64,000 bases of DNA from Thainema sp. (GTDB taxonomy: Bacteria; Cyanobacteriota; Cyanobacteriia; Phormidesmidales; Phormidesmidaceae): NCBI GenBank assembly GCA_052168235.1, contig JBQLZK010000024.1, positions 1 through 64,000 of the forward strand, in the 5' to 3' direction. The notes below the pieces were generated by a model. That model saw only the letters and a program-made list of their open reading frames with translations, ran no database searches and had not been told where the DNA came from. The position numbers were made by a program, and so were the translations under genes. Of this stretch, positions 1 to 64,000 are shown piece after piece; positions within the stretch are counted from its first letter, which is position 1, and each line of letters starts with the position of its first letter.

Positions 1-151
1 AGGGCACTCACTCCATTATATTTTCATCTCCTCAGCGGATGACGTGCTCCCAACCGAATTCGCCTTTTAGCTACAAATCATTTAAAAATCGTATCTCCAA
101 GGCGAATTTAGTTAGTTTAATTTCTGGAGCTTTGAATAGATTATTTAATCC

Positions 152-1303
152 TTAAATAATGTTCCTTAACAATTTTTTGATTTGGCCATTAATGCGGCTT
201 ATGCGGTATTTTGATCCTGCTATTTCCTTCGCAGCAGCAGCAACATTTTGTATAGCTTCAGGATTTTTTGCACAGTAATTAATTAAATCACCTAATTTTT
301 CAGAATTACCTGGTGAATACAGCCAACCTGTATAACTATGATCAATCAGTTCAAGAGCACCGCCTGCTGCCGTTGCAACAACTGGTGTACCGCAAAGCAT
401 CGCTTCGACAATTACTCGACCAAAAGGTTCTGGGAAAGTAGACGTATGAGCCACTACATCACAGGCATGCATCAAAGGTGCAATATCAGAGCGAAAACCC
501 AAAAAGTGTACGCGGTCATGCAAATTATAGACTTGAATTAAACGGTGTAATTCAGCCACATAATCATGTTCACCAAACAAGGCATCACCGACTAAAAGTA
601 CAACAACGTTGTTTGGGCAATGGGTAAGAGCTTCAATTAGAACATGCTGGCCCTTCCAGGGAGAAAGGCGACTAAAACTACCGACCACGAACTTGTCGCT
701 AAGCTTGAGCTCTCGTCGTAGCTGCTGGTATGCGCTTTCAGCAACATCGTAATCTTCTGCTCGAAACCCGTTATGGACAACATGAACCAAATTAGATTGA
801 CCACCAGCTTTAATAAATGCTTCTCGGCTGGCTTCAGAATTCGCAATTATGAGTGATGCACGATTAGCTAAAGTGACTAAGATTCGGCGATTAGTTATGC
901 TAAAGTGTTCTGGAGAAACTATATCATGTAAATGATACACAAAAAGACGACCACTCAAAAAACTAGCAACTGCGCCCGCAATCAGTGCCTTTGGAGTGTT
1001 TATATAAAGTAGATCATATTTTTGACTGATTTGAACAATATTAAAAATCAAAGGAAGTAATTGTCTCAGACTTTTGAGTCCTGCAAGTAAATGGCTATCC
1101 TTTCGTACTGTGATAGCTTCTTCCATTAAAACTTGGACAGGGATGTTCAGTTGACGTAAGTATTCGGGGAAAGCTCCTTCATTAAAAACACCAACCAAAG
1201 CCCCTTTGTTAAAAGACTGAACAATATCAGCAAGACAGAGCTCTGCGCCACCTAAACTATTGCTTTGATCTAAAAATAGAACTTTCATACTGTCGTCATT
1301 CAC
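152..1303 (-). CDS. Glycosyltransferase family 4 (GT-B)
   Basis: N-terminal GGAE motif and the GT4 signature EPFGRVIVEAMLCGTPVV. Confidence 0.9.
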   Translation of the reverse strand: MNDDSMKVLFLDQSNSLGGAELCLADIVQSFNKGALVGVFNEGAFPEYLRQLNIPVQVLMEEAITVRKDSHLLAGLKSLRQLLPLIFNIVQISQKYDLLYINTPKALIAGAVASFLSGRLFVYHLHDIVSPEHFSITNRRILVTLANRASLIIANSEASREAFIKAGGQSNLVHVVHNGFRAEDYDVAESAYQQLRRELKLSDKFVVGSFSRLSPWKGQHVLIEALTHCPNNVVVLLVGDALFGEHDYVAELHRLIQVYNLHDRVHFLGFRSDIAPLMHACDVVAHTSTFPEPFGRVIVEAMLCGTPVVATAAGGALELIDHSYTGWLYSPGNSEKLGDLINYCAKNPEAIQNVAAAAKEIAGSKYRISRINGQIKKLLRNII

Positions 1304-1362
1304 TTAGCATGTAAGAACTGTGGGCTGCGGTCACTTTTTCATGCATTCGCAACGTGCTTGAC

Positions 1363-2436
1363 CTACGTTGCAAGAAGTTGAAGCCATTGAGAAGCGACAG
1401 ATTCCAATGAATAAGTCTTGGCTTTACTCTTTGCATTTGCCGACATTTCTTGCCACTTTAACGGTTCGGCAAAAAGATGGCGAATGCATTCTTCAAGCTT
1501 ATCGACTGATTGTTCAGGAACTAAAAAGCCATCTTGCAAATTAGTGATGATAGAGCGTGGGCCAATATGGTTAGAGGCGATCACAGGCAAGCCAGCAGCC
1601 ATTGCCTCAACAATCACCATGCCAAACAATTCTTCCCATCGACTTGTTTTTTGAGAGGGCACTATCAAGGTATGGTGTTTAGCATATATTTCTGCTAATT
1701 GTTCTCGATCAGAAATTTTTCCATACACTATGACATTCGGAAAATCTTGAATTTGCTCAATAAATGGCATAAGAGGACCATTTCCCACAATGCCAAAGTA
1801 AATTGGTAGATCAACTAAACGCTTAATCAATTGAGGCAGTAAGCGGACTCCCTTTTTTTCGATTAATTCGCCTACAAATAAAACGCCAAAGGACTCATCT
1901 CTCCTGTTAGCAGATGCCTTACTAAATGCAGGGCTAACGACATGAGGAATTACGTGAATCTCGGTTTGTGGGAACTCTTTAGCTAAACATTTAGCAGATT
2001 CTGATACAACAGTAACAATTTGAGTGTTAGGGGAGGTTAATACTCGATACCAGCACCACCGAAAAAGATAGCTGAGGAGACCATACTGGCGTGGAACGGT
2101 ATTGATTTGCCAGTTTGGCCATGATGTATGATAAATTAGGCGATTTCTTTTACTGATCATGCCATACCACAGCATTCGAAAATCCCAAGGAGGAATTCCA
2201 AGAATAACTATATTGTCTCTAATATATAAAGTCTGAAATCTAAAAATAGAATTTTTATAAACTCGAAACAAAGCATAACCAATCTTTTGCTTATTTCGCA
2301 ACAAGCTACGGACGAAATGCTTAATTATACTCGACTCCACAATCAACAAGGTGCTTATTTTATTGTCGCTTCTCAAATAAGTTAAAGCTTCAAAATACTT
2401 TTTACCATCAAACTCATGAATAATAGTAATGTTCAT
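1363..2436 (-). CDS. Glycosyltransferase family 4
   Basis: VGELIEKKG and EELFGMVIVEAMAAGLPVI motifs. Confidence 0.88.
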   Translation of the reverse strand: MNITIIHEFDGKKYFEALTYLRSDNKISTLLIVESSIIKHFVRSLLRNKQKIGYALFRVYKNSIFRFQTLYIRDNIVILGIPPWDFRMLWYGMISKRNRLIYHTSWPNWQINTVPRQYGLLSYLFRWCWYRVLTSPNTQIVTVVSESAKCLAKEFPQTEIHVIPHVVSPAFSKASANRRDESFGVLFVGELIEKKGVRLLPQLIKRLVDLPIYFGIVGNGPLMPFIEQIQDFPNVIVYGKISDREQLAEIYAKHHTLIVPSQKTSRWEELFGMVIVEAMAAGLPVIASNHIGPRSIITNLQDGFLVPEQSVDKLEECIRHLFAEPLKWQEMSANAKSKAKTYSLESVASQWLQLLAT

Positions 2437-2523
2437 TTTCCGCGAACCACTGTATGCTAAGAAATTGAAAACTGATCATGTTGAAACGATATTTGAATCT
2501 ATCGCCTATCCTATATATAAAAG

Positions 2524-3312
2524 CTATAAGCAAAATTCGCTGCGAATATCTTCAGTGAGAGGTCTAGCCATGAAAAACTTACGGGTTTTCCCCCCGTAAA
2601 ACCTAATAAGATCTAAATAGTTTTTTTCTTTCTCTATAAAATACTGAAGAAAGATATTATCGCCATGCTCAGTTACATAAACAGAGCCTCTAAACGGAAG
2701 TGGTTTCATGGGAGTGTTGATACTATCAAAATAACCTCGAATAAGCTTATGATTGAGAAAATTCTTATCAACATCCATATCTTCTTTATTAGGCTTATTT
2801 ACCAAGATCGGCTTAAGAAGATCATATCGAATAATATTACTACTACCGCTTTTCTGATACAGTTTTGACCTCGGATATACAATTTTTTTATTGTTGGGGT
2901 ACTCAAAACCTTTATCTACGTACCAGCCATTTTCATAAATATTTTCTTGCACATATTTTGCTAAGCGGCAGCTAACGCAATCATCTGCATCAACAAACAT
3001 AACATGTGTAGGATCTAATGATTCCGCATATACAGAACCTAACCATAACTTCATTTTATGATCAAAACATTTTTTTTGAATATCCTTTGATGGATTTTCT
3101 GTTGTTTTAGGAGGTAAAAAGTCAGCAAATAAGTACTCCACATTCTTATGCGAGAAATTAATAATTGGTTTTTCATGGCAAACTACTATCACCTTAAACT
3201 CTTGGGATGTTTGTTGACAAACTGACTTCAAAGTGCGTTCAAATAAGAGACTAACGGTGCTCCATGAATTTGATACTGTTTGGCTTTTGATCGGAATAAT
3301 AAAAACAAGCAT
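2524..3312 (-). CDS. Putative GT2/GT-A-like glycosyltransferase
   Basis: N-terminal FIIP strand, SVCQQT, DADD (DxD) motif; lies in the EPS cluster. Confidence 0.7.
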   Translation of the reverse strand: MLVFIIPIKSQTVSNSWSTVSLLFERTLKSVCQQTSQEFKVIVVCHEKPIINFSHKNVEYLFADFLPPKTTENPSKDIQKKCFDHKMKLWLGSVYAESLDPTHVMFVDADDCVSCRLAKYVQENIYENGWYVDKGFEYPNNKKIVYPRSKLYQKSGSSNIIRYDLLKPILVNKPNKEDMDVDKNFLNHKLIRGYFDSINTPMKPLPFRGSVYVTEHGDNIFLQYFIEKEKNYLDLIRFYGGKTRKFFMARPLTEDIRSEFCL

Positions 3313-3375
3313 TTTTTGTAACGAGTTCCTTTATTTAGTAATTACTACTTAGTTCTTACAAAGAAAAGATGCTTT

Positions 3376-4326
3376 TCATGTATCTTTCTTGTTTATTGCC
3401 AAGCTTACTCTAGAACTACGTCTAAATTTGTTAATAGTCCTTTTATAAACATCAATGAACCTCAAAATTTGTCTTTCAGAATTAGTGATATCTAATGCTG
3501 CGTTACCGTACTTTGGCATATATCCAAGAGTCTGAAGAAAATCGCCGGTAATCAACTCAAAAATCTCTATTTCTCTATCCCTCAGTTTCTTCTCCCATGC
3601 AGATATCCGGCTTTTATCTAAGCTTTTCCCAATAAGTTGATGGTGAGAAATCGTATAACTTGGCAGCCTAAATCCTGTTGCTGATAGCATCTCTGGCTGA
3701 TAACCCAGTTCAAGAAAATTGCAAATTTTCTTTATGGTATTTTCTGGATTAGCAATCAATTCCTCATAGTGCACTCGCATGATTTGGGAATTATTAAGTA
3801 CAGATTCAGCGTTTAAACCGTGTGCTACGCTCTCCACCCACCAATAAGCTGCCCGATCTATAGTATTTGGCCCCCAGTCAAGAGGTAATACTGATGCTGC
3901 AGTAGCTCTTCCATCTCTAACAATATGAATCATTTTTGCTGTAGGAAAGAACTTAAGAAGAGTCAACGGGTAAACTAAATTTCGGGGAGTATGATCAATC
4001 CAAAATTCAAAGTTGGATTTGTTAACTTCCTCACTATAACTCTTGACAATAAGCTTCATAACATCAGATGGATGATCATCTATATCTTTCCAACTATTTG
4101 ACTTAGATATAATATCCATTTGCCAAATTCTATATCTAATCTTTTTGTGGAGTCTTAGTACAAAGTCAAAGCTATTAAAATACCTACCCTCACTAGCGTA
4201 TGCTTGAAATAGATCAAACTTAAAGTATGCCTCTGGAATAGTAAGACAATCACTGTGTGTGCCTAGAATAGCTCCAAGAACAGTTGTTCCACTTCTTTCA
4301 CATCCACCAATAAACACAGGCTGCAT
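3376..4326 (-). CDS. PAPS-dependent sulfotransferase
   Basis: 5'-PSB motif GCERSGTT, 3'-PB motif HIVRDGRATAAS, and YEEL. Confidence 0.9.
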   Translation of the reverse strand: MQPVFIGGCERSGTTVLGAILGTHSDCLTIPEAYFKFDLFQAYASEGRYFNSFDFVLRLHKKIRYRIWQMDIISKSNSWKDIDDHPSDVMKLIVKSYSEEVNKSNFEFWIDHTPRNLVYPLTLLKFFPTAKMIHIVRDGRATAASVLPLDWGPNTIDRAAYWWVESVAHGLNAESVLNNSQIMRVHYEELIANPENTIKKICNFLELGYQPEMLSATGFRLPSYTISHHQLIGKSLDKSRISAWEKKLRDREIEIFELITGDFLQTLGYMPKYGNAALDITNSERQILRFIDVYKRTINKFRRSSRVSLAINKKDT

Positions 4327-4368
4327 AGTTTCCTCACCAAAAAGTTTTGATACTTGAAAATTTATTAT

Positions 4369-5553
4369 TTAAGCTTTTGTTAGTTCATAATATTTCTGCT
4401 CAAGTTCTTCCACTATCTTTTCCCATGAGAAATTATTTTCAACATGTTTTCTGTTAAAATTACCCATGCTTATTTGTAAACTATTTGATTGGATGATTTG
4501 TAACAGAGCAGAAGCAAGTTGTTCCGGGTTCCCAGGTTCAACTTTGTAGCCTCCTCTTTCATCAACTAAATACTTTAAGCCACCAGAATCACTAGCGACA
4601 ATAGGTTTTCCACACGCCATGCCTTCAAGAGCAACCATTCCAAATGGCTCACTGAATGATGGCACGCACATAACTGTACAATCTTGAATTAGTTCAAGTG
4701 CTTTCTGCCTGCTTACTTTTCCAAACAAAAAGACTTGAGAGTAAGAGTTCATACTCTGTATTTTGTCTTTAACCTTTTCAATTTCTTGATGCCAACTTCC
4801 AGCTATCCAAAGCTGACAGTTAGGAACTTGTAAATTTACACGTTCAAATGCGTCAAGTAACGTAAAAATCCCTTTATAGCGCGTCACTTTCCCTAAAAAA
4901 AGTATTTTTGGAATTCGAGATTTATTTTTTTCGCAAGGAGCGGGAAAAAATTTTTTGACGTCAATCCCATGAGAAAGATTATGAACTTTCGTCTTGTTCC
5001 TTTGAGACAATAAAATTCTGTTATATGCTGCTGGTGTAGCAACTAATAGAGTTGACGCTTGTTCTTGTTGAAACAATAATAATATATTTTTCAAAAAAAA
5101 TATAATTCTATTTAGCTGATACCTTATTGAGAATAGTTTAGATAAAAAGCTTCTCCTTCTAGCTGATGTTGCCACAACTGGGCCCAGAATCAAGGGAATC
5201 TCCAATCTTCCTAATGCTAAAGTTAATCCAGGGACAACAGGATTAAGCTGATGTACTATATCTACAGAATATTGATTTCTAATTTCATTAAATATTTTTT
5301 TAACCTTTAGTATGTAAACTATTCGACCAATTAAATTGGTAGATTTGTGAATATTGGATGAATAAAGCTTGATATTCTCAGGTAGATTACCCTTGATGTC
5401 AATTGAATTAGCCATTACATGTAAAGTATGGCCTTTTGCAGCTAATCTACTTATAAATTCAAAAGCTACTAAGCCATCACCATGAGGTTGATGATTAGTC
5501 AACAAGTCGGATGGATGGACAATAAAGATTGACAGCTTTTTCTCTTTTGGCAT
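4369..5553 (-). CDS. Glycosyltransferase family 4
   Basis: HGID, GKVTRYKG and EPFGMVALEGMACGKPIV motifs. Confidence 0.9.
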   Translation of the reverse strand: MPKEKKLSIFIVHPSDLLTNHQPHGDGLVAFEFISRLAAKGHTLHVMANSIDIKGNLPENIKLYSSNIHKSTNLIGRIVYILKVKKIFNEIRNQYSVDIVHQLNPVVPGLTLALGRLEIPLILGPVVATSARRRSFLSKLFSIRYQLNRIIFFLKNILLLFQQEQASTLLVATPAAYNRILLSQRNKTKVHNLSHGIDVKKFFPAPCEKNKSRIPKILFLGKVTRYKGIFTLLDAFERVNLQVPNCQLWIAGSWHQEIEKVKDKIQSMNSYSQVFLFGKVSRQKALELIQDCTVMCVPSFSEPFGMVALEGMACGKPIVASDSGGLKYLVDERGGYKVEPGNPEQLASALLQIIQSNSLQISMGNFNRKHVENNFSWEKIVEELEQKYYELTKA

Positions 5554-5646
5554 GATTGACAGACACTTATTTTTATTGCTGTTGATTTATTCACAGACAA
5601 AGAAGATATATCAGGATTATCTTGAACAAATTAGGTGAAAACTATT

Positions 5647-7071
5647 TTATAAATTAGCAATTTCGCTGCAATTTATGTGCCTTAAGGATTTATTGCTAAA
5701 CTTTATCTTTTGCGCTCTATATTTTTGAGCAGCCATCCCTATACCTAAAAATCCCCAAAGAATTTGGCCAGGTAAACCAAGCATAACAGAGCCAAACAGC
5801 ATTTGAATGATCATGCCAACACTTATTGCACGTGCTGAGCTAGCAAAAGCATCACGTTTTATATAAGGATCAACTAAAAGCCGAAGCAAGATCAAGATCA
5901 TTCCACCAATATAAAAGGCAGATCCTACCCAACCTAAAGTCAATAAGATATCTAAGACTGCGCTATCCAGTAGACCGCGATTATAGCCAAAGCCATCACC
6001 TAAAAAATTAATTAAAGCCACGCCTAGCAGACGATTATAGTGACCTAACCGTGCTTCAGCGCTACCATCCTCTGAACCGCTGGTAAATGATTGAAGCCTC
6101 TCAGTAATGAATTCAGAAAATGGATCTAAAAATATGAGAGGAATAACACACATTGATCCAACTACCATAATTAGAATCAAGCGAATTTGAAGACTAGATT
6201 TCAAGGAAGTGAACAGCGTTGCTATAGCAAGTAGCCAGCCTATCCAAGCTGAACGAACTAACGATAGTAAAAACGATAAGTATCCAAAAGCTGTTGCTGG
6301 TAAGTTTAGAAAAGTCATATTACTAGGCAGAAGTAACAGAGCAGCCATCATAACTTGTGCAAAAACTCCAGGGCCGTTCATTGTGCTCCATACACGAATT
6401 TTAAGTGGTGCCGGATCTCCAAAAGCTCTAGCACTCTCGCTGATAAGAATATTTCTTTCAAGCCACACTCGATCCCATGCAGGGGCAGTTAGATACTGAA
6501 TCATCCCATAAATGCCTACAATTAGAGCACACCAAAGAAAAATTCTCTTTATATTTTTCTCTAGACTTGGATAGTCTTGCCATTGAGAATATAAATAAAA
6601 TCCAAATATAAGAGGACATATCCATTCAAGAGAGTTAGTAACAACAGAAACGTATGATGATTTTATGAATCCTATCAATAGCGCGTAGATTATTCCAATT
6701 GTAGACAAGCTAAAATAAATTTCTACCTCACTTTTAGGATTACCAATTTTCTTGAAAAGAGCATATCCACTAACTAGTGTTACTAAGTATGGAGTTAATA
6801 TTATCGAGCTTGGATCAGTATAACTGGAACTATAATCCACTAATCGACGTATTAATGGAGCAAGGAACCAAATCCACCAGTTAAAACCTATGTATAAAAA
6901 AGTGTGCTTTAAGTAAAGATATATTCCTATCAATGTCGCCATTGCCGGAAAAATTATATTGAGAAGGTTAGGTGCTCCTAAAAAAACAACCAAGGAAGTT
7001 ACTACAAAACCCAAAATTGCTGTCCAGGCTGCTGCTGGCTTAAATATTCTAAACATTTTATTTACCAACAA
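5647..7071 (-). CDS. O-antigen ligase/polymerase (Wzy-like) membrane protein
   Basis: Many TM segments; RVWSTMNGPG, SLVRSAW, SAEAR and GDGFG motifs; EPS context. Confidence 0.8.
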   Translation of the reverse strand: MLVNKMFRIFKPAAAWTAILGFVVTSLVVFLGAPNLLNIIFPAMATLIGIYLYLKHTFLYIGFNWWIWFLAPLIRRLVDYSSSYTDPSSIILTPYLVTLVSGYALFKKIGNPKSEVEIYFSLSTIGIIYALLIGFIKSSYVSVVTNSLEWICPLIFGFYLYSQWQDYPSLEKNIKRIFLWCALIVGIYGMIQYLTAPAWDRVWLERNILISESARAFGDPAPLKIRVWSTMNGPGVFAQVMMAALLLLPSNMTFLNLPATAFGYLSFLLSLVRSAWIGWLLAIATLFTSLKSSLQIRLILIMVVGSMCVIPLIFLDPFSEFITERLQSFTSGSEDGSAEARLGHYNRLLGVALINFLGDGFGYNRGLLDSAVLDILLTLGWVGSAFYIGGMILILLRLLVDPYIKRDAFASSARAISVGMIIQMLFGSVMLGLPGQILWGFLGIGMAAQKYRAQKIKFSNKSLRHINCSEIANL

Positions 7072-7124
7072 GATATTTCACAGTAGTTCTCTTTTTTAGA
7101 AGTAAAGAATGACTTTAATTTCGG

Positions 7125-8552
7125 CTATTTGAATGTAAAAAATTTCTGCGCAACGCAAAGACAATCCTCTTTATTGATTAGTAGGCTAGGAGGGTTTCTT
7201 TTAAGAAGGATAGGAAATAAAGCCAGAATAAATACTAAACGAAACACTGTTGAGATGAGCAAGGATAAACCTGCACCTATAAGTCCCATAGATGGAATTA
7301 ACACCAACATCAAAGGTACATTTAGTGCCAAACCGATTCCTTGTAGAACAGTAACAACGCCTGGGCTTCCAGATGCCATAAATGCTTGTGCTAACATCAT
7401 AGTCGTACCATTTAGAACTACTTGAATAGTCAAAATTTTGAGAACAAGTGCAGCGTCTATAAATTCACTTCCATACAAGATTTTTAGGAGAAGCTGACTA
7501 AAAATAATCACCATCGCTCCAATTAAAATCATTGCAACGAGGTTCAGTCTTGTTGCACGTCCTATCATATCTATGATTTCGTTGATAGGACGTGCGGCTG
7601 CTTTCGGAAATAAAACGGTTGAAAATGAGTTTTGAAAAATATTTAGTATTCGAGATAAACTAAGAGCTACTACGTAAGTCCCCATTGCTGTAGGGCTTAG
7701 AAAGCCTATAACTAAAGCTTGATCAATATTTGTTGCTAGTGCTCCTAGTAGATTAATCCCATACGAGCGAATTCCATATCCAATCAGTAGCCTTGTTGCT
7801 TGATAAATATGATTCCATTTAGGTTTGATTTTGCGGTATAGCTGAATCAAGGTCCAAAGGAAAACTGGCACTCCGTTGAGAATATATGCTAAGGCTGATG
7901 TATATGGATTGAGAGTGTTGGTTACTAAGAGGCCAACTAATAGAAACAAAGTAATAGATGGAATTAGTAGTCGCAAGCGATTTGAAGCGGAAAATTCTTC
8001 ATTTGCTTCAAGAGCAGATAATATTATCAATTGCACTAATGCTATGGGTGCATTAAACATAAGCAAACGTGCAAACTGTATAGTCGGATCTGAATAATTT
8101 TTCAAGAAGGCAGGCATGAAGATAATACCTACAGCCGTAGCAAAAAAACCAGCAAATGTTCCAATTAGTAGAGCTGCGGCAAAAAACTTTGAACGATTTT
8201 CAGGATGCTTTCGAAAATTATAAACTACGGCTGAGGGAAGACCTAATGTTAGAACATTTGCCAAAAATATCGGCCAAAGTATCATTGCAGCTTGTTCTCC
8301 TCGACCTTCAGGACCTAGAAAACGAGCAGTAATAACACCGGTGCCCATGTTGACACCAATAATTAAAAATCTAGCAAAAAGTGTCTGTACGGTTGCGGAA
8401 GCGCTATCTTCGCCCTTTAATATCCATCGAGTTTTGGCTTTAACAGAAGTTTTAATTTTTATAAGGTTAGAAATCATTAACAATCTCCCTTGCCAAAAAC
8501 AGGTGATAATATTAAAGAAATTTTTAAACCAAGTAGTTTTACTACCGATCAA
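7125..8552 (-). CDS. wzx: Polysaccharide flippase (Wzx/MOP family); start may be further downstream
   Basis: Polytopic membrane protein; ARFLGPEGRG, GTYVVA and LYGSEF motifs. Confidence 0.85.
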   Translation of the reverse strand: MIGSKTTWFKNFFNIITCFWQGRLLMISNLIKIKTSVKAKTRWILKGEDSASATVQTLFARFLIIGVNMGTGVITARFLGPEGRGEQAAMILWPIFLANVLTLGLPSAVVYNFRKHPENRSKFFAAALLIGTFAGFFATAVGIIFMPAFLKNYSDPTIQFARLLMFNAPIALVQLIILSALEANEEFSASNRLRLLIPSITLFLLVGLLVTNTLNPYTSALAYILNGVPVFLWTLIQLYRKIKPKWNHIYQATRLLIGYGIRSYGINLLGALATNIDQALVIGFLSPTAMGTYVVALSLSRILNIFQNSFSTVLFPKAAARPINEIIDMIGRATRLNLVAMILIGAMVIIFSQLLLKILYGSEFIDAALVLKILTIQVVLNGTTMMLAQAFMASGSPGVVTVLQGIGLALNVPLMLVLIPSMGLIGAGLSLLISTVFRLVFILALFPILLKRNPPSLLINKEDCLCVAQKFFTFK

Positions 8553-8604
8553 GAAGCATATATTAATTAACTTCGGCAGAGAAACTTAGAGGTGGTCAAG
8601 AAAT

Positions 8605-9510
8605 TTAGTAAGTACTAATTCCTAATATTACTTTTGGAATTGCCAGTAGTAAAAACTGAATATCTCGTTTTAGTGACCAGCTACTCAAATACTGAAGCTC
8701 TGGCTGCTCTAAGTGAGAGCTATTATGTAGGAATAACTTTGTTGACATTTGTCTTGCGCCAGTAATTCCTGGCAGCGCTCTCAAGCAAGACAGAATCTGT
8801 TTGGTTTCGCCCTGATCTATCTCAACTAACATGTAAGGCCGAGGCCCAACCAAGCTGATATTGCCACAAACTACATGAATGAGCTGTGGCAATTTATCTA
8901 AACCACATTTTTTGATCCAGCTACATAACGGTGATTGCCTACTGTTTACGTTTGCAACATTAAACTTATAAAGCCGGAAGAGTCTACCACGATGGCCAAT
9001 TGCCCATTCTTTAGTAAAGATAGTGTTTGGTGACAACCACCAAATTAGTAATGCTAAAGCAAGCAAGATCGGGCTAAAACCCATCAAAATTGCTACGGCA
9101 GTTAACCAGTCAAACGTGCGCTTAATCTGCCAGATGATTGGTTTTTGACGTTTTGGTAGCGCTTGAGCAGGAGGCAATCGCAAAAAAACAGATTTGTCAG
9201 CTTGTTCACAGGCGTCTGCCCAGCATTTGATTGCGTCTTCTCCTAAATTTGGATCTAAGCAAACAGCTTCAATAGATGAATGCTCCAAACATTCTTTTAG
9301 CCACTGAGAATTACTCAATGCAGGCAAATAATTTCCCTGCTGTTGAGGCATAGCTCGAACCCATAGTTTATCGAATCGCCATTTAAGCTGATAGCTAGGC
9401 CCTTCAAAGCTATCTGTACTGTCTGTTGCATCAAGCAGTAAAACCCTAGAAGTTCTTAGTACAACTTTAGAAGCCACCATGTTTTTTACCTCCAGATCCT
9501 CAAGAATCAT
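8605..9510 (-). CDS. hepC: HepC-like sugar transferase (priming glycosyltransferase family)
   Basis: KRTFD, GHRGRLFRLYKF, LDKLPQL, SLVGPRP and PGITG motifs, plus a cyanobacterial HepC-type N-terminal extension. Confidence 0.75.
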   Translation of the reverse strand: MILEDLEVKNMVASKVVLRTSRVLLLDATDSTDSFEGPSYQLKWRFDKLWVRAMPQQQGNYLPALSNSQWLKECLEHSSIEAVCLDPNLGEDAIKCWADACEQADKSVFLRLPPAQALPKRQKPIIWQIKRTFDWLTAVAILMGFSPILLALALLIWWLSPNTIFTKEWAIGHRGRLFRLYKFNVANVNSRQSPLCSWIKKCGLDKLPQLIHVVCGNISLVGPRPYMLVEIDQGETKQILSCLRALPGITGARQMSTKLFLHNSSHLEQPELQYLSSWSLKRDIQFLLLAIPKVILGISTY

Positions 9511-9564
9511 CAGAAATCCAGCGTCTTACTAATATCTAAATCCTGGCAGTGCAGAGTTTTCAGC

Positions 9565-11778
9565 CTAGCTGCTGGCTTCAACGTAGCCCCCGTATCGTTC
9601 TGCTGGTCTCGTCTTCGCCCCATTCGCAACCATACCCAGGACATTAAGCTGGCTCAGCATAGAAGCTGCCTGGTTTAACTCCGTTTGTGTCACCCGATCA
9701 AGCTGCGCAACCAGTAAAACGCCACTACAGTAGGACGCAATCTGTAATGCATCAGCCTTCCCTAGCACAGGGGATGTATCCACTAAAACCAAATCATGTG
9801 TGTTTTCATAGGAGGCAATCAACTCTTGCATTCGTTGGGAACTGAGCAAGCTTACTGGGTCAGATGGCTCCAATCCCGCTGGCAAAACCTCAATATTAGA
9901 GTTGAGCCAAGATAGCTGATAGGGAGAAACAGCGGTGCTTTTACCTGATAAAAACGTTGATAGGCCCTGAGCATCCCATAACAGTCCCAACTTTTCGTGT
10001 AACGTTGGACGACGTAAATCTCCATCGATTACTAAAACCCGTTTACCCAAGCGAGCCGCTGTCAGTGCCAAACCCAGAGTCAGAGTTGATTTACCCTCGC
10101 TAGCTAATGCAGACGTAATGGCTAGCGATCGCAACTGAGACGACGCCTGTACAAACTGAATGTTCTTGTAAATAAGATCAAATGCCTCTCGGAACGGAAT
10201 TGACTGAATAATTTGAACCGTTGGTAAGCTAGACAACTGACTATTGGACGATTCAGCCGTTATAGCTGCCGACAAAACTGACGGTGCTGTATCCGGTAAC
10301 ATACCCAAGAACGGTAGTGCTACCTGCTTTTGCAAGTCGTCAGACGTGTGTACAACCCCATCTACGGCTTCTCGTAAAAAGGCTGCCACTCCACCGAGAA
10401 ATAGTCCAACTACTCCACCTAAAGCTAATGTTTTGACAGGCGATGGACTCAGTTCCTCTACCGTAGGCGATTCTACAATTTGCCAGTTATACCCTCCTTG
10501 AGCAAGTTCCGCACTAATCTGCTCCCGATCCAACAAGAGCTGCTGCAAAACCGCGCGTTCAATTTCAATATCAGGCTGAATGCGATCATATTCTGCAATC
10601 AGTTCTGGAAAACGACTGAGATTAGCCCGTAGTTCCTGTTCAGCCTGAGCTAAATTTTTCCGCCGGATATTCAAGCTCTCCAAACTGGATTGGACTTCGG
10701 CCATTTTGATGACTAAGCTGAGATCTACATCGCTTAATTGGCCAACCGTTAGCAAGTTTTCATCAGTTGTACGTCCTGCGATCGGAGCATCCCCTAGAAC
10801 ATAACCAACCTCCTGACGGAGTAGCGAAAGCTGATTTAACCGCTGATCGATCAAAACCTGAACACTCGGATCTAAATCCGTAAAAATAGTTCGCTGTTGA
10901 GCTAGTTGTAGCTCTGTGGCCTGTAGTTCATTTAGTAAACTTTGAAAGCGCGAAGATTGGCTCAACTTTGCTTGGATAAGCGCCTGCTGAGGAGATAAAC
11001 CAAGCTGCTGTTGCAAAGAATTGAATAGAGCTTGAGCCTGCTGATATTCAGCATCAGCAATTTGTCGCTGCTGCTGCATCTGATTGAGCAAAGACGAAGT
11101 TTCAATCCCCTGTTGCTCTGGATTGATTATGTTCTGATTCGCTCGAAACTGTTCGAGCGATCCTTGAGAACTCTGTAAATTTCGACGAGCACTATCGAGC
11201 TGCTGGTTAATAAATGTAAGTCCTTGTGTTAACCGCAGTTCTTGCCGCTCCAGATTGTATTCTAAGTAAACTTCCTGTAGCGTTTTGAGCACATCTTGCG
11301 CTCGGGCGGACTCAGTATCAAAATAGACTGCTTCAAAAATACGAGTGGCTGTTTTCTCCTCAGCAATGCGTACGAGTTTTAGGTATTGATCTAGAACCTC
11401 TACGCTCAGCTCTGGATATTTGTCCTGTAGTCGATTCACCGTTTCTTGCAATAGCTCTTTACTCCTTAGGAGATTGAGCTGAGTTGCGTAGTCAATTTCA
11501 GACTGGTTTGAATCAACAGACGAGATTGTCGGGCGACCATCTAAATCAGATTGGCTGAGCGACTCCTGAAAATTAGGTTCAACCAGTAGCTGCATAGAGG
11601 ATTGATAGGTCGGTTTTTCGTTTAGGGCAACTACAGTAGCAACTGAGATCGCACTACTAAATACTCCTAGAAACCACCAACGTCGCCGCCAGATAATGCC
11701 AAAGAGTTGTCCATACCCAAATTCAGTTTCCGGTTCTAGTGCGGGATTCACGGCTGGATTTAATGTATTACTTTGCAT
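9565..11778 (-). CDS. wzc: Polysaccharide chain-length determinant / tyrosine autokinase (Wzc/GumC)
   Basis: Two TM helices flanking a coiled coil; Walker A SEGKST, IDGDLRRP, VLVDTSP; C-terminal tyrosines. Confidence 0.9.
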   Translation of the reverse strand: MQSNTLNPAVNPALEPETEFGYGQLFGIIWRRRWWFLGVFSSAISVATVVALNEKPTYQSSMQLLVEPNFQESLSQSDLDGRPTISSVDSNQSEIDYATQLNLLRSKELLQETVNRLQDKYPELSVEVLDQYLKLVRIAEEKTATRIFEAVYFDTESARAQDVLKTLQEVYLEYNLERQELRLTQGLTFINQQLDSARRNLQSSQGSLEQFRANQNIINPEQQGIETSSLLNQMQQQRQIADAEYQQAQALFNSLQQQLGLSPQQALIQAKLSQSSRFQSLLNELQATELQLAQQRTIFTDLDPSVQVLIDQRLNQLSLLRQEVGYVLGDAPIAGRTTDENLLTVGQLSDVDLSLVIKMAEVQSSLESLNIRRKNLAQAEQELRANLSRFPELIAEYDRIQPDIEIERAVLQQLLLDREQISAELAQGGYNWQIVESPTVEELSPSPVKTLALGGVVGLFLGGVAAFLREAVDGVVHTSDDLQKQVALPFLGMLPDTAPSVLSAAITAESSNSQLSSLPTVQIIQSIPFREAFDLIYKNIQFVQASSQLRSLAITSALASEGKSTLTLGLALTAARLGKRVLVIDGDLRRPTLHEKLGLLWDAQGLSTFLSGKSTAVSPYQLSWLNSNIEVLPAGLEPSDPVSLLSSQRMQELIASYENTHDLVLVDTSPVLGKADALQIASYCSGVLLVAQLDRVTQTELNQAASMLSQLNVLGMVANGAKTRPAERYGGYVEASS

Positions 11779-11783
11779 CCGGT

Positions 11784-12914
11784 CTAACCCCCTACTGGTC
11801 TAGACAACAGTTCCAACTCGGTCGAGGTGGAATCTCTTAACACTTCTTCAACGAGCTGATCGACCTTCCGGAAGAATACGGATTCTGTGAAATTATTTCG
11901 GGCATGTTCTCGAATTTGGTGATAGTTCCATTCGATTTCACTCCCCTTTAACAGCGCTGCATGGAGCGCATCCGGAGACTGACGATCGAAAAATAGACCT
12001 GTTACACCTGGAACTTGGCTGTCCAATACACCACCCGCTCCATAGGCAATTACCGGAGTACCACTAAAATTCGCTTCAATTGGTACTAACCCGTAGTCTT
12101 CCAAAGCCGCTACAATTACGGCCTTTGCTTTGGCAATCAGATGCGTCCGCTCCTCATCCGTGACGTGGCCCAGGAACTGAATATTGGGGAGCGCCTTTTC
12201 CTCTAGCCGCTTTCGTTCTGGCCCCTCACCTGTGACAATCAACGGCCAGCCAAGCCAGTTAAATGCTTCTACAATGATGTCTACTCGCTTATAGCTGAGT
12301 AACCGACAGGATGATAGATAAAAATCTTCTTTCTGAGCTGTAAACTTAAACCGACTGTCATCAATGGGATAGTTAATTGTAATGGCCTTTTGCTGATAAA
12401 CTCGCCGAATTCGTTCAGCTACGGTGGTTGAATTTGCTACATAAATATCTGGTTCTTGAGCCATTTCTAAATCAATCTTTTTCATCTGCTGAAAAATTGG
12501 CTCAATCAATGGAGAAAGCAACTGAAATTCTTTGTAGCCCTTTAAGTAAGTCTGCGTATCCCACAGAAAGCGGGTGACATTGTGGCAAAAGCATATATGC
12601 TTAGCATCAGGCCGCTTACGAACTGCTTTGGCAAAGGAAGAGGAGCTGCTCAGAATTAAATCGTAAGCCTGAAGATCTAGTGCTTGAAAGGCCGGAAAAT
12701 ACAGCGGTGCAAATAGGCGAAAGTACTGAGCTGCACCGGGAATGTTTTGCAAACCCGTTGTATGAATAATGCGATCGCGCAGATCGACTGTCCGCTTAGG
12801 ATCGTAGATCGATGTAAAAATATCTGCATCCGGAAAATGGTGACAGAACATTTCAAAAACGCGCTCTGCACCACCTCGCTGAGTTAGGTAGTCGTGAACT
12901 AGGGCAATTTTCAC
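11784..12914 (-). CDS. Glycosyltransferase family 4 (mannosyltransferase-like)
   Basis: MKIALVHDYL-GGAERV and EDYGLVPIEA motifs. Confidence 0.9.
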   Translation of the reverse strand: MKIALVHDYLTQRGGAERVFEMFCHHFPDADIFTSIYDPKRTVDLRDRIIHTTGLQNIPGAAQYFRLFAPLYFPAFQALDLQAYDLILSSSSSFAKAVRKRPDAKHICFCHNVTRFLWDTQTYLKGYKEFQLLSPLIEPIFQQMKKIDLEMAQEPDIYVANSTTVAERIRRVYQQKAITINYPIDDSRFKFTAQKEDFYLSSCRLLSYKRVDIIVEAFNWLGWPLIVTGEGPERKRLEEKALPNIQFLGHVTDEERTHLIAKAKAVIVAALEDYGLVPIEANFSGTPVIAYGAGGVLDSQVPGVTGLFFDRQSPDALHAALLKGSEIEWNYHQIREHARNNFTESVFFRKVDQLVEEVLRDSTSTELELLSRPVGG

Positions 12915-13195
12915 AAAGTAACTTCCTTTATCGGTTTAAGCGTGCATCATGGAGCAGACTCAGCGTATAACCGGAAAATCGCTTAGTAGGACAAGTCAAT
13001 CACAGGAACACGGTAAAAGAACACGAAGTAGGCGTTTTAATCCATCGCTCTGCTGTTCTATTCATCTCAGTAAATTTGCCTGAGCCGCATAAATAGTGTC
13101 AAGGTTTTATGAAGTTCATCCTAAATTGATGAAGAAAGTACGAAGTAAACTTCCAAGAAAGCAAAAATAAGATGTCTCGAATTCCATAAAAAACC

Positions 13196-13227
13196 AAAAA
13201 GAGGAGGTATTTCAAATACCTCCTCTT
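13196..13227 (-). terminator. Intrinsic terminator-like hairpin downstream of the DM13 gene
   Basis: Perfect inverted repeat AAGAGGAGGTATTT-C-AAATACCTCCTCTT, ending in a T run on the minus strand. Confidence 0.65.
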
Positions 13228-13261
13228 CTGAATAGTCATATTAATAACCAATCCAGATAAG

Positions 13262-13324
13262 AACCCAATTTCTCTTTTGTAAAAAGTTTACTGAGTAAAA
13301 CTTTTACAAAAGAGAAATTGGGTT
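13262..13324. repeat. Long AT-rich palindrome, MITE-like family copy A
   Basis: AACCCAATTTCTCTTTTGTAAAA...TTTTACAAAAGAGAAATTGGGTT with a CTGAG centre. Confidence 0.8.
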
Positions 13325-13414
13325 TTCAACCGCTCTTTATGTAATCATGGGTAAAGAGCTAACAACTTTGCCATTGTTATAACGCTGATGGCAAAGTACA
13401 AAATGTGAGCTGAT

Positions 13415-13957
13415 CTACAGGTTTGCTTGGTTATTCATCATCAGATCTGCATAGCCAAAGGTGACGTTGAATTCGCGGCACCAGATGCCAACTGAACCAT
13501 ACTGGCTAATATCCACATCGGCTGGTAGGGCGTAGCGCTGTGCTCCATCAAAGCTTTGCAGCATTGCAACTGTTATGTAATCGCCTTCCGCGATCGCAAC
13601 TGGAACTGAATCACCTTTGTAGAGAATGACTTCAACCGCAGGGCCGCGAGCGGTTGTGAATGCCTCATCAAACACGATGAACCGCTGACCGTTTTCTTCT
13701 ATGATTTGAGCCGTGCCAGCCGTTGGATGATCCTGTTCAACCGTGACAAAACTGCCGGAGGTGAGCGTAGATACGTTGGTCTGTGCAATATCTGGCGAGA
13801 CTTCTACGGAATTAACAGTGTTAGTGCTAACCGGATTAGTTACGGCAACGGTTGCTTGTGGGGATTCTGCGATCGCAGTCTTCAAATAAACGGTGGCTGC
13901 GGTTCCGGCAACGGCTGCAACTGCAATGAGGGCTGTCCAACGAGAAATTAGGCGCAT
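13415..13957 (-). CDS. Exported DM13-domain protein
   Basis: Signal/TM N-terminus; HPTAGTA, GPAV, GAQRY and IWCREFNVTFGYA DM13 motifs. Confidence 0.85.
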   Translation of the reverse strand: MRLISRWTALIAVAAVAGTAATVYLKTAIAESPQATVAVTNPVSTNTVNSVEVSPDIAQTNVSTLTSGSFVTVEQDHPTAGTAQIIEENGQRFIVFDEAFTTARGPAVEVILYKGDSVPVAIAEGDYITVAMLQSFDGAQRYALPADVDISQYGSVGIWCREFNVTFGYADLMMNNQANL

Positions 13958-14103
13958 GACTTGTGGCTCCAAATGTCGGGGAAATAACTCAGCGTTCGGG
14001 CAACGGGCGGTTTTTGTAGTCCGCTGTGTTCTAGTTATCCACCATGTATCTGAAGCTGACCTGATGGCTAGATGAGAAAAATCTCAGTTTTCTTGTAGCT
14101 CTA

Positions 14104-14185
14104 CGAAGTCCGGTTAAAACCCGATGATTTATTTTTTGTAAAAGGTTGGCTTAGCCAACCTTTTACAAAAAATAAATCATCACAG
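14104..14185. repeat. Palindromic MITE-like family copy B
   Basis: CGAAGTCCGGTTAAAACC followed by perfect 28-bp arms at 14123-14181 with a CTTAG centre. Confidence 0.8.
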
Positions 14186-14189
14186 TAAC

Positions 14190-15956
14190 TCAGGCAGAGG
14201 CATCAAAGGCAAAGATACGCTCAATTACATCAGTACGGGTGCGCGGTTGAGCAGGGGAATGGATATGGATGTGCGATCGCAGTTCTTGATCTGTAATTGT
14301 CGATCGTGCAGCTAGGTGGGCAGGTGGAGAAGCGTAATGACGACTAGCGCTCAGGCGTGGCAGATTGCGCTTAGGCGGTAGCTGAGACGGGGAGGCTGCT
14401 TGGGGCTGAGCTGTTGATGTAGGTCTAAAAGCTTTATCTGGAGAAGGCTCTGGCTCTAGTACGGTACTAGGTGCAACTGGTGTAGCTGAACCGTTAGGAG
14501 TCAGTATGACTGGATGAACGGAGATAGAAGCGGGTGCGGTTTCCAAAATTTGCTGAATGGCAGTCATTCGCCGCTCTTGATCCCGCGAAATTCCGGTCAG
14601 TGTGTTACCCAAGCCGGGAGCATTCCACTGTTGGGTATCCGGATCAAGAAAGGCCCGTGTTCTAGCCCACAAAATCGCATCACTGCCGCGCAGCCCCATC
14701 GTTTGCGCTTCGGCCAAGCGAGCCAAGTAACCAGCTTCTCCCAAGGCTGCACGCGGAGCTTGATTGGCTAGATCAAGCCCATTCAGATCTTCTGCAAGGC
14801 TCAGGTCTAACTTAAGCTGCTGGGCCTGCTGCTGGAGCGTTTGATACTGTTCCTGTAAGCGCTGAAGCTGTAGTTCATCAGCAACTTCCGGAGAACTAGC
14901 TCCATGCTGATAGGAAAAGCTGCCCAAGTTCCATTTACCGTTACCTGGATCGTTGTGACCGTAGTAGGCCGGAGTGTGTTCTCCTGAGATAGTGCGAGTG
15001 CCTTCAGCATGGCCGATTGCTCGTGCCACCAAGGAATCCGCTTTACCGGCAAATAGCTGATCGGTGCGAGAAATCGGCTTTGTTTCCGTGCCGCTATTGG
15101 CTTTGGCCTCGTTCTCAGCTTGTGGGTCTAAATCGTTGCTAGGTAAAGGCTCCGGAGTTTGCTCAGATTCCTGATCGGATGCTGATGACTTTGGTGATTC
15201 CTCCGCAGGTGATTCAGTCGTTGATTTAGCTTGAGGCGGCGATATCAAATCCGGTGGAACAGCCGCAACCGTAACCTGCTGATTCTGGCCGATTTCAAAC
15301 CCAATACTGGGACGACTGCCCAAGGCTGGCAAGGACGATTTTTCTGGAGTAGAGGCTTCAGTATTGGACTCGTCATTGGACTTGTCGGACTCGGGTGCTG
15401 TGCCATCAGCGATCGCACTTGAGTCAGCATCCGTTTCGCTTGGCTGTGTTGCAGTAGCGGCATCATCTGGAGACGCATCTTGGCTGGCAGTAGAAGGCTG
15501 CTGAGCAAAGAGCCACGAGGGTTCTAAGTAAGGTGGGGTTGGGGGAACAGCGGCAAACGTTCGGGAATCTGCGCTAGCTAAGGGGGGATTGCCTGCGTAG
15601 TCGGGGACAGGCAAACGCTCAGGAGAGATTGGAAAATCTGGCTGATAGGTCGATTCAGAAAATTGGGGAATGTCTTCGTCTGCGGTAGCTGGCGTAGATG
15701 AAGCATTATCAGTCGGGGCTTGCACGGTTCGATTGGTTAAGGTAGGTGTAGATTGACCTGGAGCTGAATCGGATGGGGAGGACTCTGCCGTCGGAGCTGG
15801 AGCAAGATCAAATTCTAAGCCAATACTGGGGTAAGCCACGGCGACTGAACTGAGGGCTGAACTTAAAGCAGCACTAAGCATACTGACAGCTACTAAAGGC
15901 GTCTTCAGGAAAGACGTTGTCAGCGTGGCGTGAGTCGTTGATTGAAGCTGTTTCAT
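14190..15956 (-). CDS. Exported hypothetical protein with a low-complexity linker and a putative lysozyme-like domain
   Basis: ATG at 15956 overlaps the upstream TGA (ATGA); hydrophobic N-terminal segment; P/S/T/E-rich linker; globular block AIGHAEGTRT...YYGHNDPGNGKWNLGSFSYQH. Confidence 0.7.
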   Translation of the reverse strand: MKQLQSTTHATLTTSFLKTPLVAVSMLSAALSSALSSVAVAYPSIGLEFDLAPAPTAESSPSDSAPGQSTPTLTNRTVQAPTDNASSTPATADEDIPQFSESTYQPDFPISPERLPVPDYAGNPPLASADSRTFAAVPPTPPYLEPSWLFAQQPSTASQDASPDDAATATQPSETDADSSAIADGTAPESDKSNDESNTEASTPEKSSLPALGSRPSIGFEIGQNQQVTVAAVPPDLISPPQAKSTTESPAEESPKSSASDQESEQTPEPLPSNDLDPQAENEAKANSGTETKPISRTDQLFAGKADSLVARAIGHAEGTRTISGEHTPAYYGHNDPGNGKWNLGSFSYQHGASSPEVADELQLQRLQEQYQTLQQQAQQLKLDLSLAEDLNGLDLANQAPRAALGEAGYLARLAEAQTMGLRGSDAILWARTRAFLDPDTQQWNAPGLGNTLTGISRDQERRMTAIQQILETAPASISVHPVILTPNGSATPVAPSTVLEPEPSPDKAFRPTSTAQPQAASPSQLPPKRNLPRLSASRHYASPPAHLAARSTITDQELRSHIHIHSPAQPRTRTDVIERIFAFDASA

Positions 15957-16468
15957 GGGCTTAACATTTGCTCCAAAATATCCAGCGCGGGTTCCACAAT
16001 GACCCAAGTACCGTCCGGCTGACGCCGCAGAGCGGCAAAGTGTAAATATTGTCCTGAGCCGATTTTCTGTCCGGCTTTGAGTGAGCCAAAGCGGGGCCGT
16101 CGCAAGCCACACAGCCGAAATAAATAAGCAGGTATTTCTGGACTGGAATAGACGACACAGCCTTCTGCGATCGCATCCACTTCGCCGGGAAAGGGTGCAT
16201 AGGCTGATCCGCCATCTAGCGATACGGTAATGTCGCCCAGTCCAGCGACAATTTGGTGCCCAGCCACCATTTGACCGGGTTGGAGTTCCCAGTTTTGCTG
16301 CACCTGGAGCGGACGAGGCTGGGCCTGGGGATTAGCCGACTGACAGCTAGCTACTAGCAGTACACTAAACAGGCTAGCTAGCTTACTAAACAGCTTGCTA
16401 TATCTAAGCTTAAGCAACCAAATAGGTAAGAGCCAGCGCAATCGTATATGGGATAGCTGATACGACAT
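15953..16468 (-). CDS. Putative lipoprotein with a degenerate M23/LytM-like domain
   Basis: Lipobox-like LVASC; GLGDI, YAPFPGEV, LKAGQKIG and YLHF follow the M23 layout. Confidence 0.65.
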   Translation of the reverse strand: MSYQLSHIRLRWLLPIWLLKLRYSKLFSKLASLFSVLLVASCQSANPQAQPRPLQVQQNWELQPGQMVAGHQIVAGLGDITVSLDGGSAYAPFPGEVDAIAEGCVVYSSPEIPAYLFRLCGLRRPRFGSLKAGQKIGSGQYLHFAALRRQPDGTWVIVEPALDILEQMLSP

Positions 16469-16469
16469 C

Positions 16470-16958
16470 CTACTCAAAGCTAAAGCGATAGCCAGCATAC
16501 TCGTTGTCCTCGTAGAGAATGACCAGACGTGTTCCCGGCTCGAACTCTAGAGGATAAGCCTCACGTTCAGCGGCTACGCCTGAGCGAATTTCCACTGTTG
16601 GCAACGTGCAATAGGGTTCCTGCACAACTTCTCGCACCTTTTCTTTACTATCCCGTTCTGGAATCGCAAGAAGTTGAAGCAGCTGATCACGGGATAGCCT
16701 TGATTCTTCAGATACAACCTCTTGGCAAGCGCTGTAGCTAATCTCTTCTTCGCCGCCGATATTGAACTTTTCAGGCAAACTACTAAAGTCAAAGAAGATA
16801 CCCATGAAGGCAAACATTAAGCCACCCGCGATCGCAGGTTTGACGATACCACCTGATTGTCGATAAGCCCGTGGTGGTGGAGCATACGCGCCTGGAGCAG
16901 GCGGATAGGACTCTGGGTAGGGTTGATTGTAGGGTTGACCATAGGGGGACTGATTCAT
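16470..16958 (-). CDS. Single-TM hypothetical protein
   Basis: GGAGG RBS before the ATG at 16958; Y/P/Q-rich N-terminus, one TM, C-terminal domain with two Cys. Confidence 0.7.
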   Translation of the reverse strand: MNQSPYGQPYNQPYPESYPPAPGAYAPPPRAYRQSGGIVKPAIAGGLMFAFMGIFFDFSSLPEKFNIGGEEEISYSACQEVVSEESRLSRDQLLQLLAIPERDSKEKVREVVQEPYCTLPTVEIRSGVAAEREAYPLEFEPGTRLVILYEDNEYAGYRFSFE

Positions 16959-17024
16959 GATGCTTCCTCCGATTCCGATAGGGATAAGAAAAGATAAGAA
17001 ACGAAAAACGAGCAAAAAATGGGA

Positions 17025-18569
17025 TTACAACGTTCCTCCCAGCAGTAGGCCAATCATCAGCAGTAGCGCTCGGTAGCCCAACGTCAGCGTTAATTCCGAG
17101 TCAGTCGTCGCTCGGTAGACGGCCCAGCCTGTCACCGCCAAGATCAGACCAATCACCACGGGAGCCGTAAACGGCAGATTGGCTAACATCCAGTCCAATC
17201 CCACTCGTGCGATCGCAGCGCCGGTAATCCAAATTGAAATATCCAGCAGCGAAAAGTCAGGCATTGGAAATGATGATCTAGGTGAGGGCGCAGGCGATCC
17301 GGCAATCGGTGCACGGGGCTGAAAATTGCCTGCTGGCTGTGACCATTGCTGATAGGGCTGCCCAGTTGATTCCCTAGCTGACCGAACTGAGGAATTCGGT
17401 GCTGCTGGATAGAAACTAGATTTTCTGCTTGATGCACGGGCGGCACGGCGCGGAGAAGCCGCTAAGCCAAGCTGTTTACTCAGCGGCTGCCACCACTGTT
17501 GCCACTGCTGCTGTAGCCATCGCAGCCAACCTAGCCAGGCGGGTTGAGTTCCTCGATAGGGGCGCGATCGCAGATGTCGATGCCGCAGTTGAGTGGCCAT
17601 CTCCTCGGCTTCTCGTTCTGCTTGCAGCAGATCAATAAAGCGAGTTTGTACTAGCCACTGCCCCCGCTCATTCTGCTGGATGGCTGGTACCCCCAGCGGC
17701 TGGTTTGACCAGCAGAAGGGGAGTATTACTTGTTGAGAAGGCACTCCCTGGTCTTCCGCTACGACTCGCTGCCAGTGTGCTGCCACTTCAGACATCACCC
17801 GCAAATCACGAATGGCCGTCTCTTGTAGCTGCGCCAGTTGATTAATTTGCTCAATCTGCAGCTGAATCTTTTGCCGACTCTGCTGCCAGCGCTGAGCGGC
17901 TGCCTGTCCTGGATTTGGGGGTGTGGCTACAGCTTTAGTAGATGAATAAACTCGCTCTGTTGAAGATTGGGTAGTTGAAGATTGAGTAAATGAAGGCCGG
18001 GCAGATGTAGCGTGCGCCGTTTGTCCACCCACTTTACTGGGATCTGTTGCTGCCTCACTTTCCTCCGTCGCCGTGTAGTGAGCAATGGCTTCCGCAATTG
18101 TTTGCTCATCAGTTGCAGGGTGATCTGTAGCCTGTTCTGCTGTATCTGTAGAATTAACTGATTCAGCAGATACAGGCCGACTTTGGTTGGCGGGCCGAGA
18201 CCGGATCTGAGCAGGCTGCTGACGATGCGTCTGCCCTTTTTCATGACCATTCGTTGCACCATGACCATTATTTGAACCCATCGTCATGCCAAAGCCAGTT
18301 GCCACGCCATTGGTAGATGGCTGGCTGTGCTGCGATCGCTTTTGGAGAGCCGCGATCGCATTGGCTTGCTGATGAGAACTGGCTTGCTCTGCGAAGTCGG
18401 AATCTGACGGCAGCTCGAACGACAATTCGGTCGCGTCAGTCGCGGCTCGTTCGGCCAGGCGCTGCTGAGGCGTCTGCCAATCGGGTTCGATGACCGGAGG
18501 CAAAACATCATCTTCTTGCAGCGATCGCAATTTAGCTCGAATGGCTTGGAGGTCAGGGGGATGTGTCAT
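17025..18569 (-). CDS. Hypothetical protein with coiled-coil segments and three C-terminal TM helices
   Basis: 514-aa ORF; disordered N-terminus; C-terminal hydrophobic helices. Confidence 0.7.
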   Translation of the reverse strand: MTHPPDLQAIRAKLRSLQEDDVLPPVIEPDWQTPQQRLAERAATDATELSFELPSDSDFAEQASSHQQANAIAALQKRSQHSQPSTNGVATGFGMTMGSNNGHGATNGHEKGQTHRQQPAQIRSRPANQSRPVSAESVNSTDTAEQATDHPATDEQTIAEAIAHYTATEESEAATDPSKVGGQTAHATSARPSFTQSSTTQSSTERVYSSTKAVATPPNPGQAAAQRWQQSRQKIQLQIEQINQLAQLQETAIRDLRVMSEVAAHWQRVVAEDQGVPSQQVILPFCWSNQPLGVPAIQQNERGQWLVQTRFIDLLQAEREAEEMATQLRHRHLRSRPYRGTQPAWLGWLRWLQQQWQQWWQPLSKQLGLAASPRRAARASSRKSSFYPAAPNSSVRSARESTGQPYQQWSQPAGNFQPRAPIAGSPAPSPRSSFPMPDFSLLDISIWITGAAIARVGLDWMLANLPFTAPVVIGLILAVTGWAVYRATTDSELTLTLGYRALLLMIGLLLGGTL

Positions 18570-18611
18570 TGGTGCGAGTTAGGGTGACGCAACATGAACG
18601 TGAATTCAATT

Positions 18612-18677
18612 TAGTACATTTCTACTATAAAATCACTATAACAGCATATCTAGTTGCTGCATAGTACATAAATACTA
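18612..18677. promoter_or_regulatory. Two LexA-like (cyanobacterial SOS) boxes in a divergent promoter
   Basis: TAGTACATTTCTACTA (18612-18627) and TAGTACATAAATACTA (18662-18677); each is one mismatch from RGTAC-N3-DGTWCB. Confidence 0.6.
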
Positions 18678-18753
18678 TTTAACACTCTAACCTTAGCGTA
18701 ATCTATCCAAAAAGAGGAGACTGGAAGGGCAATTCCGCCGCGTCAGAGATTTT

Positions 18754-19605
18754 ATGCCTGATTTTCGGGATATTCCTTCAGCGTCTTCTTCTCATTCAAG
18801 TTTTACCGATGTCCAGCTAGCCAGCGTTCATGAGCGCGCAGAGCAGACCCAGCAGGTGGCTTGGCTAAAGCGCTGCACAAGGGCGTTTCTGCTGCTGGGT
18901 CAGGTGATTCTGCGGATTATGCGTCGGCAGGTTCAGCAGCGACAGCTTACGGAACATCTGATTGCGGCTGGTCCCCAGAGTCTATTGCCGCTGCTGCTGA
19001 CCAACGGGTTTGCTGGCATGATTTTTACGATTCAGACAGCCCGTGAGCTAGAGCCGTTGGGTGCCATCAATGCTGTTGGCGGGGCGTTTGCGATCGCGTT
19101 TTGCCGAGAACTGGCTCCAATTCTCAGTGCTGGCATCCTGGCCGGTCAAGTGGGCTCCGCCTTTGCGGCTGAACTGGGCAGTATGAAAATTACCGAGCAA
19201 ATTGATGCGCTCTACATGCTGCGGACGGATCCAGTCGATTATTTAGTCGTGCCGCGCGTAATCGCTTGTAGCCTGATGCTGCCGATTATGACCGTGATTG
19301 CTCTGTTTATCGGCATTGTGGGTGGATGCGCGATCGCAACTCAGTTCTATAGTTTGCCACTCAGCATTTTTCTAGAATCCGTGCGATCTTCACTCACCCT
19401 ATCGGATGTGCTGAGCATTTTGCTGAAGGGCTGGCTGTTTGGCATCATGATTGCCATTATTGGCTGTAGCTGGGGTCTCACCACCCAAGGCGGCGTCAAA
19501 GGCGTGGGGCAATCAGCAACATCAGCCGTAGTCACCATCTGGGTATCAATCTTCATCGTTGATTTCTGCCTATCTTGGGCAATTTTCCACGAACTTATGG
19601 TCTAA
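18754..19605 (+). CDS. mlaE: MlaE/TGD1 family lipid ABC transporter permease
   Basis: RELAPIL, AELGSMKITEQIDAL, DPVDYLVVPR and GVGQSATSAVV motifs. Confidence 0.92.
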   Translation: MPDFRDIPSASSSHSSFTDVQLASVHERAEQTQQVAWLKRCTRAFLLLGQVILRIMRRQVQQRQLTEHLIAAGPQSLLPLLLTNGFAGMIFTIQTARELEPLGAINAVGGAFAIAFCRELAPILSAGILAGQVGSAFAAELGSMKITEQIDALYMLRTDPVDYLVVPRVIACSLMLPIMTVIALFIGIVGGCAIATQFYSLPLSIFLESVRSSLTLSDVLSILLKGWLFGIMIAIIGCSWGLTTQGGVKGVGQSATSAVVTIWVSIFIVDFCLSWAIFHELMV

Positions 19606-19673
19606 AGTCGTGCTCATCGAAAAGACTACATACAGGTTGCACAATTGCGATCGCATCTCCAACCAGCCAAGCC

Positions 19674-19773
19674 AACGCTAGTTTTCGCGACAGCCTTTTT
19701 CGCAACCAGTACTGTGACGCATACTAACGCTAGTTTTCGCGACAACCTTTTTCGCCGTCATTACTGTGACGCA
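19674..19773. repeat. Imperfect tandem direct repeat with a 52-bp period (2 copies)
   Basis: AACGCTAGTTTTCGCGACARCCTTTTTCGC-N6-TACTGTGACGCA starting at 19674 and 19726. Confidence 0.85.
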
Positions 19774-19789
19774 CAACTGTGATGCACAG

Positions 19790-20401
19790 CTATTGTGATG
19801 CACACTGCTCTAAGCGCAGCGGCATTTCGCGAATCCACCAGCCGCCGTAGGCATTACGAATTCCTGTGTCATAGGCCGGACGGAATGGGAAATAGCCTTG
19901 GGGCGTTGTCGTCGGAGTTGGATTTGCGATCGCATCCGGTCGTGACCAACCAACCAGGGCCTCAAACCAGAGGGAATCGGTGTAGTCCTGACCACCAATT
20001 TGCTGCCACAGTTCGGCTTGGGGACTTAAGCCGTATTGATTATCGCTGTAGTAAACCCAGAGCCGATCAATCGTTTGCAGATCCGCACAGGGCAAAGCTC
20101 TCGTATCGGTAGCAACCAAATAGCCCTGCTGTCGTTGATTAGCGGCCTGGAGCACGAGCTGTGAGGTGAGCTGGTTGGCCTCGCTCCACTGTCCGACTCG
20201 CAACAGATCCTGTAGCGGTGCATAATTAATGTTGCGATCGGAGGCTAACAGACCGGGGGGAATAGGTGGTTTACTCGTTGCCGTAGTGGCTGGCGTTTGG
20301 GCCAGTGAAGAGTGCCCAATGACTGACGTGAAAAGCTGACAGCCCACTAGGACAGCAAACGCGATTACCAGGCTACGACTTGAAAACCATGAGTGGGCCA
20401 T
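19790..20401 (-). CDS. Exported GUN4-like domain protein
   Basis: Signal peptide; YAPLQDLL..GQWSEAN and PCADLQTIDRLW..YS...GLS.Q GUN4 motifs. Confidence 0.85.
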   Translation of the reverse strand: MAHSWFSSRSLVIAFAVLVGCQLFTSVIGHSSLAQTPATTATSKPPIPPGLLASDRNINYAPLQDLLRVGQWSEANQLTSQLVLQAANQRQQGYLVATDTRALPCADLQTIDRLWVYYSDNQYGLSPQAELWQQIGGQDYTDSLWFEALVGWSRPDAIANPTPTTTPQGYFPFRPAYDTGIRNAYGGWWIREMPLRLEQCASQ

Positions 20402-20594
20402 ATCCGTATTCCCTAGGCCAGATTAGCCAAAATTTCCCTATCCAGAATTTTACTCGGCTATTTTCCCCTGCAAACTAGCTTGTAGAGTAACGTCATATAC
20501 AATCCGTTACTCTCAGTACAGCTCAAAAATGGAGTTGCCGTCGTGATACGACGGCAACTCCACGCAGTCAATATGAGAAACAAAATATGTGAGA

Positions 20595-21401
20595 TTAAGC
20601 CGCCATTGTTGCGACGGAACCACCGTCTACGCGATAGTCTGCACCAACCACAAAGCTGGACTGCTTGGAACACAAGAACGCAATCACAGCCGCAACTTCC
20701 TCAACTTCACCGCGACGATGTAGCTCAATATTGGGCCGCTTCTCATCTAAGAAGCTGTCGATGGCTTTGTCTACGCTGGTGCCCATCTTCTTGGCCCGCT
20801 TCTCCATCATGGCGTCGGTCATCGGTGTCGCAATAAACGCAGGCGATACTGAGTTCACCAACACGCCATCTTTAGCGTAGATTTTGGAGAGATTCTTGGT
20901 TAAGTTCAAAATGCCCGCTTTGGCTGCGCAATAGGGAATCTCATCCGGGTAGGGCAGCACCGCATCTTCGGAGGTGATCAGTACCACGCGGCCCCAACCT
21001 GCCTCACGCATACAGGGGATAAAGGCACGGCAAACTCGCACTGCCGCCATCAGGTCAACCTCTAGCGTTTGATACCAGTCGTCATCAGTCAGCTCCAGAA
21101 ACTCTTTGGTTGCACCCGTAATGCCAGCCGCATTGACCAGAATATCCACTCTGCCAAAGTGATCCAGAATCTGCTGCTTGGCCGATTCCACATCGTCCAG
21201 GTTCGTCAAATCAGCGGTTACACCAAAGGCTTCACCGATTTTTTGTACTTCTTTCACCGCTTCCTGTAAGGCATCGGTGGTCTTGTCGATGATGGCGATT
21301 TTGGCTCCTTCCGCCGCCAGCAGTTTGGCCGTCGCATGGCCAATGCCGCCAACATCTCCACCCGTGATGACGGCAACTTTATCTTTAATTCCTAGTTCCA
21401 T
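20595..21401 (-). CDS. SDR family NAD(P)-dependent oxidoreductase
   Basis: TGGDVGGIG, VNAAG, YCAAK and VDGG motifs. Confidence 0.92.
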   Translation of the reverse strand: MELGIKDKVAVITGGDVGGIGHATAKLLAAEGAKIAIIDKTTDALQEAVKEVQKIGEAFGVTADLTNLDDVESAKQQILDHFGRVDILVNAAGITGATKEFLELTDDDWYQTLEVDLMAAVRVCRAFIPCMREAGWGRVVLITSEDAVLPYPDEIPYCAAKAGILNLTKNLSKIYAKDGVLVNSVSPAFIATPMTDAMMEKRAKKMGTSVDKAIDSFLDEKRPNIELHRRGEVEEVAAVIAFLCSKQSSFVVGADYRVDGGSVATMAA

Positions 21402-21519
21402 GTTGTGTTAAGTAATGTGTTGAATCCTTTTTTCCTAGGATAGGGAGGATTCTGCGATCGCAACTCGTCCGATAGAGGAAGCAGGGATCTATCGGGAGGA
21501 GGGAATGTCGTCAATTCGC

Positions 21520-22671
21520 TTATGATACTTTTTCGACTAAACTCTCCTTCAGGGCATATACGACTCGTTCCTGCTCTGTGGCGGTTAGTTCAGGGAACAT
21601 CGGCAGGGACAGCACCTGATGTGCCATCCGTTCAGTGTTAGGCAAGCTGCCTGGCGCATAACCCAGCGACCGATAGACCGTTTGAAGATGCAGCGGAATC
21701 GGGTAGTAAATCATTGAAATAACGCCCTGCTCTTGCAAGGCTTGGCGAATGCGATCGCGCAGGTTGGGCTGATCGTCAGTCGAAGCGGTGGTACTGTCCA
21801 ACACGCGGATGGTGTACTGGTTCCAGACGGTGGTGCCGCCAGTGGGGGCTTGCGGTAGCTGTAGCCCCGGAACAGGACTGAGCAAGTCGGTGTAGCGCTG
21901 GGCAATCGCCTGCCGCTGCTGATTCCAACTGTCGAGGTAGCGCAGTTTAACGCTCAAAATAGCGGCCTGTACGGCATCCAAACGACTGTTAATACCAATT
22001 TCGTCGTGATAGTAGCGGACATAGCTGCCGTGTTCCTTGATCATCCGCATCCGTTTCGCCAGATCTGGATCGTTAGTTGCGATCGCGCCGCCGTCGCCAC
22101 AGGCTCCCAGATTCTTGGTGGGATAGAAGCTGAAGCAGCCAATCTGACCGATGCTGCCCACCTTTTGGCCGTTCCAGGTCGCTCCCGTCGCCTGAGCGCA
22201 GTCTTCAATTACGGGTAAATTATGCGCTTGAGCGATCGCCATCAGTCGAGTCATATCGACCGGATACCCAAACAGATGCACGGGCATAATCGCCCGCGTT
22301 TTGTCGGTGATCGCGGCCTCAATCTGCTGGACATCCAGGTTAAACGTGTCGTCGATGTCAACAAAAACGGGCGTTGCCCCGACGGCGCTGATCATTTCTG
22401 CCGTAGCGATAAAGGTGAAGGGACTGGTGATCACTTCATCGCCAGGGCCAATGTCATAGGCTCGCAGCGCCAAGTACAGCGCATCCGTGCCGGAGTTGCA
22501 AGAGATACACTCTTGGGTGCCATGATACTGGGCAAATTCCTGCTCAAAGGTTTGCACCGTCGCACCGTTAATATAGCGGCCTGACGCTAGGACTTCGCTG
22601 ACAACTTGACTAATTTCAGCCTGAATCGCGGCATACTGCCGAGTTGAATCAAAGGGAGGTATTGTACTCAC
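21520..22671 (-). CDS. DegT/DnrJ/EryC1/StrS PLP-dependent aminotransferase (likely GTG start at 22671)
   Basis: NSGTDAL, IEDCAQA, SFYPTKNLG and GINSRLD motifs. Confidence 0.93.
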   Translation of the reverse strand: MSTIPPFDSTRQYAAIQAEISQVVSEVLASGRYINGATVQTFEQEFAQYHGTQECISCNSGTDALYLALRAYDIGPGDEVITSPFTFIATAEMISAVGATPVFVDIDDTFNLDVQQIEAAITDKTRAIMPVHLFGYPVDMTRLMAIAQAHNLPVIEDCAQATGATWNGQKVGSIGQIGCFSFYPTKNLGACGDGGAIATNDPDLAKRMRMIKEHGSYVRYYHDEIGINSRLDAVQAAILSVKLRYLDSWNQQRQAIAQRYTDLLSPVPGLQLPQAPTGGTTVWNQYTIRVLDSTTASTDDQPNLRDRIRQALQEQGVISMIYYPIPLHLQTVYRSLGYAPGSLPNTERMAHQVLSLPMFPELTATEQERVVYALKESLVEKVS

Positions 22672-22773
22672 TCGCTCACACCACACACACTAAAGTCAGA
22701 AGATAGGCTCAAACGCAAAAAGTTTCTGCCACTCTTATACCATCTTCGCTGGTTCCGCAAGGGGCAGGGTGTG

Positions 22774-24117
22774 CTAGAAAATGAACACCAGTTTGAGGCT
22801 CCAGGTGCGATCGCGCCGCACAATTTGGATTTGCTGAATAAACTCTCGAAAGTAGAATCGCCGCTCAGCCTCGGTCAAATCCAGCCAGAAGCGTGGGATC
22901 GAAACCGCCTGCGCCGTTTCCAGCAGATTCACTGGCGGCAATTGTGCCAGTTTGCTCTGCAACTCTGCCAGTTCGGTTTTGACTTGATAAATACGCAAGT
23001 CCGCCGTTGCCTGGTCTAGCACTTCGTTTTGTACCAGATCGGGAATTTGCGCCAGAACATTCTGCTTGGCCTCAATTTGGGCCGCAATTCCCTGCTTAAT
23101 CGGTGACATATTCGGCATTGATAAGCCCGCAACCGCCTGGGGAAGCTGATCGCAAATCGTTTGAATCGTCCGTTCTAGAACATCTTCGTAGCGAATCGCT
23201 TTGCACTTGGGCTGCTGCGGACAAGCCGTGGGACGCAAATACAGATACTCCCCTTGTTTGCCGCGCTGGGTCACGCGAGTAATGGTCATGGCGGAACCGC
23301 ATTCGGCACAGGTGACGAGGCCAGACAGCGATCGCGGGGCGCTCGCTGTGCGAGGCGGCATCTGGCTATTGCGGCGCAGCAGTCGATCCACCTGAGCAGC
23401 TTCGTCTCGCGAAATAATCGGCGCATGGGTGTCGCGAATCACGTCCCCTTCTCGATAGGCCAAATCGCCCCGGTAAACGGGATTTGTCAGCCAGCGCTTA
23501 CCCGTGGAAACGGCAATTTTCTTGTTGTACTTTTTGGCCAAATGCCGCACCGCACCGCGCAGCGAGCCATAAATCAAGAAATGCTCAAAAAAATCCTTCA
23601 CCACCGGAGAAGCCGTGCGGTCAATTGTGTAGCGATCGCGGCCTCGTCGATAGCCGTAGGGCGCTTTTCCCGGTGGCGGCAGCGCCTGCACCCGGTTGCG
23701 AGCGTGACCCTGCCGGATGCGGTGGCTGCGCTGGTTCTGCTGAACTTCGCTGATCAGTTGAATCAGATTTCGCCGCAGATGGCCTGGGTTTTCAGCGGCT
23801 TGCGTCGCATCAGTCTGCAACTGGGCTGACTGGTAATCCTGCTCAATCGCAATGATTTGGATACCCACAGATTCCAGCGTATTCATGCGATCGCACACCG
23901 CCTGGATCGTATCGCCAAATTCCTCTAAACGTCGCAACAGTAGGTAATCTGGCGGTTCTGCCTGACAGTCTTCTAGGAGGGACTGGAGTTGCGATCGCGC
24001 TCCTTTTTGGCCCGCACTCAGATCCTGATAAACCCGATCCACCTCCCAGCCCCAAATCTCCGGACTCGGCGGCTCTTCCAACAGCACATCACTATACAGA
24101 TAGGCGAAAATTTTCAC
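22774..24117 (-). CDS. Large serine recombinase family protein with atypical catalytic motifs
   Basis: Resolvase-like N-terminal domain, APYGY, LTNPVYRG, THAPIIS, LSGLVTCAECG zinc ribbon, coiled coil. Confidence 0.85.
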   Translation of the reverse strand: MKIFAYLYSDVLLEEPPSPEIWGWEVDRVYQDLSAGQKGARSQLQSLLEDCQAEPPDYLLLRRLEEFGDTIQAVCDRMNTLESVGIQIIAIEQDYQSAQLQTDATQAAENPGHLRRNLIQLISEVQQNQRSHRIRQGHARNRVQALPPPGKAPYGYRRGRDRYTIDRTASPVVKDFFEHFLIYGSLRGAVRHLAKKYNKKIAVSTGKRWLTNPVYRGDLAYREGDVIRDTHAPIISRDEAAQVDRLLRRNSQMPPRTASAPRSLSGLVTCAECGSAMTITRVTQRGKQGEYLYLRPTACPQQPKCKAIRYEDVLERTIQTICDQLPQAVAGLSMPNMSPIKQGIAAQIEAKQNVLAQIPDLVQNEVLDQATADLRIYQVKTELAELQSKLAQLPPVNLLETAQAVSIPRFWLDLTEAERRFYFREFIQQIQIVRRDRTWSLKLVFIF

Positions 24118-24131
24118 GCCTCACTCCTCTC

Positions 24132-24197
24132 GCCCTACTCCCTACTCCCCACCCCGTCGCTCCCTCACTCCCTTGCCCCATCACTCCCTCACTCCCT
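24132..24197. repeat. STRR-like short tandem repeats (CCCTACT / CTCCCTCA)
   Basis: Pyrimidine-rich imperfect 7-8-mers in the intergenic gap. Confidence 0.6.
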
Positions 24198-24782
24198 TTA
24201 CTCTCCTACGTCATCACCCTCCAACGCCTCAATCCGCCGCTCTTCCACGCCGAGCTGCTCCTGCAAATCCTGCATCGACTGGCGAATCGCTTCCAGTTCC
24301 TGGCGTTGGGCAGCCTGATCGGTTTCAATCACCTCAATCACATTATCAAAACAGGCCGAAAATGCCGCCGCTGCTTCGTAGCGGGTAATCGCCTGATCGC
24401 CGCGAAAGGTGCCGTCAGGATAACCTGAAATACAGCCATAGCGCTCAACCAAACTGGTCACAGCCTGATAGGCCCAGTGGGTCGGCTCCACCAGTGGCCG
24501 AATGGGAATGGACACCTGCGCCAACTGTAGGTCACTGGGCTGATTGGTGAGCCAGCTTGGAGTAGTAGATCTGTCAGATAGCGGTTCAGCTAACGCATTG
24601 GCATCGGCACCTAGCGACTGGGTGGCAAAGCCGATTTGTATCGGCTCAGATGGTGCTGATTGAGTAGTATTGGTAGGGCTGGTTTGTGCGATCGCGCCTT
24701 CTCCTCCGATGCCGACCAGACCAATACTCGCAGCAACGGCACCCAGCCAAATCCCAGTTTGCAGATTGCAGTTCATCCCCAT
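24198..24782 (-). CDS. S-layer homology (SLH) domain protein resembling a porin N-terminus
   Basis: Signal peptide; PTHWAYQAVTSLVERYGCISGYPDGTFRGDQAITRYE; short C-terminal coiled coil. Confidence 0.85.
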   Translation of the reverse strand: MGMNCNLQTGIWLGAVAASIGLVGIGGEGAIAQTSPTNTTQSAPSEPIQIGFATQSLGADANALAEPLSDRSTTPSWLTNQPSDLQLAQVSIPIRPLVEPTHWAYQAVTSLVERYGCISGYPDGTFRGDQAITRYEAAAAFSACFDNVIEVIETDQAAQRQELEAIRQSMQDLQEQLGVEERRIEALEGDDVGE

Positions 24783-24812
24783 AACTCCTCTCCAGCGGAT
24801 TCATAACGAATG

Positions 24813-24907
24813 CGAAGTCTGGTTAAAACCTAATGATTTATTTTTTGTGAAAGGCTAGCTAAGCCAGCCTTTCACAAAAAATAAATTGGGTTCTCATCAC
24901 AGACTTG
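24813..24907. mobile_element. Palindromic MITE-like family copy C with short terminal inverted repeats
   Basis: Ends AAGTCTG / CAGACTT; internal palindrome ATTTATTTTTTGTGAAAGGCT...AGCCTTTCACAAAAAATAAAT; near-identical to copy B. Confidence 0.65.
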
Positions 24908-24965
24908 ATATACAGTATGGGACAGAAAATCACGTCCTATTGTTGCCACCCTGTCTTCTCTCATT

Positions 24966-25550
24966 ATGACTCTTGCCCCTTGGCGACCGCTGATCGCGCG
25001 AGCTCTCCATCGCAACCGCAGCGACGCTCACAGCCGCTATTTTCAAATTGCCACCGTCCGCGCCGATGGTCGTCCGGCCAATCGAACGGTCGTATTTCGC
25101 GGCTTCTTGAACGACGAAACTAATCAGCTCCAATTTGTCACCGATTTACGCAGCGACAAAATCGACCAAATCTATCATCAGCACTGGGCCGAGGTATGCT
25201 GGTACTTCACCAAAACCCGCGAACAGTTTCGCATTACGGGTACTTTGGAGTTAATCACCGCCGATCCGAACCAAGTCCAGCAGCAGGTTCGCATTGCTCT
25301 CTGGCAGCAGCTATCGGATAGCGCTCGGCTGCAGTTTGTCTGGCCCCACCCTGGCCAACCTCGTGCTGATCAAGCCAAGTTCACCGATATTACCGCACCG
25401 GATAAAACGCATCCGCCGGATAATTTTGGTCTGGTGCTACTCAATCCCACAGCGGTTGACCATCTGCAACTGCGCGGCGAACCGCAGAACCGCGATCGCT
25501 ATTTGTTGGAGTCAGGAACGGAGTGGAAAATCAAGGCGGTTAATCCGTAG
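24966..25550 (+). CDS. FMN-binding PPOX-type flavoprotein (Npun_F5749-like)
   Basis: QIATV, PANRTVVFRGF, TDLRSDK, EVCWYF..TREQFRI and VDHL.L motifs. Confidence 0.85.
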   Translation: MTLAPWRPLIARALHRNRSDAHSRYFQIATVRADGRPANRTVVFRGFLNDETNQLQFVTDLRSDKIDQIYHQHWAEVCWYFTKTREQFRITGTLELITADPNQVQQQVRIALWQQLSDSARLQFVWPHPGQPRADQAKFTDITAPDKTHPPDNFGLVLLNPTAVDHLQLRGEPQNRDRYLLESGTEWKIKAVNP

Positions 25551-25574
25551 GAAAGTGAGGCGTCCGGCAAGTAT

Positions 25575-25663
25575 TAGACTTTATTGGAAATAGAGTTTTG
25601 GGGTTGGAAATTATTTTGTAGCGCGGCTCCGCCGCGCTACAAAATAATTTCCGATAAGGTCTA
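25575..25663. mobile_element. 89-bp MITE-like element with 17-bp TIRs and an internal hairpin
   Basis: Left end TAGACTTTATTGGAAAT vs reverse-complemented right end TAGACCTTATCGGAAAT (2 mismatches); internal perfect 22-bp arms at 25606-25652. Confidence 0.65.
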
Positions 25664-25703
25664 CTATTCTCAGCACCCAAACCTAGTACCCAACACTCAC
25701 CAA

Positions 25704-26468
25704 CTATTCCTGAGCATTTCCAATTTTTACTCGCAAATCCAACCAACGAATACCAACTTTCTGCATGTAGGTTAATAGCGCGTAAATAAACGCGACGATA
25801 CCCAACATTTCTAGCGTCTCTTCGACCGTGGTAAATAAGACATAGCCTAGATTCTCTCGACCATTTACAAAGGCGTAGTAGCCGCTAAATAGTTCCACTA
25901 AAGCGGCACCCGAGAGATACAGACAAAATGCGAATATAAACAGCCGCCGAATTGGTTTCGGTAAATGGAACAGAAAACCGAGAAAGCTTAATCCAAAAAT
26001 GAGCAGTACTAATCCGGCTGGAATGAGCCATGCATTGTGAAAGAAGCCATTGACCCCCAAATTATGCATCGGTTTGGATGCCGCCTCGTGAATTTCTGTT
26101 AGTTCATCAATTGATAAATATAAAAATGTCAGCGACAGAAATCGCCAGTGATTAATATAGCGTCCACGGGTTTGGCGTTTAAATTGTGCGATCGCAAATA
26201 GCAGCACCGCACAAGCAGCCAGCGACAATGAAGAATAAAGAGTAGGAAAGTTTTGTTCCTGATTGACCGAGAATTTATAGAAGAGAAACCCTTTTAAGAA
26301 GAAATCCGGTAGCAGATACATCATGAGGGTGGTCACGATTGAGCAAATCACGAGTATCGTCACCACAACGCACAGAAAACGAGCTACTTTAGCAGCCGTT
26401 AGAGATGCATATGAGTCTTGTGATTCTGGAAATAGATGACTTGCCGCTCGGCTATTAACACTCAACAT
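25704..26468 (-). CDS. Multi-pass membrane hypothetical protein
   Basis: About 7 TM segments; EQNFPTLYS, LSIDE...IHE and EETLEM blocks. Confidence 0.75.
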   Translation of the reverse strand: MLSVNSRAASHLFPESQDSYASLTAAKVARFLCVVVTILVICSIVTTLMMYLLPDFFLKGFLFYKFSVNQEQNFPTLYSSLSLAACAVLLFAIAQFKRQTRGRYINHWRFLSLTFLYLSIDELTEIHEAASKPMHNLGVNGFFHNAWLIPAGLVLLIFGLSFLGFLFHLPKPIRRLFIFAFCLYLSGAALVELFSGYYAFVNGRENLGYVLFTTVEETLEMLGIVAFIYALLTYMQKVGIRWLDLRVKIGNAQE

Positions 26469-26931
26469 AATGGTATTTCTTAATGTTATTTCAGCTAATA
26501 AGGACTGCCTTAGAATAAGCCCAAAAAATTGAGCAAGATTCAAGGAACTTGCGTTTAGTCTTACTTGAACTTGCCCATTTAGTATTTTTTCAATTTGTCA
26601 TTCAAAACTCATATATTCAGTTAGTTGGTGATAAACAATCGAAACAACTGAATACGTACAGCCTCACATACCCTTTACAGTCAGTCAGTGCAAAATGGAT
26701 AAGTTTACATGAACTTTAGATTAGATTTAAGTTAAGATTAAGTTAATCAATGCTCGCTACAGGCATACACCGTAAGATTACTGACACTGAAGAGTTCCAG
26801 GTATTCTGAAATCTGCCAAAAGGTAGAAAGCTTAATCCAAAAAGGTAGATTTCTTAATCTCTGGATGTAAAAGAGCGATCGCAGATTGAACTGAGATCGC
26901 ATCTAAGAGATTTAGATATAAACCAAATCCA

Positions 26932-26978
26932 GGTTGAAAAGTAGAGTTTTCCCTGAGGGAAAACTCTACTTTTCAACC
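26932..26978. repeat. Perfect 47-bp palindrome (copy D)
   Basis: GGTTGAAAAGTAGAGTTTTCCCT-G-AGGGAAAACTCTACTTTTCAACC. Confidence 0.85.
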
Positions 26979-27068
26979 CTGTTGGGGGTTTAAAACAATC
27001 ATCAAGATAGCGATATTCGCCAAGTTTAAAAAGAAGGCCTACCATTTCATCGTGGTGGCAAAAGACCC

Positions 27069-27416
27069 TTAAGCTTCAGCCATACTGGTCTCAATTACGT
27101 TGGTTGCACAGCTCTGGTAGGCACCACCAATTTGCTGGGCCATTGTGTCAGGAAAAACGTGGAACTCTCCATTGGCCAAAGCTTTGATAATTCCATCGGC
27201 GACGAGGGTTGGCGGTTCGGAAATTTCGGCCAGTTCTGCCGCATCGCCTATTCGGTTGAGATCGGGCCAGGATGAACGCTCAATACCATCGTGCCTTGTT
27301 CACTCAGTAATTCTCGAAGCGCTTGAGTAATGGAATAAGCTGCCGCTTTGGAGGTCGAGTAGGCCGCGATTTGCGCCCGTCACTAGAACAGTTTTGTTGC
27401 GGATGTCGTAAGCCAT
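27069..27416 (-). pseudogene. SDR oxidoreductase pseudogene (large internal deletion plus frameshifts)
   Basis: [26 protein letters not shown] is joined out of frame to [16 protein letters not shown]...VHPGPI, then a second shift leads to the C-terminus. Confidence 0.8.
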
Positions 27417-27517
27417 GTTGATACCTCCTTTGGGGTTAAAAGTAAACCAAAAGCCTTGAACGATTGGTATAAGTTAAAACAAAAAAATTTAAAAGAAATC
27501 CGGTTTCTGAGGCAGCA

Positions 27518-29119
27518 TCACGTCATAAACTCATCCAGGATCAGTCCCTCATTGGGCAACAGATCCGTTGCTGATTCACCGACGGAGCGATCCGGACGGG
27601 TCGATAGCACCACCCGTCCCGCGACTTGGAGCGGTTGTGGATCTGCGGTTAGGTTAAGCGCGATCGCAAATCGCCGATCCCGCCGATCAGACTGCGATCG
27701 CTCATAGACAAACACCCCCTCATCAACCTGCAGCGTCCGATATGCACCCCGGCAAAGGGCTGGCTCCGACTGCCGCAGCGCAATTAGCTTACGGTAAAGC
27801 GACAGCATCGATTTTGGATCATCAGCCTGTTCACTCACCGGAGCAGCCTGCGACAGCGGTAGCCAAGGTTGACCTGTCGTAAATCCCGCATTCGCACTGT
27901 CATCCCACAGCATCGGTGTCCGCACCGGATCGCGGCCTAGCCCCTGCCCTGGCACGTTGATCTCCCACGGATCGCGCACCGCTTCCGGCGGAATCACCCC
28001 GTTTAGCATTCCTAACTCATCGCCTTGATAGATAGTTGGTGTGCCCCGCAGCGTCAGCAGCAGCATCGCCGCCACCCGCGCCTGCTTTTGGCCCACACGG
28101 CTGGCAATTCGCGGTCGGTCGTGGTTGCCCAACACCCAGTTCGGCCACGCCCCCGGCGGCAGCGCCTCTTCATAGGCTTCCACCAGTGCGGATAACTTTC
28201 TCACATCCCACGCTGCGGTAATCAGCTCAAAGTTAAACGGCAGGTGAAACCCATCATGATTCTGTCCGTAGTAGGCCATCACTTCCGGAATCGAACCATA
28301 GGCTTCCCCAACCAGCACCCGATTTGCATACTCGTCCGCCACCTGCCGCATCTGTCGCGCAACGGTCAGCACCTCCGGCTGATGAGCCGTGAATGCTCGC
28401 AGGTGACTGCGCGCTGGCCCCATGTGGGTCTGCCAGTCTGGATTAGGCGGATTATTTCGCAGCAGGTAGTCCGGCACCAGATTCTCCACCGCATCAATCC
28501 GAAAGCCATCCACACCCCAGTCAAACCAAAACCGCATCACGTTCAGCATCTCCGCCTGCACCTCCGGATTGCGCCAGTTGAGCGTCGGCTGCTGCCGCAG
28601 GTAAATGTGCAGATAATACTGGCCCGTCGCCTGATCCAGCGTCCAGGCCGAACCGCCAAACTCACTGATCCAGTTGCTCGGTGGCCCACCATCAGCGGCA
28701 GGATCGCGCCAAATATACCAGTCTCGCTTGGGATTATCGCGGGAGGAACGGCTAGCGGCGAACCAGGGATGCAGGTCAGAGGTATGCCCCGGCACAAAGT
28801 CCAGCAGAATCTTCAAACCATAGCGGTGAGCAGACTCCATCAGTTGGTCAAACTGCTCCAGACTGCCGAAGATTGGCTCAATGTCGCAATAATTCGAGAT
28901 GTCGTAACCAAAGTCTCGCATCGGCGAGGGAAAAATCGGCGAAATCCAAATGGCGCTTACGCCCAGGTCTGCCAGATAGCCCAGCCGCTGCTCTATTCCC
29001 CGCAGATCACCCACTCCATCACCGTTGCTATCCTGAAACGAACGCGGATAAATCTGGTAAATAATTCCCGTTTGCCACCACAAGTCCTGTGCAGAATCCT
29101 GTTGCCCTGTTACGACCAT
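27518..29119 (-). CDS. GH13 alpha-glucosidase / oligo-1,6-glucosidase family
   Basis: YQIYPRSFQDSNGDGVGDL, GVDGFRID, VGE, GNHD and GRDPVRTPM motifs. Confidence 0.93.
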   Translation of the reverse strand: MVVTGQQDSAQDLWWQTGIIYQIYPRSFQDSNGDGVGDLRGIEQRLGYLADLGVSAIWISPIFPSPMRDFGYDISNYCDIEPIFGSLEQFDQLMESAHRYGLKILLDFVPGHTSDLHPWFAASRSSRDNPKRDWYIWRDPAADGGPPSNWISEFGGSAWTLDQATGQYYLHIYLRQQPTLNWRNPEVQAEMLNVMRFWFDWGVDGFRIDAVENLVPDYLLRNNPPNPDWQTHMGPARSHLRAFTAHQPEVLTVARQMRQVADEYANRVLVGEAYGSIPEVMAYYGQNHDGFHLPFNFELITAAWDVRKLSALVEAYEEALPPGAWPNWVLGNHDRPRIASRVGQKQARVAAMLLLTLRGTPTIYQGDELGMLNGVIPPEAVRDPWEINVPGQGLGRDPVRTPMLWDDSANAGFTTGQPWLPLSQAAPVSEQADDPKSMLSLYRKLIALRQSEPALCRGAYRTLQVDEGVFVYERSQSDRRDRRFAIALNLTADPQPLQVAGRVVLSTRPDRSVGESATDLLPNEGLILDEFMT

Positions 29120-29275
29120 GCGCGTCTCCTAACCGATACCAAGCAATCCAGCCTCACATGGTAATCGGCGGAATCTGAGGTCGCCTAATTCTTGGGGCAG
29201 AAAAGTTGGAAAAGTGCGATCGCAGTCCTTGCCACTCAATATAAAATCCGAACCCAACGTAAAAACAGGTTGCAC

Positions 29276-29665
29276 TTATCCTTTCGCGATTCTTTTGCCA
29301 GCTTCAATAGCAGAATTTATTTTCTTCTGAGGTATTCTATTTTTTCGAGCTTCACTAGTCATTAGTTTAAGTTTCTCGACGAAAAAGCCACATTGGCTTT
29401 CCGACCTCATTTGTTGGTTATAAATAATACTTTTTTTAGAGTTTCGTTTTTGTTTGGTTTTACATAAAGCTAAATCTCGACTCGTATATTTAATTTGTTC
29501 TAGCTGTAGCTCTGATGGCTGAAATATCTTGCCTCTTTGAGCCTCTAAATGGTGCCGTTCATGATCAGTCAAAAACATGTCTGAAGAGCAGCCCAGTGCA
29601 ACATAACAAACGAGGAAGATAACTGCATTTTTCCCGTATTCAAGTATGGTTTCTATTTGCTGCAT
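29276..29665 (-). CDS. Hypothetical protein, possible lipoprotein, AT-rich
   Basis: 129-aa ORF with a hydrophobic stretch ending in ALGC; no family recognised. Confidence 0.45.
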   Translation of the reverse strand: MQQIETILEYGKNAVIFLVCYVALGCSSDMFLTDHERHHLEAQRGKIFQPSELQLEQIKYTSRDLALCKTKQKRNSKKSIIYNQQMRSESQCGFFVEKLKLMTSEARKNRIPQKKINSAIEAGKRIAKG

Positions 29666-29718
29666 AGACTGATTGAAAGCTGAATCTATATATCACACTG
29701 AGTTTATCAACACTAAAT

Positions 29719-30315
29719 TTAGGTTGAATTCCTGCCAAGCACAATTCCATTAATTAGGCCAACAATTAACCAAGTTATTACCAGTCCAAACACCTCACTT
29801 ACAAATAGATTAGTAACTTGACGTAGCTCTCTTGCGATCGCCCATCCAGCAGCGAGGCCAATCATCCAGGCGAAAGCATTCCAGGCAATCCACCAGGTAG
29901 AAAATCGAGGCACCGTTTGCCGAATGGCAAACCACTGAACAAACCCAGTCATAACGCCAATTTTCAAGCCGTCGAATGCGCCGTAGATCAACCGAGCTGA
30001 CAAAAGCGATAATCCGTCTGGGGCGAACCAGCCAACCACACCAATTGAACTGGCACCTGCAACCCCCCAGGCTAAGGCATTGGCTACAATCCACCAGCCG
30101 CTTCTCAGTCCGTACCCCATCAGCACCAAGTCTTGAAACAGCCCAACAATGCCGCCACCCAGCAGCCCCTGCCATAGGCCCAGATTGGAGCGCTCCCCAA
30201 CCACCACTACAGTCAGACTGAGCATAAAGCCCAGCGTAGTTGCCGCGATCCAAGCAATACTAAAAAGATAGCGGGAGCCTTGAAACGTTGGTAGAGAACG
30301 AGTTTCTGGGCGCAT
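29719..30315 (-). CDS. Gly/Trp-rich multi-pass membrane hypothetical protein
   Basis: Repeated G..Q...L....WWI..N..AW TM units. Confidence 0.7.
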   Translation of the reverse strand: MRPETRSLPTFQGSRYLFSIAWIAATTLGFMLSLTVVVVGERSNLGLWQGLLGGGIVGLFQDLVLMGYGLRSGWWIVANALAWGVAGASSIGVVGWFAPDGLSLLSARLIYGAFDGLKIGVMTGFVQWFAIRQTVPRFSTWWIAWNAFAWMIGLAAGWAIARELRQVTNLFVSEVFGLVITWLIVGLINGIVLGRNST

Positions 30316-30324
30316 TCTGTCATC

Positions 30325-31557
30325 CTAAGAATCTGCAAAAATCGTTTTCAGAAAGTGCTGACGTTGAGCCGGAGACTCCGGGGCTAAGTAGCCCATTAAG
30401 CTTTCCCAGTAGAAGAATGAGACACCATCAAACTGATTTTGGCGAACCAGATCCACTTGTGCCTGAAGCTGGGGGATGCCGACCGGATTACTCCAAATTC
30501 CGCTGAGCAACGCGATCGCAACTGGAATCTGCTGCTGAGCCGCTTTCACTGAAGCGCGAGACAGCTCAGCCTGCAACTGACTCAACTCATTGCGATAAAC
30601 CTGTAGCACGAGTTCATCAATCCAGCCTTGCTCCACCCAGTGCTGCCAGTCTTGCAGATAGCGGCTGTAGGCAAAGTCTTGAGGATTGGGAGAAAGGGAG
30701 ATTATGCAGTCTGGCTTAACTGCCCGAATGGCCCCAACCACTTTCCCCATAAAGGCGCTGATCTGATCGGCTCGCCACCGCATCCATTCCGGATCAGCGG
30801 GATTCGCTGGCGGAGACTGTCCCTGATGCGATCTCTGATAGAGCTGAATCGTCACTGGGTCATATCCCATTTCAATCGGCAATCCAAAGTGATCGTCCAG
30901 TTGAATGCCGTCTACGTTATAGTGGGTGACCACTTCGAGAATGAGTTGCAGAATAAAGTCCTGTACCTCTGGATGAAAGGGATTCAGCCAGAGATTGGCG
31001 CTGCTCGTCCAATCTGCGATCGCAGGTTTATCTCGCTTAAAAAGGACTGTCCAATCTGTCACACTCTCCGGAGTGCTGGCAGCAGTCGTCGTAAGCCATT
31101 CTGGATGGGTTACGGCCAATTTGGATCGAGGCGGCACCATAAATCCGTACTCAAACCAGGGGATGACGTTCAACTGATGCCGATGCCCGACTCGAATCAT
31201 GCTCTTGAGCACATCGGTTCCAGGATGCATGACTGAAAACAGCGGTGCCTGACGACGCCCAATGATGTGTTGAGCGGTATCGCTGGGATAAAAGGTATAG
31301 CCACGATTCCAAACGACGGGATAGATCGTGTTGAAGTTGAGGCTGGCCAGTTGGTGCAGCGCTCGGTGAATTCCCCAAGGCGCAAATAAGACGCTACTGC
31401 CCACATTGGTCAACCAAACGCCTCGAATTTCATCCGTCCTTGACTGAGTTGGCTGAGCACTTGCCAATCCAGATACCGACAGCAGATGAGTGGCAATCAA
31501 CAAGCAGGCAATTCCCAGAATCAGGCTGATCTGTTGCTTAATAGAAACTTGCTTCAT
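30325..31557 (-). CDS. GHL10/DUF187 family glycoside hydrolase
   Basis: Signal peptide; EIRGVWLTN, PWFEYG, WLNPFHPEVQ, DGIQLDDHF and QDW..W motifs. Confidence 0.88.
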   Translation of the reverse strand: MKQVSIKQQISLILGIACLLIATHLLSVSGLASAQPTQSRTDEIRGVWLTNVGSSVLFAPWGIHRALHQLASLNFNTIYPVVWNRGYTFYPSDTAQHIIGRRQAPLFSVMHPGTDVLKSMIRVGHRHQLNVIPWFEYGFMVPPRSKLAVTHPEWLTTTAASTPESVTDWTVLFKRDKPAIADWTSSANLWLNPFHPEVQDFILQLILEVVTHYNVDGIQLDDHFGLPIEMGYDPVTIQLYQRSHQGQSPPANPADPEWMRWRADQISAFMGKVVGAIRAVKPDCIISLSPNPQDFAYSRYLQDWQHWVEQGWIDELVLQVYRNELSQLQAELSRASVKAAQQQIPVAIALLSGIWSNPVGIPQLQAQVDLVRQNQFDGVSFFYWESLMGYLAPESPAQRQHFLKTIFADS

Positions 31558-31574
31558 ATGAATGCATACGTGCG

Positions 31575-31647
31575 ATCGCACTTGAGAAACCGGATTTCTT
31601 GAGTCTGGGTAACGGGTTGGCAATGCGATCGCAGAAACCCGGTTTCT
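31575..31647. repeat. Two short AGAAACC(C/G)G(A/G)TTTCT palindromic repeats; a related copy lies near 27495
   Basis: AGAAACCGGATTTCT and AGAAACCCGGTTTCT, each next to a HIP1 site. Confidence 0.55.
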
Positions 31648-32153
31648 GGCATTTCACCCACTTGCCTGTAATTGGCTGATGGCAATGGACAGTTCCTGGA
31701 CGATTGCGGCGATGTTGTCTTTGAATTTATCCATCGATCCACGTGCCAATCTAATTTCCCGAAAAATCTTCAATCCTGCCAACATGCCCGACAGCTTCAT
31801 CCAGCGTTGACTGTGCCGCTGAAAAAATTGGGTCAGGTCAGGATAAAAATCTATCCGTAGATATAAGTAATTTGATGACGCAAAATCGCGGTGTAAGGTG
31901 CCCAGCGTCAGGACAGCACAGCAAGTGCAACAAATTGACCCAGTATTTTTGTGGATTCTGTGGATGATGGTTCCAAGCTGAATCAGTTCTGTTTTATGTT
32001 GTTTGCCCTAAAGGATTTGATAGAACGGCGCAGCCGTTCCATCAAAATCCTATGAATAGCAATTGCTAGGACTAACACCATAGCGCAGGACTCAAATTTC
32101 GGAATCAGAATCAGAAAGTTTACGTTCCTCCACAGAATCACAGAATTGGCACC

Positions 32154-34115
32154 ATGAAATCCGTTATTCACCGTTTAACAACCCTAGCCGTTGCCACAAC
32201 GACTGCTGCTCTGGGTCATCTCGCCGTTGGCCCTGCGGCGATGGCAAACCAGTTTGGTCAGCAGGAAATTAGCTCCAATCGTGCGATCGCAGTTGCGGCC
32301 CCCGTCAACAACGGGTCGGCTCACCAACTGCTCATCCTGGAGCAAGTCAGCAGCAGTCGCTCCTGCTGGCAGGAGCAGGCCGGTAATCCCACAATTGTCG
32401 ATCCGCTGTTGCTCAACTTTGATTTTTCGGGCATCTGTGGCCGCAGCACCGACAGTAATGGCTACTCTGTGCGGCTCGGTGGTGAGGATATGAACTGGCG
32501 CTACAGCCTGCGGGTTGTCCGGCAGAATAACGATATCGTGCTGTATGCCGCCCCGGCTTCCGATCGGACACTGCCGACGCTGGAAATTGGTCGGGTCGGT
32601 GGCGCAACTACTGATTTTGCCAAGATTCGGCTGAATCCCGGCTGGCGATTGACCAAGCGTACCTACAACGGCTCTACGCTAGGCCATTTCTACCTCACTA
32701 ACGATCAAACCCTGGCCCAACTGCGAGCATCTTCGACGATTGCGGCTGCGCCACCCAGCTCAACCGGATCGTCTACGAATACGCCATCCTCTACCACTCC
32801 CTCCAGCACAGGCTCAACCACCAGTTCAACAGGCAGCTCAACTTCGGGTTCAACCAGTGGTTCGGTTTCCATTCCCACTGCCAGTTCCAATCGTCCTCAG
32901 TTGCCTGCGCCACCCTCTACGTCGGTTCCGACCACTTCAACCCCGTCTTCCACCACCTCTGGCTCCAGCACTAGCACCAGTGGCACGTATTACCGAGTCA
33001 CAGTTCCAGTGAATCCCGGTGAGGAAGACAAAGTTCGCGCCGTCGTACCCGATGCCTTCCGCACAACGGTTAACGGACAGTTGGTAATGCAGACGGGTCT
33101 ATTCCGCGATCGCGTTGCGGCCACCAGCCAAATTCAGCAGCTCAGCCGCGCTGGTTTAAGGCCGTCACTGGGAACAGTGACGGGTACGATTGCCTCATCG
33201 GGATCTTCCACATCAACACCTGGCACATCTGGTTCCACAGGTTCGACAGGCTCGACGACTGTGCCGACCACCTCAACTGGATCAACCAGCTCCAATAGCA
33301 ACGTTTACTATCGAGTTTCAGTCCCCATCCAAACGCCCAGTCAGGAAGCTCAGGTTCGCGCTATTGAGCCAGGTGCCTTCCGCACGGTCGTCAACGGTCA
33401 GCCGTCGCTGCAAGTTGGCCTTTATCGTGATCGCGCTACCGCGCAAGAGATGCAGCAGCGGGTGGCTAGTGCGACTCGTCTACAAGCCGTCGTTTCCACC
33501 TATAGCGGCCCCATTGCCACGCCCGCACCGTCCACCACTACTCCGACCACTCGCCCCGTACCTCAAACTGGCCTCGTCGTCATGCTTGATCCCGGTCATG
33601 GCGGCAGAGACCCTGGTGCAGTCGGCATTGGCAGTATCAAAGAGAAGGATATTAACCTATCAATTGCTCAGCGGGTGGCCAGTCGGCTAGAGCAAAACGG
33701 CATCCGGGTAATTATGACCCGCTCCGACGACCGCGAGATTGACTTAGACCCACGGGTGCGAATGGCTGAGCGCTCCAATGTTGACCTCTTCGTTAGCATC
33801 CACGCCAATGCCATCAGCATGAGTCGTCCGGATGTCAACGGCTTAGAAACCTATTACTACTCATCGGGTCTCAATCTAGCTCGTGCTATCCACAGCAGCG
33901 TTTTGCGCAACACCGATATGCGCGATCGTGGAGTTCGCCAAGCTAATTTCTACGTGATTAGAAACACGTCGATGCCTGCGGTGTTGGTCGAAACGGGCTT
34001 TGTCACAGGCCGCGAGGATGCAGCCCGATTAAGCAATATCAACACTCGCAATCAAATTGCAGATGCGATCGCAGATGGCATTCTGACCTACTCTGGCCAA
34101 ACCGCTTCCCGCTAA
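32154..34115 (+). CDS. N-acetylmuramoyl-L-alanine amidase (DUF3747 + two SPOR-like repeats + Amidase_3)
   Basis: Signal peptide; DUF3747-type GICGRSTDSNGYS; DPGHGG, EK, SIHAN and LVETGF zinc/catalytic motifs. Confidence 0.9.
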   Translation: MKSVIHRLTTLAVATTTAALGHLAVGPAAMANQFGQQEISSNRAIAVAAPVNNGSAHQLLILEQVSSSRSCWQEQAGNPTIVDPLLLNFDFSGICGRSTDSNGYSVRLGGEDMNWRYSLRVVRQNNDIVLYAAPASDRTLPTLEIGRVGGATTDFAKIRLNPGWRLTKRTYNGSTLGHFYLTNDQTLAQLRASSTIAAAPPSSTGSSTNTPSSTTPSSTGSTTSSTGSSTSGSTSGSVSIPTASSNRPQLPAPPSTSVPTTSTPSSTTSGSSTSTSGTYYRVTVPVNPGEEDKVRAVVPDAFRTTVNGQLVMQTGLFRDRVAATSQIQQLSRAGLRPSLGTVTGTIASSGSSTSTPGTSGSTGSTGSTTVPTTSTGSTSSNSNVYYRVSVPIQTPSQEAQVRAIEPGAFRTVVNGQPSLQVGLYRDRATAQEMQQRVASATRLQAVVSTYSGPIATPAPSTTTPTTRPVPQTGLVVMLDPGHGGRDPGAVGIGSIKEKDINLSIAQRVASRLEQNGIRVIMTRSDDREIDLDPRVRMAERSNVDLFVSIHANAISMSRPDVNGLETYYYSSGLNLARAIHSSVLRNTDMRDRGVRQANFYVIRNTSMPAVLVETGFVTGREDAARLSNINTRNQIADAIADGILTYSGQTASR

Positions 34116-34125
34116 TCAAAACCAT

Positions 34126-34169
34126 AAAAAGCGAAGAGTCGCCGCGACGCGGCGACTCTTCGCTTTTTT
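34126..34169. terminator. Bidirectional intrinsic terminator between convergent genes
   Basis: AAAAAGCGAAGAGTCGCCGCG-A-CGCGGCGACTCTTCGCTTTTTT. Confidence 0.85.
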
Positions 34170-34175
34170 GAAAAC

Positions 34176-34877
34176 CTAACAAGCCGACATGGTGCAGGGC
34201 GATTGCAGAACAATATCTGCCGCCTGCCCCAGATTATCCACGATGTAGTCCGGGTTGTACTGGGCCAGATTATTGCGATCGCGGATGCCACTCAGCAAGG
34301 CAATTATCGGGACACCGTGGAGCTGAGCCGCCACAATATCGGCTTCCGTGTCGCCCGCCATCCACACCTGAGCCGCCGGTTCCAGTTCAAGTTGCGATCG
34401 CTCCATCAGCAGCGGCTTTTCCTGCACGTCGGTCGTCTTCACGTAGTCATTTTCCAGGTAATACCGACAGTGCGACGCAAAAAAGCGATGCAGGTCATAT
34501 TGATCCAGCGCATGTTCCAGTTCGCGCTGTTTCCGCATCGTCATCACCACCAGTTCAACCCCTTTAGCCTGGAGCCGCTCTAGGGCTTCCACCGCTCCTG
34601 GTACCAGTCGATCGTGAATCAAATTGGGCAGCGCGTGAACATTCTCTCGCCGTAGTCGGGCAAACTTCTGCGCCTGTTCAGCATCTAAGCCAGACATTTG
34701 ACCAATTTTGCGCTCAGGCACCCGTGCCCGCTTCAATTTCCAAAATTCGGCTTTCTCTAACGGCGTGACAGACTGGGATGAATATCGGGTTTCCGCTAAA
34801 CAGAACTGATACACCCGATAGTAACGCTCTGACACATCAATAATCGGGCCATCGAAATCGGTAATGAGTCTTAGCAT
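34176..34877 (-). CDS. HAD family hydrolase
   Basis: DFDG motif I, TMR, KP and GDTEAD motifs. Confidence 0.88.
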   Translation of the reverse strand: MLRLITDFDGPIIDVSERYYRVYQFCLAETRYSSQSVTPLEKAEFWKLKRARVPERKIGQMSGLDAEQAQKFARLRRENVHALPNLIHDRLVPGAVEALERLQAKGVELVVMTMRKQRELEHALDQYDLHRFFASHCRYYLENDYVKTTDVQEKPLLMERSQLELEPAAQVWMAGDTEADIVAAQLHGVPIIALLSGIRDRNNLAQYNPDYIVDNLGQAADIVLQSPCTMSAC

Positions 34878-35167
34878 GAGCGATATAAATCAATCTCCCA
34901 GGATGAATATAAAGAGTAGTTAACGGGTAACGGCGGTTTGCAGTATGAGCAGATCTGACTCCAGCTATATATGAACTTCTATTAACACTAGTGTCTAGCC
35001 TACCGACTCTATTAGCGGCTTGCAGCAATCTTCATCACGCTCTGCTCAGATTACCGATAAGTTTTACCTGAATCGATTAATAAAAACTAAAGCGTACAGG
35101 TAAAAGAGACATACTCGCACGCTTTTCACCTGAACGCTTTCAATGACTGGAATCCGAGTGAAGTTCA

Positions 35168-36439
35168 CTATCCGGCTTGCGAAGGAGCTGTGCCCGGACT
35201 GAGGCAATTTTCGCCGTCGTAGTCTACATTGACTCGAAACGTGTAGGCTCTTGGCCCTTCCGCTGCAGGTATATCGTATGATTGCACAGCTTGTAATGCG
35301 TCCTCATTCAGTCCTTTGTAGCCCGTACTACGGAGCAACTGTGGCTCTGCCAGCAATTCACCGTTGGCATCAGCGACTACACCGATGGATGCATTCCGTG
35401 GCTCTTGCCCTGGCAAGCAGGTGCGTAGCGGATATTCAATCGTCAAATCGATGGGTTCATTGACATTGAGGGTTTCGCCTTCACTGATTTCTGGCGGTAG
35501 CGAGGCAATCCAATCTTCCATGTTCTGACTCGCTGCTTCACCACTTGTATTCTCAGGGTTGTAGCTATAGAGTTCGCGCAGTTGAGCATACTCTGCGGCA
35601 GCCGTGCCCGCTTCTGGTGAGGGAGAAGGCGATGGAGAAGGCGATACGACCACTTCTTCATCGGGATTTTCAGACTCTTCACCCGGATCACCCGCTTCAG
35701 CATCCGGAGAAGAACTTCCTTCAGGGGATGGACTGGTTTCGGGATCAGACGGCGAGGGTGAAGCCCCAGGTGTCACAGGAGGAATCAAATCTTCAGCACT
35801 GCCATTTTCCGCTTCCGACGATTGGGGCTGTCGCGATCGCGCAATTAAATCATCCAAAGCTGGAATGCTGCCACTGGTGCCAAATGAGCCAGAGGCCAGC
35901 GGATCGCTGGGTGTAGCAGGTGCGCTGGGCTGCGGCTGCGGCTGTGGTTGACGCGGAATAGCTGGCCTAACCGTTCGTGGAGCAGGTACGGCTCCCGGAA
36001 TCGAGCGGGAAGTTGGATAGCGTGTCGATGGCAAACCCGACGAAACAGAAGGCCGACGGCCAATAATTCCGCCAGGACTAATTGGTGATGAGGGAACCCG
36101 ACGACTACCAGAGGGAGACGAAAACGAATCCGCTCCTGGGAACAAATCTCCATTGGGGGGCGGTGGTGTTAAACCGAAGGAACCCGAATCAAATGGACTA
36201 GATGGCAACAGCGATCGCGGCGATCGCTCCAAGTCCGGTAGCCGCGACTGCTGTTCAGGAGTCAGCTCAACCACTGACACAGGTTCTGGTGGCTGTGCCT
36301 CTGCGCTGGAGGTGCCGCTAGAAAATAGAGGCAAAAACGCGAAAACCAACCCGTGAATCCCCAACGAAATCAAAATGGCCAGCGTTGAAGGTTCTGTGAA
36401 CAAATTGGATGCGGACTTCGCAGATGAAGAAACAGTCAT
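35168..36439 (-). CDS. TonB-like energy transducer
   Basis: TM containing SLGIH (SxxxH), long Pro-rich linker, C-terminal YP...STGYKGLNEDA domain. Confidence 0.7.
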   Translation of the reverse strand: MTVSSSAKSASNLFTEPSTLAILISLGIHGLVFAFLPLFSSGTSSAEAQPPEPVSVVELTPEQQSRLPDLERSPRSLLPSSPFDSGSFGLTPPPPNGDLFPGADSFSSPSGSRRVPSSPISPGGIIGRRPSVSSGLPSTRYPTSRSIPGAVPAPRTVRPAIPRQPQPQPQPSAPATPSDPLASGSFGTSGSIPALDDLIARSRQPQSSEAENGSAEDLIPPVTPGASPSPSDPETSPSPEGSSSPDAEAGDPGEESENPDEEVVVSPSPSPSPSPEAGTAAAEYAQLRELYSYNPENTSGEAASQNMEDWIASLPPEISEGETLNVNEPIDLTIEYPLRTCLPGQEPRNASIGVVADANGELLAEPQLLRSTGYKGLNEDALQAVQSYDIPAAEGPRAYTFRVNVDYDGENCLSPGTAPSQAG

Positions 36440-36718
36440 ACCAAAATTAAGAGTGGAGGGCTTTATTCCCAAAATAGTTAATCTTCGGATCGGGATCAGC
36501 GCGGTTTCAGTTTTACCAACGAGAAATCAATCCGTTATCGATCTGTTTCATTGTGCCAGAAAGCATTCGTGATCGGCGTAAGACTGGGTCGGCAAAATTA
36601 ATACCAGCGAGAGTGCTGAGAGCTGAGCACTGAGTTAGATTGCATTACGCCTCACTCTTCACTCCTCTCGCCTCACTTCTTTCCCTCTGGACGCGATTGC
36701 CGTGATAAAGTTGCGTCT

Positions 36719-37459
36719 TCAAACCAACGAGCGCGTCTCCTGCCGCGCTGAATTGTAAATCACCATCAGTGAAAAATACGGTAACGCCAGATCGGGGAAG
36801 TTGGCCAAATCACGATAGATTTTTTGGCGCAGATGTGTGGCGCGTTCAACCACGTAGCTGTGCTGGAGCAACTGTTGCTGGTGCAGGATTTTCCAGACCT
36901 GTGAATAGACCGAACTGACTTTCATTAACACGACAACATCGGCCCAGGATAAAGCGGTTTCCAGTGCCTCAACGCAGTAAAGCGTGGGCAAAATGGCGAG
37001 CTGCTGGTGCTGAATCGTCAGCGGAATGCCCAGAGCTGCCGCCGCTGCCATTGGTGAACAAACGCCCGGAATGGTTTGCACCTTGGCGTCGGGATGGGCC
37101 TGCTTCAGGGCCTGGGCTAAATAGGTGAACGTGCTGTAAAAGCTGGTGTCGCCTTCCGAGGCAAAAGCAATATCCTGTCCCTGAGCTAGATAGGGCCAAA
37201 CTGTTGCCGCCGCTTTTTGCCAGGCGGTTTCAAGTGCGATCGCATCTTGCACGTAGGGAAAATGCAGCGGCAGGCGAATTTGATGTCCCTTCAGCCACGG
37301 CGCGATAATTTGCTCGGCAACTCCTTGACGCTGCTGAAGTCCGGCTGGAAAGGCAACCACAGGTGATGATTGCAGTCGGCGCAGTCCTTTAACGGTGATC
37401 AGATCTGGATCACCTGGCCCCACACCAATTCCATAGAGCGTCCCAATCTCTAAATTCAT
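36719..37459 (-). CDS. cobI: Precorrin-2 C20-methyltransferase
   Basis: GTLYGIGVGPGDPDLITVKG, EGDTSFYSTF, IPGVCS, VLMKV and PYFS motifs. Confidence 0.9.
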   Translation of the reverse strand: MNLEIGTLYGIGVGPGDPDLITVKGLRRLQSSPVVAFPAGLQQRQGVAEQIIAPWLKGHQIRLPLHFPYVQDAIALETAWQKAAATVWPYLAQGQDIAFASEGDTSFYSTFTYLAQALKQAHPDAKVQTIPGVCSPMAAAAALGIPLTIQHQQLAILPTLYCVEALETALSWADVVVLMKVSSVYSQVWKILHQQQLLQHSYVVERATHLRQKIYRDLANFPDLALPYFSLMVIYNSARQETRSLV

Positions 37460-39633
37460 GGCGGTGATTGGTCAGGAGTTGATACATTATCGGCTCCGCG
37501 CTGTTTATCTGCATCCGAACGAGCGGCTGTATCCAGTTCCAAATTAGCCTGTTCAGCATTTTTAACCTGCCCGTTATCTTGTCCAGGCGCAGTTTGACTA
37601 TTGGATGGAGCTGAACCTTGAGCCGATTGTTTTTGTTTTGAATTAGCTGAGCCAGTGATAGCGGTAGGCTTAGATTTGCTACTACTCTCTTTTGAGTCGG
37701 CGTCTTTAGCCTCTACTTTGGCCTCACTGGTGCCGTTTTTGGCAGGTGTGTTAGGCACCGGGGCTTCTTCAACTTCCGGTAGAGTTTCAACTACCAGCCG
37801 CGCTGGACTCTTGCCGCCTGAGAGCCGCTTCAGCAGTTTGGGCTTCGGATCATGCAGCAGGTAAATAATGCGATCGCCCGCTTGCCATTCATGATTCGCT
37901 GCGGCTACTAGGAGCTGTTCACCCCGCTCAACGAGTAGCGGAATCAGTTCGCCAGAGCGCATCAGTGCTTTCAAATGCGCTTGTTGAAATAGCACTCCTG
38001 GCTGACGCAGCGTAGTCTGGCCCAGCTTTACGGCCCCATCGGTCAGATATCCGTTCCAGGTTTTAATCGGAAATTCGGGCATAAACGCCTGCTGCACTTT
38101 TGTCTTGGCAGGCAGCTTATTATCCGGTTTACCGCTGGGATAAATCGCCAGCACCCTCGGCGGCTGAAACTCGTCAGAAGCTTGTTGAGCAACAACAGCG
38201 TTTACTTCACCATTATTGGTAACAGCCAGAAACGTGCCTACATTGGCCAAGCCTGCTTCTTCCAGCACCTCATTATCGAGGGCGCTGCTGATAAACACTT
38301 TAATATTTTCAGCTTCAGCCTGCTGGCGGGCTTCCTCTTGCGTATCGATCAGGACAACGGATTCTCCTCGCTCTTTGAACAGGCGAGCAATCAGCAAACT
38401 AAGCGGATTGCAGCCCACAATCACCACCCCAGTTGCCTGATGCGAGGTCAAATTGAGCAACCGCGCAATCCAGCCAGCGGAAAGACCCTGGAGGAAAACG
38501 GTAGAAATAATGGTCAAAAAGACTAAGGCTTTAATCGAGTCGCCACCGTTGATTCCCCGCTCCGTCAGCAGAATCGCAAACAGGGAGGCAACGGAGGCGG
38601 AAACAATTCCCCGTGGCGCAATCCAGGCCAAAAATAGCTTCTGTCGCCAGTTGAGGTCGCTATTCCAGGTGCAGAACCAGATGGTAATCGGTCGCACCAC
38701 AAACATCAAAATTGCAACGGTAAACACCGCTCCCCGCCCCAAGGCGAAAATACTGGCAATCGACAAATCTGCCGACAGCAGAATAAACAGGACGGAAACG
38801 GCCAGAATGGTGAGCTGTCCCTTGAAGCGGCGCAGCAGTCGCTCCTCAGGTACCGATAACGCCCGCACCACGATTCCGGCGATAACCGTCGTCATCAAAC
38901 CTGATTCGCTGCGAATCGTCTGAGCTAATCCGAACAGGCCCCACAATCCGGCTAAAACCACCAGGTTCTTTAGATCTTCCGACAAGAAGGTGGCTTTCTT
39001 GAGGATGAATCCCAGTAAAGCGCCACCGACCAGGCCAATCAGCGCTCCCAGGCTGAGGCGAATCAGCAGGCCGCTAATCACGGCCCAGGGGTCGGTATCG
39101 CCGTTGAGAATAATGTCGAGGACAACCACGGCCAGAATCGCGCCGACTGGGTCGATTAGGACTCCTTCCCCTTCCAGCAGGGTAGCAACGGAGCGATCCA
39201 CTTTGACCTGCCGCAGCAGCGGGTTGATTACGGTCGGTCCTGTCACCACGACCAGCGAGGCATACAAAAAAGCGATCGGCCAGGGAAACTCCGCCAGCCA
39301 GTGTGCGGCCATACCGCCACCAATCAAGGTGATAAAAATGCCGACAGTGACTAAGTTACGCAGACTACCCGAAACTCGTCCTAGCTCTTTCAGCTCTAGG
39401 TTGAGGCCGCCTTCAAATAGGATCAGCGCTACGGATAGGCCGACCATCACCTCTAGGCCAATGCCTAGAACTTGAGGTGAAAGGATTCCTACTCCGTCCG
39501 GGCCTAGGGCAATGCCAAATAGCAGCAAGAAAATGATGCTAGGCACTTTTAGATACTCAGCCACCACCTGAGCACCAATTCCTGCCAGGACGGTGAGAAC
39601 CATCTGCAGTGTGATTTCAAACGGTGCATCCAT
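37456..39633 (-). CDS. CPA1 cation:proton antiporter with a TrkA-N (RCK) domain
   Basis: LFEGG, VTGPTVI, LEGEGVLID and APRGIV motifs; C-terminal IVGCN...VLID RCK domain. Confidence 0.9.
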   Translation of the reverse strand: MDAPFEITLQMVLTVLAGIGAQVVAEYLKVPSIIFLLLFGIALGPDGVGILSPQVLGIGLEVMVGLSVALILFEGGLNLELKELGRVSGSLRNLVTVGIFITLIGGGMAAHWLAEFPWPIAFLYASLVVVTGPTVINPLLRQVKVDRSVATLLEGEGVLIDPVGAILAVVVLDIILNGDTDPWAVISGLLIRLSLGALIGLVGGALLGFILKKATFLSEDLKNLVVLAGLWGLFGLAQTIRSESGLMTTVIAGIVVRALSVPEERLLRRFKGQLTILAVSVLFILLSADLSIASIFALGRGAVFTVAILMFVVRPITIWFCTWNSDLNWRQKLFLAWIAPRGIVSASVASLFAILLTERGINGGDSIKALVFLTIISTVFLQGLSAGWIARLLNLTSHQATGVVIVGCNPLSLLIARLFKERGESVVLIDTQEEARQQAEAENIKVFISSALDNEVLEEAGLANVGTFLAVTNNGEVNAVVAQQASDEFQPPRVLAIYPSGKPDNKLPAKTKVQQAFMPEFPIKTWNGYLTDGAVKLGQTTLRQPGVLFQQAHLKALMRSGELIPLLVERGEQLLVAAANHEWQAGDRIIYLLHDPKPKLLKRLSGGKSPARLVVETLPEVEEAPVPNTPAKNGTSEAKVEAKDADSKESSSKSKPTAITGSANSKQKQSAQGSAPSNSQTAPGQDNGQVKNAEQANLELDTAARSDADKQRGADNVSTPDQSPP

Positions 39634-39884
39634 AAACGTCTAAAGCGCGCAGCGGGCTATTGGGCACACGCAGAGTGCGCTAAACCGCAAAACATCCCTA
39701 ACAAGTTTTGGCGGTTGGAACAATTGAATGTGATGGTCTGACACAGCAATAGGGATTACGTAGACTTTCTACTTTATCAAGTTATAGCTCTAATCGAAAA
39801 TCCTTGCTGATTTGTTTAGTTGGTAGTCCTCAAAAGGTCATGATTTTGGGGACTACCGTTTATTTGAGTGTGAGTTGATCGCTT

Positions 39885-39986
39885 ATAGCTATCGCCACTT
39901 TGGTTAGATATCTACCAAATTCAGCGTTTAACCATTTGAACGTTTTCAGAGTCTGCCAATGGCCTAACCAATCTGACAACTGCTAT
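39885..39986. mobile_element. Degenerate ~100-bp MITE with imperfect 23-bp TIRs
   Basis: ATAGCTATCGCCACTTTGGTTAG vs reverse-complemented right end ATAGCAGTTGTCAGATTGGTTAG. Confidence 0.5.
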
Positions 39987-40027
39987 TATGACGACTGCCT
40001 GAAATTGGAGTTGGCTAAAACCGTTTA

Positions 40028-42238
40028 TTAGTCAGCATTTACAGTGCTTCTCACTAGGCTGAGCTTTTCACTAGACTGAGAACGGGTATCGGTCACTAAA
40101 GCTGGCAGTGTGATGGGCAGATAAATCGTAAAAGTGCTGCCTTTACCGATAGCTGAGGTGCAAGTCAGACTGCCGCCGTGGGTGTCAGTAATAATTTGAT
40201 AGCTGGTCGATAAGCCCATGCCAATCCCTCTACCGACAGGTTTTGTGGTGAAAAATGGGTCGAAGATGCGCTCTTGGAGCGATTCTGAAATGCCGGAGCC
40301 ATTATCTGCGATCGCAATTTCTACGGTTTTGGAGTCAACTAAGCGAGTTTGAATGCGGATTTCTGGTTGAGGCTGTTGGCTATCTTCAAATGCATCAATG
40401 GCGTTGTTCAACAGGTGCATGATCACCTGATTGAGCTGTCCTGCATAGCATTGAATGTTCGGTAATTGACTGTAGTCTTTGATCACCGCGATCGGGGGAT
40501 GCGTCTTCTGCTCCCTTAAGCGATGCGCCAGAACCATCAGGGTGCTGTCGATGCTGGCATGGAGATCAATATCTTTGAATTCCGCTTCATCTAGGCGCGA
40601 GAAGGTTCGGAGTGATTCCACAATAGCCTTGACCCGATCCGTGCCCGTTCTCATCGAACCAAACAGATGCGGCAAATCCTCGCGCAAAAAGTCCAAGTCA
40701 ATGGTCTCAATGTGATCTGCGATCGCGGGTTGGGGGGTGGGATGGTAGTGCTGATAGCAGTCAATCAGGCTCAATAGGTCGCTGCAGTAGCCCTGAGCAT
40801 GGATCAAATTAGTATGGATAAAGCCGATTGGATTATTGATTTCATGGGCAATTCCGGCCACGAGCTGGCCCAAACTCGACATTTTTTCAGTCTGGATCAT
40901 GTGAGTCTGGGTCTGTTGCAGCGCTTGCAAGGTTTCTTGTAGTTTCTTGGCTTGATCCTTTTGTTCGGTGAGGTCTCGAATAATCGTCGAGAAATACTCC
41001 ACGTCACCCTGATCATTTTTGTGGGCGATCACCATTTGGGACGCGGGCATCCGATCGCCTTGCTCATTCACCAGATTGATTTCGCCGAACCAGTAGCCAT
41101 TTTGAATCGCTGTCGGCATACTTTCGGTCATAAACGTTTCAGCCAGCGCCGTTGGCATCACCTCCGTTACGTTAAAGTTCTGAGTTTGCTCAGGTAAAAT
41201 ACCCCAAAAATCCTGTCCGGCTTGATTGAGATAAAGACTTTGCCCCTCTGCGTTGATCATCCCAACAATATCAGGCGTGGTTTCTAAAATGGCCAATAAG
41301 CGATCGCGTTCCTGCTGTAGCTGACGCTGTTCCGTCACATCCATTAAGATGCCGTACCACAGGATTGACCGATCTGCCTGTAGCTCTGGAGTTGACTGAA
41401 TTTGCAGCCATTTTTCTTGGCCAGAGGCCAGCGTGATCGGCACTATCCAGTCAAAATTTTGTAGCGTCTGAGCCGATTGCCTCAATGACTGCTCAAACTG
41501 TTCGGTATATCCGGGAGAAACGACACTGAGAATCGTGTTGGCATCCGCCATAATTTCGGCTGGGGTAAGACCATAAATTTCCTGACAGCGATCACTGACA
41601 TAGGGAAATGAAGCTTGCCCGTCCGCAGCCAAGCGAAATTGAAACAGCATGCCTGGTACTTTGCCAATCAACTGCGCGAACTTCTGTTCTTGCTGTTCAA
41701 GTGCGACCTCAGCCTGCTGACGCTGGTTAGCTTCCTGTGAAATCTGCTTTAAGCTGTGCTGGAGTTCTATCTGGTTGATCACCAAGCGGCTTAACGCTAC
41801 CAGTGCTTCAAGTTGCTGATCGGATAGCTCGCGGGGTTGAATATCAATGGCACATAAGCTACCAATCGCGTATCCATCCGACGTGATTAAAGGCGCACCT
41901 GCATAAAAGCGAATATGGGGATCGCCTGTGACCAGTGGATTATTCGCAAACCGAGGGTCAATCGTGGCATCGTGAATCACCATCGGTTCGTGCTGCCAAA
42001 CGGTGTGTGTGCAAAACGAAATGTCGCGGTCTGTCTGATTCGCATCAAGCCCTTGAACGGATTTAAACCACTGTCGATCGCGATCAACCAGACTAATCAC
42101 AGCGATTGGGACATTGCAGATTTGCGCAACTAACCGAGTAATGTCGTCGTAAGCGGTCTCGCTCTCGGTATCCAGAATGTCGTAGCTGAGCAGCTTAGCC
42201 AGTCGCTGTTCTTCATTTGCAGGCAAGGGTGTGATCAT
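40028..42238 (-). CDS. Soluble sensor histidine kinase (GAF-PAS-PAS-HisKA-HATPase)
   Basis: GAF IRFYAGAPL; two PAS/PAC regions; AHEINNP H-box, NAIDA, DNGSG, DPFFTTK and GMGL motifs. Confidence 0.92.
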   Translation of the reverse strand: MITPLPANEEQRLAKLLSYDILDTESETAYDDITRLVAQICNVPIAVISLVDRDRQWFKSVQGLDANQTDRDISFCTHTVWQHEPMVIHDATIDPRFANNPLVTGDPHIRFYAGAPLITSDGYAIGSLCAIDIQPRELSDQQLEALVALSRLVINQIELQHSLKQISQEANQRQQAEVALEQQEQKFAQLIGKVPGMLFQFRLAADGQASFPYVSDRCQEIYGLTPAEIMADANTILSVVSPGYTEQFEQSLRQSAQTLQNFDWIVPITLASGQEKWLQIQSTPELQADRSILWYGILMDVTEQRQLQQERDRLLAILETTPDIVGMINAEGQSLYLNQAGQDFWGILPEQTQNFNVTEVMPTALAETFMTESMPTAIQNGYWFGEINLVNEQGDRMPASQMVIAHKNDQGDVEYFSTIIRDLTEQKDQAKKLQETLQALQQTQTHMIQTEKMSSLGQLVAGIAHEINNPIGFIHTNLIHAQGYCSDLLSLIDCYQHYHPTPQPAIADHIETIDLDFLREDLPHLFGSMRTGTDRVKAIVESLRTFSRLDEAEFKDIDLHASIDSTLMVLAHRLREQKTHPPIAVIKDYSQLPNIQCYAGQLNQVIMHLLNNAIDAFEDSQQPQPEIRIQTRLVDSKTVEIAIADNGSGISESLQERIFDPFFTTKPVGRGIGMGLSTSYQIITDTHGGSLTCTSAIGKGSTFTIYLPITLPALVTDTRSQSSEKLSLVRSTVNAD

Positions 42239-42692
42239 ACAATTCCTTTCAATGAAACAAAAGATCAATGCAGGTTCATCAGACTATCGGTGTTGATCAA
42301 GATTGACTGTTGTTTCATCTTGAATTTGGCTACAGCGCTGCTGCTGGCGAAACACACCGTAAATCTCACTCGGTTGATATAGCTGTAGTATTGGCGAGGA
42401 CGATGGGGAACGTTGAAAACGTTCAAACGTTTGATTTCGTAGATGTCTCGACCAAAGTGGCGACGGCTACAAATACAGCTTGATGCCGCAGTCAAGGCCA
42501 GAAAATCATTTATAAAAAGAAAATTCGACGCACGCCTGCCAAGTCTTAATATCTTGATTTGAACAGTTCGTGACAATGACTAATAATGAGAGCGTTTGAT
42601 AAAGTCTTTAAAGATCTTTACATTCATAGATAGTACTAGCCTACCCACCTGGATAGAGTTGAGCAACAATGGCAGTCCCGCAAAAATCTATC

Positions 42693-43889
42693 TTAAGGAT
42701 GTTTGAGCAGTAGGTAATACATTTCGCCTTCGGCATTGAGCAAACCAGCCTGCTCGCCTGCTTCGGTGCCTGTGCCCATAAAGACATCGACTCGTCCTGC
42801 TCCCCGGATAGCGCTGCCTGTGTCTTGGTCGAGGACGTAGCGGCTGGTGGGGGAGGTTGTCCATGCTCCGGTGCTGTCTCGCATCGGTAGGGGAGCGTAG
42901 ATTAATGCGATCGCACCAGGCGGCATGATGGATTTATCGGTGGCAATCGAGCGCATAGGCGTCACGGGAACACCTAGACTGCCTGTAGCAGGCCGACCAT
43001 AGGTTTCTTCAAAGAAAATGAATCGCTGATTGCGCGGTAGGTACAGATCCAGTTCGTCAGGATTGGCCTTGAAGTAGTCCAGCAGCAGCGGCAGAGTAAG
43101 TTCTTCCAGGCTAAACTTGCCTGCGTCAACGAGCTGACGACCAATGCTGGTATAGGGATACTCCGTTCGTCCGGCGTAGCCTACGCTCATGGTGCTACCG
43201 TCCGTAAGCTGCAATCGAGCGGAGCCTTGCACCTGGACTAGAAAAGCTTCTAAGCGATCGCGCAGCCAAACCAGTTCATAGCCCCGCAGCGGCCCCTGAC
43301 TGCCCTGAAGCCCGTCGGCTCCTTCTAGTTCTAGACGAGTGGGATGAGGCAGCGGCCAGCGGCTTAAACTCGCCGGGGGCGAGTAAAGGGGATAGCGATA
43401 TTCTGCCGTTGGTGCGCGACTAGCCAAATAGGTCGGCTCAAAATAGCCCGTAAAGCTGACGCTGCCCTGTCCGTCATGTCCCACCGAGCGGTAAAAGGTA
43501 AACTCTCTTTGCACGGCTTGCTGAAATTCGCTGGCTGATTGGCTGGACAGCAAAAGCTGACGAAACCGCTGCAAACTGCGATAAACGCGATCGCGAGTTA
43601 CTCCCGCCACCGGATAGTTGCGATATGCTTCAACCGCCTCAGCAGATTGAAGGTAGCGCAAGCTGTTGTCAATCGAGGCCAACAGCGCAGCCCGATCGCC
43701 AGCTTGACTTCCCTCACCCCACAACCGCTCATCCAGCCCTAAATCCGGAAATGCTACAGCCGTCATGTCCGTGATGGACACTGGCTCTAGTGGCAGCCTA
43801 TCGGTGAGTGGAACCTGACCGGATGCTGGACTCAGCCAGAGGGCGAGCCCCAATCCGAGCAGGAATCCAATAATGTTGAAGCCTCGCAT
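42693..43889 (-). CDS. mltA: Lytic murein transglycosylase A
   Basis: TGYFEP, QVQGSA, SIATD and QDTGSAIRGAGRVDVFMG motifs. Confidence 0.92.
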   Translation of the reverse strand: MRGFNIIGFLLGLGLALWLSPASGQVPLTDRLPLEPVSITDMTAVAFPDLGLDERLWGEGSQAGDRAALLASIDNSLRYLQSAEAVEAYRNYPVAGVTRDRVYRSLQRFRQLLLSSQSASEFQQAVQREFTFYRSVGHDGQGSVSFTGYFEPTYLASRAPTAEYRYPLYSPPASLSRWPLPHPTRLELEGADGLQGSQGPLRGYELVWLRDRLEAFLVQVQGSARLQLTDGSTMSVGYAGRTEYPYTSIGRQLVDAGKFSLEELTLPLLLDYFKANPDELDLYLPRNQRFIFFEETYGRPATGSLGVPVTPMRSIATDKSIMPPGAIALIYAPLPMRDSTGAWTTSPTSRYVLDQDTGSAIRGAGRVDVFMGTGTEAGEQAGLLNAEGEMYYLLLKHP

Positions 43890-43927
43890 GCGATCTCAAT
43901 TCACCTGGCAAATTACCTACTCAATGT

Positions 43928-44179
43928 CTAGTATCGTTCGACGCTAGAACTGAAGATCGGTTCCACCCGAATCGCAATCACCTTAGAGGGACGAATCACC
44001 ATGTACTCGCCCTGAATGTTCTTGATCGGTACGCTGATAAAGTCATCGGACGTACTCTTGGGGACGAGTTCGCCGCTGTACCACTTTTGGAAATCCTGAA
44101 TAGTCGAAAACCGCACTTCTTCGCGATGTCCGCCGTCAATCAAAATATGAACCACAAATTCACTGGGTGTTCTGGGCAT
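43928..44179 (-). CDS. Small hypothetical protein (83 aa)
   Basis: Clean ATG ORF with an AAGGTAG RBS-like upstream sequence and globular composition. Confidence 0.7.
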   Translation of the reverse strand: MPRTPSEFVVHILIDGGHREEVRFSTIQDFQKWYSGELVPKSTSDDFISVPIKNIQGEYMVIRPSKVIAIRVEPIFSSSVERY

Positions 44180-44319
44180 AATCTACCTTTACTCAAAACG
44201 CACCGTCCTCATTATGGGCTGGTGATGCTCGAAAATAACGCACATCCACAAAAATCAGCAAATTTTAGGATTTGCGCTGAACGAGAACATGTCCAGATTA
44301 CAGATTCCATTCATATTGC

Positions 44320-44347
44320 GTAGGGGCGAATGGCCATTCGCCCCTAC
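44320..44347. repeat. REP-type palindrome (GTAG class)
   Basis: Perfect palindrome GTAGGGGCGAATGGCCATTCGCCCCTAC. Confidence 0.8.
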
Positions 44348-44367
44348 CAGATAACTTGCCTACAGAC

Positions 44368-45138
44368 CTAGCGTGCAAGGAGATTAAAGCGCTGTAGCCG
44401 CTCTTTCACTAAATCGGGTAAGCTCTTCCGCATTTCGGCAGCAGTTTGAAAAATCAGCCGATTTTGACCCGGTACGTCAAACGGGAACTGTCCGGCAAAA
44501 TCCGTCCGCTCCATTTGCGCCAGGATAATCTGCTCTGGTCGCTTACACTGCAACGCATAGCCAACTTCGACGCTGACCTGCGGACTGGGTAAAACCTGGG
44601 CCGGTGTGCCTGGAATCTGAGCGATTGGCGTGCCGTCCGCAATAAATAGCAAACTCTGGCGCAGCTTACGCATCAGCGTACTCTGGAGCCGAATCGGGCC
44701 TTCCGTCAGCCGATGGGATTCTTCTAGCGCTAGCGGTAGACGCAGTTTGGGATTCAGCTTTTCAATCACGGCTGTCAGTTCTTCCCGCAGAATTGAGCTG
44801 GACTCGCTATATTCCGTTTGGTAGCTCAGGAAAATCGTCGGCTCCAAATGCGTCATCACTTCGCGCTTGGTGAAATACAGCTCATGGCTGATCAGGTCGA
44901 TATTAGAAATCGCGTAGCCACCGCTGCCTTCAATGTAAAACTCCACCATCTCCCCAGCCAGATAGCGCTGAAACCAGTCCGACTGCTTGACATCTTCCGC
45001 GTCATCTAAAAAATCAGCCCGCAGGCCAGATTTCAGCAAACTGTTTTTACTCAAGCGCAAATCATGAGGCCGCTTTTCCAGTTCTTGAATCGGCTCATAT
45101 TCTCCGAGATACCAAGCTTTCAGCGCAATAATGGCCAT
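44368..45138 (-). CDS. Hypothetical protein with a C-terminal TIR/NDT-like domain
   Basis: IFLSYQ...LFIADGT...PSPQVSVEVGYA...FPFD motif series. Confidence 0.65.
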   Translation of the reverse strand: MAIIALKAWYLGEYEPIQELEKRPHDLRLSKNSLLKSGLRADFLDDAEDVKQSDWFQRYLAGEMVEFYIEGSGGYAISNIDLISHELYFTKREVMTHLEPTIFLSYQTEYSESSSILREELTAVIEKLNPKLRLPLALEESHRLTEGPIRLQSTLMRKLRQSLLFIADGTPIAQIPGTPAQVLPSPQVSVEVGYALQCKRPEQIILAQMERTDFAGQFPFDVPGQNRLIFQTAAEMRKSLPDLVKERLQRFNLLAR

Positions 45139-45403
45139 AATTTGCGTCTACCTGCCTTATGATTGCGATCGCAGTGGGCGATAAGTGGGCATAATTAACG
45201 CCATTTTAACCGCGCCGATTAGAAAAATGAGCAAGAATTGAATGAAGCGAAAACCTTCGTAATCCCGAAATGGAGCGTTTTGTACCCAATTGCTCCCATT
45301 TACCTGAAAATTTAGCAATTAGGCGATAAAAATCAGCCCTCCCGGCATGACAACTCAGAATAGAAAGTAATAGCGCAATAACTCGTCGCCTCGAAAATCA
45401 GCC

Positions 45404-45831
45404 ACTATAAAGCCGGACGACTCATCACACGCAACGTAGCGATGAATCGTCCGGCTTTATAGTTAACGAATAAGTTTGCGTATCAAAAAAGAACTAGGTG
45501 CTGTAGAGTTTGCTCCTTTTAATTAGATTAGGAAGTACCGAAGTTTTACCACCTAATTCGTTTATCCAAAGACGCAAGTTCCTTTTAAATCAACAACACC
45601 CAAACCGACTCAGGGAATTCTTCACTTTCTTCGATCATGAATAGAGTTATGACTGAATCGCAAATTATTTTACGTTAATTATCTCAGTCAAATTGCTCCC
45701 TTCTTTTCAATTTGAAGAAATATAAGCAACTTTGTTTGGGTGTTGTGGTTGACGAGACAGACTTAGATTAATCAGAGGTTCTCTCCTTTTTCCTTAACTA
45801 GCTGTATCTGTCAGGGAAGCATCTCTGCTTC
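45404..45831 (-). ncRNA. Candidate ~430-nt structured non-coding RNA
   Basis: TATAGT -10 box at 45844-45839; 5' hairpin with a GAGA loop; nested stems; cUUCGg loop; G-U pairs favouring the minus strand; 17-bp 3' stem; no long ORF. Confidence 0.55.
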
Positions 45832-46666
45832 AATTACAACTATAGCCCCTTGGCCTATCGAGATCGCGGTCGGTTTAACAAAGTTTACTTTTGCGATAGT
45901 TGCGATCGCACTTCGTTCTCTAAGCAGGGATCACTGAGTACAGAAGGGCTATAGCATCGCAACGCTATATCTAGAGTCAGATAATCCACGAGCAGCAACT
46001 GCACTTAATCTAGATCCCGCAAAATTGCTGATTTGGTTCGATACGGTCTGAGAAGAGGAATTTGAACACAGTCAATTTAACGAATAAAGCCAGTTTAGGA
46101 TCTTACCTAAACGCTCTGATTCCCATTCAATCAGTTCAAAATAATTGGTTGATGCAGCAGTTGGTGAAGCAATATTTTAAGCAGTAAATAATCCAGAGGG
46201 CATACGATTTTCAATGCTAAGTCAGTTTGTTTGCTGATTTTAGATATTCTTATATTCAGTGCTGATAATTATTGATCAAAACAAAATTAATTAAAAACGT
46301 GAGCCAGTTTGGATAATGACTTTCAGTAATTTCAACAGCAGTAGTTTAATAAAGCCAAAGTCAAAGTCAAGGTCAAAGCCAAAGCACTGGGCCTGATGCA
46401 TGATCTAGCCCTCTAAATCTAGTTCTCTAAAATTTGATTGCTCGGATATATTTCATTAAGAACCAGCTTCAGTAAAACGTGAACGGCGTAAACATAAAAC
46501 ACCTGCACAAGCATTTTTACCTAATCAAGATCGCCCGTAATGTCCTGCATTACATCAATTCGTAACTGAACTGCTTGCAACATCTCCAATTCCTGGTATC
46601 ACGGGAGATGATTATTAAAATTGTCAGTTGTAAGCGTAAGCACTGGGGCTGCGGGAGATTTGGGTT

Positions 46667-49600
46667 ATGGATGGCGATATTTCATATAGCTTGACCGCAA
46701 TTGTTGGCATTATCACCTTTATCATTGGGCTAATGGTGCAGCCATCCTCAAAGCAAAAGCTCAAGGAGATTGAGGGTACGACCGAACGGTTAGAGCAGGA
46801 AAAAGAGCAGCTTACCCATAATTTGCAACAGGCAACTGACACCGTGGCCCAGCTGCAGCGCCAGATCGAAAACGTGTCTCAAGAGCGCCAAACCCTACAA
46901 GAGGCGATGGACTTGACTCGCAATGTGGTGACCGCCTTAGAGCAACAAGTTAGCGAGGCCAACCAGGCCAAAGAGCAGCTTGAAGCCACTTTAGGTGAGC
47001 AAAACACAGACGCCGATACACTGCAAACCCGATTAAAGGATCTCACCGAGCAAAATGCACAGTTAGAAGAGCAGTTAAATGAAACACTGCGCGATCGCAA
47101 TTCTCTAGTTGAAACCCTACAGCAGCAGCTTGAGGATCTTAGTCAAGCGAATGAAGCACTCCAGCGTGAAGACGGACAAGATGCCGCAGCGAATGAAGCG
47201 CTACAGCAGGCCCTAGATGAGGCACAAGCAACCGCACAAGCATTGGAACAGCAGGTCAATAGCCTCACCCAGGAAAATGCCACCATGCAGGAAACCGTGA
47301 CGCTGGCTCAGCAAACGGTACAGGCACTAGAACAACAGATCAGTGAACTGTCCCAAGACAAGACGACGCTGGAAGAGGCAATGACGCTGGCCCAGCAAAC
47401 CGCGCAGTCGCTGCAAGAGCAGGTAGATGACTTGAGTCGTCACCGCAGCGCCCTAGAGAAGTTGTTGGAAGATGCCCAGAAGTCAGTTGAAGCTCTGCAC
47501 CAACGAGCAGAACGCTTAGAAGAGCAGAAGGCTGCACTGGAGCAGGAGTTTCGACAAGAGAATACGTCCTCCGAACAATTGCAGGCTGAAATTCAAGCAC
47601 TCACAGCCACCCAGATGCAGCTGACAGAAGAACTCGAAACGGCTCAGGCCCAAATTGCCGCACTTCAACCCCAGATGGCCGCACTGAATCAAGATAAGCG
47701 GACGCTGTCTGAGGCACTGCAGATTGCAGAAGCCAGTGTGAGATCGCTGGAGCAGCAGCAGCTTGAGTTGGAACAGGCCACTGCGGCTGAAACCACCTCC
47801 AGCCAGGAAATTCAGGCTCAAATCAATGGGCTGAACCAAGAGCGATCGCAACTGCTGGCGGATCTCAATACGGCGCAACAGACAATTCAATCGCTCCAGC
47901 CCCAAATTGAATCGCTGACCAGCGACCGACAAACATTGGAAGAAGCCCTAAATCTGGCCCAGCAAACCGTCACTGCTCTAGAACAGCAAATCACGGAGCT
48001 ATCATCCGCAGGGCAACGAGATGTAGATGAAGCGCTGGAGCAGGAGCGCCAGTCAGCAGCCGAGTTGCGGCAGCAAATTGCCGCTCTAGAGCAGCAGCGA
48101 CAGCAACTTGAAACCCAATTTCAGACGCAGCAAACCTCCGCTGCTGATCTGCGTAACCAGGTGCAAACGCTCAATCACGAAAAAGAGCGGCTGGCTGAAC
48201 AGCTCAGCGACAAGGAAAGCGCGATCGCAACTCTGCAAACCCAGTTGAAAACCGCTGAACAACAGCAAATTCGGCTAAAAGAACTTGAAACAGAGCTAGA
48301 ACAGGAGCGTACATCAGCGACGATCCTGCAAGAACAGATTGCGCAGCTCACTCAGGATAGTGATGATTTACTAGAAGAGCTAGAGGCTAAAGAAATTGCC
48401 ATTGCAGGACTACAGGCGCAACTGCGAGATGCATCGAGCCATGCCGATCGCCTGACCGAGCTTGAAGCCGAACTGGCCCAGGAGCGCACCGCAAAACAAA
48501 CGCTCCAGCAAGAATTCAATCAGATTCGAGATCGCAATGCCAGCCTGACCCGCGACCTAGAAGAACAGGAAGGTGCGATCGCAGTCTTACAAACCCAGCT
48601 TCAACAGGCAGAACAGCAGGAATCACGCCTATTAGAACTAGAGACCGAGCTAGACGCTGCCCAAGCCCAATCTACAGCGCTTCAGCAGCAAATTGACACC
48701 TTGACCCAGGAAAAAGACCAACTTGCGGCAGATCTTGACGAAAAAGAAGCTGCGATCGCAGTTCTGCAAACCCAGGTGGAATCACAATCTGCCGCCGCAG
48801 ATGCCCAGGCCAAACTCGAAGAACTCACCGCTCAACTGCACAGTGAGCAGGACACGGTACAAGACCTACGGCAGCAAATTCAGAATCTAGCTGCCGAAAA
48901 AGATGAGTTAGCCGCTCAACTGGCTGAGCGAGAAACGATTATCACCGAACTGGAACAAGCCTCAATGCCCAGTACGGATGGTGCCGACTGGCAAACTCAA
49001 ATCGACGAGCTAGAAATTGCACTGCAGCAGGAACAAGATGCGGCCAGTACTCTAAGACAGCAGCTGACGGAGCTGACGCAGATCAATGAGCAACTTCAGG
49101 CAGACTTAGCAACCGTTGAAACGCAATCCAGCCGTACCACCGAGGATCTACAGACCCAAGTCGATGAGCTGACCCAGCAAAAGCAGCAGTTGGAAAAGGC
49201 GCTGCAAGAATCGCAATCAACTGTTGATTCACTCGACGCTCTTGTCCGCGACCTCAGTCAGGATCGCGAACATCTCGAACAGGAAACCGAAAATGCTCAA
49301 ACTGCGATCGCGCCGCTGCAAGCTGAAATTGAACGACTTGAACAGCAGCTTGCTCTGGTCACCTCGACAGAATCTGAGGTAGATACGGCTGAACTGGAAG
49401 ACCAAATTGCTGCTCTCCAGCAGGAACGGGATGAACTTCAGACGAATCTGCGATCGCTGCAAGATAATTTGGCAGCGGTGCAAAGCCGACTGAGTGAACT
49501 CCAGCAGGAGAACTCGCAGCTTAACTCGCAACTGGCAGAGGCACTGAATACCGCAATCGATACCACTGATTTAGAACGTGAACTCCAACAGCTACAGCAG

Positions 49601-50959
49601 GAACGGGAGCGACTCACCCAGGAACTTCAAGACGCCCAAACCACTGCGCAAACGTCACTCGACGAGCTACAAGCCCAGCTACAAACTCTAAAGCAGCAAA
49701 ATGCCGAACTAACCACCGCATTGGAGCAAGCGGCTGACACGGACGAACTAGAAATTCAACTCATATCCCTGACGCAAGAACGCGATCAGCTCGAGCAAGA
49801 ACTCCAGACCAGTCAGGACACCCTCAAGGATTTGCAAAGCCAGATTAGCGATCTGGAGCATCAAAATGAAAACTTATCCCTATCGCTGGAACAAGCCGCT
49901 GATACAAGTGAATTTGAGTCCCAAATCGAAGCACTGCATGAAGAACGGCAGCAGCTTACCCAAGATTTACAAGCTGCTCAGGATACTTCGGCAACATTAG
50001 AACAGCAGATTCAGGCTTTGCAGCAACAACTCCAAACCTTGCAGCAGCAAAACGCTGAACTCGACGATATGCTGCAAGCGATGGAAGATCCAACCGAGCT
50101 GGAAGCGCAAATCGAACAATTGACCCAGGAACGCGATCGCACTCGTCAGGATCTCAACACCCTGCAGGAAACCGTCATTAGCCTACAGACGCAAATCGAC
50201 CAGCTTACCCAAGAGCGACAGCAGTTTAGCCAGCAAGTTCAGACGGCTGAACAGACAATTAGTGAGTTGCGATCGCAAATTGCATCCCTAGAACAGTCCG
50301 CTCAAGCTGTGTCTGGCACTGATGCCGATTTAAAAGAAACTTTAGAGGCACTAACCGCTGAACGGCAGCAGCTTGAACAAGCATTAGAACAAACCCAGAC
50401 AACGGTTCAGTCTCTCGAAACTCAGGTGCAAAAACTCACAGGCGAAAAACGCACCCTGGAAGAAGCAATGAAAATGGCCCAGGAAGTTGTTGGCAGCTTG
50501 CAGCAGCAAATCGCCGCATTAGCTCAAGAAAATGAGCAATTAAGCGCTCAGTCATCGACTGTCCAAAATCAACCTCAATACCAACCATCTCCACCATCAG
50601 CTAGTCCTGCTTCCCCACCAGCAGAGGAAAAATCGGCTACGCCAGAAATCCCTGCGGCACCATCGGCTGAATCACCTGAGCCAGGAGAATTACTCTCTGA
50701 AGATGCCGCTGCAAATTCATCCCTAGAAGACAAAACTATCGTGATTACAGGTACATTCAAAGGAATTGACGTCAACAAATTACGCGACATGGTGCAAGCC
50801 GCAGGTGCCCGCATCACCAGTATGCCCAGTGCTCAAACAGACTACATTGTGGTTGGCGACAACCCCAGCGGTAACAAGCTCGCCAAAGCCGAAAAGGTAG
50901 GAGTGCCGCAAATATCTGAGGATCAGTTATTTGCGATGCTCGGCATCTCAGAACTGTAG
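46667..50959 (+). CDS. Membrane-anchored giant coiled-coil protein with a C-terminal BRCT domain
   Basis: N-terminal TM, ~1270 aa of Q/E/L heptads, Pro-rich linker, BRCT motifs KTIVITG...GA...TDYIVVG...KLAKA..GV..ISE. Confidence 0.85.
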   Translation: MDGDISYSLTAIVGIITFIIGLMVQPSSKQKLKEIEGTTERLEQEKEQLTHNLQQATDTVAQLQRQIENVSQERQTLQEAMDLTRNVVTALEQQVSEANQAKEQLEATLGEQNTDADTLQTRLKDLTEQNAQLEEQLNETLRDRNSLVETLQQQLEDLSQANEALQREDGQDAAANEALQQALDEAQATAQALEQQVNSLTQENATMQETVTLAQQTVQALEQQISELSQDKTTLEEAMTLAQQTAQSLQEQVDDLSRHRSALEKLLEDAQKSVEALHQRAERLEEQKAALEQEFRQENTSSEQLQAEIQALTATQMQLTEELETAQAQIAALQPQMAALNQDKRTLSEALQIAEASVRSLEQQQLELEQATAAETTSSQEIQAQINGLNQERSQLLADLNTAQQTIQSLQPQIESLTSDRQTLEEALNLAQQTVTALEQQITELSSAGQRDVDEALEQERQSAAELRQQIAALEQQRQQLETQFQTQQTSAADLRNQVQTLNHEKERLAEQLSDKESAIATLQTQLKTAEQQQIRLKELETELEQERTSATILQEQIAQLTQDSDDLLEELEAKEIAIAGLQAQLRDASSHADRLTELEAELAQERTAKQTLQQEFNQIRDRNASLTRDLEEQEGAIAVLQTQLQQAEQQESRLLELETELDAAQAQSTALQQQIDTLTQEKDQLAADLDEKEAAIAVLQTQVESQSAAADAQAKLEELTAQLHSEQDTVQDLRQQIQNLAAEKDELAAQLAERETIITELEQASMPSTDGADWQTQIDELEIALQQEQDAASTLRQQLTELTQINEQLQADLATVETQSSRTTEDLQTQVDELTQQKQQLEKALQESQSTVDSLDALVRDLSQDREHLEQETENAQTAIAPLQAEIERLEQQLALVTSTESEVDTAELEDQIAALQQERDELQTNLRSLQDNLAAVQSRLSELQQENSQLNSQLAEALNTAIDTTDLERELQQLQQERERLTQELQDAQTTAQTSLDELQAQLQTLKQQNAELTTALEQAADTDELEIQLISLTQERDQLEQELQTSQDTLKDLQSQISDLEHQNENLSLSLEQAADTSEFESQIEALHEERQQLTQDLQAAQDTSATLEQQIQALQQQLQTLQQQNAELDDMLQAMEDPTELEAQIEQLTQERDRTRQDLNTLQETVISLQTQIDQLTQERQQFSQQVQTAEQTISELRSQIASLEQSAQAVSGTDADLKETLEALTAERQQLEQALEQTQTTVQSLETQVQKLTGEKRTLEEAMKMAQEVVGSLQQQIAALAQENEQLSAQSSTVQNQPQYQPSPPSASPASPPAEEKSATPEIPAAPSAESPEPGELLSEDAAANSSLEDKTIVITGTFKGIDVNKLRDMVQAAGARITSMPSAQTDYIVVGDNPSGNKLAKAEKVGVPQISEDQLFAMLGISEL

Positions 50960-51007
50960 TTCTATGTAGAGATAGCCGCCTTGGGCGAGCACCGCTGTTT
51001 CACTGGG

Positions 51008-51036
51008 GTAGGGATACGGCCAATGCCGTGTCCCTA
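51008..51036. repeat. REP-type palindrome (GTAG class)
   Basis: GTAGGGATACGGC-CAAT-GCCGTGTCCCTA. Confidence 0.65.
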
Positions 51037-51362
51037 AGAATGGAGCGGTTTACAGGCTATTTAATCCACAATTCTGAGTGCTGTAGCTTGCTCATGCGTA
51101 GCGATGGCCTGAGTACTGAGAACTTATCCGAATACCCCGATCTGGCTACGACGCATTAGGGGTTTGAGAGGGTTTCTAGATAGGCTCTGAGTGGTAAGAA
51201 TATGCCTTGCGCTCATCTCTTTAAGCGGCAAAAGTTCTAAGATCCTCTGCCCCCCTGCTCCCGCTCCCCTTAAGCCTTTTTACTCCTGCCCTCCTCTCGC
51301 TTCACTTACCTCAGTGCCACCACAGTCCAAAAGAACAGTAATTGACTAACGCTATACACAAC

Positions 51363-51393
51363 AAAAAAGCGCCTTCCTCAGGGAAGGCGCTTT
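51363..51393 (-). terminator. psbA intrinsic terminator
   Basis: GCGCCTTCC stem followed by TTTTTT on the minus strand, just after the stop codon. Confidence 0.85.
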
Positions 51394-51428
51394 CCGCTAG
51401 TTTCTGAGAGCTAGCCGACTAAGCAAGC

Positions 51429-52511
51429 TTAGCCGTTGATTGCGGGGGCTTGTAGAGCAACTGGAGAAACATCACTAGATGCCAAGTCAAGCGGGAAGTT
51501 GTGAGCATTGCGCTCGTGCATCACTTCCATACCCAGGTTCGCCCGGTTGATCACATCCGCCCAGGTGCCAATCACACGACCCTGAGAGTCGATGATGGAC
51601 TGGTTGAAGTTGAAGCCGTTCAGGTTGAAGGCCATCGTGCTGATGCCCAACGCCGTGAACCAGATGCCCACCACGGGCCATGCAGCCAAGAAGAAGTGCA
51701 AGGAGCGGCTGTTGTTGAAGCTCGCATATTGGAAGATGAGCCGACCGAAGTAGCCGTGGGCTGCCACGATGTTGTAGGTCTCTTCTTCTTGACCGAACTT
51801 GTAGCCGTAGTTCTGAGACTCGGTCTCGGTAGTCTCACGTACCAGAGAGCTGGTCACCAAAGAACCGTGCATCGCGGAGAACAAGCTGCCGCCGAATACA
51901 CCCGCCACACCGAGCATATGGAAGGGGTGCATCAGAATGTTGTGCTCAGCTTGGAACACGAACATAAAGTTGAAGGTACCGCTGATTCCCAGAGGCATAC
52001 CATCAGAGAAGGAGCCTTGGCCCAGGGGATAAATTAGGAATACTGCGAAAGCGGCAGACAGCGGAGCGCTGTAAGCTACGCAGATCCAGGGACGCATACC
52101 CAGGCGGTAGGACAACTCCCACTGACGACCCATATAGCAAGAAATGCCGAGTAAGAAGTGGAAGATAATCAGCTGGTAAGGGCCACCGTTGTACAACCAC
52201 TCATCGAGGGAAGCCGCTTCCCAGATGGGGTAAAAGTGCAGACCGATAGCGTTGGAAGAGGGAACAACTGCACCAGAGATGATGTTGTTACCGTAGATCA
52301 GAGAACCTGCAACAGGCTCACGGATACCGTCGATGTCAACGGGAGGAGCTGCGATGAACGCAATGATGAAGCAAGTGGTTGCGGTCAGCAGGGTAGGGAT
52401 CATAATCACACCAAACCAACCTACATAGAGGCGGTTATCGGTGCTGGTCACCCACTGACAAAAACGCTCCCATGCACCAGCGCGATCGCGCTGCTGTAGA
52501 GTCGTAGTCAT
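51429..52511 (-). CDS. psbA: Photosystem II D1 protein (Gln130 form)
   Basis: Canonical 360-aa D1 sequence; Mn ligands D170, E189, H332, E333, D342 and A344 present. Confidence 0.99.
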
Positions 52512-53307
52512 AGTAAATAATGCCAGTGAAAATACTACAGATGGTTAAAGATTACAGAGCAGTAAAAATAATTACTCTGTTGTTGCTCAATATGAAACTA
52601 ACCTTGCAAAATGTCTAGATATGCGCATTATTTCTTTGCCTACCTAAATATTTTGTTACAAATAGATTTGCGTCGCGCAAGATTGTTGTTTAGCAGCATT
52701 TACAGCATCTATTGTAGCGAAAATGAAGCAAAAAAGTGATCGATTTAACAGTCTTAAAGTCATTGTAATTGAGCGGATCAAATTTGAGGATTTGGATAAA
52801 AGTGAATCACAGAAGCATCGCTATGACAGGGTTGAACGGACACTGAAAAGGTGCGATCGCACAATGCTAAAACCACCTTGAGGCAATCAAACTCCAAATT
52901 CATTCTGTCAAGTCAATCGACAAACAAATACATTAAAATTTACAGGACACAACATTATTTACATTTGTATACGGAAAATTCAATTCCCACTCTCATGGCT
53001 TTGTTTGTCAGTCTTGAGATTCTTTTAGACTGCTGTCAAAATCATTAACCTAGTCTTAAGGCATCGTGTGACTGGGTCATCCGAAAGACATGCTGTAAAA
53101 AGCCATCATGGTAAGACAGCTGCAGAAATAGTGAGAATGCCCCGACCCCAAATCTCTTTGTTTACTTTTTGTTTGCCCCAAGCTTAATCCAGATGAATTT
53201 GTTAAGCATCTGTTAAGCATTGCTTCAACTGCCCTTGGCTTCCTAGCAGAGGCTCCTCGATTCGCCTAAATTATCAAAAATACTTTTTTATATACGAGAG
53301 TTGTTTC

Positions 53308-54186
53308 ATGCCTTGGTCTCGCATCCTTAGCGGAATTGTCGCCATCGTTTTTGCCCTTGGAATTGTGATCACTGGGGGCTGGTACTTTACGGCTGGTTTC
53401 GGCATCATCATTTATCTGGGGCAGCAAGAAATTTTTGAGATGGTGCGGGCTAAAGGCATTGCCCCAGCGGCCAAGACCACGCTGGTAGTCAGCCAAATCT
53501 TGCTGATCGTTTCAACATTATCGCCGGATTTGGCCGATGCGATTTTTCCGGTGGCTGGAACCGCTATCTGCTTTTATCTGCTCTTTCAACCCAACTTTGC
53601 CACGATTGCTGATATAGCAGCGTCCGTATTGGGTTTATTCTACGGTGGCTATCTGCCGAGTTACTGGGTCAGACTGCGCGCATTGGGCAGCGTCGAAAGC
53701 GCCAATCTGCCGCTGGACGGTTTCTGGCCAGAACAGTGGTCAGACTGGCTTGATATTCAACATCTGCCCCAGGGCTTAATGGTGACGCTGATTGCATTTG
53801 GCTGTATTTGGGCGGCGGATATTGGTGCATATATCTTTGGCAAACTGTTTGGCCGCACTCGTCTCTCAGATATTAGCCCTAAGAAAACGGTCGAAGGGGC
53901 CGTTTTTGGCGTAGCAGGTAGCGTCACAATTGCCGTTTTGGGAGCCTGGGGACTCGGCTGGCCGATTTGGCCGCTGACGGGCGTGGCACTCGGTTTAATT
54001 ATTGGATTAGCCAGTTTGCTCGGTGACTTAACTGAATCGATGATGAAGCGAGATGCAGGCGTGAAAGATTCCGGCCAGTTAATTCCAGGACACGGTGGCA
54101 TCTTAGACCGGGCTGATAGCTATGTCTTCACAGCACCGCTAGTGTTCTATTTCGTGACGCTGTTTTTGCCAATTGTGCCGCACTGA
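53308..54186 (+). CDS. cdsA: Phosphatidate cytidylyltransferase
   Basis: SPKKTVEG and GDLTESMMKRDAGVKDSGQLIPGHGGILDRADS motifs. Confidence 0.95.
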   Translation: MPWSRILSGIVAIVFALGIVITGGWYFTAGFGIIIYLGQQEIFEMVRAKGIAPAAKTTLVVSQILLIVSTLSPDLADAIFPVAGTAICFYLLFQPNFATIADIAASVLGLFYGGYLPSYWVRLRALGSVESANLPLDGFWPEQWSDWLDIQHLPQGLMVTLIAFGCIWAADIGAYIFGKLFGRTRLSDISPKKTVEGAVFGVAGSVTIAVLGAWGLGWPIWPLTGVALGLIIGLASLLGDLTESMMKRDAGVKDSGQLIPGHGGILDRADSYVFTAPLVFYFVTLFLPIVPH

Positions 54187-54239
54187 TTTGTACCAGTGTG
54201 GGCTTCAGCGATATAGATAGAGCAGTAGAACGCTAAACC

Positions 54240-54500
54240 ATGACAGATCCATCACCATCACCAGAGCAGCCGGATTCATCCAGTGAACCGTCAGTTCAAG
54301 CAGTCGTGGCGGATCTGGTAGAGCGCTATGGCGTTTCTGGACTACTACAGGGCATTTGGCAATATGCACAAAGCAAAGCAGCTCTATTCCGAGCTGTCGA
54401 TAGCGATCGCAGTTATGCTTGGGTGGGTTTAGCTCACCTGCTGAAGCAAGCATTAGATATTGCTCAGCGAATTGAAAGTGATGAAGAACGGGGTCGGTAA
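54240..54500 (+). CDS. Small hypothetical protein
   Basis: 86-aa co-oriented ATG ORF filling the cdsA-ddl gap. Confidence 0.55.
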
Positions 54501-54559
54501 ATCGTGCTACCCTAGCTGAAATTTGGCTGCGAGTTGATGTAGGAAAAGAGGTGGGCACG

Positions 54560-55630
54560 ATGGCAACGCAAACGGTCGGACTCTTATTTGGCGGTCGTTC
54601 GGGTGAACATGAGGTATCCATTAGCTCGGCACGGGCCATTTTTGCGGCCTTGACCACTGCTCCAAATACCGAAAAATACGCTGTTGTCCCGTTTTATATT
54701 CAGAAAAACGGCGTTTGGTGTGATTCGGCCACAGCGCAACAGGTTTTGGAATCAGGCCAGCCAATTGTGACCGACACGGATCAAGCAGATGGACAACAGC
54801 TTTGGCAGTTTCCAACAGCCGTGGCTGATGTAGACGTTTGGTTTCCCATCCTGCACGGCCCCAATGGCGAAGACGGCACGATTCAGGGACTGTTTCAGCT
54901 CATGCAGGTGCCCTACGTGGGGAACGGGGTTTTGGCATCCTCAGTAGGAATGGACAAGATCGCTATGAAACAAGCCTTTGCTCAGGTTGGGCTGCCCCAA
55001 GTTGACTATGAAATCGTCACGCGTGATGAGGTTTGGTCGAATCCCTGCGTTTTTCCTAAAGTTTGCGATCGCATTGAGGCCAAACTGGACTATCCCTGCT
55101 TTGTCAAACCCGCTAATCTCGGCTCATCAGTCGGCATTTCCAAAGTGAGATCGCGCTCCGAGTTAGAAGCGGCATTGGACAGCGCTGCCAGCTACGACCG
55201 GCGGATTATTGTTGAAGCAGGCGTGACTGCGCGCGAAGTGGAGTGTGCCGTTCTCGGCAACAGCGAGCCACAGGCATCAACGCTGGGTGAGATTAGCTTT
55301 GACAGCGATTTTTACGATTACGAAACTAAGTACACAGAAGGCAGCGCTGATTTAGCGATTCCGGCCCCAGTGCCCGATGATGTCAAAGCCAAAATTCAAG
55401 AGTACGCCGTGCGCGCGTTTCAAGCCATTGATGGAGCGGGAATTGCGCGGGTTGATTTCTTCTATGTCGAAGCGACGGGCAATATACTGATTAATGAAAT
55501 CAACACCATGCCCGGATTTACCTCGACGAGCATGTATCCGATGCTGTGGAAAGCCAGCGGTATTGACTTTGTAGAACTCGTGGATCGACTAGTTCAGCTT
55601 GGGCTGGAGCGAATGCAGCCAAAACCTTGA
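54560..55630 (+). CDS. ddl: D-alanine--D-alanine ligase
   Basis: [34 protein letters not shown] and [10 protein letters not shown] motifs. Confidence 0.96.
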
Positions 55631-55667
55631 AATTAAATCTGGCGGCCAAAATCAAATAGACGGAAAG

Positions 55668-55697
55668 AGGGCACAGTAGCGCTGCTGCCCTTTTTTT
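55668..55697 (+). terminator. Intrinsic terminator after ddl
   Basis: AGGGCA...TGCCCT hairpin followed by a T run. Confidence 0.65.
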
Positions 55698-55885
55698 GTT
55701 GCAAAGCGATATAGCGATATATAGCAATAGCAGTATCAGCATCAGCATCAGCGCCACTAAATTCAGTCAAGCAGAAACAGAAATGCATAAACCGCTACAT
55801 TTGTGAATATTTTATTAGCAATTCTTTGAAATCTATTAGCATTGTTGTTACATTGCAGGGGTACTCCTCACACCTCAGTTACTCC

Positions 55886-56263
55886 ATGAGCAACTTTCTA
55901 CGGATTTTTCCGATCCCGGCACCCTTCAAACCCAAATCGCGGGTTTACGATCTCAAATCGCGCCTCGACTGGGGTGAACCTGCGCTCACGATTATTGATG
56001 TTTCCAACCGCGAATCATTTAACTATTGCCATATTCGAGGCGCGATTCATCTGCCGATGGACTCATTGGCGGCGCAGGCTCGGCTCAGTTTAGAGCTTAA
56101 TCGAGATATTTATGTATACGGCGAAACCGATGATGAGACGGCGATCGCAGCCCAGGCACTGCGGGCTGCAGGCTTCCAAAATGTGGCGGAGATCATCGGT
56201 GGCCTGGGTGCATGGAAGGCAGTAGGCTTTCCAGTGGAATCGACAACTGCGATCGCAGTCTAG
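55886..56263 (+). CDS. Rhodanese-like domain protein
   Basis: IIDV, HIRGA and GGLGAW motifs; the active-site position reads YG, so it is likely non-catalytic. Confidence 0.85.
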   Translation: MSNFLRIFPIPAPFKPKSRVYDLKSRLDWGEPALTIIDVSNRESFNYCHIRGAIHLPMDSLAAQARLSLELNRDIYVYGETDDETAIAAQALRAAGFQNVAEIIGGLGAWKAVGFPVESTTAIAV

Positions 56264-56568
56264 AAATACATGTAGTGAACGCAACAGTTACAGCTTGCGA
56301 TCGCAGCTTAAATTAACTTCAGGTTTGCCTATATAACTTGGCAATCCTTAATCCTGGTGAATCACTGCAAGTCTTGTCCTCGATTGGGCAAGGCTTTTTT
56401 GTTGTGCGGATTAACGCTGACAGGCCACATAATATTCCGTAGCTATTCCCCTTTTTGAGGACACCCCACCAGCGTTCCGTGAAGTTCACCTTGGCAAACG
56501 TCCAGCAAAACGCGAGAATAAAGATCGTGCCACACATGCTCTTATATAAAAATTGATCAGACTTGCCC

Positions 56569-57327
56569 GTGAATACTGACGTTCGTACTGTTTCAGATAC
56601 CAAGCGCTCCTTCTACGCCCACCATAAGCGTCCGATCAATTCCATCTATCGTCGGGTAGTGGAAGAGATGATGGTGGAAATGCACCTGCTTTCTGTAAAT
56701 GTCGATTTCAAATACGATCCCATTTACGCTCTAGGTGTGGTTACAACCTTTGACCGCTTCATGCAGGGCTACATCCCTGAGCAAGATAAGACCTCTATCT
56801 TTAACGCTCTGTGCCAATCTGTGGAAGTGAGTCCAGAGCAATACCGACAGGACGCAGCCCAATTGGCTGCCAGTGTAGAAGGCCTGTCCCTCGATGAATT
56901 TAAACGTCAACTACCGGGAGCAGAAGGGGCTGGCTCTGGCGCACTAGGCGGCTATTTTCAAACTATTGCCAACGACCCAAACTACAAATACAGCCGACTG
57001 CTGGCAATTGGCCTATACACTCTACTCGAAAAGGTTGCTCCAGAGGCGATTGCAGACGATGGTAAGCGTAAAGAACTCATCACGCAGGTCTGCACGGCCA
57101 TCGGCTTTAGCGACGAGAAAATGCAGAAGGATCTAGACCTGTATCGCAGCAACCTGGAGAAGATCTCGCAGGCCCAAGAAGTGATGAAAGATATCTTGGA
57201 AGCCAGCCGCAAACAGCGCGAAGAGCGGGGTAAGCGCCTTCAGGAAAAGCAAACTAGCGATGGTGAAACGGGTGCTGTTTCTGACAGCACATCCGAAAAC
57301 ACGCCCGAGTCCACTGAGGCAAATTAG
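56569..57327 (+). CDS. psb29: Photosystem II biogenesis protein Psb29/Thf1
   Basis: RTVSDTKR.F...RPINSIYRRVVEE, YSRL.AIGL and KDLDLYRSNLEK motifs. Confidence 0.95.
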   Translation: MNTDVRTVSDTKRSFYAHHKRPINSIYRRVVEEMMVEMHLLSVNVDFKYDPIYALGVVTTFDRFMQGYIPEQDKTSIFNALCQSVEVSPEQYRQDAAQLAASVEGLSLDEFKRQLPGAEGAGSGALGGYFQTIANDPNYKYSRLLAIGLYTLLEKVAPEAIADDGKRKELITQVCTAIGFSDEKMQKDLDLYRSNLEKISQAQEVMKDILEASRKQREERGKRLQEKQTSDGETGAVSDSTSENTPESTEAN

Positions 57328-57379
57328 ACATTGATACGAAATCCGCTCCTAACAACCAGGTTTAGCTGTCAGTTTTAGC

Positions 57380-57418
57380 TGTTTGTGATCGTCAGGCATG
57401 GCCTAACGATCACAAACA
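57380..57418. terminator. Hairpin between convergent psb29 and glsA
   Basis: TGTTTGTGATCGT...ACGATCACAAACA. Confidence 0.6.
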
Positions 57419-57465
57419 ATAATTCGGTTTTCTATAAACGGTCTGCGGTTTCAACAAGATCAGCG

Positions 57466-58434
57466 TCAGCTCAAGCAGCTCAGAGGCAGATGCTTGGCCA
57501 ACTGTTCAATTAAAGTGATACCTGCCACTGAATTGCCAATTTTATCCAGCGGGGGACTGTACACTGCGATCGCACCTTGACTGGGCACCACGGCCAGGAT
57601 CGCGCCGCTGATGCCAGATTTCATTGGCAACCCCACACGCACCGCAAACTGGGCCGACGCTTCGTACAGGCCACAGGTCAACATCAGCGCATTCACCGCC
57701 TGCCGATGACGGTCTTTGACTCGACTGGATGAAACGGCCAGTAGATAACCTAATTTCACTAAATCAGTCACCGTGCCCGCCAAACAGCAAATCTGCTGAT
57801 AGGTATCCAGAGCTTGGCCGTCGTTTTTTAAGCGTCCAGCTTCCTGTAAAACCGCAGCCAGTGCTTCGTTACGGGCTTGTCCTAATGTGCGAACAGAGTT
57901 CAGCATGGCCTGGTCAAGCGCAAGATGGGTCTGAGCCTTGTCGTTGAGCCAGTCACAGAGCAACTGGCAGCAGTGGGCGGCAGTGGAGCCAGGGATTTTG
58001 TCGGCAAGTGCGATCGCGCCGCTGTTGATCATGGGATTACGAGGATAGCCCTGGTCGGCCTGGAGCTGATCGAGGGAATTAAACGGTTGGTCGGAAGGCT
58101 GGACACCAACCCAATCAAACACCTGCTCGGCACCAAACTGCTCTAGCAGGTACAGCAGCAGCAGCGGCTTAATCACGCTCATCAAAACAAAAGAATGCGC
58201 TAAATCCCCAGTTTGATAAACGAGGCGTTCCGTTGTCTCGTTCGTACCATCAGCCGCATCGTTGACATAAATCTGGGCCGCAAACCAGTTGGGATTGGCC
58301 GTCGCCAGTAACGTAATTCGATTCGGTACATGTCCCTGAATAGCTTGATGCCGCGCCTGTTCAGCCCATGCGTCAAACTGCGCCGCTGATAGTGCTTTAA
58401 ACGGAGAAACCATACCGAATCCACTGGGCTGCAC
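57466..58434 (-). CDS. glsA: Glutaminase
   Basis: MSVIK (SxxK), PRNPMINSGAI, CGLYEAS and PMKSGISG motifs. Confidence 0.9.
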   Translation of the reverse strand: MQPSGFGMVSPFKALSAAQFDAWAEQARHQAIQGHVPNRITLLATANPNWFAAQIYVNDAADGTNETTERLVYQTGDLAHSFVLMSVIKPLLLLYLLEQFGAEQVFDWVGVQPSDQPFNSLDQLQADQGYPRNPMINSGAIALADKIPGSTAAHCCQLLCDWLNDKAQTHLALDQAMLNSVRTLGQARNEALAAVLQEAGRLKNDGQALDTYQQICCLAGTVTDLVKLGYLLAVSSSRVKDRHRQAVNALMLTCGLYEASAQFAVRVGLPMKSGISGAILAVVPSQGAIAVYSPPLDKIGNSVAGITLIEQLAKHLPLSCLS

Positions 58435-59837
58435 TATTCCATCTCGTCTACTTCGCCACCAACAACAACATTACGAATCCGCAGGCTAGGCCCACCGCAA
58501 CCAACTGGCAGACCACTCTGTCCACCCTTGCCACAACCGCCGGACTCGTCCCAGTAAAAATCATCGCCGATCGCCTCAATGTCGGCCAGAGTGCGAAAGA
58601 CATTGCCCGATAGCGTCACATCCCGCACGGGTTCGGCAATCTCGCCATTGCGAATCATCCAGGCTTCCCCGGCTGTGAAGGTGAACATCTCGCCGTTGGT
58701 CATACCGCCCAACCAGTTACGAGCATAAACGCCTTGCTCAATGCCGCTAAACAGGTCTTTAACCGGAGTTTTGCCCCGCTCAATCCAGGTATTGGTCATC
58801 CGGACAATTGGTGGATAGTGGTAGTTCAAGCAGCGGGCGTTTCCCGTGGGAGCTTCACCCAGCTTGCCAGCGGTTTCGCGAGAGTGCAGGCGTCCGACGA
58901 GTACCCCATCCTGAATCAACTGCGTCGTTGTGGCCGGAGTGCCCTCGTCATCATAGTAATAGCTGCCTCGGTGGCCTGCCGGAGCGGCTCCATCAAAAAT
59001 CTGCAGATCCGCTGGCCCAAATCGCCGCCCCAGCGTCATTACTTCCAGCAAATCGGGATTCTCATAGGCCATGTCTGCCTCGGACAGATGACCAAACGCT
59101 TCATGCACAAACAACCCGGTCAAAATTGGGTCGATGACAACGGTGTACACATCGCCGCGCACCGAGGGCAAATTTAGAGCCGCAACCGCTCGCTGAGCTG
59201 CACTTCTGACTTGCTCGTCCAGATCAGTCATATCTTCATAAGCGCTGCGGGAACCCGTGGTTTCCCGCCCCGTTTGCACGGTTTCGCCATTACGAGCCGT
59301 GGCCGCAAACCGCATTTCCATATCTGTCCAGGACTGCTCAATCAGGCTGCCGTCAGAGGTGGCGAGAATAATCCGCTGGGAACTGTCACCGTAGCGGACT
59401 GATGCAGTGGTGATACAGTCATCTACACCGCGCAAAATATCGGAGTAGTGCTGGCAGAGCGCTTTTTTGTCGGCCAGCGGTACCTGACGCGGGTCGGTTC
59501 CAGTCAGCGGCAGACGGCGCACGGTTTGAATCGCCTCTACCGGAGCCAGATTGGTATCTCCTTCGCCGATGATGCGAGCTGAGGAAATGGCTTCTTCGAT
59601 GCGATCGCGCAGTGTGCCCAGTTGATTAAAGCTGGCGAATCCCCAACCGCCTTTGTAGCAAGCCCGTACCTGCCCACCAATGGAGATGCCTTCGCTGAGA
59701 GTTTCAATCTTGTCACCCCGCAGCATAATATCGGTGCCTTCCGATTCTTCTAGGCGAATGGCGAGATAGTCAACGCGATCGCGATAGCGGTTAATCAAGT
59801 CAGACAGCAGATTACGATGATCATCCAGGATGGGCAT
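58434..59837 (-). CDS. tldD: TldD/PmbA family metalloprotease (TldD-type)
   Basis: HEAFGH (HExxxH), DDEG, RMTNT and GGCGKGGQ motifs. Confidence 0.9.
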   Translation of the reverse strand: MPILDDHRNLLSDLINRYRDRVDYLAIRLEESEGTDIMLRGDKIETLSEGISIGGQVRACYKGGWGFASFNQLGTLRDRIEEAISSARIIGEGDTNLAPVEAIQTVRRLPLTGTDPRQVPLADKKALCQHYSDILRGVDDCITTASVRYGDSSQRIILATSDGSLIEQSWTDMEMRFAATARNGETVQTGRETTGSRSAYEDMTDLDEQVRSAAQRAVAALNLPSVRGDVYTVVIDPILTGLFVHEAFGHLSEADMAYENPDLLEVMTLGRRFGPADLQIFDGAAPAGHRGSYYYDDEGTPATTTQLIQDGVLVGRLHSRETAGKLGEAPTGNARCLNYHYPPIVRMTNTWIERGKTPVKDLFSGIEQGVYARNWLGGMTNGEMFTFTAGEAWMIRNGEIAEPVRDVTLSGNVFRTLADIEAIGDDFYWDESGGCGKGGQSGLPVGCGGPSLRIRNVVVGGEVDEME

Positions 59838-60015
59838 GGCCGTAAACCGAACTAAAGAAGCTTGCCATCATTGTGCCGTTAAATGGGGTGAAACGTCAGG
59901 GGGGTTGATGGTTTTTGGTTGATGGGTGGTGGTTAGTGGTTGGTTGATAGGGATGTTTAAGGGAGTGGGGGAGTAGGGGAGCAGGACAGAAAGGGAGTAG
60001 GGGAGAAAGGGAGCG

Positions 60016-60393
60016 TTATTCTCGGGGTTCGTAGAATTGGCAGCCGTCGCAGGGGCCATTGGGATTGACGGCACAGCGCATAATCTCTGATTGGGCATTG
60101 TAGCGACAGGAGGCGTCGCCCACTACCCAATGCTGCGCGACCCAACTGCGCTCGTCTAGATGGGGAGCTGATTGGACGTAGAGGGCAATTTTATGCAGCT
60201 GATACTGCCCCGATCGCAACTGATAACGATGGCGGCGTTCCAGAACCGTGTAGGTTTTTCCCTCGACGTCAAGATAGGAACCGGGTTGAGGTACCCAATC
60301 TAAATAAAGCTGCCCAAGAGACTGCCGTGAATGGCTGAGAATAAGCTCCGTAGGCAATTCGGTCGGAGATTGATTAGGCATAGGGTGAGACAC
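60016..60393 (-). CDS. DUF6464-like cyanobacterial protein with a Cys-rich C-terminus
   Basis: ERRHRYQ and GDASCRYNA.SE..RCAVNP.GPC..C motifs. Confidence 0.75.
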   Translation of the reverse strand: MSHPMPNQSPTELPTELILSHSRQSLGQLYLDWVPQPGSYLDVEGKTYTVLERRHRYQLRSGQYQLHKIALYVQSAPHLDERSWVAQHWVVGDASCRYNAQSEIMRCAVNPNGPCDGCQFYEPRE

Positions 60394-60743
60394 TGCGATC
60401 GCAGATTTTAGCTTTACATGCGATGAGTGATTGATTCACGTTCTGATAAATCGCTGGCATGCATCGTATTGTACAGCGTTCATCATAGACTTGTTGGCTC
60501 AGCGGTGCAGTTCCGACTCATGCCGTGCACAGTTTGTATCCTCATCACAACTTCATAAACAACTGGTCTATTCGGCACTCACTTCATCTGAACCTCATAT
60601 TCATTCCTTCTGCGTAAAAAAACGTATGGAAACAGCAGAAAAGCCTTTGAAATTCGTTATCTTGCTACAAGAGGAAACTAGGATTATGCATCGTGTTTGT
60701 GCGTATAACTACTAAAAATTCTCTCTAAACCCTAAGCCCCCTT

Positions 60744-61787
60744 ATGAAACACTATTTTGCTGCTGCTGGCATTGCCTGCATGGCTGCGATCTCACCCCTC
60801 GAAGCCAGTGCCGCCACGTTTAATCAAATTTTTGTGTTTGGCGACAGCCTTGCCGATCCGGGCAATCTTTTTCAGGCATCAGGTGGGCTTGTGCCGCAAA
60901 CACCTCCCTATGCTCAGCGGTTTTCTAACGGCCCCGTTTGGGTTGAATACCTGGCGGATTCTCTCAATCTCGACCCAATCCGAGCAACCGATTTTTTAAG
61001 CGGCTTACCGCTCAATGGGGAGGATGGCGTTAATTTTGCCGTTGGTGGAGCCAGTACCGGCACAAATTTAGCAAATTTTCCGCTGCCGCTTGGTGTGTTG
61101 TCTCAGGTTGAATCGTTTGAGCAACTGGTGAGCAGCAACGTGCTTCAGCCTGCTGATGATGCGCTCTATATCTATGTAGCAGGCGGCAATGATATTGCGG
61201 CCAATCTTGCTGGTACACCTGGCTTTGCTGATATCAGCACTTTTCTGTCCAATACAACCGCAGCACTCCAAGACTTAATCAACATCGGAGCGCAAAATAT
61301 TCTGGTGAGCAATGTGCCGGATCTGGGGGCAACGCCACGGTTTAACGGATTACCCAGTGCTGGCGTAATTACTAATATCGTCAACAGCTATAACCAATCT
61401 TTGGCTGCAATTTTGGATTCATTATCGCTTAGTAATCCAACCGCGAATCTGATTGGGTTTGACCTGAATGGATTATTCGGAGATGCGATCGCAAATCCAA
61501 CTAATTACGGATTTATGAACGTTACTGACGCTTGCCTCAGTGGTTTCGACTCATTTCCACCCGACGATAGTTTTAACATTTGTGATGCTCCAGATTCTTA
61601 TCTGTTCTGGGACAACTTCCATCCGTCCACTGCCGCCCATGCCATCGTCGCTGATGTTGCCTTGGCCCAACTGCATGAACCCGAAGCTGTGCCGGAACCC
61701 AGCGTACGCTGGAGTTTGGTTGCGTTGGGTACGGTTGTTGTGGGTGGAACGCTACATCGGCGATGCGCTCGACTAAAGTTGCGCTGA
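60744..61787 (+). CDS. SGNH/GDSL hydrolase with a PEP-CTERM sorting signal
   Basis: Signal peptide; FGDSL, NFAVGG, GGND and DNFHP motifs; VPEP + TM + RR tail. Confidence 0.9.
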   Translation: MKHYFAAAGIACMAAISPLEASAATFNQIFVFGDSLADPGNLFQASGGLVPQTPPYAQRFSNGPVWVEYLADSLNLDPIRATDFLSGLPLNGEDGVNFAVGGASTGTNLANFPLPLGVLSQVESFEQLVSSNVLQPADDALYIYVAGGNDIAANLAGTPGFADISTFLSNTTAALQDLINIGAQNILVSNVPDLGATPRFNGLPSAGVITNIVNSYNQSLAAILDSLSLSNPTANLIGFDLNGLFGDAIANPTNYGFMNVTDACLSGFDSFPPDDSFNICDAPDSYLFWDNFHPSTAAHAIVADVALAQLHEPEAVPEPSVRWSLVALGTVVVGGTLHRRCARLKLR

Positions 61788-61851
61788 GAATTGAGCTAAA
61801 CAGAGTGTTAACTTTATCGTTGGCTGCTTGAAAACCTAGTCTTGGGTTGCT

Positions 61852-62046
61852 AATCTGAGGGGGTCGGACGAACCTGGAAAACCGCATAACTTCGTTGACC
61901 CCCTCAGATTGCTCTCCGTGCAAGGGTTTGAGCCTTGTTAGTAGAAGGGTTATTGATAGGTATTCTCAATTAACTGGCTCCAAGTTTGACCCCCTCAGAT
62001 TTGGGGCATTGAAAGCCTTGCCCAGTAAAGGCTCCAGATCGAGGGG
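61852..62046 (+). promoter_or_regulatory. CRISPR leader
   Basis: Non-coding region abutting the first repeat; contains three copies of GACCCCCTCAGATT, one inverted. Confidence 0.7.
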
Positions 62047-62513
62047 GTTTCATTTCACTCACCCCGCAAGGGGACGGAAACAACCAGTCGCAAAGCATAC
62101 GAGACATCTACGCTCTCGTTTCATTTCACTCACCCCGCAAGGGGACGGAAACTCGTCAGTGATACTACCCCATCTTAGGACAATATAATAGTTTCATTTC
62201 ACTCACCCCGCAAGGGGACGGAAACGCTCTTGGCAGGCAGCAGGCGCTTGTGGTTGTTCGTTGTTTCATTTCACTCACCCCGCAAGGGGAAGGAAACCTA
62301 TGGAGGCTGATTAAACGGTGGGTCGTATCATCCGGTTTCATTTCACTCACCCCGCAAGGGGACGGAAACGTTAAAGCCACCTGCGATCCCGCTTCCGTTT
62401 ACATAAGGTTTCATTTCACTCACCCCGCAAGGGGACGGAAACTCTCCCGAGACATCATATTTTGACTGAATTCTGATCGTTTCATTTCACTCACCCCGCA
62501 AGGGGACGGAAAC
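62047..62513 (+). CRISPR. CRISPR array: 7 repeats of 35 nt and 6 spacers of 36-38 nt; no adjacent cas genes
   Basis: GTTTCATTTCACTCACCCCGCAAGGGGACGGAAAC at 62047, 62118, 62191, 62263 (one C>A change), 62335, 62408 and 62479. Confidence 0.98.
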
Positions 62514-62520
62514 CTTAACC

Positions 62521-62696
62521 AAGGCAGAAGGATGAAGGCAGAAGGATGAACAACGGATCTGGTTGGGAGTCAGAGCTGTCAGCAAAAGGTTAAAAAAGCT
62601 TGGTTCGATATCAAGCCAACGCTCACCGAACTAAAATCATGATTCCTCAGCAGGCAACCTTTCTGCCTTCTGCCTTCTGCCTTTACCTCTGCCTTT
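62521..62696. repeat. STRR-like heptamer clusters (AGGCAGA / TTCTGCC) in opposite orientations
   Basis: AAGGCAGAAGGATG x2 after the array; TTCTGCC x3 at about 62661-62681. Confidence 0.6.
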
Positions 62697-62746
62697 CCTC
62701 AAGGGACTGTACGATACAAACAGATCCCGTCATAGGAACCAACCCC

Positions 62747-63817
62747 ATGTCTGCGTTGAATGCTGCATCGAATCAGCCAACTTTCGACACTCTGTTTAAC
62801 ACTATTGAATCGCTGGTCATGTGTCACTCGCCCAGCGGCGTGGAAACGGAGATTAATCAAACGCTGCTGGAGCGATTTCAGGCATTAAACGTCCAGGTTT
62901 GGCAGGACGACGCAGACAATATCATTGCTCATTTACCCGGAAAAAACCGCGATCGCAGTTTAGCCATCACCGCCCACAAAGATGAAATTGGGGCCATCGT
63001 CAAAACTGTAGAAATCGAGGGGCGTGTCCAGGTACGTAAGCTGGGCGGCGCGTTTCCCTGGGTGTATGGCGAAGGAGTCGTAGACCTACTAGGGGATGAG
63101 CAAACCCTCAGCGGCATTTTGTCCTTTGGGTCGCGCCATGTCTCCCACGAATCGCTACAGAAAGATTTGCAAGACACGGCACCCTTACGCTGGGAAGATG
63201 CCTGGGTAGAAACTAAGCAGTCCAACGAGGCGCTGGTTGCCGCCGGAATTCGCCCCGGCACGAGAGTGGTGGTTGGCAAACACCGCAAGCGCCCGTTTCG
63301 CATGGGAGACCATATCGCCAGCTACACACTCGATAACAAGGCATCGTTAGCAATCCTCCTCGCCCTCGCTGAGCAAATTGAACAGCCTGCGGTTGATTTG
63401 TATTTAGTTGCATCGGCCAAAGAAGAAGTTGGCGCAATCGGCGCACTCTATTTCACCCAGCGCCAGAAAATTGACGGCCTGATTGCGCTAGAAATTAGTC
63501 CCCTCGCCCCGGAATATCCCATCGAAGGCGGTGAATTTCCGGTGCTGCTCTCGCAGGATAGCTATGGCCTCTACGACGAAGGCTTGAACCGTGAGATTCG
63601 GCGAGCGGCGGATCGGGTAAATATTCCACTTCAGCTCGCCGCGATCAGCGGCTTCGGTAGCGATGGTTCAATTGCTATGAAATTTGGACATGTATCTCGT
63701 GCCGCTTGTCTGGGCTTTCCGACACAGAATACCCACGGGTATGAAATTGCCCATTTGGGTGCGATCGCAAATTGCATTACCGTCCTTAAACATTACTGCG
63801 AAACCAGCGGGCTATAG
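62747..63817 (+). CDS. M42 family metallopeptidase
   Basis: SPSG.E, AHKDEIG, LDNK, EEVG, SDG and NTHGYE motifs. Confidence 0.9.
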   Translation: MSALNAASNQPTFDTLFNTIESLVMCHSPSGVETEINQTLLERFQALNVQVWQDDADNIIAHLPGKNRDRSLAITAHKDEIGAIVKTVEIEGRVQVRKLGGAFPWVYGEGVVDLLGDEQTLSGILSFGSRHVSHESLQKDLQDTAPLRWEDAWVETKQSNEALVAAGIRPGTRVVVGKHRKRPFRMGDHIASYTLDNKASLAILLALAEQIEQPAVDLYLVASAKEEVGAIGALYFTQRQKIDGLIALEISPLAPEYPIEGGEFPVLLSQDSYGLYDEGLNREIRRAADRVNIPLQLAAISGFGSDGSIAMKFGHVSRAACLGFPTQNTHGYEIAHLGAIANCITVLKHYCETSGL

Positions 63818-63901
63818 CGCTATACAATGATCATCAGAAGTTCGTGACAAAAAAGCGCGATCAATCGGCGTAATCAAGGTTTATCAGCCCCTTCCATTCC
63901 T

Positions 63902-64000
63902 ATGGCCAAAACTGTTGCAGACGTAATGAACCGTGATATCGTCACGGTCAAGCCAGAAACTCCCATTAATGACGCGATTCACTTGCTTTCCGAGCGCAAA
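63902..64000 (+). CDS. CBS-domain protein (partial, runs off the window)
   Basis: MAKTVADVMNRDIVTVKPETPINDAIHLLSERK. Confidence 0.8.
   Translation, partial: MAKTVADVMNRDIVTVKPETPINDAIHLLSERK

Follow-up and report, generated by a model that had tools for sequence, protein, structure and literature searches.

A divergent representative of a structured cyanobacterial RNA family that is not yet catalogued, encoded upstream of a TIR/deoxyribosyltransferase-like gene in Thainema sp.

The analysed window, 64,000 nucleotides of Thainema sp. contig JBQLZK010000024.1, contains at 45404–45844 a span in which no open reading frame reaches 60 amino acids (the longest, on the plus strand at 45510–45644, is 44 amino acids long), in line with the initial annotation, which saw no long one. 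That annotation described the span as a minus-strand non-coding RNA of about 430 nt with three stem domains, a closing 3' stem and four exposed GGA-like motifs, and the TATAGT hexamer, hairpin, stems and purine motifs it listed are all present at the positions it gave. What lies here is a divergent representative of a structured RNA family that is spread across cyanobacteria and has not been catalogued, and it is very probable that the locus is a genuine RNA gene, conserved, structured and read from the minus strand. The conserved RNA unit is about 250 nt long, from about 45838 to 45586, and consists of the 5' hairpin and domains 1 and 2; domain 3 and the 3' palindrome, which account for the longer estimate, are lineage-specific spacer before the next gene (Table 1).

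Table 1. Features of the RNA locus in Thainema sp. (positions in the window)
Feature	Position	Strand	Basis or remarks
Conserved upstream promoter box; GTAAACTTTGTTAAAC in Thainema sp., AAAGTAAAGTTTAGTTGCA in Nostocales	45873..45888	-	begins 55-57 nt before P1 hairpin
-10 box TATAGT	45839..45844	-	sequence; TAnnnT geometry across loci
P1, 5'-terminal hairpin GAAGC/GCUUC	45816..45831	-	99.5% of cells paired in 80 sequences
P2 domain	45756..45812	-	outer helix GACAGAU 45812-45806 with GUCUGUC 45762-45756
Single-stranded linker UCGUCAA, 5' domain to P3	45749..45755	-	alignment
3' domain, closed by long-range helix P3	45591..45748	-	covariation; P3 encloses P4 and P5
P3	45748-45737 with 45602-45591	-	13 contiguous bp at 45746-45734 with 45605-45593
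P4	45726-45714 with 45623-45609	-	covariation
P5	45702-45685 with 45654-45642	-	covariation
U/A-rich tail after P3, AUUUAAAAGGAA	45579..45590	-	likely 3' end of a short RNA form
"Domain 3", genus-specific structured spacer outside the RNA family	45470..45585	-	comparison with sister genome
Palindrome, strain-specific insertion	45404..45463	.	17 bp perfect; arms of 23 nt, 96% complementary
Linked conserved hypothetical gene, 256 aa	44368..45138	-	homologues, AlphaFold model

Relatives of 246–313 nt are found in Nostoc, Fischerella, Calothrix, Xenococcus, Acaryochloris and Leptolyngbya-like genomes. In named cyanobacterial genomes, a two-part pattern built from the two strands of P2 has at least 115 matching loci; 80 loci fetched with it form the alignment, and all 80 aligned copies fall in this size range and share the order of elements. 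The same pattern matches 43 of 401 genomes of the class, and its reversed control matches none. A covariance model of the 5' half of the RNA only (the full length is 272 positions) finds matches in 53 of 151 sampled cyanobacterial genomes, representing 39 of 84 genera, and has no matches in several of the sampled families, some of which have small genomes. The Thainema sp. genome carries a single copy of the RNA, and the spacer and the palindrome are likewise single-copy there.

The minus strand of the span has a predicted folding energy of -141.3 kcal/mol, against -103.2 ± 5.4 for 100 shuffled sequences (z -7.0; none of the 100 equals it), and the plus strand folds almost equally well (z -6.9), so that the strand is not decidable from folding energy alone. 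The family alignment fixes it as minus, since cells with G-U or U-G pairs outnumber those with A-C or C-A 352 to 84; the argument first made from two plus-strand C-A mismatches that become G-U pairs on the minus strand thus holds family-wide. Across the 80 aligned copies, the 54 base pairs of eight helices are paired in 90.6% of cells, compared with 38.8–45.6% when the partners are slid, and double changes occur at 35 of the 54 pairs, compared with 21–26 for slid partners and 23.1 ± 2.1 for shuffled ones (0 of 500 shuffles reach 35). The eight helices are therefore supported by covariation. Double changes occur in P3 (11 of 12 pairs, 96.6% of cells paired), P4 (11 of 11) and P5 (10 of 13), all of which lie outside the fetch pattern; P1 has double changes at two of its five pairs. 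Invariance of P2 among the 80 sequences is circular because the pattern was built from its two strands, and copies found with the model carry CAGAC/GUCUG in P2, a compensatory change. The linker, partly inside the pattern, also varies among the model-found copies. In Thainema sp. the GAGA loop of P1 is peculiar to this genome, the P2 interior holds the purine motif AAAAAGGAGAGAACC at 45791–45777, and the inner helix P2b is degenerate. The stems first described from this one locus find their places in the family fold: the GACAGA/TCTGTC stem of domain 1 (45812–45807 with 45761–45756) is the outer part of P2, the perfect 13-bp stem of domain 2 is the P3 pairing of Table 1, and the inner stems TTCTTCA/TGAAGAA and TGACTGA/TCAGTCA are present as well. 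Conservation of the stems in relatives, with covariation in a widespread family, extends over 45838–45586.

The TATAGT hexamer and the hairpin GAAGCA-GAGA-TGCTTC, both correctly located by the initial annotation, mark the probable start of the RNA. A TAnnnT hexamer ends 6–8 nt before P1 in all 76 loci compared, exactly 7 nt before it in 62 (control, 5 of 76), and its fixed distance from P1 would place the RNA start at about 45838–45831. The upstream box was found in 63 of the 76 loci, in 62 of them at the spacing given in Table 1, and in 3 of 76 in a control window. Family fold, G-U excess and promoter geometry together support a structured, non-coding minus-strand RNA with its own promoter. 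Conservation across the phylum extends to the promoter. An NtcA/RpaB-type reading of the promoter box was considered and is a poor fit, the comparison being with consensus sequences only.

In 37 of the 48 genomes with both elements, the RNA lies upstream, on the same strand, of a conserved gene of about 255 codons; in 35 of the 37 the two are no more than about 600 nt apart (counts from hand comparison of RNA and gene coordinates), and in 33 of the 80 fetched loci the gene starts 42–417 nt after P3. The initial annotation was correct in giving the RNA a promoter of its own and missed this strong linkage. The gene is present in 48 of the 53 RNA-positive genomes of the class sample, and the RNA is apart from it in 11 of the 48; conversely, 55 of 103 gene-bearing genomes have no match to the 5'-half model, so the gene does not need the RNA. 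The spacer is often only 40–100 nt long with no sign of a separate promoter, and in three genomes (G012, G011 and G025) the ATG lies about 40 nt past P3, which leaves no room for another one; in such loci the gene must be transcribed through the RNA. In Thainema sp. the spacer is about 450 nt long and lineage-specific, and the 160 nt directly before the ATG, whose conservation in the sister genome is 93%, may contain a further promoter. Pairing of AUCUGUCUCGUC, in the P2 3' strand and linker, with the 40 nt that precede the ATG was tried as an anti-RBS device and not adopted: it is strong in only 9 of 33 loci (z <= -2.2; mean z over all -0.9), and in many loci there is none or it is worse than in shuffled sequences.

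The 256-aa protein has 1818 homologues, none of them assigned to a Pfam family. Its AlphaFold model (pLDDT 91.1 from a deep alignment, 53 from a shallow one) predicts an N-terminal beta-rich domain and a C-terminal domain, residues ~97–254, resembling TIR domains and nucleoside 2-deoxyribosyltransferases. The nearest folds to the model are the TIR domain of SfSTING (Z 12.0) and MilB (Z 11.5), and Foldseek matches it to MilB and DNPH1 with E about 1e-4; relatives give weak matches to PF10137 and PF05014, one of them above the cut-off. PADLOC and NCBIfam models have no match to the protein, and a PDB sequence search returned nothing meaningful. An RNA-binding fold was not recognised in it by fold searches that barely covered the N-terminal domain.

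The sequence (U)nUUUAAA is conserved after P3 across the family, and some copies have U6 directly behind P3; the tail in the Thainema sp. genome is weak (AUUUAAAA). A scan of the minus strand from 45100 to 46000 found no terminator-like site, and a terminator-like hairpin within 130 nt after P3 is present in 0 of 33 gene-linked and 2 of 43 stand-alone copies. P3 encloses about 130 nt and so is not a standard terminator hairpin. In tandem arrays the promoter of the next copy begins 50–70 nt past the P3 tail of the previous one. Contigs assembled from RNA-library runs, which give no strand, start, end or level and whose libraries can hold DNA, cover only 45452–45823, and a DNA run covers 45250–45958; at 45250–45438 and 45844–46050 the RNA runs have missing cover, which is not proof of silence. 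One 254-nt contig from run X3, presumed to be RNA, spans 45823–45579 and matches the conserved unit almost exactly, and other metatranscriptome contigs bridge the P3 tail (45452–45668), so domain 3 is probably transcribed by read-through. It is 76% identical in the sister genome G001 and was found in one of 60 other genomes of the family, in the same genus only, and its cUUCGg loop is not kept even within the genus; it is accordingly no part of the conserved RNA. The 17-bp stem said to close the 3' end does exist, and is in fact part of a longer palindrome (45404–45426 with 45441–45463) that is absent from the sister genome and has no second copy in the Thainema sp. genome.

The statement that the RNA belongs to no known family is borne out by Rfam 15: the whole window has no match at gathering score, the interval 45100–46700 has at E up to 10 only two chance matches elsewhere, and a search of twelve loci that carry canonical members gives, at E up to 1, nothing on the RNA. 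It is not 6S RNA by these measures, as there is no RF00013 match, and P1 and P2, the 5' third, lie outside the closing helix, unlike the closing stem of 6S RNA, which has a central bubble and encloses the whole molecule. Literature searches with sequence strings returned unrelated primers only, and no matching RNA was found in the part of Brenes-Alvarez 2016 (PMC4734099) covered here. The screen of Geissler 2026 (PMC12873609) is described, in the part of that paper covered here, as anchored on KEGG-annotated genes; its supplement may contain an overlapping predicted structure.

The minus-strand motifs near 45783, 45693, 45578 and 45511, which contain GGA or GAGG, are what favours a sponge of the CsrB/RsmZ type, which would titrate a CsrA-like protein through exposed GGA motifs present in several copies. 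The former pair is conserved in the family; the latter pair is not, and the sister genome already lacks it. In the conserved helix P5, GGGAG near 45698 forms the 5' strand and pairs with CUCU, and the purine run in the 3' strand of P4 (GAAGAA here) pairs with a CU-rich 5' strand, with double changes at 8 of 8 pairs. What is left of the four supposedly exposed motifs is one conserved, apparently single-stranded GAGG inside P2 (most members have AAGAGGUAAAA), nearly invariant in A-rich unpaired surroundings; CsrB/RsmZ-type RNAs carry several to about twenty exposed sites. CsrA (PF02599) has no match in the 99.99%-complete Thainema sp. genome, with E. coli, B. subtilis and T. maritima positive as controls, and no Rfam Csr/Rsm model matches the RNA at E up to 10. 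With the motifs failing and no CsrA in the genome, the sponge reading is largely refuted and the least probable of those considered here. That GAGG might instead pair, as GAGGU, with the anti-Shine-Dalgarno sequence of 16S rRNA and hold 30S subunits, the RNA serving as a ribosome decoy. Its near-invariance would suit this, as would the distance from GAGG to the next conserved block, in which members differ by 1, 3 and 4 nt and which so leaves no conserved start codon or reading frame there. Against it, each RNA has one such site, the motif is altered in Thainema sp. (AAAAAGGAGAG) and may there be paired with the CCUCU that follows it, and the elaborate 3' domain and the gene linkage are left unexplained; we regard this reading as very unlikely. 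A little less likely still is that the locus is the mRNA of a small peptide or the remnant of a mobile element or repeat. Some members do have Shine-Dalgarno-like motifs followed by ATG (for example GGGAGCAATG in G012), but start codons, reading-frame lengths, frames and sequences differ between members, and conservation tracks helices rather than codons. A transposase-like reading frame follows a stand-alone copy at two of the fetched loci (L053 and L076), and speaks for a mobile element; against this, terminal repeats are absent, and RNA, spacer and palindrome each have a single copy in Thainema sp.

The reading we prefer, tentatively and at somewhat less than an even chance, is that the RNA acts as a leader or attenuator. 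The fixed-geometry promoter would drive minus-strand transcription of, in order, the P1 hairpin, the P2 domain and the 3' domain with P3 around P4 and P5. Most transcripts would end at P3 and its tail, near 45590–45579, giving a discrete RNA of about 250 nt, and those that read through would form the 5' leader of the 256-aa gene, crossing the long spacer in Thainema sp.; the RNA would in this way set the output of the gene. A bound factor, a candidate being a protein or a nucleotide-like small molecule, would probably stabilise or open the 3' domain, and the extra copies of other genomes, single or in tandem, would be a source of this RNA uncoupled from the gene. Both the position of the RNA, ahead of the gene and in its orientation, and its conserved structure with compensatory changes are those of a leader, and contigs that bridge the P3 tail are as expected of read-through. 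An attenuator with tuned read-through would also predict a difference in U content between gene-linked and stand-alone copies; T in the 8 nt after P3 averages 4.67 and 4.14, respectively, which is no difference and counts against it. The RNA might instead be a stand-alone molecule acting in trans, as a scaffold or ribonucleoprotein partner, perhaps of the neighbouring protein, or as a decoy for some RNA-binding protein, its adjacency to the gene reflecting co-expression or partnership without control in cis. Stand-alone copies that are followed by a canonical terminator and then a convergent gene (G195 and G196) argue for this, as do arrays of four (G259) and two (G300) tandem copies with a promoter per copy, a genome (G198) with four copies of which none adjoins the gene, and the 47 loci without the gene, most of which have no downstream reading frame; a purely cis-acting element explains neither these copies nor the 11 genomes in which RNA and gene are apart. 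The 254-nt contig very nearly coincides with the conserved unit, and a hairpin at the very start and a closing helix at the end, here P1 and P3, are typical of stable RNAs. Against action in trans stand the 37 genomes with the RNA directly upstream of the gene, often with a short spacer that shows no separate promoter, and a neighbouring protein in which the fold searches, within their narrow N-terminal cover, recognised no RNA-binding fold. We consider it a possible but lesser explanation. Less likely again, though still conceivable, is that the RNA and the TIR/deoxyribosyltransferase-like protein constitute one nucleotide sensing or signalling module, in which the RNA would be either a large riboswitch, its closing helix doubling as terminator and its ligand a nucleotide-derived molecule made or destroyed by the enzyme, or else the enzyme's RNA partner or substrate; in both versions the free and tandem copies would buffer the same signal in trans.

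Returning to the leader/attenuator reading, attenuating 5' leaders and riboswitches, such as the cobalamin and lysine classes, are the nearest known parallel. The RNA is like them in being a multi-helix, covarying element that has a promoter before it and, in most genomes with both, a gene of one particular family after it in the same orientation, and in having a U-rich tract behind a helix at its 3' end. It is unlike them in that no Rfam riboswitch or leader model matches, the putative terminator is the long-range helix closing the 3' domain and no separate hairpin, many copies stand alone or in tandem with their own promoters and no gene behind, and the promoter shares in the phylum-wide conservation. 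With CsrB/RsmZ it has in common that it is non-coding, has its own promoter and contains several purine-rich GGA-like motifs; it differs in the single conserved exposed motif, the missing CsrA and the lack of a model match. The cyanobacterial NsiR1 and Yfr2 families of small RNAs, about 60–100 nt long, also occur in tandem with a promoter per copy, and the wide cyanobacterial spread is a further likeness, but the present RNA is 250–310 nt long, has eight helices, matches no Rfam model and is, in most cases, fused 5' to a protein-coding gene. OLE RNA, a large conserved bacterial RNA found beside its partner gene oapA, is similar in being sizeable, highly structured, phylum-wide and adjacent to one uncharacterised conserved protein gene; our RNA is much smaller and unrelated to it in sequence, and its partnership with the neighbouring protein is only putative.

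Phylum-conserved structured RNAs of 250–300 nt are rare, and most of those known are ribozymes, riboswitches or ribonucleoprotein cores. The RNA described here occurs widely among cyanobacteria with large genomes, the filamentous ones included, and if the families without 5'-half matches hold the usual unicellular model strains, this would explain how it stayed unnoticed. Its conserved promoter box, its fixed partner gene with a predicted nucleotide-hydrolase or TIR-like fold and its natural stand-alone and tandem variants offer experimental handles, and its study could reveal both a new cyanobacterial regulatory signal and a function for a conserved "hypothetical" protein.

The RNA region lies in an ORF-free gap between the gene for a 256-amino-acid protein and the gene for a 1430-amino-acid protein, the latter transcribed divergently from the RNA promoter. 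The initial annotation had drawn a three-domain RNA of ~430 nt in 45404-45844. All of its elements are present at the positions it assigned, although its "17-bp stem" at the 3' end is larger than stated, having arms of 23 nt with 96% complementarity. The structure in this stretch is real, as both strands fold far better than shuffled sequences (z of -7.0 for the minus and -6.9 for the plus strand), an advantage in energy which alone does not choose between them. The sister genome G001 retains 45471-45909 at 84% identity, with ~45850 to 45690 nearly identical and no conservation upstream of 45909, and five less closely related genomes of its family (G012, G011, G025, G195 and G196) retain only a ~300-nt unit, which begins with the box GTAAACTTT, includes the -10 box and the 5' hairpin, and ends with the 3' arm of "domain 2". 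Of 60 other family genomes sampled, G001 alone has "domain 3" and the remaining spacer to the ATG, and the 3' palindrome is missing from G001 and has no second copy in its own genome. Since these parts are lineage-restricted, the predicted conserved RNA is roughly 250 nt, not ~430 nt; the 5' hairpin and domains 1 and 2 are the stems that relatives share, and domain 3 (beyond G001) and the palindrome are not. The palindrome resembles a recent insertion or hairpin. The 160 nt immediately ahead of the 256-codon gene are 93% identical in G001, above the surrounding spacer, and might serve as a second promoter or as a genus-specific leader element.

Features of the Thainema locus and, in the last row, of one locus in another genome
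Feature	Position	Strand	Remarks
MltA-type lytic transglycosylase gene	42693-43889	-	PF03562, PF06725; downstream of 256-aa gene
83-aa ORF	43928-44179	-	no family; downstream of 256-aa gene
256-aa ORF	44368-45138	-	flanks gap on one side
ORF-free gap	45139-46666		1.5 kb; contains the RNA region
Conserved 160 nt	45139-45301		ahead of 256-aa gene ATG
53-aa ORF	45157-45318	-	no family; overlaps conserved 160 nt
Palindrome	45404-45463		
"Domain 3"	45585-45470	-	
Predicted conserved RNA	45838 to ~45586	-	
1430-aa ORF	46667-50959	+	flanks gap on other side; nearly all coiled coil, C-terminal BRCT (PF00533, E 3e-9)
Glutamine riboswitch aptamer (L133, G259:C114)	2843-2923	-	RF01739, 55.3 bits, above gathering score

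Eighty copies were aligned, namely the window copy, 76 loci fetched with a pattern made of both strands of helix P2, and three family loci; five copies cut short by a contig boundary and two that exactly duplicated others were left out. All 80 are 246-313 nt long and have identical element order. RNAalifold found helices P1, P2, P3 and P4, and P2b and P5 were added by eye before counting. Observed pairing is 90.6% of cells (38.8-45.6% with the partners slid, 85.7% in shuffles), and compensatory changes bear out the stems: double changes occur in 35 of 54 pairs, against 21-26 when slid and 23.1 +/- 2.1 in shuffles, none of 500 of which reaches 35, and in 230 cells, against 63-111 and 74.6, respectively. 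Most of this covariation is in P3 (11/12 pairs), P4 (11/11) and P5 (10/13), which lie outside the fetch pattern. The invariance of P2 and UCUCGUC in the alignment is circular, because the same bases formed that pattern; copies found by a covariance model vary at these positions, one variant being a compensatory CAGAC/GUCUG. G-U and U-G cells number 352 and A-C and C-A cells 84, which identifies the window's minus strand as the RNA strand and extends the G-U argument of the initial annotation to the whole family. By its sequence the window copy is a trimmed, divergent member, in which P2b is degenerate and ~7 nt of the junction preceding P3 (AGUAG in most members) are missing.

The promoter features, also outside the fetch pattern, have a fixed geometry. 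All 76 loci have a TAnnnT hexamer whose end is 6-8 nt ahead of P1 (exactly 7 nt in 62), and 62 of the 76 have a GTAAA(C/G)TTT-type box whose start is 55-57 nt ahead of it; a control window holds the hexamer in five loci and the box in three. This makes the foot of P1, near 45838-45831, the very probable start of the RNA. The box appears to be a poor fit to the NtcA and RpaB consensus sequences. At the other end, a (U)nUUUAAA tail, with six U's in some copies, is conserved after P3, and a further terminator-like hairpin within 130 nt is almost absent (0 of 33 copies linked to a homologue of the 256-codon gene, 2 of 43 stand-alone copies), from which P3 and its tail are predicted to form the 3' end. 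The tails of stand-alone copies are no stronger than those of linked ones, and a simple terminator scan of the minus strand at the window locus gave no call.

Matches to the P2 pattern occur at a minimum of 115 loci in named genomes, those listed including Nostoc, Fischerella, Calothrix, Tolypothrix, Raphidiopsis, Xenococcus, Acaryochloris, Gloeocapsopsis and Leptolyngbya-like strains. When the cyanobacterial class was sampled evenly, the pattern hit 43 of 401 genomes, representing 33 of 167 genera, and its reversed control hit none. A covariance model limited to the 5' half, for which 59 of the 80 alignment members were used and 21 close duplicates excluded by hand, finds a single copy in its own genome (72.8 bits) and is positive in 53 of 151 sampled genomes and 39 of 84 genera; six families gave no match (0/12, 0/11, 0/12, 0/11, 0/8 and 0/5 genomes). 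Judged by these searches, the family is spread phylum-wide in cyanobacteria.

A homologue of the 256-codon gene begins 42-417 nt after P3 in 33 of the 80 fetched loci. Of the 151 genomes in the class sample, 103 have the gene, 55 of them with no match to the 5'-half model, and 48 of the 53 RNA-positive ones have it; coordinates compared by hand place the RNA upstream of it, with strand and contig shared, in 37 of these 48 (within ~600 nt in 35, ~1.5 kb in two) and away from it in 11. The 47 loci without the gene mostly have no ORF downstream, and the remainder have unrelated genes. A textbook terminator follows the RNA in G195 and G196, and in G195 a convergent gene comes next. G259 has a tandem array of four copies, G300 has two copies followed by the gene, and further arrays are present in G239/G313 and G045/G206; every copy has a box and -10 of its own, beginning 50-70 nt past the preceding P3 tail. 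The glutamine riboswitch aptamer in the table lies ~590 nt upstream of the G259 array on the same strand. Mobile-element genes follow stand-alone copies at L053 and L076, one ORF by eye being IS607-type serine recombinase-like with a MerR-type N-terminus and the other TnpB/OrfB-like. Nine of the 33 linked loci (L089, L020, L095, L048, L090, L047, L074, L017 and L033) have a stretch such as ACGAGACAG or GAGGCAG near the ribosome binding site, strongly complementary to AUCUGUCUCGUC, which consists of the 3' strand of P2 and the linker (duplex energies of at most -12 kcal/mol, z of at most -2.2); the remaining linked loci have no such complementarity in the 40 nt before the ATG. Long-range pairing confined to certain lineages may account for it, or chance.

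The 256-amino-acid protein has 1818 homologues with 70-80% identity in several cyanobacterial families; all named ones are "hypothetical", and no Pfam or NCBIfam family covers them. Its AlphaFold model (pLDDT 91.1 with a deeper alignment) predicts a flavodoxin-like fold for residues 97-254. The closest folds are TIR domains (SfSTING, Z 12.0; TIRAP, Z 11.5) and nucleotide N-glycosidases/deoxyribosyltransferases (MilB, Z 11.5; Foldseek MilB and DNPH1, E ~1e-4), a likeness that concerns the C-terminal part and is one of fold, not necessarily of function. Distant relatives have weak PF10137/PF05014 matches, one above cut-off.

The initial proposal of a CsrB/RsmZ-like sponge with four purine motifs fails: the genome has no CsrA, two of the motifs are not conserved, one motif and an additional purine run are helix strands, and a single conserved exposed GAGG is left. 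We tentatively favor a promoter-proximal leader, in which the closing helix P3 and its tail would stop most transcripts and release a stable ~250-nt RNA, and read-through would express the TIR/deoxyribosyltransferase-like gene; the balance between the two would depend on a bound protein or nucleotide-like ligand. The main rival, which we hold to be somewhat less likely, is an RNA acting in trans, or a part of a ribonucleoprotein, that is only transcribed together with its partner gene. Copies that stand alone or in tandem favor a role in trans, and the close joining of RNA and gene in most genomes favors a role in cis. Both roles may be true.

Nineteen public runs, seven recorded as RNA, contain parts of the stretch, and contig cover was compared in four. 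Cover extends over 45250-45958 in a DNA run, whereas in two metatranscriptome runs from a single study it is limited to 45452-45668 and 45702-45763, or to 45567-45713. A run of another study, guessed to be RNA, has a contig of 254 nt that spans 45823-45579 and so coincides almost exactly with the conserved unit. As contigs are blind to strand, ends and level, and RNA libraries can contain DNA, this weakly hints at a short form and a read-through form across "domain 3". The RNA contigs' end within the palindrome (45452) may be a mere assembly break.

Rfam 15 has no match in the window at gathering score, in the gap at E up to 10, or in 12 loci with canonical members at E up to 1, in agreement with the initial view that this is no known family. 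Full-text literature searches for the RNA signature and promoter-box strings returned only unrelated primers. The RNA is not described in the sections consulted of a 2016 survey of heterocystous small RNAs (PMC4734099) or of the main text of a 2026 screen of 202 genomes (PMC12873609), whose supplementary predictions may include an overlapping structure. According to those sections that screen was anchored on KEGG-annotated genes, and the 256-codon gene is probably not KEGG-annotated. We rate the RNA as a family for which we found no description, a structured leader or small RNA that stands out for being large and widespread, for the conservation of its promoter and for a fixed, uncharacterised partner gene.
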